Positions 1 through 32,000 of a stretch of DNA of 32,000 nt are shown here, piece by piece; within the stretch, counting starts at the first letter, position 1; each line of letters starts with the position of its first letter. Source of the stretch: Candidatus Heimdallarchaeota archaeon B3_Heim (lineage in GTDB: Archaea > Asgardarchaeota > Heimdallarchaeia > Hodarchaeales > Hodarchaeaceae); NCBI GenBank assembly GCA_003144275.1, contig NJBF01000020.1, positions 30,001 to 62,000 of the forward strand, read 5' to 3'. The notes under the pieces are model-generated. The model was not told where the DNA came from. It saw only the letters and a list, made by a program, of their open reading frames with translations, and ran no database searches. Made by a program: the position numbers and the translations under genes.

Positions 1-876
1 AAATCGACCAGTAGTTACATCTACGCCAGCAGTTTTTAATTCTGCTAATGCAACTGCCTTTTCCTTTACAGTTCGGAATTTAACCTGTTCAAATGCATCC
101 TCAACTGCAGGGAAGGTAAATTGTTCATCATTACTTGCAGTAAAGGTTTGTCCCCATCCAAACCAGTCGTCGAATCTATCGAAAAGCACATAATCTTGTA
201 AGGCCGTTTCTTTGAACTTATATGGGCCACAAGATACTGGAGCTTCTCTGAAGGCTTCCATTTTTGCCTGACAAACCTCAGTCGTGTCAGTGTAGGTTCC
301 TTGAATATTGTAGGGTACAAGCATTAAGAAATTCCACTTACCTTGGATATCAAAGACAAACATAGGATCAGGGAAATAACCATCTGAGAATGTAACTACA
401 AGGCCATCACCGTTAGGATCGGTAGCGGGGTAGCTAACATTATATCCAGAGTCTAGCCATTCAAGTTCAGAATATGACATATTGTCGTAGTCATAATAAG
501 CCATATAATTGGCAATCATACTGTATCTGACGGTTTTGGCGTCAAGTACAGATCCATCGTGGAATTTTGCACCTTCACGAAGAGTAAAGGTCCATTCATC
601 TCCAGCTTCGTTAACCGTAAAGCTCGTAGCCATTCCAGGCATTGTGACAATAGTTTCACCTGGAGCCATCATACCAAGGTATCCTTGGTATTGGTAAGCT
701 ACGTGTGCGTCATAAGCAGAGTTATGAGAACGGTAACGATTATCAAGGTGTAATATATCTTCTTCGATTTGAACTACAAGCATATCATGTGCTGCAGATT
801 CTCCAACACATCCACTAAGGATAGATATTGCGAATATTCCTATCAAAGCAAATGTTACACGGTATTTTCCATTCAT
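1..876 (-). CDS. ABC transporter substrate-binding protein, family 5 (OppA/DppA-like), lipoprotein-type N-terminus; truncated by the window edge
   Basis: Not in the ORF track. I translated it from ATG at 876-874, which follows a GGAG RBS; the frame is open to position 1. It reads MNGKYRVTFALIGIFAISILSGCVGES..., with a lipobox (LSGC) and the SBP_bac_5 hallmarks 'PGMATSFTVNEAGDEWTFTLREGAKFHDGSVLDAKTVRYS' and 'PVSCGPYKF'. Confidence 0.88.
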   Translation of the reverse strand, partial: MNGKYRVTFALIGIFAISILSGCVGESAAHDMLVVQIEEDILHLDNRYRSHNSAYDAHVAYQYQGYLGMMAPGETIVTMPGMATSFTVNEAGDEWTFTLREGAKFHDGSVLDAKTVRYSMIANYMAYYDYDNMSYSELEWLDSGYNVSYPATDPNGDGLVVTFSDGYFPDPMFVFDIQGKWNFLMLVPYNIQGTYTDTTEVCQAKMEAFREAPVSCGPYKFKETALQDYVLFDRFDDWFGWGQTFTASNDEQFTFPAVEDAFEQVKFRTVKEKAVALAELKTAGVDVTTGRF

Positions 877-1250
877 TATTAATTCTCCATAAACACAACG
901 CTCTTGAACAGCTCTATTTGTAGAAGATTGGGAGTGATTGATTTTAATTACTTCGCTCATTCTCTGAGGGACAGAATTCAATGGATCAGTGGAATCATTA
1001 AAAGAGCATGTAGAGTTTCGTGCAAATCCAACCATCAGGAGATTATATATAAATATACCGAACGGTGCTATTGGATCAATCCACTTGGGGAATAGATTTT
1101 TCTCCTTCTAGTATAAAGATAAAAAAGAGAATGCAATTTAAACAAATCTTTTGTAGCAGTATCAGTCTATTTCAAAGGTCTGTAACTAGATTTTACTTAA
1201 AATGTCTCTAATTCATTTTTCCAAGTGTACTTGGAGATATTTTTTTTTTT

Positions 1251-1808
1251 TTGAAGAAAACCAAGATATGTAACAATCAGAAACCATTTATTTCAACCAT
1301 TTTTCAATCAGTTCTTGACCGACTTATGGTGAGTCAAGAAACTAAAAGCATCATGTTTAATGTTTTGCTTTCTGGAATAATTTATGTGTTAATTTACACA
1401 TCACTATTCTATTTCGTGTATCCAATTGATTTGACAGAAAGTTCGAATTATTTAGCGCGTATTTTAGGATCTGCGTTCTTCTTTGGAGCTTTTAGTGGTT
1501 TTTTTACAGGTTTATTTGCTGGTATCCGAGTCAATTATTTGAATTTAAAATCCCCCTTAAGCTCAGGATTGAAAGCAGGATTAATTTCCGTAATTATTGG
1601 ATCAATCCTTTTCCCCCCATTTGGTGCATTTGTACAGGTTAATATCTTTGGCGATAGACCAAGTGCATTTTTATTAAATCTCTCATACCTAACGAATCTA
1701 TCCCTAGTAGGAGTCTGGCCTGGAGCATTTGTGGGAGTCATAACTGGGGCTCTCGGTGGTGTGTTATCTAGTGATATTGTACAATTTCCAAAGGAATCCC
1801 AAAATTAG
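1251..1808 (+). CDS. Hypothetical multi-pass membrane protein, glycine-rich helices (true start may be ATG 1326)
   Basis: About four hydrophobic segments with GxxxG repeats (GAFSGFFTGLFAG, GAFVGVITGALGG). The TTG start follows a 13-T run. Confidence 0.6.
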   Translation: MKKTKICNNQKPFISTIFQSVLDRLMVSQETKSIMFNVLLSGIIYVLIYTSLFYFVYPIDLTESSNYLARILGSAFFFGAFSGFFTGLFAGIRVNYLNLKSPLSSGLKAGLISVIIGSILFPPFGAFVQVNIFGDRPSAFLLNLSYLTNLSLVGVWPGAFVGVITGALGGVLSSDIVQFPKESQN

Positions 1809-1870
1809 ATGAAGCTCATTAAATTTCAAATCATTCTAGCTTAACAAAAAGTTATCTTGTAGGAAACCTA

Positions 1871-2917
1871 TTATTTATCTTTTTTATCAAAGACTTTTGA
1901 ACAAATTTTATTAATTTCTAAACGAGAAGGAGGTTCTCTCATTCCTCCCTCTCGTGTACGATGAAGGAGAGTTAAATAAGCACAATTTAGAATATCTTCA
2001 TTAGTAACTGCGATTCTGCCTTCAAAAGCTGCTTTTGCGCGACTAGAACGAGCTAGGACAATATCACTTCTGAATCCATCAACCTTTAAATTCATACATA
2101 TAGTAGAGATATATTTTTTATTATTTTCACTCAGTTGAACTGATGGTAGGAGTTTACGAGCATTATCAATTCTTTCCTGAATTTCATCATCCATCTCTCG
2201 ATATTTTTGTAGCTGTCCGTTGGCCTTTTCCAATACCAAATTTAATTCGATTACCCGTATTCTCTCTTGAATGTCTTGAACATTCCCTGCTTCTGCGTAT
2301 AAACTCAATCTGTCTAATAATTGAGGTCTTAAATCTCCCTCTTCAGGATTCATTGTCCCTACTAATATGAAATTACTGGGATGTTGGATTGAAATGTTCT
2401 CCCGTTCAATGATATTCCACCCTGAAGCAGCACAATCTAGAATTGTATCAACTAAATGATCTGGGAGTAAATTTATTTCATCGATATATAGAATGTCCTG
2501 ATTCACATAAGCCAATATTCCAGGTGATAAAGCCTCGATTCCAGATTCGATTATCTTCTCAATATCTAATGAGCCAATAACTCTATCCTCTGTTGCACCC
2601 AACGGTAAAGTGACAATTTTCATTTGTCTCCATGAATGGTCTAGTATAGAATTTTTTGTCATATATTCCTCCCTACAATCCTCACACATCATATTCGGGT
2701 TTTCTGGAGAGCACTGAAATGAGCATTTTCTTACACGAATTTGAGGTAAGACAGAATTCAGTGCTCTTACCAGAGTACTCTTACCTGTACCTTTAGGACC
2801 AGATATTAGCACTCCTCCAATTTTGGGGTCAATAATTGTGAGTATTAAGGCTAATTTAGGATCCGATAAACCGATTAGTGCTGAAAATGGAAGAATGAAC
2901 TCGTTTGTGCTATTCAT
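1871..2917 (-). CDS. Magnesium/cobalt chelatase subunit I (ChlI/BchI)-like AAA+ ATPase
   Basis: Walker A GPKGTGKS; 'LPLGATEDRVIGSLDIEK'; Walker B 'ILYIDEINLL'; 'GTMNPEEGDLRPQLLDR'; lid region 'VDGFRSDIV...AAFEGR'. Confidence 0.88.
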   Translation of the reverse strand: MNSTNEFILPFSALIGLSDPKLALILTIIDPKIGGVLISGPKGTGKSTLVRALNSVLPQIRVRKCSFQCSPENPNMMCEDCREEYMTKNSILDHSWRQMKIVTLPLGATEDRVIGSLDIEKIIESGIEALSPGILAYVNQDILYIDEINLLPDHLVDTILDCAASGWNIIERENISIQHPSNFILVGTMNPEEGDLRPQLLDRLSLYAEAGNVQDIQERIRVIELNLVLEKANGQLQKYREMDDEIQERIDNARKLLPSVQLSENNKKYISTICMNLKVDGFRSDIVLARSSRAKAAFEGRIAVTNEDILNCAYLTLLHRTREGGMREPPSRLEINKICSKVFDKKDK

Positions 2918-3158
2918 CGAATTTCACATTCAAGAAAATCATAGTTGTATAAAATAACTTCTGATAGATGCTATTATCAAATGATAAAACTCAGTTTATA
3001 TACCAAATATCAGAATTTACTCTTCGGGGATACATTGAAAAAAGCCTTCCTTTTCAGAATATTGCCACCTTGATTTGATCTAAGAAATAACCTATGTATC
3101 AAGAAAGGTCAAAATTATTCATATACAAAGTATAAAGAAATCTTATTAGTGATCGAGA

Positions 3159-4649
3159 ATGAATGAAAAGAATTTTGAGTTAACTGGGGAAAATCTCACC
3201 ATAGATGAATTATATGAAATAATGAAACAAAATTTTGAAATTAAACTATCAGGAAGTGCTCAAGACAAAATAAATCGATCTGCTCAAATCGTCCAAGCTA
3301 TTTTAGCTGATAAAAAAAGCATTTACGGAATTACTACTGGATTTGGCTATCTTCAGAAGGTTAATATATCCTTAAATGACACAAAGAAATTACAGGAGAA
3401 TTTGATTATTAGTCATTCGGCAGGGGTCGGACCTGAATTATCCCATGATATAGTTAGAGGAATGATGGCGTTAAAAATTAATAAATTTGCTCGTGGCCAT
3501 TCTGGAATACGTTTAGCTGTAGTGGATTATCTATTAAAGCTATTAAATAATAATATCATTCCTTCAGTCCCTTCAAAAGGTAGCTTGGGCGCAAGTGGTG
3601 ATTTAGCTCCTTTAGCTCATCTATCGTTGGTTTTATTAGGAAAAGGGCATGCTTATCATAACGGAAAGAAGATGACTGGTGAAGATGCCTTAAAACGTGT
3701 TAATTTGAAACCACTTGAACTTATTGCAAAAGAAGGATTAGCTCTACTCAATGGAACTCAAGCAATGACTTCTGTTGCCGCTTCATCCATTAAGAATGCA
3801 TATTATCTAGTTAAAATTGCAAACATTGCTACAGCACTGAGTATGGAGATCCATGCGGGTAATTTAGACAGTTTACATCCTTTGATTCATCAAGCTCGGC
3901 CACACAGTGGGCAAATAGAAGCAGCTAGAATGATCTTAGGTTATTTAGAGGGAAGTAAGTGTACACAAAAATTAATTGGTAGACAAGATGCATACTCAAT
4001 TCGTTGTGCCCCAGCGGTTCATGGAGCAGTGCACGACACAATCGATCACGCTAAACGAGTAACCGAAATTGAAATGAACGCATCTACGGACAACCCGTTA
4101 TTGTTCTCTGTCGATCAAGTTTATAGTGGCGGTAATTTTCACGGAGAACCGATTGCTTTCATATTGGATTTCCTAGGAATTGCTCTAACAGAATTAGGTA
4201 ACATTTCAGAGAGAAGAATCGAGAGATTGTTGAATCCAACGTTAAGTAATCTACCTGCGTTTTTAACCTCTAATACTGGACTTAATTCTGGACTTATGAT
4301 TGCTCAATATACTGCTGTTGCATTAACCTCTGAAAACAGACAGTTATCTACACCAGCCTCTATTGATACTACCTCAGTGTCTGCAAATCAAGAAGATCAT
4401 GTCAGTATGGGTATGAACGCGGCGAATAAACTCATAAAAATTATAGATAATCTGCAATATATTGTAGGTATCGAACTACTATGCGCAGGTCAAGCGATTG
4501 ATTTAGCCGATATTAAAGATAAACTTTCACCTCAATGTAAAGAAGTATTCAGAACTATTAGATCACATGTTTCTTATATGGACCAAGATCGCGAACTGGC
4601 TCCTGATATTGAACAGTGTGCTTCATTAATTAAAGAATTTAAATTATAG
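3159..4649 (+). CDS. hutH: Histidine ammonia-lyase
   Basis: YGITTGFG; SH specificity motif (LIISHSAG); MIO-forming ASG in GSLGASGDLAPL; KEGLALLNGT; QDAYSIRC; GGNFHGEP; SANQEDHVSMG. Confidence 0.96.
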   Translation: MNEKNFELTGENLTIDELYEIMKQNFEIKLSGSAQDKINRSAQIVQAILADKKSIYGITTGFGYLQKVNISLNDTKKLQENLIISHSAGVGPELSHDIVRGMMALKINKFARGHSGIRLAVVDYLLKLLNNNIIPSVPSKGSLGASGDLAPLAHLSLVLLGKGHAYHNGKKMTGEDALKRVNLKPLELIAKEGLALLNGTQAMTSVAASSIKNAYYLVKIANIATALSMEIHAGNLDSLHPLIHQARPHSGQIEAARMILGYLEGSKCTQKLIGRQDAYSIRCAPAVHGAVHDTIDHAKRVTEIEMNASTDNPLLFSVDQVYSGGNFHGEPIAFILDFLGIALTELGNISERRIERLLNPTLSNLPAFLTSNTGLNSGLMIAQYTAVALTSENRQLSTPASIDTTSVSANQEDHVSMGMNAANKLIKIIDNLQYIVGIELLCAGQAIDLADIKDKLSPQCKEVFRTIRSHVSYMDQDRELAPDIEQCASLIKEFKL

Positions 4650-5831
4650 ATTATCTTTGAAGTAATTGTAAAAACCCAAGAGAGCGTAAATGGCTGTTCC
4701 TTTCCAAAGAACTGACTCATCTACATTAAATTTCGGATGATGGTGAGGAAAATCTATGCCCTTCTCCTTATTCTGAATCCCTAGGGTAATGAAAGCGCCT
4801 TTTGCCACTTGAAGATAAAATGAAAAATCCTCTCCTACCATAGTTTGCTCCATATTTTTAATTTGGCCAACAGGTTGAAGAAGTGGTCTGATATTGTCAA
4901 CAATCTTAGCATCGTTTATAACTGCAGGATAAGCCATAGGATCGAACTCTACTATTCCTTTACATCTCCAAGCAGCACAATAACCCTCCACAATCTGTTC
5001 AATCCGCTGAATTAAATATCTCCTGACTTCAGGATTCATTGTTCTGAGAGTTCCACGAATGATTGCCTGATTGGGGATAATATTATGGGCATCACTGGCC
5101 ATTAGGACTGGAAGAGATAATACAATTTGTTCAAAAGGATCTACTTCACGGGGAATGAGTTTTTGTAATGCATTGTAGATATCAACTAAGACACTTGTAG
5201 GATCAATTGTTTGCTGGGGAGCCGCGGCATGACCCCCTTTCCCAATAATTTTAATCTCAAATCGATCAGATGAGGCAAAAACAGGCCCTTTGCGAATTCC
5301 GATTATACCTGAAGGCAATGGAATCCAAACATGAAGTCCAAATATTGTATCAACATCTTTAAGGTGATCTTCTTCGACAATTTTTTTCGCTCCCCCACCT
5401 CCCTCTTCTGCAGGTTGAAAGAAGAATTTAACGATTCCAGAAAGTTGCTCACGATATTTATTTATCAGTTTAGCAGCACCCAGCAAGCAAGCTGTGTGTG
5501 CATCATGACCACAAGCATGCATTTTGCCTTCTATCTGACTCATATAATCTGTTATATTTTCTTCACGGATATTCAGAGCATCTATATCAGCTCGTAATGC
5601 TGTTGTATTTCCTTTCGATGACCCTTCAATAACGGCAAGAACTCCTGTTCCAGCAATACGTTGTGATTGTAAGCCTATCTTTCTTAATTCGCTTTCGATA
5701 AATTTTGCCGTATTTTCTTCTTCATATAGAGTTTCTGGATGCATATGGATATATTGGCGAGTTTTTATGATATATGATTCAAGTTCCTTTGCCTCTTGAA
5801 TGATCTTTTGCGTTAGTTCTTCCTTATCCAT
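4644..5831 (-). CDS. M20D-family amidohydrolase (N-acyl-amino acid amidohydrolase/hippuricase-like)
   Basis: HMHPE, LRADIDAL, MHACGHDAH, FQPAEEG, GKGGHAA, GEDFSFY and HHP motifs; GGTGA RBS upstream. Confidence 0.92.
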   Translation of the reverse strand: MDKEELTQKIIQEAKELESYIIKTRQYIHMHPETLYEEENTAKFIESELRKIGLQSQRIAGTGVLAVIEGSSKGNTTALRADIDALNIREENITDYMSQIEGKMHACGHDAHTACLLGAAKLINKYREQLSGIVKFFFQPAEEGGGGAKKIVEEDHLKDVDTIFGLHVWIPLPSGIIGIRKGPVFASSDRFEIKIIGKGGHAAAPQQTIDPTSVLVDIYNALQKLIPREVDPFEQIVLSLPVLMASDAHNIIPNQAIIRGTLRTMNPEVRRYLIQRIEQIVEGYCAAWRCKGIVEFDPMAYPAVINDAKIVDNIRPLLQPVGQIKNMEQTMVGEDFSFYLQVAKGAFITLGIQNKEKGIDFPHHHPKFNVDESVLWKGTAIYALLGFYNYFKDNL

Positions 5832-6061
5832 GATTCATACTCACCTGATTCTTTTCTAATGACTAATCTTATCGTTTAGAGAAGATTTTAATGCCTTAAT
5901 GACATTTTCTCTTCTAGAAAATCTGTGATGGTAATTTTAAAAATGAAATCAGACCTCAAACAGAAAAACCAACCTCTACTGATAATTTTATTTGAACAAT
6001 TCAGTGGTCACAAAACTTAAACAATTCAGAAAAAACCATTATGCAATAAGAAATTTTTTGA

Positions 6062-7405
6062 GTGGATAGAATAATGGATTTACCAAAAGCTCTTGAGCTA
6101 ATAGAAGAAAAAGAGGTTAAAGAACTAGCTTTACAATTCACTGATTTATCAGGAATATTACACACACTCTGGGTACCTACTCAAGCTATATCTCAGATAA
6201 TGAAAGATGGGATTCATACTGATGGTTCCTCGCTAAGTAAAATGGTAGATGTAAGTAAGAGTGATGTTAAATTAGTTCCTGATTTGAACAGTTTTGTGAT
6301 TTTCCCTCCTCAATTATTTGATTATAATGTCGCACGAGTAGTTTGCGACATTTATGAGCCCGATTCAAACGTACCATTTAGTTTAGACCCAAGATATATA
6401 CTAAGAAAAGTTCTTACCTCTCTCCAAGATCAATTAGGTCCAAAAGTAATAGGAATTGCCTCTAGTGAAATAGAATTTTTCCTGTTTGAAGAAGGGGAAG
6501 ATCAACATCTTCAACTCATTGACAACGCAGGCTACTTAGCCTCACCTCCTAAAGATCGTGGAACGCAGCTACGTCATAATATCACTGAAGCGTTAAGAAA
6601 TATTGGGATTATTATAGAGAAGCATCACCATGAAGTTCCCGCAGGCAAAAGTGAGTTTAACGTTCCATATTCCGAAGCCCTACAAATGGTAGATACAATA
6701 TATTTAATCAAGTTCATTACTAAGCTGATGGCGAACCGATTTGGGTTCATTGCTTCATTTATGCCAAAACCCTTTCATGGAGAATATGGTGCTGGACTTC
6801 ATACTCATATTAATCTTCGAGATCAAGAAAAAGAGCTAAATTTATTTTCCAATTCAAGTGAAAACACAAAATTAAGCCCATTAGCCCGAAATTTCCTAGC
6901 GGGAATATTAATCCATGCGAAAGGCCTTGCATTATTAACAAATCCATCTGTTAATTCATATAAACGGCTTGTACCAGGCTGGGAAGCCCCTGTATACATA
7001 TCTTGGGCTAACTATAATCGATCAACTCTTATCAGAATTCCCCCTGGTAGTAAAAAAGCGGCTCGTTTGGAATATCGTCCCACTGATGGATCATGCAATT
7101 TTTATCTCGCTTACGCAGGACTATTTTCATCTGGTTTGAATGGGGTTAAATTACAGTTGAAGCCCCCTACTCCAGTTGAAGAGAATATTTATGACATGTC
7201 TACAGACGAACGTAAAAAAAGGGGAATTAAAGTGCTTCCGGGAAATCTTGGAGAAGCAATTTTCGAATTTTCAAAGGATAGATTTTTTGAAGATGTCCTT
7301 GGCTCGAAATTTGTTCAAAAATACGTTACACTAAAAATGAGTGAATGGAAGGAATTTAGTGTTTATGTTCATAAATGGGAAAGAGACAGATATATCGATG
7401 TTTAA
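6062..7405 (+). CDS. glnA: Glutamine synthetase type I family protein (GS or gamma-glutamyl ligase)
   Basis: DGSS, EIEFFLF, HHEV, FMPKP, YKRLVPGWEAP, NRSTLIRIP, RLEYRP; C-terminal 'VHKWERDRY'. Confidence 0.85.
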   Translation: MDRIMDLPKALELIEEKEVKELALQFTDLSGILHTLWVPTQAISQIMKDGIHTDGSSLSKMVDVSKSDVKLVPDLNSFVIFPPQLFDYNVARVVCDIYEPDSNVPFSLDPRYILRKVLTSLQDQLGPKVIGIASSEIEFFLFEEGEDQHLQLIDNAGYLASPPKDRGTQLRHNITEALRNIGIIIEKHHHEVPAGKSEFNVPYSEALQMVDTIYLIKFITKLMANRFGFIASFMPKPFHGEYGAGLHTHINLRDQEKELNLFSNSSENTKLSPLARNFLAGILIHAKGLALLTNPSVNSYKRLVPGWEAPVYISWANYNRSTLIRIPPGSKKAARLEYRPTDGSCNFYLAYAGLFSSGLNGVKLQLKPPTPVEENIYDMSTDERKKRGIKVLPGNLGEAIFEFSKDRFFEDVLGSKFVQKYVTLKMSEWKEFSVYVHKWERDRYIDV

Positions 7406-7427
7406 AATACTACCAGTGGGAATATAA

Positions 7428-8714
7428 ATGGTAATACAAGCAGACTTTGTCATAATTAATGCAAATGAACTAGTGACATTAGCTGGTTCAAGCGAAACTC
7501 CTCGTACTAAAGAAAAGATGAAAGACCTTGGTATTGTGAATAATGGAGCGGTAGCTGTTAAAGATGGAAAAATAGTTGCTGTAGGCAAAACAAATGAAGT
7601 ATTAAGGCAACTAGATACAGGATATGAAGTTATTGATGCCACAAATAAACTAGTAACACCAGGATTGATAGATCCTCATGTTCATTTAGTTTTTGCAGGA
7701 ACCAGAGAAGACGAATTAGAAAAAATGGCTGTATTAGGAATCTCATATTTAGAAATAAAAGAACAGGGAGGAGGAATGAATAAGTCCCTCAAATTGACAT
7801 CTGAGACCAGTTTTGAGGATCAGATCAGAATAACCTCCAAAATATTGGATAAAATGCTCATTCACGGGACAACAACGATTGAAGCTAAAAGCGGATATGA
7901 AATGACTTTCCATGGTGAGATTAAACAACTGGAAATAATTAAATCACTTAACGAATCCCATCCACTGGATCTAGTTCCCACTTTTCTTGCTCAAGGTATC
8001 CCACCAGAATATGAGGATAATTCTGATTTATTAGTGAGTGAAATTGCCGAAAAATGGATTCCTGAGATCGCAAAAAGAAATCTAGCAGAATATGCAGATG
8101 TTTTTTGTGAAAAAGGGTATTATAATCTTGAACAAACTCGTAGAATCCTACTCTCTGCTCGAAAACATGGCTTGAAACTACGGAATCATTGTGATTGGTT
8201 GGCTCATAGCGGAGGTACTCGCTTATCTGCTGAAATAGGGGATATCGTATCCGTCGATCATTTAATTTGGACTCCTCTAGAAGAAGTAGATGCCCTTCAA
8301 GGACAAAAGACGATAATTGTATTTTTACCAACATCCCCGTTTTGTTATGTGAATAAATACGCACCTGCGCGCGAAATAATCGATCGTGGAATGCCTGTTG
8401 CTTTAGCAACAGACGTGAGTGCGGCAAACATGTGCGAATCTATGCAAATGATGATGACGCTTGCAGTACTTCGTATGGAGATGACTGCAGCTGAAGCCCT
8501 AACTGCTTCGACTATAAATGCAGCCCATTCAATAAATCGAGCTCATGAAATTGGTTCATTAGAAGTAGGAAAAAAAGCAGATATCGTCCTTTTTGATGCT
8601 CCTAATCATCGATTCTTTGCATATAATTACGGAATTAACCTTGTTGAGAAAGTTCTCAAAGATGGGAATTTGGTGGTTGTTAGAGGAAGAAGAACTGATT
8701 CAGATATATCATAA
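7428..8714 (+). CDS. hutI: Imidazolonepropionase (HutI)-like metal-dependent amidohydrolase with substituted substrate-binding residues
   Basis: PGLIDPHVHLVFAGTRE, SYLEIKEQGGG, GTTTIEAKSGY, DVFCEKG, DHL, ALATD, GSLEVGKKAD. It aligns end to end with recalled Bacillus-type HutI, but several specificity motifs differ (see findings). Confidence 0.78.
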   Translation: MVIQADFVIINANELVTLAGSSETPRTKEKMKDLGIVNNGAVAVKDGKIVAVGKTNEVLRQLDTGYEVIDATNKLVTPGLIDPHVHLVFAGTREDELEKMAVLGISYLEIKEQGGGMNKSLKLTSETSFEDQIRITSKILDKMLIHGTTTIEAKSGYEMTFHGEIKQLEIIKSLNESHPLDLVPTFLAQGIPPEYEDNSDLLVSEIAEKWIPEIAKRNLAEYADVFCEKGYYNLEQTRRILLSARKHGLKLRNHCDWLAHSGGTRLSAEIGDIVSVDHLIWTPLEEVDALQGQKTIIVFLPTSPFCYVNKYAPAREIIDRGMPVALATDVSAANMCESMQMMMTLAVLRMEMTAAEALTASTINAAHSINRAHEIGSLEVGKKADIVLFDAPNHRFFAYNYGINLVEKVLKDGNLVVVRGRRTDSDIS

Positions 8715-8771
8715 GAGGTAAGAAAGATACAAAAAAGAATTTCTCCCTTTTTTCTTATCAATAGTATCCTC

Positions 8772-11700
8772 TTATTTTTCCTTTAGATTTTTAGATCTTT
8801 TCAGAATTACAAAGCCTACCAACAACGACCACAACATGAAATCCCACTGAAAACCTGAGCTATTCTTAGTTTTCTCTGTTACCGTTCCTATGTTAAAAAC
8901 AAACGAAATTGAGGCCGAATTACCCGCAAGATCATAAACGGTTACCCGTATAGTGTAGGAGCCTGTTTCATAATTGTCTGGAGTAAGATCTTTTTCTATG
9001 TAATATCCTGAACTTGTGATATTTATTTTTGGACCACTAAAACCAATTTTATTACCATTGAGAGTCATTTCTGCGGAAAATTGATCGATACCCGATCCAT
9101 CATCGCGGAACCAGAATATAATTTCAGTAGTTTCCACTAGGTAGGAGTTATTTTCCATTCCCCTCATCCCTATGACGGGTGCTGTTTCATCGGTAATTAT
9201 TTCAAAAGATACAACTTCAGAGTTCCATGTAAAGTTGAAAAGATGCACTCCTTGAGTTAGTGGGTAAGTAAAATTATACCAACCATTTAAACCAGTTTCT
9301 GGTATTTCTGTTGTTATATCGGACTCAACACCGAATGTAGAATTACGATAAGATCCAGAAATGCTTACTGAATTATTTGGTAAATAATTCGTCGAAGCGT
9401 GAAGCGAAACGGTTACAACATCATCTGTCACTTCATAAAACCCGTATAATTGGGATTCAGCTGAAATATAAGCTAGAATATCTGATACCAGAAAATTATT
9501 GAATAATGTGTTTGTATATTCAAACCCTTCATTTATCTCATTATTATAACCACGATTGGTAATAAAATTACTTCCCGAAACAACAACAACCCTTCCACCT
9601 AGGGGATAATCATAGGATGCCATAACAACATTCTCCCGTTGGTTCAGATAAGCAAGGGGGGTTGCGGTATTTGTCAACTCAAAATAGGATCCAGATGCAT
9701 CAAAATACTCTGTTGATGTTCCAATGGAATTGAAATGGGTTAATTGCGCAGGAGTAGTACCAAAAGACGGTGATAATTCACTTGTCTGTATACCCCATTT
9801 TTTCATCATATTCTCCATTCCTATTGGGGTGGTATAAGGTGTGAGTATTAGCCCACCTCCACTACTAACGAATGAAGTGATTGCGGATTGTTCAGACGCT
9901 GATAGAACAGTTAAAGTATCTTCGGATATTACTAAATCAATTGCTGATAAATATTCCCACGTTTGAGTTGTACGATTATCGGCTGCAAACCATAGGACAT
10001 CATAGTTAGAAAGTGCTTGAGGAGTAATCTCAGATTTATTTTCATTGAGAACTATTCCTTGCTTACTTAGATCTATTTTTAGATCCAGAAATTTTCCCTT
10101 GGTATTATATGAAAACACTGGTCTATTCCCGGTATAGAATAATACTTTTTGTTTAGCAGGCTCCACATTTATAGTGAAGGAAATCCGTTGGATTTCTGTC
10201 GAATTAACTTGAAACAAAATATCCCCAGAATAAAGCCCAAGTGGCTCATTATCTGCAACATTCACCTCGAGAACAATATCATGTGAGAAGTATTCAGATA
10301 ATTTACTTGTTGCTAAATCATTGTGGCTACTCTTTAAGGACTCAGAATCATTGACCCACTGTTGTTCTTTCAACGTAATAATTGAAGAAAGATTTCCAGT
10401 TGTCTGGATGGACACGTTCACAGTTTCTGATGATGTGAACGAAAATAATTCAGAAAAGTAGGAACCTTGAAGCACGTTAGGAAATTTCATGAAACCTAAT
10501 TCTTTAGGATTGACGGTTCCTGTTATTATATGATTCCCAACTCTTGGAGCAGCCAAAAGATATTCGTACGCGGCTGAGGCATTAACCTGACCCGCGCCTT
10601 GTGCGTTTAGATCCACTCCAATATCTGTAGCAGTAGCCATAAGTGCAGCTTTTATCGTTCCTGGGTTTACATCAAGATTATGTTCTCTCATTGCTCCAAG
10701 AAGAATCGCTGAGACACCTGCAACATGAGGAGCGGAAAATGATGTACCTTGAGGGGTACCATATCCACCTTGCACAGCGGGAGTTGGAACAGCAGTACCT
10801 GGTGCAATCACATCAGGAGAAACTGCATCTGTCCTCCAGATGGGACCACGACTGCTATAAGTTGCCATTGCTTGCATTCCTTCATTTGTTGCTCCAACAG
10901 TAATTTCATCAACAAAATTGTCAGCAGAGATTGTATACATAGTTCCCCCATCATTACCAGCGGAATGTACAAAAATTACTCCTTGTTTTGTTGCTTGACG
11001 AATTGTAGCTAATCTTAGTTGATATCCAGGATATAAAATCAAGTCCCAATAAGCTTCTTCGCCATCTGAAATCCCATAACTCCGATTAATGACATCTACA
11101 CCATTTTCTATTGCCCAATTAATCGCAGCAATTTCACCTATGAGAGTCATATCTAACAAATCTTCTGGGCCTTCATCAACATCGGCATCTAAAATCCACG
11201 ATTCAGTAGCTATTCCTTGGTTACTCACTGTTTGAATTCCACCACCAGCAGCAATTCCAGCGACCCATGTACCATGAGATCCCGCAATATTATCCAAATC
11301 TTCCTCATTACCATAAGTAGTATTAACAAATCCCTCTGCTGCCTTGATACGGGATGTACCATTTGCAAAACTAAAATCAGGATGACTAGCATTTATACCT
11401 TCATCAATAATACAGATTGTCGTCCCTTGTCCCTTATAACCTAGCTCCCATAATTTATCTACACCAATAACTTGAGCTGATACTAATGATTGAACAGATG
11501 GATTAACAACTGAATATTGATCGTGTCGAGAATTGGGGATAAAATTACCCTTATTACCCGAAGTAATAGGATAAAAGTTCTGATATGCCAGATATGCATT
11601 ATCTCTTACTATTGAAGCTAATTCGGTGGAAGTAGCTTTGATTGTAACCCCTAATAGTCCGTTAAAATTAAGCCCTGTATCATATCTAGATATAAAACTA

Positions 11701-11930
11701 GTATATTCTGATGATTTTTCGAAGAAAATCAAATAGATACTCTCTTCAGTCCCTTGAATTTCTAGAACCTCTTTTTCTAAAACCTCTACCTCTTTGGAAA
11801 TACTTGAAATATCAATCATTTGCTCAGAAGATGAGATATTCAAAATAATATTAGATTTACTCGTTAAAATCACAAAAAGTAATATGAAGATTGGTGTAAA
11901 TTTTAGTAACTTGCTATACCTTGTCATCAA
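8772..11930 (-). CDS. Secreted, membrane-anchored S8 (subtilisin-like) serine protease with Ig-like and GATase-like (DUF4350-type) domains; MBTPS1/site-1-protease-like architecture
   Basis: Signal peptide; triad D176 (IIDEG), H219 (HGTWVAG), S397 (GTSFSAP); oxyanion SAGNDG; many N-x-S/T sequons; C-terminal hydrophobic segment with a basic tail. Confidence 0.9.
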   Translation of the reverse strand: MMTRYSKLLKFTPIFILLFVILTSKSNIILNISSSEQMIDISSISKEVEVLEKEVLEIQGTEESIYLIFFEKSSEYTSFISRYDTGLNFNGLLGVTIKATSTELASIVRDNAYLAYQNFYPITSGNKGNFIPNSRHDQYSVVNPSVQSLVSAQVIGVDKLWELGYKGQGTTICIIDEGINASHPDFSFANGTSRIKAAEGFVNTTYGNEEDLDNIAGSHGTWVAGIAAGGGIQTVSNQGIATESWILDADVDEGPEDLLDMTLIGEIAAINWAIENGVDVINRSYGISDGEEAYWDLILYPGYQLRLATIRQATKQGVIFVHSAGNDGGTMYTISADNFVDEITVGATNEGMQAMATYSSRGPIWRTDAVSPDVIAPGTAVPTPAVQGGYGTPQGTSFSAPHVAGVSAILLGAMREHNLDVNPGTIKAALMATATDIGVDLNAQGAGQVNASAAYEYLLAAPRVGNHIITGTVNPKELGFMKFPNVLQGSYFSELFSFTSSETVNVSIQTTGNLSSIITLKEQQWVNDSESLKSSHNDLATSKLSEYFSHDIVLEVNVADNEPLGLYSGDILFQVNSTEIQRISFTINVEPAKQKVLFYTGNRPVFSYNTKGKFLDLKIDLSKQGIVLNENKSEITPQALSNYDVLWFAADNRTTQTWEYLSAIDLVISEDTLTVLSASEQSAITSFVSSGGGLILTPYTTPIGMENMMKKWGIQTSELSPSFGTTPAQLTHFNSIGTSTEYFDASGSYFELTNTATPLAYLNQRENVVMASYDYPLGGRVVVVSGSNFITNRGYNNEINEGFEYTNTLFNNFLVSDILAYISAESQLYGFYEVTDDVVTVSLHASTNYLPNNSVSISGSYRNSTFGVESDITTEIPETGLNGWYNFTYPLTQGVHLFNFTWNSEVVSFEIITDETAPVIGMRGMENNSYLVETTEIIFWFRDDGSGIDQFSAEMTLNGNKIGFSGPKINITSSGYYIEKDLTPDNYETGSYTIRVTVYDLAGNSASISFVFNIGTVTEKTKNSSGFQWDFMLWSLLVGFVILKRSKNLKEK

Positions 11931-12431
11931 TGGTCATTCCACGTTTTTATTTTGTTTCAACGCCGATATACACTTTGTCGGTGATTAAAGTACCGAGTAA
12001 GTGTTCTCTTATTTTACCTCTAAATTCTTTCCTAAGTGTAAAAACGGACTCAATCTTTCGAATTCAAACCAGAATAAATAAATTCTCAAATAAATGTATT
12101 CGATGAATTTAGACAATTAAAAGAACCTTTTTATTCACAAAAACTTTGTAATTCTTGTTTTTTCGCTCTTAACTCTGATTCAATTAAATCAAGTTTATTC
12201 AATTATTCATTAAAAGGATTAAAAGAGAATAATAATATGCTTAAATTCAAGTTTCTCGAATAAAGGGAATTAGAATGATTTAAATATGGAATTACACATG
12301 TAATAATCGAATGAAATCAAAATCGCTCTCATATGGTTTTGTTGTCTGTTGAATTCCTAATCATAAACGTTTAGTACATTAAATAATTAACAGGGAAAGA
12401 AAGCAATATTAAAGAGATAGAGGCTTAATTT

Positions 12432-13151
12432 TTGGCTTTACTGACAAACATATTAACAAAATGGTTTAAAAAACCAGCTGAACCAACAGAAAAGGAAATG
12501 ATTAAAGATTTCATTCAAGAACTTGACTCTGTCCTAATATCTATGGAAGAAATGACAGAAGATATGACAAACGGTTTTAGCGACCAGGTAATTCAACGAC
12601 GACCACTCTCGACAAAACTCATGGCTTATTTACCGAAATTTATGCAATCTAAAAATACTCGATCCCAAAATGAGAAATTAATTGAATTGAAGAATACAAA
12701 ACAGAAAATGCGTACATTAAGGGGAACATTATCTAAAATTGATGAATCTGTTGATTCAATGGATCTCCATGCTGCTCCCCTTGAGGGAGAAGAGGTCGGG
12801 AGTAGAATTTACGAGCTTGCCTATCCTGGAGAGACAATAACCTCTTCAAAAGTGAGAACATTAGAGGAAAGGCTGCAAATGCTTGAAAATTCGTTTTTAG
12901 CTTCAATGGACCAAATAAATGGGCAGATGAATCAGATATCATCAAATTTGCTAACACTAACTCAAAGACTTGAGGAACAAGGGGTAAAAATAGACCGTAT
13001 TGATGAAAAAATTACCGATGTTCAATCAAAATTACAAAAAATCCAATCTACTTTGGCAAAAATATCTCGGAAACTGACTCAAAACAGAACACTATTAGCA
13101 CTTTTGGTTGGGTCTGTAATTGCTCTCGTGATTGTCATAGTCATCCTTTGA
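12432..13151 (+). CDS. Tail-anchored Qc-SNARE-like coiled-coil protein
   Basis: Heptad layers are centred on Q183 (RLEEQGVKIDRI); a single TM helix (221-239) sits at the extreme C-terminus; the N-terminus is helical. TTG start after a GAGG RBS. Confidence 0.75.
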   Translation: MALLTNILTKWFKKPAEPTEKEMIKDFIQELDSVLISMEEMTEDMTNGFSDQVIQRRPLSTKLMAYLPKFMQSKNTRSQNEKLIELKNTKQKMRTLRGTLSKIDESVDSMDLHAAPLEGEEVGSRIYELAYPGETITSSKVRTLEERLQMLENSFLASMDQINGQMNQISSNLLTLTQRLEEQGVKIDRIDEKITDVQSKLQKIQSTLAKISRKLTQNRTLLALLVGSVIALVIVIVIL

Positions 13152-13288
13152 GCGTAAAAGAATACTGAAAATGTTAGTTAAAATGAGACCCCAGAAAATA
13201 TAAGAAAAAGAATATAAGGAATAAGGAAAATAAGGATTGTTGAGTGGAAGAATGAATAGAAGGTTAAACAGAATTAGGTGAAGACTGG

Positions 13289-13762
13289 ATGCAACAAAGA
13301 GACGAAATACACCGCGAGTTAACTCGTCTATTAAAAAGTGATACATCAATTAAAGTGACTTTACTAGGTGATAGAACAGGTTTAACGATTGCTAGAGCCT
13401 CAAGACTATTAGTATCAGCAACTATGGGAGCATTTGATCTTGAAAGTATTGGAGCGATTGCTTCTGCGGTGTTTTGCGGCGCAGCAGAACAAGGAAGTGC
13501 CTTAACTCTTGGGGAGCTTGGTATTATGTTGGCTGAATTCACTGATGGCAAAATATTGACCGCTCAAAGTGGAGAAAGAGGAGTTTTAGTAGTAGTCGCA
13601 GAATCAGATGCTCAATTGGGGTTGATCCGAATGCGGATGAAAGAATCATCAGAGTCGTTAGCCTCACTCATGGATAGATTAATAGAGCCATCTGCCGTTA
13701 AAATGAAGAAACCCGAATCTCAATCAATAATGGCCGCACTTAAAGAACTCGAAAACTTTTAA
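13289..13762 (+). CDS. Roadblock/LC7 (MglB/LAMTOR2-like) domain protein
   Basis: 'TLLGDRTGLTIA...ESIGAIASAVFCGAAEQGSALTLGELGIMLAEFTDGKILTAQSGERGVLVVVAESDAQLGLIRMRMKESSESL' matches the Roadblock pattern (DxxGL.I, xxaAxxs, L.VVa.xxA.LGL.r..m). AGGTGA RBS. Confidence 0.88.
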   Translation: MQQRDEIHRELTRLLKSDTSIKVTLLGDRTGLTIARASRLLVSATMGAFDLESIGAIASAVFCGAAEQGSALTLGELGIMLAEFTDGKILTAQSGERGVLVVVAESDAQLGLIRMRMKESSESLASLMDRLIEPSAVKMKKPESQSIMAALKELENF

Positions 13763-13775
13763 CCGTCCAACGATT

Positions 13776-13787
13776 ACTTTTTTTTTC
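13776..13787 (+). terminator. Oligo-T putative archaeal terminator after the Roadblock gene
   Basis: Run of 9 T about 15 nt after the stop codon at 13762. Confidence 0.4.
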
Positions 13788-13857
13788 TGCTACATTTATG
13801 TTATTAGTAATATGTAAATCACTTTAATTTATGTAACTAGAAATAGAAGGTTTAGAA

Positions 13858-14469
13858 GTGCCTTATTCCCAACTAGATGACGTTATTTTGAAGTTAACTG
13901 ATGAAGTTACGGTTCAAGTCCTAAATATTTTATTAGAAGAAAGAGAAATTATTGATGAAGACATTGTGAATATTCTAAATGAGGGATTGGATCAAGGGAA
14001 TCAAGAGACTGAGGCCCCTGAAGAAAACAATATTCCGAGGATTGCTCTCAAAGAAGTCAGAAAATCACTATATAAATTAAATGAAAGATCTCTCGCAAGG
14101 TACCGACGAGTACGTGATAAAGAAACGGGTTATTTTGTATATTACTGGTCACCTATTTGGGAAAGGATTCGAGACTTAATTGTCAGTCGTCGGAAGCAAA
14201 CAATAAAGAAATTGAAGCAACGCTTAGACTATGAACAACGAAACCTTCTTTATGTGTGTGAAGAAGGACATACACCAGTTACTTTTTCTGATGCATTTGA
14301 ATTTGGATTTTTATGCACCGTCTGTGGACAAGAACTTGCTCAAAAGGAGAACGCAGAGACAATTGCAATTCTACAAACCAAGATAACCGAGCTAAAAAAG
14401 ATTCTCAAAACAGGTTTAGAAGAAATAGAGGGGATTGAAGAGAGAATGGAAAAGGCTGTCAACAGCTAA
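13858..14469 (+). CDS. tfe: Transcription initiation factor E (TFE/TFIIE-alpha)
   Basis: Winged HTH 'EVRKSLYKL...LARYRRVRDKETGYFVYYW'; Zn ribbon 'YVCEEGH...FSDAFEFGFLCTVCG'. GTG start. Confidence 0.9.
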   Translation: MPYSQLDDVILKLTDEVTVQVLNILLEEREIIDEDIVNILNEGLDQGNQETEAPEENNIPRIALKEVRKSLYKLNERSLARYRRVRDKETGYFVYYWSPIWERIRDLIVSRRKQTIKKLKQRLDYEQRNLLYVCEEGHTPVTFSDAFEFGFLCTVCGQELAQKENAETIAILQTKITELKKILKTGLEEIEGIEERMEKAVNS

Positions 14470-14479
14470 AACATCGATA

Positions 14480-15529
14480 TTAAAAAGCTCTTTTTACCGA
14501 AAAATCGGCAACTTGTTCCAATAATTCATGCATGGATTTATCTCGAAATTCTAGCTTTGCAATGTTCATTTTTGCTTCATTAGCCCATTTTTGTGCTTCA
14601 TTCATAACAAATTCTTTTACATTAGATTTCTCGATTAAAGGGTTACATTTGCTAATACGCTCTTCATCAGAAATTTTTTGATCGGTTAGGCAATCTTTCA
14701 ATATCTGAGCATCTGTAGAATCCAATAATCTTAGAGCTTGCACGATTACGAAGTTTCCTAATTTCTGTTCAATTATATCTTTAAATATGACTTTTCCAAA
14801 TGTATCTGCAGTAGAAAAAATATCCAAATAATCATCTGCTATTTGAAACGCTATACCTGCAGCCCATCCATAATTCTCTGCGCAGTTTTGTTCATCTAGG
14901 GAAGCTCCAGCCACCATAGCGCCTAATTTACATGCAGCTGCTAATAAGGCTGCTGTTTTACCTCTAATCATTTCTAAATAGTCTTCTAAGGTCACATCCG
15001 TATATCGATTTGATTGAAAGTACTCATTTTCTATGTCTTCTTTCTGTTCAAATAGAATGTCCAAACGTTCTCCTTCTGTTAAATGACGGATAGTTTTTGA
15101 ATACACATCAATTGTATTAGTGAAGTTTTCACCAGTGGCTTTTGCGGCGTCATAAATGGCTTCTCTATAAATTATTGCAGCTAAAATGGCAAATTTATCA
15201 CCAAATTTCGCTCTAGTTGTTTTTTCCCCTCGTCTAAGATCTCCTCGATCAATAATATCGTCTAGAATTAGTGAATACGTATGTATTAGTTCAATACCTG
15301 CAGCTGCAGATCTAGATTCGAGATCATTACTTGAAGCACCGAATGCACGCGCAAATAGGAGGGTTAAAGCTGGACGTAGTCTTTTTCCCCCAGTTTTTGT
15401 TTGCCATTTGACTAAATCTATAAAATCAGAATGAATATCTTTGAGAAGAAATTCATACATTTTTTCTTCAACAGACCTACCTAAGACACTTAATTCGGAA
15501 AAAACTTCGCTAAAATCTGAATTATTCAT
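14480..15529 (-). CDS. idsA: Geranylgeranyl diphosphate synthase (short-chain trans-isoprenyl diphosphate synthase)
   Basis: GGKRLRP; FARM 'HTYSLILDDIID' with an aromatic Y five residues before the first D (short-chain product); RRG; KTA; SARM 'AFQIADDYLD'. Confidence 0.9.
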   Translation of the reverse strand: MNNSDFSEVFSELSVLGRSVEEKMYEFLLKDIHSDFIDLVKWQTKTGGKRLRPALTLLFARAFGASSNDLESRSAAAGIELIHTYSLILDDIIDRGDLRRGEKTTRAKFGDKFAILAAIIYREAIYDAAKATGENFTNTIDVYSKTIRHLTEGERLDILFEQKEDIENEYFQSNRYTDVTLEDYLEMIRGKTAALLAAACKLGAMVAGASLDEQNCAENYGWAAGIAFQIADDYLDIFSTADTFGKVIFKDIIEQKLGNFVIVQALRLLDSTDAQILKDCLTDQKISDEERISKCNPLIEKSNVKEFVMNEAQKWANEAKMNIAKLEFRDKSMHELLEQVADFSVKRAF

Positions 15530-15710
15530 TTTTAATTCACCTGTTACTTTAATAATTATGTTTACTATTGTTTTCGTTCAAGAATGAGCAACTTACAAGT
15601 TTCACACTTATTCGTGCATTTGAAATACGCTTAAATTAAATTTATCCTAGATATTCTCATAGTAAAATTATCAGTCGCTTGGGTAAATTATTAGCCAATA
15701 TCTTATAGCG

Positions 15711-16448
15711 TCATAAATCTTGTTCCAGATTTCTAGAAGCTAAGATCCATGATATAGCCTGTTCTAATGAATCAACAACAGTTGAAGGAGCGCTGTAGCG
15801 AAGTAATACTGCTTTACTAACCAATCCTGTTGTTAAACCAATTGTATCTACACCAGCATCATTTCCCGCGAGAATATCTACAGGCATATCACCGAGAAAA
15901 TAACAATGTTGAGGGCTCGTTGAACATGCTTCAATAGCCATAAGAAGCCCTTCGGGATCAGGTTTTATTCTAAGCACATCATCTCTCGAAATCAAAGCAT
16001 CTGGATGAAAAAATTCCTTGATTCCGTGTTTTTCTATCGTTTCTACTAATTGTTTTCGAGAAGCATTTGTACAGATACCTAATTGAAACCCATGGTTTAT
16101 TAGTTTAGAGAGACTTAATTTTACATCCGGGAAAAGTGGAGCGTTCTCATATACAGATTTAACTTTTCTAATGCAATTCAAAGCAAAATAAATAGCTTTT
16201 AAACGCCCCAGACTCATTTCTCTCCCAATTCTCCAAAAAATGTAGAATATAAGTCTAATTCCACTATTAGTTTGAGGAGCTTGAAATTTTTTTAATAAAT
16301 AAACACCAATTGTCTCCATTGATTCTGGGGTCACACTTACTCCTGTTTTTTCAAGATTAGAAATGATAATCTTATTGAATGATCGCATAGAATCGAGTAA
16401 GGTTCCATCTAGGTCGAAAATTGCTGCAAACGTTGAAGGATGTTTCAT
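15711..16448 (-). CDS. HAD-superfamily subfamily IA hydrolase (phosphoglycolate phosphatase-like)
   Basis: Motif I FDLDGTLLDS, motif II CTN, motif III KPDP, motif IV LGDMPVDILAG. Confidence 0.88.
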   Translation of the reverse strand: MKHPSTFAAIFDLDGTLLDSMRSFNKIIISNLEKTGVSVTPESMETIGVYLLKKFQAPQTNSGIRLIFYIFWRIGREMSLGRLKAIYFALNCIRKVKSVYENAPLFPDVKLSLSKLINHGFQLGICTNASRKQLVETIEKHGIKEFFHPDALISRDDVLRIKPDPEGLLMAIEACSTSPQHCYFLGDMPVDILAGNDAGVDTIGLTTGLVSKAVLLRYSAPSTVVDSLEQAISWILASRNLEQDL

Positions 16449-16845
16449 CTGCGCTTAAATTCGTGAAGTTAACATTCGTAAATAAGCGATTTGTTACGGA
16501 TATCTTTACTTCAATCTCAATTATGAATCTGATAATGAAAAACCTGATACGGTGACTTTTTGTAGGACCAAATTTTGTTTAATCATTCATACACAGCTTA
16601 GGTAACGCTCTTTTTTTACAATCAGCAGGATTCGTTAATCAATCTCTTTTCCTATTTTATAACTAACAATTGTTTCAAATTCCAAGATTTTACTAATAGG
16701 ATACTACAAAAAGTCAAAATACACCCAGAAAATTCCTGCAAAGATAATTTATATTTCAGAGGTTTTCAGTGATGTAGAGTCTGAAGGGTTTTTCTGCTAT
16801 CAAACTGACACCAGTGCCAAGCACTGAAGGTTTAATTTTATACAC

Positions 16846-17808
16846 GTGATATATATGACGAAAGCTTTTGAAGTTCAAGATCTACGAAATTTAAGAGAAG
16901 AAATCGTACAACTTCGTGATCAAAAAGCTGATTTACTCAGTAATCTCCGAAAATTGGAAAAAGAGCGAAATCAAAAACGTGAAGAGAGGGATAATCTCAA
17001 TAAGTTGGCATCTGAGAATTTCGCTAAAGTAAGAGGATTAAAGGATCAACGCGATAAAAATAACCGTTCAATCCAAGAATTAAAAGCAGTTCGTCGTAGC
17101 GTTCTTGAAGAAATGAAGGAGCTTATAGAAAAAGCCAAATCCTTACAGGAAGAGATAGTATCAATGGATATCACGGAGCAGGATATCAAAAAATCTTACA
17201 GTCTTCGAAAACGCATTGATAGTTTAGATTGGAAAATACAAACAACTTCCAGAATGGGGATTGCAGAAGAACGACAACTAACTGAGCAAGTGAATATGTT
17301 AATGGAGCAATTGGGTGACATCTCTGTATCTACTGAAAAGCTTAAGGCGCGAAAAGAAATAAATAGGGAAATTAACCATCTTAGAGGCTTTTTAGATCAT
17401 AGTTGGAAAGACTTCCAAGAATTAGTGGAGAATTCCCAGAGGTCACACCAAGAATTAACCGAACTCTATGATACTGGAAAAAAAGCAAAAGATGAAGCTG
17501 ATACCTGTCATAAATTATTCTTGGAGAGAGCAGATGAAATACGAACTCTTCGGGATGAATTCCGTGGGTTGAATAAATCACTGAGAGAAAAATCTAGTAT
17601 CTTTAGAGAACAAAATCGTGCCCAAAAAGAACGTGTTCAGCTTGAACGAGAAAAAGCTAGTGCTGAAATACTAGAAGAGCAAAAAGCCATTATTCAGGAG
17701 AAATTAAGCTCCAAAAAGAAGAAAGTCTTGTCTATTGAAGAAATGCGAATAATGATGAGTCAAGATCCAGATTTTTTAAGTAACGATGATGTTCTTGAAG
17801 AAGAATAG
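16846..17808 (+). CDS. Archaeal long coiled-coil protein (COG1340-like)
   Basis: Continuous heptads; 'RDNLN...RD..N' N-terminus and central 'LDWKIQTTSRMGIAEERQLTEQV' resemble the recalled COG1340 family. Confidence 0.7.
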   Translation: MIYMTKAFEVQDLRNLREEIVQLRDQKADLLSNLRKLEKERNQKREERDNLNKLASENFAKVRGLKDQRDKNNRSIQELKAVRRSVLEEMKELIEKAKSLQEEIVSMDITEQDIKKSYSLRKRIDSLDWKIQTTSRMGIAEERQLTEQVNMLMEQLGDISVSTEKLKARKEINREINHLRGFLDHSWKDFQELVENSQRSHQELTELYDTGKKAKDEADTCHKLFLERADEIRTLRDEFRGLNKSLREKSSIFREQNRAQKERVQLEREKASAEILEEQKAIIQEKLSSKKKKVLSIEEMRIMMSQDPDFLSNDDVLEEE

Positions 17809-17876
17809 CAATTTCATCACCTCCAAATCCGGCTGAGATAATTTAACCACTATTTTTCTAATCAACTTTTGTGGGT

Positions 17877-17908
17877 CTAGTGCAAGAGCTCATTGCATAG
17901 CTATATAT
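17877..17908 (+). promoter_or_regulatory. Imperfect inverted repeat abutting a TATA-like box upstream of the regulator-grpE-dnaK-dnaJ operon
   Basis: CTAG-TGCAA-gagctca-TTGCA-TAG followed directly by CTATATAT. Confidence 0.35.
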
Positions 17909-17969
17909 GTGAGGCTCTATATTGTCCGAAGTGGTTAGAAACGGATAATAAAGGGAGACACAAATTTCT

Positions 17970-18707
17970 TTGAATGAAAAAGAATTTTTCCGATTAGTAG
18001 GAAACGAAATAAGACGTGATATCCTTCGATCGGTCGCTCAAGAGCCAAAATATCTGTTTCAACTTTCTAAAGAGCTCAAGAGATCTCAACAATCACTACA
18101 AAGGCACCTCCAGTGCTTGTTGGAAAATGGTTGGTTGTCTCAAGAATTAGTAGAGGGACCTCATGGTCCAGCTCGCAAGCTATATCAAATAGCTAAGAAT
18201 CTATCGGTAAGAATTACGTTAAGTCAGCATTCGTTTGCTATAGACGTATTTGACATTCAAATCGGAAGAATTTCTGACCCCTTGGACGATTTCCAAACTC
18301 ATTTGAATGAAATAGGTAAAGATCTTTCATTGACACTTTCTCAAGGAATTCAAAAAGATCATCAGAATTATGCTGTCCAAATTCGTACCCTTAATACAAT
18401 TCTTGATAAACTAGGGTCAATAGAAAATTTCATTCTGAGCAAAAAGCTTACTGTCACAGGTCAATTAAATGAGACAATTTCGATGAAACTAGAAGGTGAC
18501 GATCATCGAAAAGATCGTGAATTGGCGTATACAATTTTTAGTAGCTCTGCCCCAATAAAAATAGATGTGATTCAAAAAGAAATAAAAACAAAGCGAACTG
18601 AGCTTCTAGCTTCCCTTAAACGACTGAATGAAAAGAATCTTTTACCCGAACGAGGAGTAGATTTAATGCAGAAGCTAGAAGTCACATTGAGTAGCCAAAC
18701 GGAGTGA
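17970..18707 (+). CDS. ArsR-like winged-HTH transcriptional regulator (COG1777, Phr/HSR1-like), probable heat-shock operon regulator
   Basis: 'VGNEIRRDIL...PKYLFQLSKEL...SLQRHLQCLLENGWL...GPARKLYQI'; lies 3 nt upstream of grpE. Confidence 0.72.
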   Translation: MNEKEFFRLVGNEIRRDILRSVAQEPKYLFQLSKELKRSQQSLQRHLQCLLENGWLSQELVEGPHGPARKLYQIAKNLSVRITLSQHSFAIDVFDIQIGRISDPLDDFQTHLNEIGKDLSLTLSQGIQKDHQNYAVQIRTLNTILDKLGSIENFILSKKLTVTGQLNETISMKLEGDDHRKDRELAYTIFSSSAPIKIDVIQKEIKTKRTELLASLKRLNEKNLLPERGVDLMQKLEVTLSSQTE

Positions 18708-18710
18708 TAA

Positions 18711-19346
18711 ATGCCAATGAAAGAACATACTCCACAGAATACAAAAAATAATTCAAATTTCTATGACATTGATGAACAAATTAAAGAATCTGACTCAAAA
18801 AAAGTCAAGATACCAACGTACAGTAAATCCATGGATAGCAAATCATCTCAGCAAAGCAAACAAGGGGAGCTAGAAAGCCAAATTGAGAAGCTTAAAGAAG
18901 AGTTAGTACAAAAGGAGAAGACTAATCAAAAAGATAAAGAGCGTTTTCTTCGTGCATTAGCTGATTATGAAAATCTTGAGAAGCGAACAAAAGCAGAAAG
19001 ATCAAGAATATTAAAAAATGCTAATGCTAATCTTCTGACGACATTTCTTGAACTAGCAGATACGTTAGAAAAAGCAAAATCAAGTTTTACTGATTCCTCG
19101 AATGCTAATACTGAATTAAAAGAGGGTTTTCTAGCAATTGAAAGACAGTTTTCAAGTATCTTGAACAATGCAGGAGTTGAAAGACTTGAATGTCTGGGGA
19201 CAAAATTCGATCCAGCTTTCCATGAAGCTGTGTTCGTAAGAAAAGATCCAGGAGAGGGAGAAGACATAATTTTGGAAGAAGTTCAGGCTGGTTACACACT
19301 GAACACTACCTTACTACGACCTAGTAAAGTGATAATTGCAAAATAA
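18711..19346 (+). CDS. grpE: Nucleotide exchange factor GrpE
   Basis: 'LRALADYENLEKR', 'FDPAFHEAV', 'QAGYTLNTTLLRPSKVIIAK'. Confidence 0.96.
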   Translation: MPMKEHTPQNTKNNSNFYDIDEQIKESDSKKVKIPTYSKSMDSKSSQQSKQGELESQIEKLKEELVQKEKTNQKDKERFLRALADYENLEKRTKAERSRILKNANANLLTTFLELADTLEKAKSSFTDSSNANTELKEGFLAIERQFSSILNNAGVERLECLGTKFDPAFHEAVFVRKDPGEGEDIILEEVQAGYTLNTTLLRPSKVIIAK

Positions 19347-19367
19347 TAATATTAAGGTGAACACAAG

Positions 19368-21200
19368 ATGCCTAGACCAATTGGTATAGATTTAGGAACA
19401 ACTTTTTCTGCCATAGCCACAATGGAAGGTGGAAAAGCAAAGATTATTCCCAATGCGGAAGGTCAGCGAATTACTCCCTCTGTAGTATCCATTTCGAAAG
19501 AGGGTGAACGAGTAGTTGGAATACAAGCTAAAAGACAAGCTGTTTCCAACCATGAGAGGACAGTTAGATCCATAAAAAGAGAGATGGGAACTAAGTATAC
19601 AGTGACTATTGATAGAAAGGTCTATAAACCTCCTGAAATAAGTGCAATGATTCTACAAAAACTAAAACGAGATGCTGAGGCTTATTTGGGTGAAACTATT
19701 ACCCAAGCAGTAATTACCGTTCCAGCATATTTTTCTGATTCCCAACGTCAAGCTACAAAGGATGCTGGTAAAATTGCGGGGTTAGAGGTTCTAAGAATTA
19801 TTAATGAACCCACAAGTGCTTCTTTAGCTTATGGAATGGACAAAGAAGAAGAATCGACAATTCTTGTTTTTGACTTGGGTGGTGGAACATTTGATGTTTC
19901 AATATTAGAATTATCCGAGGGTGTATTCGAGGTAAAAGCAACATCAGGTAATAATAGACTTGGGGGAGACGATTTTGATCAACGAATTATTGATTGGATG
20001 ATTGAAGAGTTTAAAAAACAAACTGGGTTGGATCTTTCGAAAGATCCAATGGCATTACAACGATTGAGAGATGCAGCAGAACAAGCAAAAATTGAGTTAT
20101 CACAAAAAACTTCCTCAGATATCAATTTACCATATGTTTATGCTGATAACACTGGACCTAAACATCTGAATCTTTCTCTTACAAGGTCAAAATTTGAAAT
20201 TATGATCGCTGATCTCATTGAAAAAGCTATGGGTCCTACTCGACAAGCCTTAGCCGATGCAAAACTTAAGCCTTCCGAAATTAATAAGATTTTACTCGTT
20301 GGTGGTTCTACTCGTGTTCCTGCCGTACAATCAGCATTACGTAACTATTTCAATAAAGAACTAACAAAAGAACTCAATCCTGATGAATGTGTAGCTCTGG
20401 GAGCAGCGATACAAGCCGCAATTATAACTGGTGAAGTAAAAGATGTTTTGTTGCTCGATGTTACTCCTTTGTCTTTAGGGATAGAAACTCTAGGTGGAGT
20501 ATTTACCAGGTTAATTGAAAGAAACACTACTATTCCAACTCATAAGAGTCAAATCTTCTCTACCGCAGCTGATAATCAACCATCAGTTGAAATTCACGTA
20601 TTACAAGGAGAAAGGAAAATGGCCACAGGGAATATAACCCTAGGCAAATTCCAATTGGTCGGAATACCTCCCGCTCCTAGAGGCGTTCCACAAATTGAGG
20701 TAAGCTTTGATATTGATGCCAATGGAATTGTAAATGTATCAGCAAAAGATCTTGGAACTGGAAATGAGCAGAAAATAACCATTAAGAGTGATAGTGGCCT
20801 TTCAGAAACAGATTTCAAGAGAATGGCTGAGGAAGCAGAAAAATACGAGGAAGAAGATAATAAAAGATTGGAAGAAGCTGAAGCACGAAATAAAGCAGAC
20901 TCACTTGTCTATCAAGTTGAAAAGATGATTAAGGATTTAGGTGAACAAGTGGATGCTACCACAAAAAGCAACGCAGAGAGTACGATTGAATCACTTAAAT
21001 CATCTTTACAGAGCGGAAATATTCCAGATGTCATTAAAAAGAGTGAAGATCTAGAGAAAATTGCACATGAATTAGCACAGAAACTTTATGCTCAACAAGC
21101 TCCGCAAGGAGCACCAGGTGCAGGTTTTCAAGGGGCTCCATCGGGTCAAGATGACTCCGAAGTTGTAGACGTTGATTATGAGATTGTCGATGAAGAGTAA
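19368..21200 (+). CDS. dnaK: Chaperone DnaK (Hsp70)
   Basis: [42 protein letters not shown]. It lacks the N-terminal-domain insert, as in archaeal and Gram-positive DnaK. Confidence 0.99.
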
Positions 21201-21232
21201 TTGAAATCGTAAGAATTTATCAGGTGATATGA

Positions 21233-22381
21233 CTGAGTAAAAACAAAAAAGATTACTATGAGGTTCTTGGTGTCCAAAGGGACGCAGATGTTAAAGATAT
21301 CAAGAAAGCCTTTCGAAAGTTAGCTCGGAAGTATCATCCTGATATGAACCCTGATGATCCAAGCGCAGAAGAGAAGTTTAAACAAGTAGCTGAAGCATTC
21401 GAAGTATTATCTGATAATGAAAAACGGCCTTTGTATGATCGATATGGTCATGAAGGCTTATCAGGCGCTTCATTCAGAGATTTTTCAGGCATGGGGCTAG
21501 ATGATCTTTTTGGTGGGTTTGGTATATTTGAAAATATCTTCAATGCCTTTGGAGGCGGAACTCAAGCTAGGACTTCCCGTTCTCGTGCGAGACGCGGTCA
21601 AGATGTAAGGCTTAACATTGATCTCTCTTTCGATGAGGCAATGAAGGGAATAAAGAAGTCAATTAAAGTCCCTAACTGGGCACAATGTCCTGTATGCCAT
21701 GGCAATAGAATTAAAAAAGGCGAATCACTCATTAAGTGTAGTACCTGTGGTGGAGTAGGAGAAGTGCGTCAGGTTCAGAGAACGGCCTTTGGACAGATGA
21801 TAAATATTACCACTTGCCCAAAATGCCGTGGAGAAGGTGAGAAGTTGAAAAAAGGGACAGAATGTGAGACTTGCAACGGAGTTGGCAAAGTTAAGCAAAC
21901 TAGAACTGTTGAAGCTCATGTCCCTGCTGGGGTTGATACAGGAATGCGTGTGGTAGTTCAAGGAGAGGGCAGACCTGGTGAGTTGGGAGGACCTTCTGGG
22001 GATTTATATTTGGTAGTAAACATATCCCCTCATCCTTTCTTCCAAAGAAATGGTGCGGAAATTCTTCTGGAATATCCGATTAGTTTTCTTGACGCCGTAT
22101 TAGGGACAAAACTTACAATTCCTACAATTAACGGAGACGAGAAAGTTACAATCAAACCAGGTACTGAATCTGGGAAAATAATTACCCTTAGAAAAAAAGG
22201 CGCCCCTAATCCTAATAGGTCTGGTCGTGGCGATATGCACATCGGAATTACTGTAAAATTTCCTAGTAAATTAGAAAAAAGTGTAAAACAAACATTACAG
22301 AAACTTCAAGAAGAAGACGAGGCAAAATATGTATTTAGAAATAATCCTGGATTAGCTAAATACTTAGGTTCCCAAAAATAA
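21233..22381 (+). CDS. dnaJ: Chaperone DnaJ (class A); start revised upstream of the ORF track call, probably CTG
   Basis: The frame stays open upstream of ATG 21344 and encodes the J-domain start (L/M)[36 protein letters not shown]. An in-frame TGA lies at 21230-21232. A G/F region and four CxxCxGxG-type repeats follow. Confidence 0.93.
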
Positions 22382-22417
22382 TAGATTTTATGACATATGA
22401 GGATAGTATAGATTTTT

Positions 22418-23515
22418 CTATTCCTCTAAAGGAGTCAATTTTCGTAATTTAGATAATTTTCGGGTTCTGAAAGATTCCCAGGGCGTATTCATTAAAATTT
22501 CCCAATTTAAGTAGCATGAACAAATTTCTGAGAAATTTTCTGGTAGCTTTTCTCTTTGGACAGCTTTTTCAATCAGCTTAAGTACAATTTTATCACATTT
22601 TCCACAATTGTGAGCTCCTCGTTCTTTACCTGCGGCTGTGGGGTCACAAATAATTTTTATATTAGGAGCAATCTCATTAGCGATCTTAATCAGATGAAGT
22701 ACAGTCCATAACCAAGGAGGTTGATATTCATCCTTTCTAAAAAGTTCGTAGATCAACGTCCCATTCTGAATATTACATGGATTTATTGAGATAACATCTG
22801 TTCCCATTTGTTTCGCATCGAAAACAGTCTTAATGGAATCTCTCAATGCTTCTTGTTCACTAAGAAACGGAGGTTTAATAAAAACGTAACTTTTAACTTC
22901 AACACCTATTGGTTGTAAATATTTTAGACTAGATTCGTAATCTTCTAGGGTTGTCCCCTTATTCCAGCAATCTAGTAATATTGCGTTGTTAGAGCTCTCT
23001 AAACCAATACCAATTTCTAATTTGATTTCTGAAAGACGTTTGAGAATTCCTTCAATGGTTGTTTTCTCTTTTAAAATGAATTCTGGTCTACATTCGACAG
23101 ATAATTTAATTATCTGCCCAGAACTTTTAATAAGATCTATAATGGTCTTTCTTAATTCCTCTGGAACATCGTTCTTATCAAAAAAGCTCCCCGAATTGAA
23201 AATCTGTAACTCAAGTGGTTTATTATATTTAGTTTCAATTATTAATCTTCTTAATTCATCTTCAATCTTTGTGACTGGGATTTGATTCTCTCTTGAGGAA
23301 TCATTGACATATCCACAAACTGAGCATCCTCCATTGTCCGATAAAGCCCAACTACATCCCTTGGATGGGATTACTATGGTCACGGTGATATAATCCTCTT
23401 TTTCTGACACACTACTCCATATTTTGGAATGAGAGGTATCTGACACCTGAGTAAGGTACTTGTGACGAATTTCTTGAATTCTGTCCGAAATAAGAGGATT
23501 GACTTGTTTATGCAT
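22418..23515 (-). CDS. raSEA: Archaeosine biosynthesis radical SAM protein RaSEA
   Basis: 'GCSWA...GGCSVCGY' radical-SAM cluster motif; NSGSFFD; 'GIGLES'; PCNIQ; PPWLW; 'GAHNCGKCD'. Overlaps the arcS stop by 8 nt. Confidence 0.88.
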   Translation of the reverse strand: MHKQVNPLISDRIQEIRHKYLTQVSDTSHSKIWSSVSEKEDYITVTIVIPSKGCSWALSDNGGCSVCGYVNDSSRENQIPVTKIEDELRRLIIETKYNKPLELQIFNSGSFFDKNDVPEELRKTIIDLIKSSGQIIKLSVECRPEFILKEKTTIEGILKRLSEIKLEIGIGLESSNNAILLDCWNKGTTLEDYESSLKYLQPIGVEVKSYVFIKPPFLSEQEALRDSIKTVFDAKQMGTDVISINPCNIQNGTLIYELFRKDEYQPPWLWTVLHLIKIANEIAPNIKIICDPTAAGKERGAHNCGKCDKIVLKLIEKAVQREKLPENFSEICSCYLNWEILMNTPWESFRTRKLSKLRKLTPLEE

Positions 23516-25424
23516 TTTCTTTCACCTTCTGACGAATTTTTACACCTAATCCCCGAGGCATGTCGACTAATAGCTTCCCTGGAAGATAAGCGACTCCTGT
23601 AGCCATGAGTTCTTCATTTTCATTAACTACTATCACTTCATCATTTATCCTGATTTCATGATCAGCCTGTCTAATGGCATTGGCAAATATTGTAGTTCCC
23701 CTTATACTTTCCCCATCAAATCTCACTATATTTTTCGATGTGCCAATCATACGTCTTGCAGCTTCTAGTGATAACGTTAAAAAGCCAGTAGAGGACCGAA
23801 AAGTCAATAGATGCTTACCAGCAAGTTGAATTCGGATACCGAGTTCTTTATATCCTTGAAGTCTTACATTTTCAGGGATTAGTAACTTTCCTACTCCAAA
23901 TCCAAATTGATAATCGGCGACTACTCGTAAAAAATCTAGGAGCTTATTTCTCTTTGGAATTGTTTTTATTATTAGTTTTTCAGTGAGGAGATGTCTAAAC
24001 TGATATAAACTTTCTTTTGAGGTTAGAGCTGGGACATCATCATCTATAATGTGAACAACTCTGTCTAAATTCTTGCAAACATCAACAAGCACTCTTTTTT
24101 CCGTTCCTTTTACATATCCCAAAAGTTGAATAGTAGTTGGGCAGTTTTTCAGAAAATTTTCAAGATCCTCAGCAAGTTGTTCTCGTTCTAGACTACTCCA
24201 ATCTCCAGTAACTGGTATATCGTAATGCGCAGCGGGGTATGTATATTCTAACTCTCTGGGGACAATTCCTAGCGGACTTGTGAGAATAATCTCTGCAAGA
24301 GAGTGGCGTCGACTTTTCAGAGTTCTTCGAATAGCACTTTGGAAAGCACGATGTGATTTCGATTGAGAGTAGGGTTTCCTTGCGGAACATGGAAGGAAAA
24401 CAATACCTTGTATATGAGAAGCTAGTCGATATCTATCTCTTACCCTTTCTCTAAAGCGTTTAACCTCTGGTCTAGAAAAATCAGTTTCATCTGTACAGTA
24501 AAGTGATTTTGCCCCATAAATTGTTGTTCCTTGATCTAGCGGTATTTGCTTGTCAATCATTCGGAGCAATGTCTTCTGGGGGGGATATGAATTTGCGTAT
24601 ATTCGGACTAAATCACGTAATTTACCTGATTTAAGAGCAGATTTTATACGATTTATTACGAGTTTATAATCCTCCGCATTATTATCCATTTCCAATATAT
24701 TACCTCCGTTTGTAAGTGTAGAGAGGAAAGTAAAATCAAATAAATCAATACCCAGATAGGTCAGGATGGGAAAAAATGAAGAGGGTACTCCAGGTGCGTA
24801 TAGCATAACATCAGGCGTAATAATTTCTTTTATTGACGATAAATATTGCAATAGAAATTTCGGATGGTTCAGTAATGACGAAATATCTCCTAAACTAATG
24901 ATTCCAACTTTAAAAGGGATGAGTTCTTTTAAAGATTCAGCTAGATTAGATCTAAATGGGATATTAACCATAAACTTGGACTGGAGAATACTAGTTATTG
25001 AGATTAAACGTTTAATGGTTGAAATATATTCATTAATGTGATCTAAATAGATTTCAGGTAAATCCCAAGGAATTAAATGGAAAAACTCGTCTCGAGATAC
25101 CAATGATTGGAAGATCTCGGGAAATAAATCTTCTATTCTAGTCAAATTAGACAAAGATTTCCCCTGCATCTGTAAAGATGAATATAGAATACATGTGGGA
25201 AATGATGATAATTCTGGTTGTTGATGCTGTGATTGGAAAAAAGTCTCAAGATTTGATTTGCTTAGAATTTTTTTTAATTTATATGAGTCTTGATTTTCAA
25301 TTGGAGATAAGTCATCTTCTCTTCTCATCTGAAGATTAAGAAACGTAGGTGTTTCATAAGGTCGTCCCAATAGAACATTCCCAAGTCTCCCCAATCCCTC
25401 AAATTTTCGTATTTCAAATGACAT
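23508..25424 (-). CDS. arcS: Archaeosine synthase subunit ArcS (TGT-like, with C-terminal PUA domain)
   Basis: 'LPCSARKPYSQSKSH', 'TSPLGIVPRELE...PAAHYDIPVTGDW', 'ADYQFG', and PUA-like 'ADHEIRINDEVIV...GVKIRQ'. Confidence 0.9.
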   Translation of the reverse strand: MSFEIRKFEGLGRLGNVLLGRPYETPTFLNLQMRREDDLSPIENQDSYKLKKILSKSNLETFFQSQHQQPELSSFPTCILYSSLQMQGKSLSNLTRIEDLFPEIFQSLVSRDEFFHLIPWDLPEIYLDHINEYISTIKRLISITSILQSKFMVNIPFRSNLAESLKELIPFKVGIISLGDISSLLNHPKFLLQYLSSIKEIITPDVMLYAPGVPSSFFPILTYLGIDLFDFTFLSTLTNGGNILEMDNNAEDYKLVINRIKSALKSGKLRDLVRIYANSYPPQKTLLRMIDKQIPLDQGTTIYGAKSLYCTDETDFSRPEVKRFRERVRDRYRLASHIQGIVFLPCSARKPYSQSKSHRAFQSAIRRTLKSRRHSLAEIILTSPLGIVPRELEYTYPAAHYDIPVTGDWSSLEREQLAEDLENFLKNCPTTIQLLGYVKGTEKRVLVDVCKNLDRVVHIIDDDVPALTSKESLYQFRHLLTEKLIIKTIPKRNKLLDFLRVVADYQFGFGVGKLLIPENVRLQGYKELGIRIQLAGKHLLTFRSSTGFLTLSLEAARRMIGTSKNIVRFDGESIRGTTIFANAIRQADHEIRINDEVIVVNENEELMATGVAYLPGKLLVDMPRGLGVKIRQKVKENA

Positions 25425-25780
25425 GCCTTTCTACTCCTTAGTTTACCCAGAATATTCTTGAAATTTCCTCTAACTCGAAAGATATTAGCATAATCGTCAA
25501 AGATGAACAGATAGGATTCCAGTAATAATGTTGATTATTGAAAATACGAAACAGATGTCAAAGATTTCTGGTGTGTTATTTTATGGAAATTTCATTCTCC
25601 ACTTATTTTAGATCGAAATATAGAATATCATCTAGATAATATCCGTATTGATAGAGGACATGAGATATGAATATTTGATGAAAATTAGATCCCTTTAACC
25701 CAAGGATCATTGTCATTATTTGAAAATCACACAGATTGAAAGTGAATTTTACCTTGAGTTCGTCTATTAGTAATACAACG

Positions 25781-27163
25781 ATGATGGAGTATTTTCGTCC
25801 AAGAGGAAAAATCGTTTGCCTTGGAGATAATATGAAATCTGAACTCGAACTGATAAAGAACATTCTAGACATAAACAATGATAAGAGAGTACCAGTTCTT
25901 CTGCTCAGTTCTTCCACTGATCTTAGTGAATATGCAGATCAAGTAGTTATCTTTGATTCGGATTCAACAATTGCTCAAGTTCATAATCTTTTGAACTCCT
26001 CATTTTTATTTTTTTTGTTTAATTCTTCTGAACATGGAATACTGAGAATTTTAGGTACAATCCTAGCCTCAATTGAATACAGAGGCACGATCCCTATTTT
26101 TATCGATACTGGTAGAGGTCTCCCTCCAGATCAAAAGAAAAATCTAGGTGAATGTTATTTTCACTTCGATTTATTAGAGGATATCAATCAAAAGAGTTTT
26201 TCAATATTTCTAGAAAACATAATATCTGTGTTATCACCTGTTTCTGGGCTTGGGATATCATTTTCAGATTTAATTCAAATTTTTGGAAAATCTAAAAGTC
26301 TTTTTTATGGAATTTCACAATCAACCCTCTTGGAACAAGTTCTAGAAGATTTAGTTGATCAAATTGGGGGAAAGCTTGTCCAAACATTGCCTGAAGAACT
26401 TGAAAATCTTGAAGCTATCTTTATCTCTGTTATTTCAGGAAAATCACTCAGTTTGCAAATTATGAATAAGATAACCTCAAAATTTGCTTCGACATTTGGT
26501 ATGGAATTCAATATCCATTTTTCTAATTCTGTAGAATCTGATCTCCAGGGTTACAAAACGATGGCCATACTTACAGATCTTCACCCAATAAATGAAATTT
26601 TTCCAGTTGCGAATCCCTTTCTAATGTTAGATTTTGATAATGAGACTGAAGACACTTCTGATGAATTATCCTTTTCAAATTCCAAAGAAAAACCATTGAA
26701 AGAAAATGAGGAGGATATGAGATTCCATATTTTGGGTAAAATATTTTCTGAATCTGAGGTTTACATATTTGATGATGGAGGGCTTCCTCTATTTGCTAGT
26801 CACCGTCCAGCTGGGCAAGAAGTTTGTCTATATACTGGATTATTCTCTGCAATTCAATCTATGAGTTCAGATTTAATTGGTCATTCTCCAGACCATCTTA
26901 CTGCGGGGGATAAAGAATGTGTATTTGTGTCACAGAAAGGTCCAAATCAAGTACAACTAAGAGGAGTTGCCATTTGTCAAGGCGGACAGGAAGAAACTGC
27001 TAGAAATGACCTCAAAGTTTCTATGGATTTAGTTCATCGTGTAATGCTACAGGGAGAACCAGAATACGCTATAAATGATAAAATCCAAGGCATTCTTGTT
27101 AAAAGTTTCCAGAAGGGAGAACTATCTAATGGCTTTGCCTTAGCAAAATATCAAGCAAGCTAA
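25781..27163 (+). CDS. Degenerate FtsZ/tubulin-fold protein fused to a C-terminal longin-like domain
   Basis: T7-like 'GLGISFSDL' and an FtsZ C-terminal-domain pattern; no GGGTGTG; acidic linker; longin-like 'VYIFDDGGLPLF...LYTGLFSAIQSMS'. Start placed at the first ATG (the ORF track starts at 25736). Confidence 0.55.
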   Translation: MMEYFRPRGKIVCLGDNMKSELELIKNILDINNDKRVPVLLLSSSTDLSEYADQVVIFDSDSTIAQVHNLLNSSFLFFLFNSSEHGILRILGTILASIEYRGTIPIFIDTGRGLPPDQKKNLGECYFHFDLLEDINQKSFSIFLENIISVLSPVSGLGISFSDLIQIFGKSKSLFYGISQSTLLEQVLEDLVDQIGGKLVQTLPEELENLEAIFISVISGKSLSLQIMNKITSKFASTFGMEFNIHFSNSVESDLQGYKTMAILTDLHPINEIFPVANPFLMLDFDNETEDTSDELSFSNSKEKPLKENEEDMRFHILGKIFSESEVYIFDDGGLPLFASHRPAGQEVCLYTGLFSAIQSMSSDLIGHSPDHLTAGDKECVFVSQKGPNQVQLRGVAICQGGQEETARNDLKVSMDLVHRVMLQGEPEYAINDKIQGILVKSFQKGELSNGFALAKYQAS

Positions 27164-27177
27164 CTTATTTCTACAGA

Positions 27178-27813
27178 TTATTTAGAAATAGGATTAATAG
27201 CTTCATTTGTTTGGTAACGTTCATAAACTTTTTCAACATAACCAAACTCTTCAATTAGTTCATGAATTCTTGTCGATTCAATATAGATTTCAGAGGTCCA
27301 TAAAATCAAGTACGCAGTAATCATAGGCAATTGAGGGGTAACTGATTCCTGTATTTCAAATAGGATCTGTTTACGTAGAGCGAGCTCTGTTTCATACATA
27401 TCAATTATTTCTCGAATGGTATTTTCAGCTTGATCTATAATCTCTAAATCATGAGGCCATTCATTATTATCTTTTACTGCTCGATTTTTCGCTGGTTGAA
27501 GAATATCACAACGAAAGCTCTGTTCTATTTTTCTCATCTCGCGAATTACATCTTTAAAATGAGTTAAATAAGCATTCAATTCGGTGATATGCCTATTGAT
27601 AGATTCTGCGAGATTATAAGCTAGTCTGCCCTGAACGTCATCAAACTTAGTCTTTATTACTTCGGAAAAGACATCTGATCTTTGAGTCAGGTTAAATCGT
27701 GATAAGATATTGAGTACCATGTTTACAGTTCGTAACGACTGGCCTTGAACGGTGGTCCACTTTTTTTGAGAGATTTGTAACCTCTTTTTAAAGACCCGAA
27801 TGCTCTGACTCAT
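27178..27813 (-). CDS. Alpha-helical protein resembling eukaryotic C1orf109/AIRIM (CK2-substrate family)
   Basis: 211 aa; 'KKW...LN', 'FDDVQGRL', 'MYETELALRKQIL' and a late Trp match the recalled family pattern. Confidence 0.5.
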   Translation of the reverse strand: MSQSIRVFKKRLQISQKKWTTVQGQSLRTVNMVLNILSRFNLTQRSDVFSEVIKTKFDDVQGRLAYNLAESINRHITELNAYLTHFKDVIREMRKIEQSFRCDILQPAKNRAVKDNNEWPHDLEIIDQAENTIREIIDMYETELALRKQILFEIQESVTPQLPMITAYLILWTSEIYIESTRIHELIEEFGYVEKVYERYQTNEAINPISK

Positions 27814-27925
27814 AACCAGTCAAATCCTATCTTTTTCGACTTTCTCACCATGAATGAAAATATGGTTAAGAAAACAAGTCCTCGAATCAGGAAGTGATAC
27901 TCATTCCTTTAATATTATACCTAAT

Positions 27926-28113
27926 GATTGAGGCACAAAATAATTCCGTTCTGAAAGACTTACCCAAATGGGACTGATAAGAATAATCAAGAAGAATTAT
28001 TCGAAACAACCGTTGGAGCTGTTCTTCCTGATTCATCGACGCGTGCCTGCTCTGATGCAGGTCTTACCACCTCTCCACAGACATTTAAGGTCTCCGCAGA
28101 ACTCTCGGCGACC
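27926..28113 (-). ncRNA. Predicted TnpB omegaRNA (reRNA) scaffold plus flanking guide
   Basis: Hairpins at 28089-28113, 28046-28061 (CCTGC-N6-GCAGG) and 27981-28002 overlap the tnpB 3' end and run to the right end. The guide would be the host flank AATTATTTTGTGCCTCAATC. Confidence 0.45.

Positions 28114-32000: not shown

Follow-up and report, generated by a model that had tools for sequence, protein, structure and literature searches.

The prototypic SNARE HPS1 of a Hodarchaeales archaeon: layer pattern, relatives and genomic neighborhood

Gene organization and protein architecture

The window analyzed here, a stretch of 32,000 nucleotides from a Hodarchaeales genome, contains at 12432..13151 on the forward strand an open reading frame with a TTG start, 239 codons and a TGA stop. 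The list of reading frames, the translation and the supplement of Neveu et al. point to it as the gene for HPS1 (PWI47941.1), a tail-anchored prototypic SNARE. The start codon is preceded at a distance of about 11 nt by AGAGG, a Shine-Dalgarno-like element. Downstream by 137 nt, and co-oriented with it, lies a gene for a Roadblock/LC7 protein of the MglB/LAMTOR-like kind (13289..13762, forward strand; Pfam PF03259, 28 bits, cut-off 23). The gene for Transcription factor E alpha (TFE; 13858..14469, forward strand; Pfam PF02002, 43 bits) is the third in this conserved order.

The N-terminal part of the protein, approximately residues 20-130 (12489..12821, forward strand), is helical in the AlphaFold2 model, with helices at residues 20-54, 74-109 and 120-130 and a pLDDT of 76-90 for residues 21-100; this region has previously been predicted to be a probable three-helix bundle (Neveu et al., bioRxiv 10.1101/810531; Bentahar et al., bioRxiv 10.64898/2026.10.19.760048). 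The C-terminal part was the subject of the initial annotation, which had proposed a textbook SNARE motif with a tail anchor in the span 12900-13151, that is, residues 157-239 and the stop codon. The motif itself occupies residues 159-211 (12906..13064, forward strand) and is built of 16 heptad layers, numbered -7 to +8. All the layer residues that had been named were recovered at their positions with a spacing of 3 or 4 throughout: M159, I162, M166, I169, L173, L176 and L180 precede the central Q183, and I187, I190, I194, V197, L201, I204, L208 and I211 follow it. The codon for Q183, the polar zero layer, lies at 12978..12980 on the forward strand, and its assignment rests on the sequence, the alignments and the published crystal structure. 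The motif leads into a basic juxtamembrane linker, SRKLTQNR (residues 212-219; 13065..13088, forward strand), which, depending on whether residue 220 is counted, spans about 8-9 residues up to the transmembrane (TM) helix. The tail anchor that ends the protein (residues 220-239; 13089..13148, forward strand) is uncharged and hydrophobic from residue 220 or 221 onwards and is modeled by AlphaFold2 as a helix at 221-238. As had been noted from the sequence, L221 is placed 38 residues past Q183.

The AlphaFold2 monomer as a whole is all-helical with a mean pLDDT of 70.9; beyond the N-terminal helices it shows helices at residues 138-182, 190-217 and 221-238, with a break at 183-189. Foldseek searches with this model against the PDB and the Swiss-Prot part of the AlphaFold database retrieved only generic helical bundles (E > 0.01, TM-score < 0.4), and neither syntaxin nor Habc domains were among these matches, an outcome that speaks neither for nor against a fold of the Habc kind.

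Identity with the published HPS1

Several lines of evidence make it practically certain that the protein encoded in the window is HPS1 (PWI47941.1), the prototypic SNARE of Candidatus Heimdallarchaeota archaeon B3-JM-08 of the order Hodarchaeales. The sequence of PWI47941.1 is printed twice in the supplement of Neveu et al., and in both of them the stretch from MALLTNILTKWF to VIVIVIL agrees with the window protein wherever the text is legible; the mismatches are machine-reading slips, such as O for Q, which differ between the two copies. The residue numbers used in the papers also coincide with those of the window protein, namely the SNARE region at 159-211, Q183 and F155 (the site of the F155W mutant), and the succession of SNARE, Roadblock and TFE genes on the window is the one described in the supplement of Neveu et al. 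for the B3_Heim contig. The window accordingly derives from the genome of that archaeon or from one almost identical to it. The object is thus an already known protein, which has been both published and structurally characterized; as to whether it belongs to the families of Neveu et al. (cited in the initial annotation as Curr Biol 2020), a question raised there, it is the HPS1 of that study.

HPS1 was published in 2019/2020 (Neveu et al., bioRxiv 10.1101/810531) after a search with profile HMMs of eukaryotic SNAREs that was limited to tail-anchored proteins, and the construct used for its SNARE region comprised residues 159-211. In vitro, this region enters mixed complexes with Syx1, SNAP-25 and Syb2, in which it takes the place of the R, Qb or Qc helix (Neveu et al.). 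It was crystallized in 2026 (Bentahar et al., bioRxiv 10.64898/2026.10.19.760048), and the same study found the motif to be helical and extremely stable, with melting above 90 C, and measured by SEC-MALS a mass of 34 kDa, corresponding to a tetramer; the mutant tagged for UV absorption was F155W. The 2.4 A crystal structure, for which syntaxin-6 served as the molecular-replacement model, is a parallel, fourfold-symmetric homotetrameric four-helix bundle of 16 layers, wherein the zero layer is formed by the four hydrated side chains of Q183 (Bentahar et al.). When expressed in human cells, the full-length protein is inserted into ER membranes, and this targeting depends on the tail anchor (Bentahar et al.).

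Conservation and uniqueness of the layer pattern

A word-index search recovered 67 clusters of relatives with 55-97% identity, nearly all of them 239 aa in length, and the 28 close relatives in alignment A1 show no substitution at Q183 or in the linker KLTQNRTLLALL. More distant relatives, with 23-39% identity, were found by scanning 83 Heimdallarchaeia genomes. Across the resulting 103 family sequences hydrophobic residues are retained at all 15 layers apart from A, T or C at layers +3, +4 and +6, and the zero layer is occupied by Q in 96 of the sequences and by H in 6.

The occurrence of such a pattern was gauged in the window's own genome (3.95 Mb, 94% complete), using all 6164 open frames of at least 80 aa. 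Fifteen layers drawn from L, I, V, M and F around a central Q or R are present in just two of these frames, HPS1 and one other, the latter being a V/L/F-rich frame that has neither a coiled coil nor a tail anchor. With a more permissive core alphabet 12 frames match, and a terminal TM segment follows the pattern in HPS1 alone. The retention of the layers in 103 relatives, together with the uniqueness in the genome of their combination with a tail anchor, places the pattern beyond chance. The central proposal of the initial annotation, an archaeal protein that has a SNARE motif and a tail anchor, is accordingly borne out by these relatives and by the identity of the protein with HPS1.

Sequence similarity to canonical SNAREs and to other coiled coils

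The epithet "textbook" overstates the strength of the sequence signal, for none of the three Pfam models tested exceeds its curated cut-off on HPS1. PF05739 (SNARE) scores 19.3 bits against a cut-off of 26.8, PF00957 (Synaptobrevin) 19.2 against 26.4, and PF12352 (V-SNARE_C) 19.5 against 27.1. When the genome is scanned in all six frames, HPS1 is the best match for both PF05739 (23.2 bits) and PF00957 (23.8 bits), but these values too are below the cut-offs, and of the 14 control prokaryotes 10-11 likewise have sub-threshold matches to the two models. The HAP1_N and YwqH-like families give better whole-protein E-values than the SNARE models, through the N-terminal region of HPS1, and none of the generic coiled-coil families (XhlA-like, FlaC-like, DUF1664) has a match to HPS1 that reaches its Pfam cut-off. 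When 20 family members are considered, PF05739 is matched at E <= 0.01 in 11 of them, which is the most for any family, with DUF1664 tied.

Searches of the PDB, in a set without the HPS1 crystal structure, point to SNAREs in a consistent register. The best match for the single sequence is VAMP2 with its TM segment (3HD7 chain A; E 0.002), in an alignment that runs without gaps for 83 residues through the motif, linker and TM helix and sets Q183 on R56. VAMP2 differs from HPS1 in being an R-SNARE with R at the zero layer and in having no N-terminal helical domain, where HPS1 has Q and such a domain, and the E-value is marginal. With the family profile, the best natural match is syntaxin-6 (2nps_D; E 4.8e-5), again in a gapless alignment whose register pairs Q with Q, although two designed coiled coils are ranked higher. 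The initial annotation had aligned HPS1 to a syntaxin-6 string; that string is genuine, being present in 2nps_D, HMMER places it on the family profile in the very register that had been claimed, and the gapless pairing over 34 residues holds with 12 identities.

The background of coiled coils is nonetheless considerable. A profile of the motif and TM helix searched against 1.84 billion representative sequences retrieves about 20 representatives of the family, followed by hundreds of repetitive coiled coils with E-values down to 1e-29. Ten of the matches that cover the tail comprise a single canonical SNARE (PF05739, 53 bits), the others being generic coiled coils or XhlA-like proteins. Comparison of the family with this canonical SNARE by hhalign yields a probability of 96% over 78 gapless columns, in which Q is set on Q and the N-R ahead of the TM helix on its counterpart. 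Coiled-coil composition inflates the E-values and profile scores by which a SNARE would be told from any other coiled coil, and it is the published crystal structure and biochemistry that carry the SNARE assignment; the evidence from the register is consistent with it, the evidence from sequence by itself being weak. Generic tail-anchored coiled coils of the XhlA-like, FlaC-like and DUF1664 types share with HPS1 the heptad-rich helices and sometimes a terminal TM helix. Unlike HPS1, they have neither a fixed register of 16 layers with a conserved central polar residue nor a crystallographic or biochemical link to SNAREs.

Relationship to the Qc-SNAREs

The initial annotation went further and labeled the motif as that of a Qc-SNARE, which would make HPS1 a true member of that type, akin to syntaxin-6 and Tlg1, that pairs with Qa, Qb and R partners still undetected. 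Some of the similarities are indeed of the kind which such a relationship would produce: syntaxin-6 is the human SNARE nearest to HPS1, at 20-28% identity (Neveu et al.), it is the top natural PDB match of the family profile with the above 12 identities in the gapless pairing, and it worked as the model for molecular replacement. It also resembles HPS1 in its size and in possessing an N-terminal helical domain. The label does not hold, however, when set against the trees, the biochemistry and the genome. In the published phylogenies approximately 50 Heimdall SNAREs, mostly with one gene per genome, constitute a single clade basal to Qa, Qb, Qc and R (Bentahar et al.), and the archaeal sequences had earlier likewise been placed outside the four eukaryotic types (Neveu et al.). 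Whereas syntaxin-6 acts in a heteromeric QabcR complex, HPS1 is homotetrameric, belongs to a branch outside the Qc clade and promiscuously replaces the R, Qb or Qc helix.

The sequence comparisons too are indifferent to the subtype, as the single sequence best matches an R-SNARE, VAMP2, and the family profile aligns equally well to the canonical SNARE retrieved above, which has a DQG...NR tail. We take this tail to resemble that of syntaxin 5, a Qa-SNARE. The genome, furthermore, has a single copy of the gene and no partner SNAREs: the six-frame scan of the 94% complete assembly gave no second credible match to PF05739 or PF00957, and none of the other frames among the 6164 of at least 80 aa combines the layer pattern with a tail anchor. 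Hence, we consider the Qc reading to be largely refuted and give it a very low probability.

The Roadblock-TFE neighborhood and the origin of the gene

No oligo-T tract is present in the SNARE-Roadblock spacer (13152-13288, 137 nt), and a T9 tract at 13778..13786 on the forward strand, past the Roadblock gene, is a candidate archaeal oligo-T terminator; this arrangement, read from the sequence, fits a co-transcription of HPS1 with the Roadblock gene, which we regard as probable.

The order SNARE-Roadblock-TFE recurs in all 18 loci of the Hodarchaeales genus g1 that reach far enough. In a genome of the second Hodarchaeales family (G070, family f2), whose SNARE shares 37% identity, the gene next after that of the SNARE is likewise the Roadblock gene, and the contig ends before any TFE gene could show. 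The order was not seen at the loci examined in the genome G069 or in the families f3, f5 and f6, and the adjacency of the Roadblock gene is thus confined to Hodarchaeales. The adjacent protein is a Hodarchaeales-specific paralogue, with at least 54% identity within the families f1 and f2; genomes of these families carry in addition a second Roadblock paralogue at about 43%, and the other families have only relatives at 32-40%, with or without a SNARE. Its conservation is far stronger than that of its neighbor, the adjacent Roadblock showing 85-99% identity as against 57-97% for the SNARE.

The Roadblock fold is known as a platform for small GTPases. One could hence envisage that HPS1 and the Roadblock protein form one transcription unit whose second product would bind or regulate the first, be it as a GTPase-gated fusion module or as the split forerunner of the regulation seen in longin-type SNAREs. 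We hold this to be an improbable proposal. The other families with a SNARE, and G069, lack the adjacency, TFE and other genes are equally syntenic, and the link between SNARE and Roadblock may therefore be a mere matter of inherited gene order; the adjacency itself had already been depicted (Fig. S2.2 of Neveu et al.).

The same synteny bears on whether the gene is archaeal at all. SNAREs are otherwise eukaryotic, and Legionellales have acquired theirs by transfer, so that contamination of the bin with eukaryotic DNA or a recent transfer from a eukaryote might be entertained for HPS1. The gene is, however, flanked by archaeal genes (TFE, polyprenyl synthase and an S8 protease) in an order which is the same in some 20 independent genomes and which is found on long contigs and closed chromosomes. 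Its G+C content is like that of the surroundings, and the family makes up a clade of its own whose members diverge down to about 25% identity within Heimdallarchaeia. A eukaryotic source, to which we attach a vanishingly small probability, is rejected on account of this archaeal synteny.

Phyletic distribution within Heimdallarchaeia

The HPS family is present in 37 of the 83 Heimdallarchaeia genomes and in five of the seven families of the class: f1 (19 of 21 genomes), f2 (2 of 2), f3 (1 of 1), f5 (3 of 3) and f6 (11 of 12). It was not found in the scanned genomes of f4 (0 of 31) and f7 (0 of 12). This pattern of five families with and two without the gene agrees with the published confinement of the family to subgroups of Heimdallarchaeia (Bentahar et al.). 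In both f1 genomes without a match, the contig ends at or inside the neighboring Roadblock gene, and the HPS gene is therefore probably unassembled rather than absent.

The other members are built like HPS1. HPS2 (OLS22354.1) of Heimdallarchaeota LC_2 and the approximately 50 other Heimdall SNAREs share with it the N-terminal helices, the 16 layers with a polar zero layer, a linker of the T-x-N-R type and the tail anchor, and there is usually one gene per genome. The more distant families, with about 25-30% identity to HPS1, differ in having no Roadblock neighbor. Some members of the HPS family have H at the zero layer. A tandem pair of HPS genes occurs in G069. Weak second SNARE-like matches were also obtained by tblastn near the HPS gene in family f5; one that was inspected (at locus L051) proved to be the tail, a coiled coil, of a 544-aa protein that is unrelated and has no tail anchor, and it was discarded.

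Discussion

Taken with the published structure, the above observations make it highly probable that HPS1 is a tail-anchored SNARE, comprising an N-terminal helical domain, a 53-residue motif and a TM helix, which would act by a mechanism along the following lines. The protein would be inserted into the archaeal membrane by a GET-like pathway, and copies residing on apposed membranes could then zipper from the N- to the C-terminus into the tetramer, thereby pulling the bilayers together. Such zippering might drive the fusion of internal vesicles or of membrane protrusions, after which an AAA ATPase of the Cdc48 type would presumably recycle the bundle. For the fusogenic role in particular we see the chances as slightly better than even.

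The principal competitor of a fusogenic SNARE is a tail-anchored scaffold or tether, which would form cis homotetramers within one membrane and be non-fusogenic, its likeness to SNAREs reflecting either ancestry without the function or convergence. No fusion activity of HPS1 has been reported, be it in vitro or in vivo, and its complex is not disassembled by murine NSF. Four identical helices, moreover, provide no asymmetry between cis and trans, and no SM proteins, tethers or coats are described from Asgard genomes in the literature. Our own searches for Sec1/Munc18 gave no match in the genome with HPS1 and none in the control genomes either; those for the SNAP family did give matches in it, but equally in 10 of 14 control genomes, two of them over the cut-off, so that neither search is informative. 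To this may be added that none of the SNARE models is matched above its cut-off and that generic coiled-coil families appear among the same matches.

Against a mere scaffold speak the 16 layers, the buried polar zero layer and the spindle-shaped core volume, all of which resemble those of eukaryotic SNARE complexes, as well as the distances between motif, linker and TM helix, which match those of VAMP2 without a gap. HPS1 enters complexes with neuronal SNAREs, the zero layer stays polar throughout nearly all the relatives (96 with Q and 6 with H among 103), and vesicle-like structures have been reported in cultured Heimdallarchaeia. Since the symmetric tetramer has no built-in bias towards trans assembly, we retain the scaffold as a live though distinctly less likely explanation than fusogenic SNARE action.

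The interest of HPS1 lies in its being at present the strongest candidate for a membrane-fusion protein that predates eukaryotes, and it bears directly on the origin of the endomembrane system in the archaeal ancestor of eukaryotes. This significance has already been claimed, and in part tested, in two papers (Neveu et al.; Bentahar et al.). What the present analysis adds is an independent check of the uniqueness of the motif in its genome and of its conservation over about 100 relatives, along with the findings that the Qc label does not hold and that the Roadblock neighbor is a paralogue restricted to Hodarchaeales. It further adds the observation that in some HPS relatives the Gln of the zero layer is replaced by His.

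Conserved and variable positions of the SNARE

In the tail-anchored prototypic Heimdall SNARE HPS1 (window 12432-13151, + strand), the juxtamembrane motif T-Q-N-R-T-L-L (window 13065-13100) shows no variation among the 28 close relatives of alignment A1. It aligns with S-N-R-S-L-M in residues about 265-283 of P0283, a canonical SNARE that matches PF05739 at 53 bits; this stretch of P0283 resembles the tail of syntaxin-5/Sed5.

At the zero layer, occupied by Q183 in HPS1, histidine takes the place of glutamine in 6 of the 103 sequences of the family set, some of these six being redundant, with contexts such as LEEHGMK, LGEHGVK and MDEHGVV. These orthologues are encoded at L040:580-1287 (- strand), L043:69-707 (+ strand) and L044:1480-2193 (- strand), with P0152 and P0154 as further examples. 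The text of Bentahar et al. (2026; bioRxiv 10.64898/2026.10.19.760048) calls the zero-layer glutamines conserved and leaves histidine unmentioned.

Copy number and the edges of the locus

One related genome, G069, carries a tandem pair of SNARE-like genes (loci L041 and L053; G069:C473:2990-4440, - strand) with 31-34% identity to HPS1, one of which has a divergent linker with AMVGKK replacing KLTQNR. A Roadblock/LC7 gene adjoins HPS1 downstream; in G069 the Roadblock paralogue lies on a different contig from the pair. The two duplications cited by Bentahar et al. (10.64898/2026.10.19.760048) may include this pair. The SNARE gene was not found in two genomes of the genus to which the window belongs, G051 and G053; since their contigs break off shortly ahead of the Roadblock gene or within it (G051:C155:79-549; G053:C100:7278-7613), it is probably unassembled rather than absent.

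The upstream edge of the locus is variable, because the position held in the window by the gene of a 1052-aa S8 subtilase that has a TM segment at its C terminus (8772-11930, - strand) is occupied by such a gene in only some related loci, while in others an amidohydrolase paralogue lies directly upstream of the SNARE gene in the opposite orientation. The window also contains, at 3159-8714, a cluster of genes for an aromatic amino-acid (histidine) ammonia-lyase, an M20 peptidase, a glutamine synthetase-type protein and a HutI-like amidohydrolase.

Other genes of the window

A bacterial-type Hsp70 operon at 17970-22381 (+ strand) comprises an ArsR-type HTH gene and, downstream of it, grpE, dnaK and dnaJ. 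A Pfam search at E <= 1e-5 gave no match for a 475-aa ORF at 25736-27163 (+ strand). The 211-aa protein encoded at 27178-27813 (- strand) scores 42 bits on PF15011 (C1orf109-like ribosome-biogenesis protein), for which the Pfam cut-off is 27. This family is otherwise known only from eukaryotes, and the protein is a possible eukaryotic signature protein. A TnpB/IS605 OrfB-type gene at 27987-29267 (- strand) shows matches to the HTH_OrfB_IS605, OrfB_IS605 and Cas12f1-like TNB domains.

Follow-up and report, generated by a model that had tools for sequence, protein, structure and literature searches.

Organization of the locus

The window analysed here is a 32-kb stretch of a Hodarchaeales (Asgard) genome, and all coordinates are positions in it. 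A SNARE-like open reading frame (12432-13151, + strand) lies upstream of a Roadblock open reading frame in the same orientation (13289-13762, + strand), here called ROBL-S. The pair comprises the following features:

12432..13151, + strand: Q-SNARE-like gene of the Heimdall type (Hod clade), tail-anchored; open reading frame of 239 aa with a TTG start
12489..12755, + strand: N-terminal helical region with two long helices (residues 20-54 and 74-108); AlphaFold2 model, block pLDDT 76-92
12897..13076, + strand: SNARE motif, residues ~156-215, 16 heptad layers; from the VAMP2 and family alignments, range as in the crystallised HPS1 motif (157-215)
12978..12980, + strand: codon CAA for Gln183, the layer-0 residue, aligned with VAMP2 Arg56
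13089..13148, + strand: C-terminal membrane anchor, residues 220-239, after the basic linker SRKLTQNR; read from the sequence and the alignment with the VAMP2 membrane helix
13152..13288, + strand: spacer between the SNARE and Roadblock genes; 137 nt, 73.7% purine, longest T run 2
13204..13220, + strand: BRE/TATA-like block (GAAAAAGAA then TATAAGG; TTTAAA or TTTATA in congeners), candidate promoter of the Roadblock gene; from spacer alignments
13253..13263, + strand: conserved motif TGAATAGAAGG (GTGAATAGAAAGT in congeners); from the Hodarchaeum spacer alignments, found in the spacer of the G023 lineage too
13276..13281, + strand: Shine-Dalgarno-like AGGTGA, 7 nt ahead of the Roadblock ATG; GGTG invariant in 15/15 aligned congeners
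13289..13762, + strand: ROBL-S, an MglB-type Roadblock/LC7 gene, Hodarchaeales-specific paralogue; open reading frame of 157 aa with an ATG start; from Pfam, model and tree
13724..13759, + strand: C-terminal tail helix (…SIMAALKELENF) behind a flexible linker; helix 147-155 in the model
13778..13786, + strand: T9 tract, candidate archaeal termination signal, 16 nt past the Roadblock stop codon

The layout given in a preliminary description of this DNA (co-oriented genes, a purine-rich 137-nt spacer without oligo-T, and a T9 tract after the Roadblock gene) was confirmed throughout by the list of open reading frames and the composition of the spacer, whose purine share of 73.7% compares with 51% for the + strand of the window. 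The T9 tract has a T8 counterpart in the two closest congeners, and mostly T4-T5 or pyrimidine-rich tracts in the other congeners. No small GTPase gene is present in the 32-kb window, the nearest one on the contig being ~28 kb away.

The SNARE-like protein

The TTG start of the SNARE gene matches the aligned start of its orthologues, several of which have ATG. The protein aligns with VAMP2 (3hd7_A) without gaps over 83 residues (E 0.002). In this alignment Gln183 falls on Arg56 at layer 0 and hydrophobic residues occupy all 15 remaining layers; after the motif come the basic linker and the membrane helix, whose 20 hydrophobic residues close the protein. The N-terminus of the model consists of two confident long helices (20-54 and 74-108) and a low-confidence short third (121-130). 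Across 34 family members the layer-0 residue is Gln in 31 and His in the other 3. The eukaryotic Pfam models all scored under their cut-offs with this protein (SNARE 19.3 bits against 26.8, Synaptobrevin 19.2 against 26.4, V-SNARE_C 19.5 against 27.1), and a PDB fold search with the monomer model is uninformative, all of its matches being helical bundles of a generic or designed kind.

Heimdallarchaeota prototypic SNAREs, HPS1 and HPS2, have been reported before (Neveu et al., bioRxiv 10.1101/810531; Bentahar et al. 2026, bioRxiv 10.64898/2026.10.19.760048), and crystals of the HPS1 motif (157-215) revealed a SNARE-like bundle of four helices that has Q183 at layer 0 (bioRxiv 10.64898/2026.10.19.760048). 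Judged by its sequence, the product of gene 1 is a true SNARE-like protein of the Q type and a member of this published Heimdall SNARE family (Hod clade). The Q-SNARE-like identity proposed in the preliminary description is thus borne out by the 16-layer motif, Gln183 at layer 0, the C-terminal anchor and homology to the family.

A profile built from the 34 members matches proteins in families f1, f2, f5, f6 and f7 of the class (E 1e-49 to 1e-96) and none in f3 (0/31) or f4 (0/12). Members from Heimdallarchaeaceae and Kariarchaeaceae are among the homologues of the window's SNARE. The SNARE was not found outside Heimdallarchaeia in a sample of 400 Asgard genomes, 83 of them in the class (one query, E 1e-25). 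Full-length clusters of the family number only ~16 among 1.84 billion representatives. Word-based homologue searches reached congeners only (at least 54% identity) with the SNARE of the window, and nothing but the query itself with that of G023. Alignment A1 offered no stretch of sufficient conservation for a search for related loci.

The Roadblock protein and its paralogue

ROBL-S matches Pfam Robl_LC7 (PF03259) at 28.0 bits, the cut-off being 23. Its model (pLDDT 82.7) contains the elements H2-17, E21-28, E33-38, H48-71, E79-84, E87-94, E98-104 and H110-130, a predicted order of alpha-beta-beta-alpha-beta-beta-beta plus an extra helix, as in Roadblock/LC7 domains of the MglB type. In a Foldseek search the top matches of this model are an Asgard Roadblock (9jue), MglB and LAMTOR (probability 1.00). 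The Pfam match and the modelled fold uphold the earlier assignment of gene 2 to the Roadblock proteins. The linker (131-146) is modelled with low confidence (pLDDT <55). Of 25 family members from across the class, both paralogues included, 24 keep the tail motif A-L-x-E-L-E-x-F unchanged or almost unchanged. The MglB-like tail helix that had been pointed out in the Roadblock protein is predicted and conserved, but it is nothing special to ROBL-S, since its paralogue ROBL-P, encoded beside a GTPase gene, has the same tail.

The source genome carries seven Roadblock genes. Orthologues of ROBL-S (at least 130 bits) occur in families f1 and f2 only; every other family gave a single Roadblock match of 60-84 bits, which groups with the ROBL-P of the source genome. 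In the Roadblock tree the S clade (support 93/90) is nested inside the P family, and a word-based search with a Roadblock profile was swamped by this class-wide P family. By these comparisons of sequence, ROBL-S is a paralogue, restricted to Hodarchaeales, of the class-wide Roadblock ROBL-P. In 21/21 Hodarchaeum genomes (the source genome and 20/20 congeners), a Ras/Arf-type GTPase gene follows ROBL-P after a gap of 28-70 nt; in the source genome this GTPase gene is on contig C57. The GTPase gene likewise follows ROBL-P in G023, and in G022 they are neighbours in convergent orientation. Both paralogues are present in 21/21 Hodarchaeum genomes, with identities of 85-99% for ROBL-S and 83-98% for ROBL-P. 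Small GTPase genes number ~46 per genome.

Conservation of the gene pair

The SNARE and Roadblock genes are adjacent and co-oriented in all 18 congeners whose contig permits the check. More widely, the pairing is present in three of the seven sampled lineages of the Hod SNARE clade (Hodarchaeum, G023 and one soil-metagenome lineage). The four lineages without it are G022, two with tandem SNARE genes and a fourth in which the genes appear to be separated. Both genes persist in G022, where ROBL-S stands alone, apart from any SNARE gene. Three lineages of the clade have no Roadblock gene within ~5 kb of their SNARE genes; because the SNARE gene is tandemly duplicated in them, these loci are regarded as rearranged. 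In the P0076 lineage, a 162-aa candidate Roadblock gene lies beside a TFE gene, 3.3 kb from the SNARE gene and on the opposite strand.

Beyond the Hod clade the neighbourhood is different. The fetched flanks of the SNARE gene contain no Roadblock gene in any of 15 genomes of families f5, f6 and f7. In 13 of these 15, the gene for a 349-aa protein, which matches no Pfam family, lies beside the SNARE gene or within ~3 kb of it. In a third SNARE clade, the conserved neighbour is a 535-aa TPR protein. Small GTPase genes found near the SNARE genes of other clades were considered as a conserved partner and rejected, being only 25% identical to one another and not orthologous.

The genes outside the pair are subtilase and TFE in Hodarchaeum; in G023 they encode a membrane protein and a helicase of the Ski2-like type, and in the soil lineage they are different again. 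The pair has therefore been kept in three deep lineages though its surroundings differ on at least one side, and the other flank of the SNARE gene is less retained. This retention may reflect selection. Since the chance of finding a Roadblock gene as the immediate neighbour of a given gene is, by our own estimate from 7 Roadblock genes per genome, only ~0.2-0.4%, the adjacency is beyond chance expectation. It represents a single historical event that was passed to the descendants. The neighbourhood is real and of long standing in this lineage, and it probably goes back to the ancestor of the Hod SNARE clade, with partial retention since. The synteny survey across Asgard genomes that had been suggested as a check of the pairing thus gives a divided answer: conservation holds in 18/18 congeners and two further deep lineages, but fails in four of the seven Hod-clade lineages and in 15/15 genomes of three other families.

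The spacer and transcription

The spacer measures 106-456 nt within Hodarchaeum, whereas G023 has only 73 nt and the soil lineage as many as 688 nt; for comparison, the gap between ROBL-P and its GTPase gene is only 28-70 nt. In alignments of 19 and 15 Hodarchaeum loci, insertions and length changes fall upstream of the BRE/TATA-like block. T5-T7 runs, also upstream of the block, occur in 6 of the 19 loci (six congeners). In AT-rich DNA a promoter-like motif of this kind falls short of proving a transcription start, and the block is best called a candidate. RNAalifold found no conserved structure in the 100 nt that precede the start codon of the Roadblock gene. A scan for sigma-70 promoters and hairpin terminators gave nothing above shuffled sequences, its models being inapplicable to archaea. 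One sediment metatranscriptome contributed no more than two RNA contigs of read length, which cover 13263-13413 and 13485-13635 of the Roadblock gene and do not span the spacer; the remaining runs yielded nothing of use. These data are too sparse to tell joint from separate transcription.

The preliminary description called the two genes a probable transcription unit. In favour of this, they are on the same strand, and read-through from the SNARE gene is plausible in the source genome because the spacer has no oligo-T run. Against it stand the variable length of the spacer (73-688 nt), the BRE/TATA-like block with the Shine-Dalgarno-like sequence, and the T5-T7 runs of six congeners. Two separately promoted genes are most likely, and the operon reading is weak.

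Interpretation

On balance we lean towards the view that the locus holds separately promoted neighbours of ancestral adjacency, a Q-SNARE of a published family and ROBL-S as a regulator of a GTPase. The SNARE would, as homology to HPS1 suggests, form parallel four-helix bundles on membranes by means of its 16-layer motif, in which Gln183 is the layer-0 residue. ROBL-S would have arisen in the Hodarchaeales lineage by duplication of the class-wide, MglB-like ROBL-P, and would retain the Roadblock dimer-platform fold and the invariant C-terminal helix of the family. In Myxococcus MglB, it is by docking of the C-terminal helix on the GTPase that nucleotide exchange is driven (PMC11016934). Because ROBL-S keeps the fold and a tail helix of the kind that acts on the GTPase in MglB, it is most likely a regulator, presumably a platform of the GAP/GEF type, for one of the ~46 small GTPases of the genome. 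Its transcription probably begins at an element of its own, the conserved BRE/TATA-like block of the spacer, and read-through from the SNARE gene would be possible in the source genome, but unnecessary. No GTPase gene stands beside ROBL-S, a point against this explanation.

Alternatively, the two genes may form a functional module, co-expressed at least partly by read-through, in which ROBL-S serves as a longin-like clamp in trans or couples a GTPase to the membrane that bears the SNARE. Their common orientation and a spacer free of T-runs in the source genome are consistent with this, as is an adjacency that persists in every assessable congener (18/18), in G023 and in the soil lineage despite changes in the outer flanks. 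ROBL-S originated only in the lineage where it adjoins the SNARE gene, and the three Hod-clade lineages without a nearby Roadblock gene have rearranged, tandem-SNARE loci. However, the pairing is gone from four of the seven Hod-clade lineages, G022 holds both genes apart, and the 15 genomes of f5, f6 and f7 have no Roadblock gene beside the SNARE gene, the neighbour there being the 349-aa protein and elsewhere the 535-aa TPR protein. The spacer is long and variable and contains a promoter-like block. Small GTPase genes near the SNARE genes of other clades might be added in favour of a module, but they are not mutual orthologues (25% identity), and such proximity is cheap, because there are ~46 of these genes per genome. 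Co-folding of SNARE residues 1-214 (alignment A2) with ROBL-S (alignment A3) gave a score of 0.00, below the mark, which decides neither way. We consider such a module unlikely. That ROBL-S became a regulator dedicated to the SNARE by duplication of an MglB-like gene, clamping the Q-SNARE in trans or recruiting a small GTPase to SNARE-bearing membranes, is a long shot; if true, it would place a forerunner of GTPase-controlled SNARE fusion in prokaryotes.

ROBL-S could also belong functionally to the ROBL-P/GTPase locus, pairing with ROBL-P in a Roadblock heterodimer like those of LAMTOR2/3 or of MglB and MglC, its proximity to the SNARE gene being incidental. The two proteins are sister paralogues with the same dimer-forming fold and tail, both are kept and highly conserved in 21/21 Hodarchaeum genomes, and heterodimeric LAMTOR subunits are among the structural matches. 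Yet MglB and the Asgard Roadblock proteins of solved structure are as a rule homodimers (PMC10933270), and we regard a heterodimer as decidedly unlikely. Finally, any idea of a module would be baseless if gene 1 encoded only a generic tail-anchored coiled-coil protein that is no relative of SNAREs. Its SNARE-type Pfam matches are indeed all below cut-off and mixed with many coiled-coil families, and the fold search with the monomer model gave generic helical bundles only. This is highly improbable in view of the gapless 83-residue VAMP2 alignment, with the correct 16-layer register and a single polar Gln at layer 0, the occurrence of that Gln in 31/34 homologues, and homology to the family of HPS1 with its crystallised SNARE-like bundle and Q183.

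Overall, the interpretation in the preliminary description is partly supported. It had suggested an undescribed archaeal membrane-fusion or polarity system. The SNARE family had in fact been published (bioRxiv 10.1101/810531; 10.64898/2026.10.19.760048), and what is undescribed is the adjacency itself. Both genes are ordinary members of known families, and their adjacency is a testable lead of modest strength, short of a demonstrated module. To our knowledge, archaeal SNAREs have no known regulator, partner or disassembly factor, and the structural work of 2026 does not settle what they do (bioRxiv 10.64898/2026.10.19.760048). Genome context is the cheapest route to nominating partners, and the neighbours of the SNARE gene vary by clade: the Hod clade has an MglB-like Roadblock paralogue, the Heimdallarchaeaceae-type families have the 349-aa protein, and the third clade has the 535-aa TPR protein. 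Should one of these neighbours turn out to bind the SNARE, it would open a first way into the control of membrane fusion before eukaryotes.

Comparison with known systems

The SNARE of the window shares with HPS1 and HPS2 a predicted N-terminal helical extension, a 16-layer motif at ~157-215 with Gln183 at layer 0, a short basic linker and a C-terminal membrane helix. The extension is described in the family as a likely three-helix bundle. In both cases there is usually one copy per genome, and the distribution is confined to Heimdallarchaeia, Hodarchaeales included. A stable parallel homotetrameric four-helix bundle has been demonstrated for HPS1 only, and the Hod-clade SNARE of the window is only 23-30% identical to members from f5, f6 and f7 (alignment A2). 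Gene neighbours, Roadblock proteins and operons are mentioned in neither HPS paper (bioRxiv 10.1101/810531 and 10.64898/2026.10.19.760048), so the SNARE-Roadblock adjacency is described in neither.

The best structural matches of ROBL-S are the solved Asgard Roadblocks (Prometheoarchaeum Roadblock3 9jue, MK-D1 RB 7yh1 and Thorarchaeota RB 7f8m; Tran et al. 2024, PMC10933270), with 9jue aligned at E 6e-11, a TM-score of 0.89 on the target and 25% identity. Like ROBL-S they are single-domain proteins, but they have ~120 residues and lack the linker and tail helix. In MK-D1, GTPase genes generally lie outside operons with Roadblock genes (PMC10933270); in contrast, the ROBL-P/GTPase pair of Hodarchaeum is strictly conserved.

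MglB of Myxococcus xanthus and Thermus thermophilus is a Roadblock-fold GAP/GEF of the small GTPase MglA. According to its model, ROBL-S shares with MglB the fold, the extra helix, the flexible linker and the short C-terminal helix, and one MglB chain (6izw_B) aligns with it over 153 columns. ROBL-P resembles MglB in having its gene next to a small GTPase gene, as mglB lies beside mglA. Unlike MglB, ROBL-S has no adjoining GTPase gene; the identity is 17-24%, and a GAP/GEF role is putative. The tail motif A-L-x-E-L-E-x-F belongs to the archaeal family only, not to MglB.

In eukaryotic longin SNAREs, a longin domain is fused N-terminally to an R-SNARE. The locus resembles these proteins (VAMP7, Ykt6 and Sec22b) in linking an alpha/beta domain of the longin/Roadblock superfamily with a SNARE motif (PMC3747258). 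It differs from them in that ROBL-S is a separate protein of Roadblock rather than longin topology, encoded downstream of a Q-SNARE, and a functional tie between the two would be hypothetical.

Gene pair and surroundings

The SNARE-like and Roadblock genes of the window are accompanied by the following features.

8772-11930, minus strand: S8 subtilase, 1052 aa, upstream of the SNARE gene, with a signal- or anchor-like N-terminus and a C-terminal membrane segment
12432-13151, plus strand: SNARE-like ORF (gene 1), 239 aa, TTG start
13204-13220: BRE/TATA-like block
13253-13263: conserved spacer motif
13289-13762, plus strand: Roadblock ORF (gene 2), 157 aa
13778-13786: T9 tract past the Roadblock gene
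13858-14469: TFE-alpha homologue, neighbor of the Roadblock gene

The preliminary description, two co-oriented genes with a purine-rich spacer lacking oligo-T and a T9 tract behind them, is accurate by ORF and composition check: the 137-nt spacer is 73.7% purine (51% for the plus strand of the window) and contains no T run longer than 2. Polyprenyl synthase and HAD hydrolase genes are further neighbors. No small GTPase gene is present in the whole 32 kb window. The subtilase keeps its position next to the SNARE gene only within the genus. The window also carries an IS605-family OrfB/TnpB (Cas12f-like) gene (27987-29267, minus strand) and a match to the eukaryotic C1orf109-like ribosome-biogenesis family PF15011 (27178-27813, minus strand), a family also found near the SNARE gene at locus L131.

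Identity of the two proteins

Pfam matches of gene 1 to SNARE, Synaptobrevin and V-SNARE_C are all sub-threshold and lie amid many coiled-coil families. The top PDB sequence match is VAMP2 (3hd7_A, E 0.002), gapless over 83 residues. When the alignment is read by the layer positions of VAMP2, in which Arg56 is layer 0, Gln183 occupies layer 0, M159, I162, M166, I169, L173, L176 and L180 occupy layers -7 to -1, and I187, I190, I194, V197, L201, I204, L208 and I211 occupy layers +1 to +8. C-terminal to these are a basic linker and a terminal membrane helix. The family profile finds matches in five families of the class Heimdallarchaeia (f1, 19/21; f2, 2/2; f5, 11/12; f6, 1/1; f7, 3/3) and none in f3 (0/31) or f4 (0/12). 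Gln183 is retained in 31 of 34 members, and the other three carry His (L021:580-1287, minus strand; L067:2432-3145, minus strand; L072:30-707, plus strand). An exhaustive profile search of 1.84 billion representatives returned only about 16 full-length SNARE clusters. A 2026 preprint describes about 50 Heimdall SNAREs in Heimdallarchaeia, Hodarchaeales among them, and presents a homotetrameric crystal structure in which Q183 sits at layer 0 (bioRxiv 10.64898/2026.10.19.760048). The gene 1 protein is thus a new member of this small published family.

The gene 2 protein is a new member of the known Roadblock family, with Robl_LC7 above the Pfam cut-off. AlphaFold2 (pLDDT 82.7) predicts the Roadblock topology with a long helix after it; the chain closes with a low-confidence linker and a short helix (147-155). 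Foldseek matched the model best to a Prometheoarchaeum Roadblock (9jue), Thermus and Myxococcus MglB, a Thorarchaeota Roadblock and LAMTOR subunits. Clear orthologues (130-308 bits) were found in f1 and f2 only; every other family of the class gave a single match of 60-84 bits, comparable to the 93 bits of the second B3_Heim copy on contig C57. The tree places the SNARE-adjacent copies (ROBL-S) in a clade of their own (support 93/90), nested in the wider family to which that second copy belongs (ROBL-P). Directly downstream of ROBL-P is a Ras/Arf-type GTPase gene in B3_Heim (gap 43 nt), in all 20 congeners (28-70 nt) and in the f2 genome G023; in genome G022 the two genes adjoin but converge.

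The C-terminal tail (…ALKELENF) shows little or no variation in 24 of 25 ROBL-S and ROBL-P sequences from all seven families, and is a feature of this Roadblock family. Its counterpart helix in Myxococcus MglB docks on MglA and supplies exchange activity (PMC11016934). The proposed likeness to the MglB tail is a fair one, but the partner it suggests is a GTPase, not the SNARE. The family of tailed Roadblocks extends outside Heimdallarchaeia: one match with 40% identity (P0322) is labelled Candidatus Odinarchaeia.

The B3_Heim ROBL-P locus (C57:13500-21500) reads A24 peptidase, ROBL-P, Ras/Arf GTPase, small ORF, second divergent Roadblock and a 264-aa TPR protein, which scores 24.4 bits against Pfam SNAP (soluble NSF attachment protein; cut-off 25). 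Outside Hodarchaeales, ROBL-P is followed by a gene of about 270-280 aa in place of the GTPase gene (L077:3557-4396, L084:3502-4305 and equivalents). The two that were scanned, one each from f3 and f5, have KaiC/RecA-like Pfam matches at or just under the cut-off; two similar-sized, divergently placed neighbors at other ROBL-P loci have no Pfam match.

Conservation of the pairing

All 18 Hodarchaeum congeners whose contig continues have the Roadblock gene after the SNARE gene; the remaining contigs break at this spot. Breaks in or right beside the pair occur in 4 of 21 assemblies (G012, G017, G018, G020), which hints at strain-level variability there. Since synteny in the genus extends to the TFE and polyprenyl synthase genes, genus-level pairing alone says little. 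G023 retains the pair with a 73-nt spacer (SNARE 37-41%, Roadblock 58% identical) between different flanks, a membrane/zinc-ribbon protein upstream and, across a scaffold gap, a Ski2-like helicase downstream. In the soil-metagenome lineage P0078, the SNARE gene is followed at 688 nt by an S-type Roadblock fragment whose stop codon is close to the contig end. In G022, tandem SNARE genes adjoin nuo genes, and ROBL-S lies on a separate contig beside a gelsolin-domain gene; two more tandem-SNARE lineages have no Roadblock gene within 5 kb. In lineage P0076 the SNARE gene lies 3.3 kb from an oppositely oriented 162-aa gene, a candidate Roadblock, and a TFE gene.

The synteny survey thus upholds the pairing in the genus, G023 and the soil lineage, but in only three of seven lineages of the SNARE clade that includes the window's protein (Hod clade), and the fetched SNARE flanks of f5, f6 and f7 contain no Roadblock gene (0/15 genomes). 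The adjacency therefore looks like an ancestral trait of the Hod clade that some of its lineages have kept, and not like a trait of the entire SNARE family.

Other neighbors recur elsewhere. In 13 of the 15 genomes, all 13 from f5 or f7, the SNARE gene has a 349-aa protein without a Pfam match as its direct neighbor or at a distance of up to about 3 kb; the protein is encoded downstream of it, upstream of it or divergently.

L024:4457-5506, plus strand: 349-aa protein
L025:3946-4995, minus strand: 349-aa protein
L023, L062, L064-L068, L070, L071, L073, L074: homologues

The B3_Heim homologue (31% identity) lies away from the SNARE gene (contig C15:2683-3660). In another SNARE clade (P0079/P0083; L145:3221-6473, L147:4001-7092), a small GTPase gene and a 535-aa TPR protein flank the SNARE gene. 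The TPR proteins are homologous, with faint SNAP-family matches, and the GTPases share just 25% identity, which leaves the TPR neighbor as the only one that looks conserved. Tandem SNARE duplications occur in three separate Hod-clade lineages (L022:2978-4470, L131:4264-5717, L133:4213-5637), with no Roadblock gene nearby; around the L133 pair, four Arf/Ras-type GTPase genes lie within 5 kb.

Transcription

In the spacer alignment of 19 Hodarchaeum loci, the spacers differ in length (106-456 nt) through changes in their 5′ part, and the 3′ 90 nt or so are conserved. The conserved region contains GAAAAAGAA directly followed by TTTAAA, TATAAG or TTTATA, a block resembling an archaeal BRE/TATA pair, then the motif GTGAATAGAAAGT, recognizable also in G023, and an invariant Shine-Dalgarno core, GGTG, 7-8 nt before the Roadblock ATG; no conserved RNA structure was found in it. 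Upstream of the block, after the SNARE stop codon, T5-T7 runs are present in six congeners. The ROBL-S of G022 stands alone, and its transcription cannot depend on an upstream SNARE gene. RNA evidence, two read-length contigs both on the Roadblock gene, is too little to decide. The absence of T runs longer than 2 in the B3_Heim spacer favors the probable transcription unit proposed earlier, and read-through from the SNARE gene is possible there; the block, the variable spacer, the T runs of congeners and the solitary G022 gene speak against a single unit, and a separate promoter for the Roadblock gene is very probable.

Possible roles

On balance we lean toward a reading in which the two genes are neighbors by descent. 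The SNARE would be a fusogen-like, tail-anchored protein of the Heimdall type, as suggested by the crystallized HPS1. ROBL-S would be a lineage-specific duplicate of an MglB-like regulator, whose dimer platform and tail helix may act on a Ras-superfamily GTPase, of which the genome encodes roughly 46, because of its fold, its paralogy and the linkage of ROBL-P to a GTPase gene. A real functional module of SNARE and Roadblock is unlikely, although ROBL-S arose only where it adjoined a SNARE gene and the pair persisted through a change of both flanks in G023 and of the upstream flank in the soil lineage. That ROBL-S forms a heterodimer with ROBL-P seems quite unlikely.

The observation behind the proposed trafficking module is confirmed, and its interpretation is borne out in part only. 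The adjacency is not mentioned in the literature searched; the SNARE family of the supposedly undescribed system is already published. The linkage, undescribed so far and restricted to this lineage, joins genes of known families and is a lead of modest strength, and gene 1 encodes the same architecture as the Heimdall SNAREs of the preprint (bioRxiv 10.64898/2026.10.19.760048).

Follow-up and report, generated by a model that had tools for sequence, protein, structure and literature searches.

The Hodarchaeales lineage has been proposed among the closest relatives of eukaryotes, and two eukaryotic building blocks, FtsZ/tubulin filaments and longin/Roadblock small-GTPase platforms, are already present in Asgard archaea. 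A gene of Candidatus Heimdallarchaeota archaeon B3_Heim (Hodarchaeales) raises the question of whether the two have been joined in a single polypeptide, and what such a protein would do. The gene lies on the forward strand of the 32,000-nucleotide stretch of DNA analyzed here (the window), where positions 25781-27163 encode a protein of 460 amino acids plus the stop codon. It is divided below into features with their window coordinates, strand and supporting evidence.

25781..27163, + strand: whole gene (list of open reading frames, translation, upstream sequence, 68 homologues)
25781..26584, + strand: predicted FtsZ-fold domain, aa 1-268 (AF2 model, Foldseek, VIA-align, profile against PDB, hhalign)
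25823..25840, + strand: degenerate T1 loop, aa 15-20, GDNMKS replacing GGGGNN (FtsZ alignment, 47 orthologues)
26021..26041, + strand: degenerate T4 'tubulin signature', aa 81-87, NSSEHGI replacing GGGTGTG (FtsZ alignment, 47 orthologues)
26246..26269, + strand: degenerate T7 loop and start of H8, aa 156-163, GLGISFSD replacing xxNLDFxD (HMMER alignment to Bacillus subtilis FtsZ 2vam, MAFFT, 47 orthologues)
26609..26704, + strand: acidic variable linker, aa 277-308 (pLDDT, conservation)
26708..27115, + strand: predicted longin/Roadblock-superfamily domain, aa 310-445 (AF2, Foldseek, VIA wide search, ESM Atlas, profile against PDB, conservation)
27116..27160, + strand: C-terminal tail ending in an invariant Ala-Ser (47 orthologues, pLDDT)

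The open reading frame runs without interruption from 25736 to 27163 with an ATG at 25781, and three further in-frame starts (TTG at 25736, GTG at 25742 and TTG at 25754) lie upstream of this ATG, all downstream of the TGA at 25721. Because the residues SSSISNTT added by the upstream starts resemble MNSSISHTS, the N-terminus of the orthologue P0014, the true start may be located 27-45 nt upstream of 25781. This is the sole correction to the gene as delimited in an earlier, sequence-only reading of the window, and the motif strings quoted there were found in the translation. The gene is monocistronic, with an ArcS-like and a C1orf109-like gene, both unrelated to division or GTPases, as neighbors on the opposite strand.

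We found 68 homologues with 48-92% identity. All 21 other genomes of the same genus have an intact orthologue with no internal stops, the sister family has diverged forms, and synteny is kept down to 34% identity. Mean column conservation is highest in the C-terminal domain (0.82; pairwise identity of ~70% where the N-terminal domain has ~44%), lower in the N-terminal domain (0.66) and lowest in the linker (0.31); both domains are under purifying selection, and the linker is not. An artefact, whether a chance reading frame or an FtsZ pseudogene drifting to loss, has practically no chance of being the explanation: only the loss of catalytic motifs described below speaks for it, and it is refuted by the intact genus-wide orthologues, the range of homologues, the retained synteny and the domain-specific conservation on either side of a variable linker. 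These comparisons of sequences show a genuine gene maintained by purifying selection.

The sequence-only reading had proposed that the N-terminal half adopts an FtsZ/tubulin fold. In the AF2 model, with pLDDT of about 90 for this domain, aa 1-268 are composed of a Rossmann-like N-terminal subdomain, the core helix H7 (aa 134-151) and a C-terminal subdomain in FtsZ topology. VIA-align superposes residues 1-267 of the model on FtsZ 4-315 with a Z score of 19.8 and an rmsd of 3.2 A over 255 residues, and the top 50 Foldseek matches to the domain are all FtsZ (E 5e-12). The structure search, chosen beforehand as the check on this half of the proposal, had thus returned the FtsZ fold for the predicted structure. 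At the sequence level, 26 of the 27 PDB sequences matched by the family profile at E<=10 are FtsZ (best E 0.011), and the sole Pfam match, FtsZ_C (PF12327) at 13.5 bits, falls under the cut-off of 27. Pfam Tubulin (PF00091) does not match the protein (P0001), and phmmer found nothing when this single sequence was searched against the PDB sequences. With hhalign, the family profile of the N-terminal domain aligns to FtsZ over aa 153-276, covering the C-terminal subdomain only (E 1.5e-4, probability 51%); residues ~153-276 correspond to FtsZ ~198-351 and 237-364 (HMMER, HHalign). The N-terminal GTPase subdomain has no sequence similarity to FtsZ detectable by hhalign and matches in predicted fold only. 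As modeled, the N-terminal half is a complete FtsZ fold, a member of the FtsZ/tubulin superfamily at the fold level, and the sequence similarity of its C-terminal subdomain, though weak, is specific to FtsZ.

To place the nucleotide-binding and catalytic motifs, we aligned the protein to bona fide FtsZ sequences in MAFFT and counted residue conservation over 47 orthologues. At S1/T1, KIVCLGDNMKS is aligned under VQVIGVGGGGNNA; the glycine-rich loop GGGxGxN is absent and G15 alone is conserved. At S4/T4, FLFFLFNSSEHGIL is aligned under LVFITCGLGGGTGTG, and instead of the signature [SAG]GGTG[SAT]G the loop reads N81-S82-S83-E84-x-G86-I, in which N81, S82 and S83 are conserved within the family and position 84 is acidic (E or D) in 47/47 orthologues. 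The alignments therefore bear out the earlier observation that the GGxG (T1) and GGGTGTG (T4) loops are gone, and T7, the synergy loop that activates hydrolysis in the neighboring subunit, is degenerate as well. Here SGLGISFSDLIQIF is aligned under PQLVNLDFSDV, and NxDxx(D/E) is replaced by G158-[VI]-S160-F-S-[DN]163, with Asn changed to Gly, the first catalytic Asp changed to Ser, and the second Asp retained in 29/47 orthologues. F161, F168 and G169 are invariant, and the T7/H8 segment is the best-conserved stretch of the N-terminal domain (0.72). Since T1, T4 and T7 are replaced in every one of the 47 orthologues, the domain is very probably not a GTPase. The former nucleotide pocket is lined by residues conserved within the family (G15, D53-Q54, N81-S82-S83 and D109-T110-G111), so it possibly binds another ligand or forms an interface of its own.

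An acidic linker following this domain, also anticipated from the sequence, is borne out as a variable segment of ~30 residues (aa 277-308). It has an AF2 pLDDT of 25-41 and 10-19% pairwise identity to distant orthologues, varies in both length and sequence, and is probably disordered.

The C-terminal domain is modeled with the secondary structure order alpha-beta-beta-alpha-beta-beta-beta-alpha-alpha (H2-16, E20-25, E31-34, H42-60, E67-70, E73-81, E87-95, H99-118 and H123-139 in the numbering of the AF2 domain model), and displays the superfamily hallmark, an alpha/beta/alpha sandwich whose antiparallel sheet has five strands (order beta-beta-alpha-beta-beta-beta). Foldseek matched it to Mon1-Ccz1 (E 5e-4) and Sec22b (E 1e-3) with a probability of 1.0. 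The VIA wide search gave Fuzzy (Z 8.8), an HPS subunit (8.5), a LAMTOR-like chain (8.4) and TRAPP (8.2), Z scores that are moderate and are backed by the Foldseek probability and by sequence matches. Nearly all leading structural matches (Mon1, Fuzzy, HPS, LAMTOR, TRAPP, Sec22, MglB) fall in the longin/Roadblock superfamily, and the matching ESM Atlas rows include Fuz_longin_1 clusters. When profiles of the domain were searched against PDB sequences, dynein Roadblock LC7 was best at E 0.016, and a broader profile did no better (Roadblock LC7 E 0.085, TRAPPC1 E 0.45). Pfam searches with the protein or its C-terminal half gave no Robl_LC7, Longin, Fuz_longin_1 or Sybindin match, and two relatives scored under the Fuz_longin_1 cut-off of 26.1 bits: P0070 with 18.9 bits (E 0.0018) and one in locus L032 with 23.9 bits (5e-5).

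The structure search on this half thus returned longin/Roadblock matches, and as modeled the domain is a member of that superfamily. The original label, 'longin-like', should read 'longin/Roadblock superfamily', as the model contains helices of both types: an N-terminal helix, which is a Roadblock trait, and two C-terminal helices, which are a longin trait. Longin domains lack the helix at the N-terminus and instead carry a pair of helices at the C-terminus, one standing in for the Roadblock N-helix (PMC10933270). Longin matches cover residues 18-153 of the model and Roadblock matches 8-117, with Z scores tied to within one unit. A profilin-like domain was considered and rejected: profilins scored lower (Z 6.2-6.6), and the long central helix better suits Roadblock/longin by published criteria (PMC10933270). 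The tail that follows has a pLDDT below 50 in AF2 and ends in A459 and S460, both invariant in the 47 orthologues; a terminal AS/AF/AY is kept in distant fusions too. We are thus highly confident of a two-domain protein in which a pseudo-GTPase domain derived from FtsZ is followed by a ~30-residue acidic linker and a conserved longin/Roadblock domain.

The origin of this architecture is suggested by its relatives. In a search of 1.84 billion representatives, P0076 was the nearest non-orthologous relative of the C-terminal domain (E 5.8e-9). Like the B3_Heim protein, P0076-type proteins (P0076 and P0080-P0084, from uncultured MAGs labeled Hodarchaeales) consist of FtsZ, a linker and the same C-terminal domain, with 30-32% identity between the two versions of that domain, and have the terminal Ala-Ser in common with it. 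They differ in length (about 572 aa) and in carrying a canonical FtsZ domain above the Pfam thresholds, which in P0076 is bona fide (Tubulin 4e-40, FtsZ_C 1.5e-19) with GGGGNN and GGGTGTG intact. The additional domain is unnamed in their records, where the product is 'cell division protein FtsZ' and the precomputed Pfam matches are Tubulin and FtsZ_C only. A Ras/Rab-like GTPase gene is located directly upstream on the same strand in both P0076-type loci; the two GTPases are 89% identical, and the adjacency amounts to about one observation because both loci come from close relatives. No P0076-type gene was found in the B3_Heim genome, nor elsewhere across the order (24 genomes). These rare relatives, with an active FtsZ fused to a longin/Roadblock-type domain beside a Ras/Rab-like GTPase gene, are a new finding. 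Another protein, P0078, has a sub-threshold FtsZ_C match (E 0.006); hhalign was not significant for it or for a family-f2 protein in locus L028, leaving an FtsZ-like N-terminal domain unsupported in these two. Other Asgard genomes join this type of C-terminal domain to Arf-like GTPases (profile E as low as 2e-11), and Arf-like GTPase-longin/Roadblock fusions in Asgard archaea have already been described (Tran et al. 2024, PMC10933270). The B3_Heim protein most likely goes back to an ancestor in which a longin/Roadblock domain was joined to a catalytically active FtsZ, a form kept in the rare relatives.

The genome itself has 28 small-GTPase matches, and the best homologue of the Rab-like GTPase has one weak Roadblock-like ORF nearby, with no FtsZ-like or TFIIB gene in that neighborhood (L051). 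Canonical FtsZ is a single-copy gene in all 24 genomes of the order. In Heimdallarchaeia, FtsZ_C genes are mostly one per genome, with two in only one family, counts that are uninformative on whether the pseudo-FtsZ gene stands in for a second FtsZ.

In eukaryotes, small GTPases dock on platforms built from the longin/Roadblock-type fold, and domains of this type usually dimerize. We tentatively propose that the protein is a non-polymerizing adaptor that binds FtsZ and carries a GTPase platform. The dead FtsZ domain would be unable to propagate a GTP-dependent filament, and its conserved T7/H8 face would dock on the single canonical FtsZ of the genome as an end- or side-binding adaptor. The longin/Roadblock domain would probably dimerize and offer a platform to one of the many Ras-superfamily small GTPases, so that the protein would couple the FtsZ cytoskeleton to small-GTPase signaling at the membrane. 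For the platform, we draw on the Arf-like fusions, the GTPase gene adjacent to the P0076-type genes and the 28 small-GTPase matches; for docking, on the conservation of the T7/H8 segment and on co-folding with the genome's FtsZ, a check that the sequence-only reading had called for. The N-terminal domain with the FtsZ core of the same genome reached the calibrated mark with a score of 0.53 versus 0.01 for the best control, and the tool's verdict was 'weak support'. At least 89% of contacts are common to the runs, and the partner pLDDT is at least 79. In the calibration, with counts that are approximate because our own alignments were used, the mark was reached by 58/80 solved complexes and 2/110 mismatched pairs; at scores of 0.60 or below, only 7/80 solved complexes passed, and both passing mismatches lie there. 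As FtsZ-FtsZ complexes have been solved, the result may reflect likeness to these complexes only. A link to SNARE machinery, suggested earlier, found no support. Several observations speak against the adaptor account: the monocistronic gene has unrelated neighbors, the GTPase subdomain resembles FtsZ in predicted fold only, the residues conserved around the former pocket may point to another role, the adjacent GTPase gene counts about once, and P0076-type genes are absent from this genome and the order. Architecture, origin and adaptor mechanism taken together form our best explanation, to which we assign a probability of roughly 40%.

Other functions were weighed against this. The longin/Roadblock domain could be a working GEF, GAP or anchor and the dead FtsZ domain, no longer in contact with FtsZ, an inert scaffold, an oligomerization module or a new binding surface. 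The much higher conservation of the C-terminal domain fits this, as do the family-specific conserved residues of the former pocket, the weak support from co-folding with FtsZ, and the fact that longin/Roadblock domains joined to Arf-like GTPases, TPR and TrmB are common in Asgard archaea. Against it, purifying selection has preserved the FtsZ fold in full, T7/H8 face included, throughout the genus, and in the nearest relatives this position is occupied by a working FtsZ; we consider this account doubtful.

Two further possibilities concern the FtsZ-like domain. If it assembled with itself independently of nucleotide, it would form static filaments or rings carrying longin/Roadblock domains, in line with an FtsZ fold that is predicted to be intact and with family-specific conserved residues on both longitudinal faces. 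The longitudinal interface of FtsZ and tubulin is, however, built around the nucleotide, and here an acidic residue is fixed in the phosphate loop, making self-assembly improbable. That the remodeled pocket (the residues listed above together with E84) still binds GTP or another ligand in a non-canonical manner, as part of an enzyme, seems very improbable: its lining positions are among the most conserved in the N-terminal domain, yet the glycine-rich phosphate-binding elements are all lost, the T4 position carries a fixed acidic side chain, and the Pfam Tubulin match is absent.

In a more speculative view, which we think unlikely as a whole, Hodarchaeales and their relatives would possess a dedicated module wiring a tubulin-superfamily filament directly to a longin/Roadblock small-GTPase platform, with an active form (FtsZ-longin beside a Rab-like GTPase) and a derived pseudo-GTPase form that caps, nucleates or anchors FtsZ filaments under small-GTPase control. 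Should this view prove right, it would provide a prokaryotic precedent for GTPase-regulated coupling of cytoskeleton and membrane and for non-catalytic regulators of the tubulin family. The fusion is conserved across the Hodarchaeales genus and exists in active and dead versions; as a covalent link, it would be direct genomic evidence for a functional connection between both systems that predates eukaryotes. The dead version would be a natural tubulin-superfamily pseudo-GTPase in a prokaryote and a candidate filament capper, nucleator or adaptor. With the active version annotated as plain 'FtsZ', surveys by product name or by Pfam Tubulin/FtsZ_C would miss the extra domain.

In the searchable literature, which is mostly outside subscription journals, neither an FtsZ-longin nor an FtsZ-Roadblock fusion turned up; within it the architecture is undescribed, as the sequence-only reading had supposed. 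Among AlphaFold DB clusters, none spanned the two domains at an acceptable rmsd. In comparison with FtsZ (PDB 8h1o, 2q1x, 1w58 and Odinarchaeota FtsZ1 9v7v), the modeled domain has the same two-subdomain fold (Z 17.6-19.8 over about 250 residues), with sequence likeness detectable from T7 through the C-terminal subdomain. It differs by the loss of T1 GGGGNN, T4 GGGTGTG and T7 NxDxxD and by a core about 40 residues shorter, and where FtsZ usually has a tail with an anchor-binding peptide, this protein has the linker and a folded longin/Roadblock domain. The best structural matches to the latter come from tri-longin RabGEF subunits (longin domain 1 of Mon1, Fuzzy and HPS1; Fuz_longin_1), TRAPP Bet5/sedlin and SNARE longins (Z 8.1-8.8 over 106-127 residues for aa 327-460). 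Unlike Mon1, Fuzzy and HPS1, it has an extra N-terminal helix and is a single domain rather than a tri-longin array. The Roadblock/LC7-MglB-LAMTOR family shares the N-terminal helix (Z 8.4 for the LAMTOR-like chain, 6.6-7.0 for Asgard Roadblock and 6.3-6.9 for MglB), whereas the two C-terminal helices and the absence of a Robl_LC7 Pfam match set our domain apart from it. Similar in plan are the Asgard Arf-like fusions, which have the same C-terminal domain type with FDxGG[LV]PL and GLFSAI motifs and likewise place a GTPase fold upstream of a longin/Roadblock platform; in those proteins the fold is a Ras-superfamily P-loop GTPase, while here it is a tubulin-superfamily fold that is very probably catalytically dead.

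The 460-aa protein P0001 in all likelihood (a probability of about 90%) combines an FtsZ fold, a linker and a longin/Roadblock fold. It is encoded by the following gene:

25736-27163, + strand: target gene, one continuous open frame by ORF listing and translation

The first ATG of this frame, at 25781, gives P0001; TTG 25736, GTG 25742 and TTG 25754 lie upstream in frame, after a TGA at 25721. Because the extension that these alternative starts would add, SSSISNTT, resembles the N-terminus of P0014 (MNSSISHTS), a 65%-identical orthologue, the true start may lie 27-45 nt upstream of the ATG. This ambiguity leaves the findings on fold, motifs and relatives untouched.

The sequence-only reading had proposed an FtsZ/tubulin fold for the N-terminal half. 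By sequence comparison, the signal to FtsZ is weak yet specific: Pfam FtsZ_C matches P0001 at E 0.09 (13.5 bits vs a cut-off of 27), and FtsZ accounts for 26 of the 27 matches of the family profile to all PDB sequences at E≤10 (best E 0.011), with P0001 residues 158-312 aligned to B. subtilis FtsZ 198-351. Profile comparison bears the proposal out in part, as hhalign, run with the N-domain profile on a small set of aligned FtsZ sequences, pairs aa 153-276 with FtsZ 237-364 at E 1.5e-4, but with a probability of 51% and with the Pfam match under its cut-off. Structural comparison upholds it. With 47 orthologues as input, AlphaFold2 gives a model with pLDDT about 90 over aa 8-268, and the 50 PDB matches that Foldseek lists for it all belong to FtsZ (E down to 5e-12). 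VIA-align places model residues 1-267 on FtsZ 4-315 at Z 19.8 (rmsd 3.2 Å, 255 aligned residues), a span that takes in the entire FtsZ core with its two subdomains and H7; for CetZ the score is lower (Z 16.9). AlphaFold DB clusters give the same FtsZ picture.

The GTPase motifs of this fold were compared with those of bona fide FtsZ sequences, including the FtsZ of the same genome, with columns counted over the 47 orthologues.

FtsZ motifs in canonical FtsZ and in the P0001 family
S1/T1: canonical VIGVGGGGNNA; P0001 family IVC[IL]G[DE]xLxx; only the first glycine, G15, kept
S4/T4: canonical FITCGLGGGTGTG; P0001 family F[LI]F[IL]FNSS[ED]xGI; N81, S82, S83 and an acidic residue at 84 kept
T7/H8: canonical PQL[IV]NLDFxDV; P0001 family SG[FL]G[VI]SFS[DN]L; F161, F168 and G169 invariant, second Asp in 29/47

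The GGxG and GGGTGTG loops are lost, as had been suspected, and T7 is degenerate too, with Gly and Ser standing where canonical FtsZ has Asn and its first catalytic Asp. In the FtsZ family the phosphates are held by T1 and T4, and T7 triggers hydrolysis in the adjoining subunit; with all three loops replaced, P0001 very probably neither binds GTP nor activates a GTPase. G15, D53-Q54, N81-S83 and D109-T-G of the former nucleotide pocket are among the best-conserved positions of the N-domain: the pocket has been remodelled and not given up.

For the C-terminal half, a separate model run with 21 sequences (pLDDT 75.8, pTM 0.72) has the topology alpha-beta-beta-alpha-beta-beta-beta-alpha-alpha. 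In the PDB, Foldseek pairs it with longin domains of Mon1-Ccz1 (E 5e-4) and with Sec22b (1e-3), and further with TRAPP subunits, dynein Roadblock, Asgard Roadblock and longin structures, MglB and AP sigma subunits. A second scan, independent of Foldseek and covering 48,161 chains, has Fuzzy at its head (Z 8.8, 124 residues), ahead of a BLOC-3 HPS subunit (8.5) and a LAMTOR-like chain (8.4), then MON1A (8.3) and TRAPP Bet5/sedlin (8.2), with the longin domains of VAMP7 and Sec22, SRX, MglB and Asgard Roadblocks at lower ranks; these Z values alone are moderate, but the leading rows nearly all belong to one superfamily. ESM Atlas matches comprise eukaryotic Fuz_longin_1 clusters and Asgard proteins. 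The only interpretable matches of the C-domain profile to PDB sequences are dynein Roadblock LC7 (E 0.016) and TRAPPC1, and Fuz_longin_1 is found below threshold in two relatives: P0070, described below (E 0.0018), and a stand-alone Asgard protein (5e-5) that also matches Sybindin and Intu_longin_1. The longin matches run from model residue 18 to 153 and the Roadblock matches from 8 to 117. Because the model mixes features of both types by the criteria of Tran et al. 2024 (PMC10933270), the domain is best assigned at superfamily level only, and at that level the longin-like half first proposed from the sequence holds.

HMMER, run exhaustively over 1.84 billion representatives, finds few non-orthologous relatives. 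P0076 (572 aa), matched over the C-domain at E 5.8e-9, has a canonical FtsZ part with GGGGNN and GGGTGTG (Pfam Tubulin 4e-40, FtsZ_C 1.5e-19), followed by the same C-terminal domain as P0001, down to the terminal Ala-Ser. Five further proteins of this type are named ‘cell division protein FtsZ’ (three) or ‘hypothetical protein’ (one) or are unnamed (one), none with a Pfam domain on the C-terminal part. P0070, 34% identical to P0001 over its full length, and P0078 (515 aa, FtsZ_C below threshold, motifs degenerate) are more diverged dead forms. The most economical history is a single ancestral FtsZ-longin/Roadblock fusion, with catalysis then lost in the lineage of B3_Heim. No gene of the P0076 type was found in the B3_Heim genome or among the 24 genomes of the order, each of which has one canonical FtsZ plus a dead form. 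Because most Heimdallarchaeia have a single FtsZ_C gene, the dead form cannot be claimed to replace a lost FtsZ2. The Ala-Ser end (27155-27160) is present in 47/47 orthologues, and the last two residues of distant fusions are AS, AF or AY (alignments A1 and A2); it may be a conserved end recognition motif. Arf-longin fusions carry YASNLL at the C-terminus.

The target gene stands alone on the + strand, between a divergent and a convergent neighbour.

17970-22381, + strand: HTH regulator, grpE, dnaK, dnaJ block, upstream of the target
Divergent flank of the target: ArcS-like gene with DUF5591, TGT_C2 and PUA
27178-27813, - strand: C1orf109-like gene (211 aa), immediately downstream; Pfam CA109-like E 1.2e-10, above threshold
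27987-29267, - strand: TnpB/IS605 OrfB gene with HTH_OrfB_IS605, OrfB_IS605 and Cas12f1-like TNB

CA109-like denotes a C1orf109-like ribosome-biogenesis protein. The order HSP70, DnaJ, radical SAM, ArcS-like, target, C1orf109-like and a ~715-aa protein recurs at orthologous loci with 49-54% identity. Among the three loci compared (L035, L036, L049), the C1orf109-like gene is still beside a target orthologue at 34% identity, and the dnaK-dnaJ position is kept in L035 and L036. No gene of this neighbourhood hints at a division role. The TnpB gene, between the C1orf109-like and ~718-aa genes, is missing there in all three loci and has a higher GC (0.40 vs about 0.35); it looks like an insertion particular to B3_Heim. 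The listed DnaJ ORF aligns to the J-domain model only over its final 31 positions (33-63 of 63). On another contig of the genome (L004:640-2019, - strand, contig C96), a second tubulin-superfamily gene encodes a 459-aa protein with GIGECGSN and GGGTGCG (Pfam Tubulin 63.8 bits), tubulin- or CetZ-like and not FtsZ-like.

Beyond the order, the C-domain profile retrieves stand-alone ~130-160-aa proteins and ~300-aa fusion proteins (E 1e-11 to 1e-4) in which a domain of this kind follows an Arf-like GTPase (Pfam Arf, 2e-32). In both available loci of P0076-type genes, a Ras/Rab-like GTPase gene lies directly 5' on the same strand, in the order TFIIB(-), GTPase(+), FtsZ-longin(+), EamA(+):

L037:4814-5380, + strand: Ras/Rab-like GTPase gene, WDLAGQ and ETSAK motifs
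L048:5123-5695, + strand: Ras/Rab-like GTPase gene, WDLAGQ and ETSAK motifs

This adjacency amounts to about one observation, since the two genomes are close (GTPases 89% identical). In B3_Heim itself, a 129-aa ORF (L051:3079-3468, - strand, contig C70) with a below-threshold Robl_LC7 match (E 0.003) lies ~1 kb from the gene of this genome that best matches (66% identity) the P0076-neighbouring GTPase.

P0001 has 68 homologues at 48-92% identity; those that are named come from Hodarchaeales/Heimdallarchaeia MAGs and are ‘hypothetical protein’ throughout. The C-domain profile finds one orthologue per genome, free of internal stops, in 21/21 other genomes of the GTDB genus (E 1e-56 to 1e-76) and diverged forms (E about 1e-20) in both genomes of the sister family. 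Across the 47 orthologues, columns have a mean conservation of 0.66 in aa 5-268 and 0.82 in aa 311-445, against 0.31 in the linker (aa 277-308). When P0001 is paired with the most distant orthologues, the N-domain is 44% identical, the linker 10-19% and the C-domain about 70%. These values point to purifying selection on both folded parts, with the stronger constraint on the C-domain. The main rival to an FtsZ-linked function, in our view only slightly less probable than the mechanism proposed next, is that the platform domain alone matters and the N-domain took on an unrelated role.

The mechanism that we tentatively propose is that the dead FtsZ domain would dock on FtsZ filaments but not propagate them, the conserved platform, probably dimeric, would bind a small GTPase, and P0001 would thereby couple the two systems. 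The link to FtsZ suggested earlier finds weak support in co-folding of the N-domain with the core of the genome's own FtsZ, which scored 0.53 vs 0.01 for the best control (contact agreement between runs at least 89%, partner pLDDT at least 79), but this pass may mirror mere likeness, since FtsZ-FtsZ complexes are already solved. In calibration, which applies only roughly to these custom alignments, the mark was reached by 58/80 solved complexes and 2/110 mismatched pairs; passes at scores of 0.60 or less comprised 7/80 solved complexes and both passing mismatches.

A full-text literature search, whose coverage leaves out most subscription journals, found no description of an FtsZ-longin/Roadblock fusion. 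Searched by term, an FtsZ/tubulin family survey (PMC9871819), an Odinarchaeota FtsZ study (PMC12583498), an Asgard small-GTPase/Roadblock study (PMC10933270) and an Asgard structural-modelling survey (PMC12962969) do not mention it, and within this searchable literature the architecture is, as first thought, undescribed. The FtsZ fold, the longin/Roadblock fold and GTPase-platform fusions are already known; what is new is FtsZ as the fusion partner, together with its pseudo-enzyme state. Small-GTPase-longin/Roadblock fusions are a known Asgard architecture (PMC10933270), and the FtsZ fusions follow the same logic of a GTPase fold upstream of a platform domain, but with FtsZ as a member of another GTPase superfamily.
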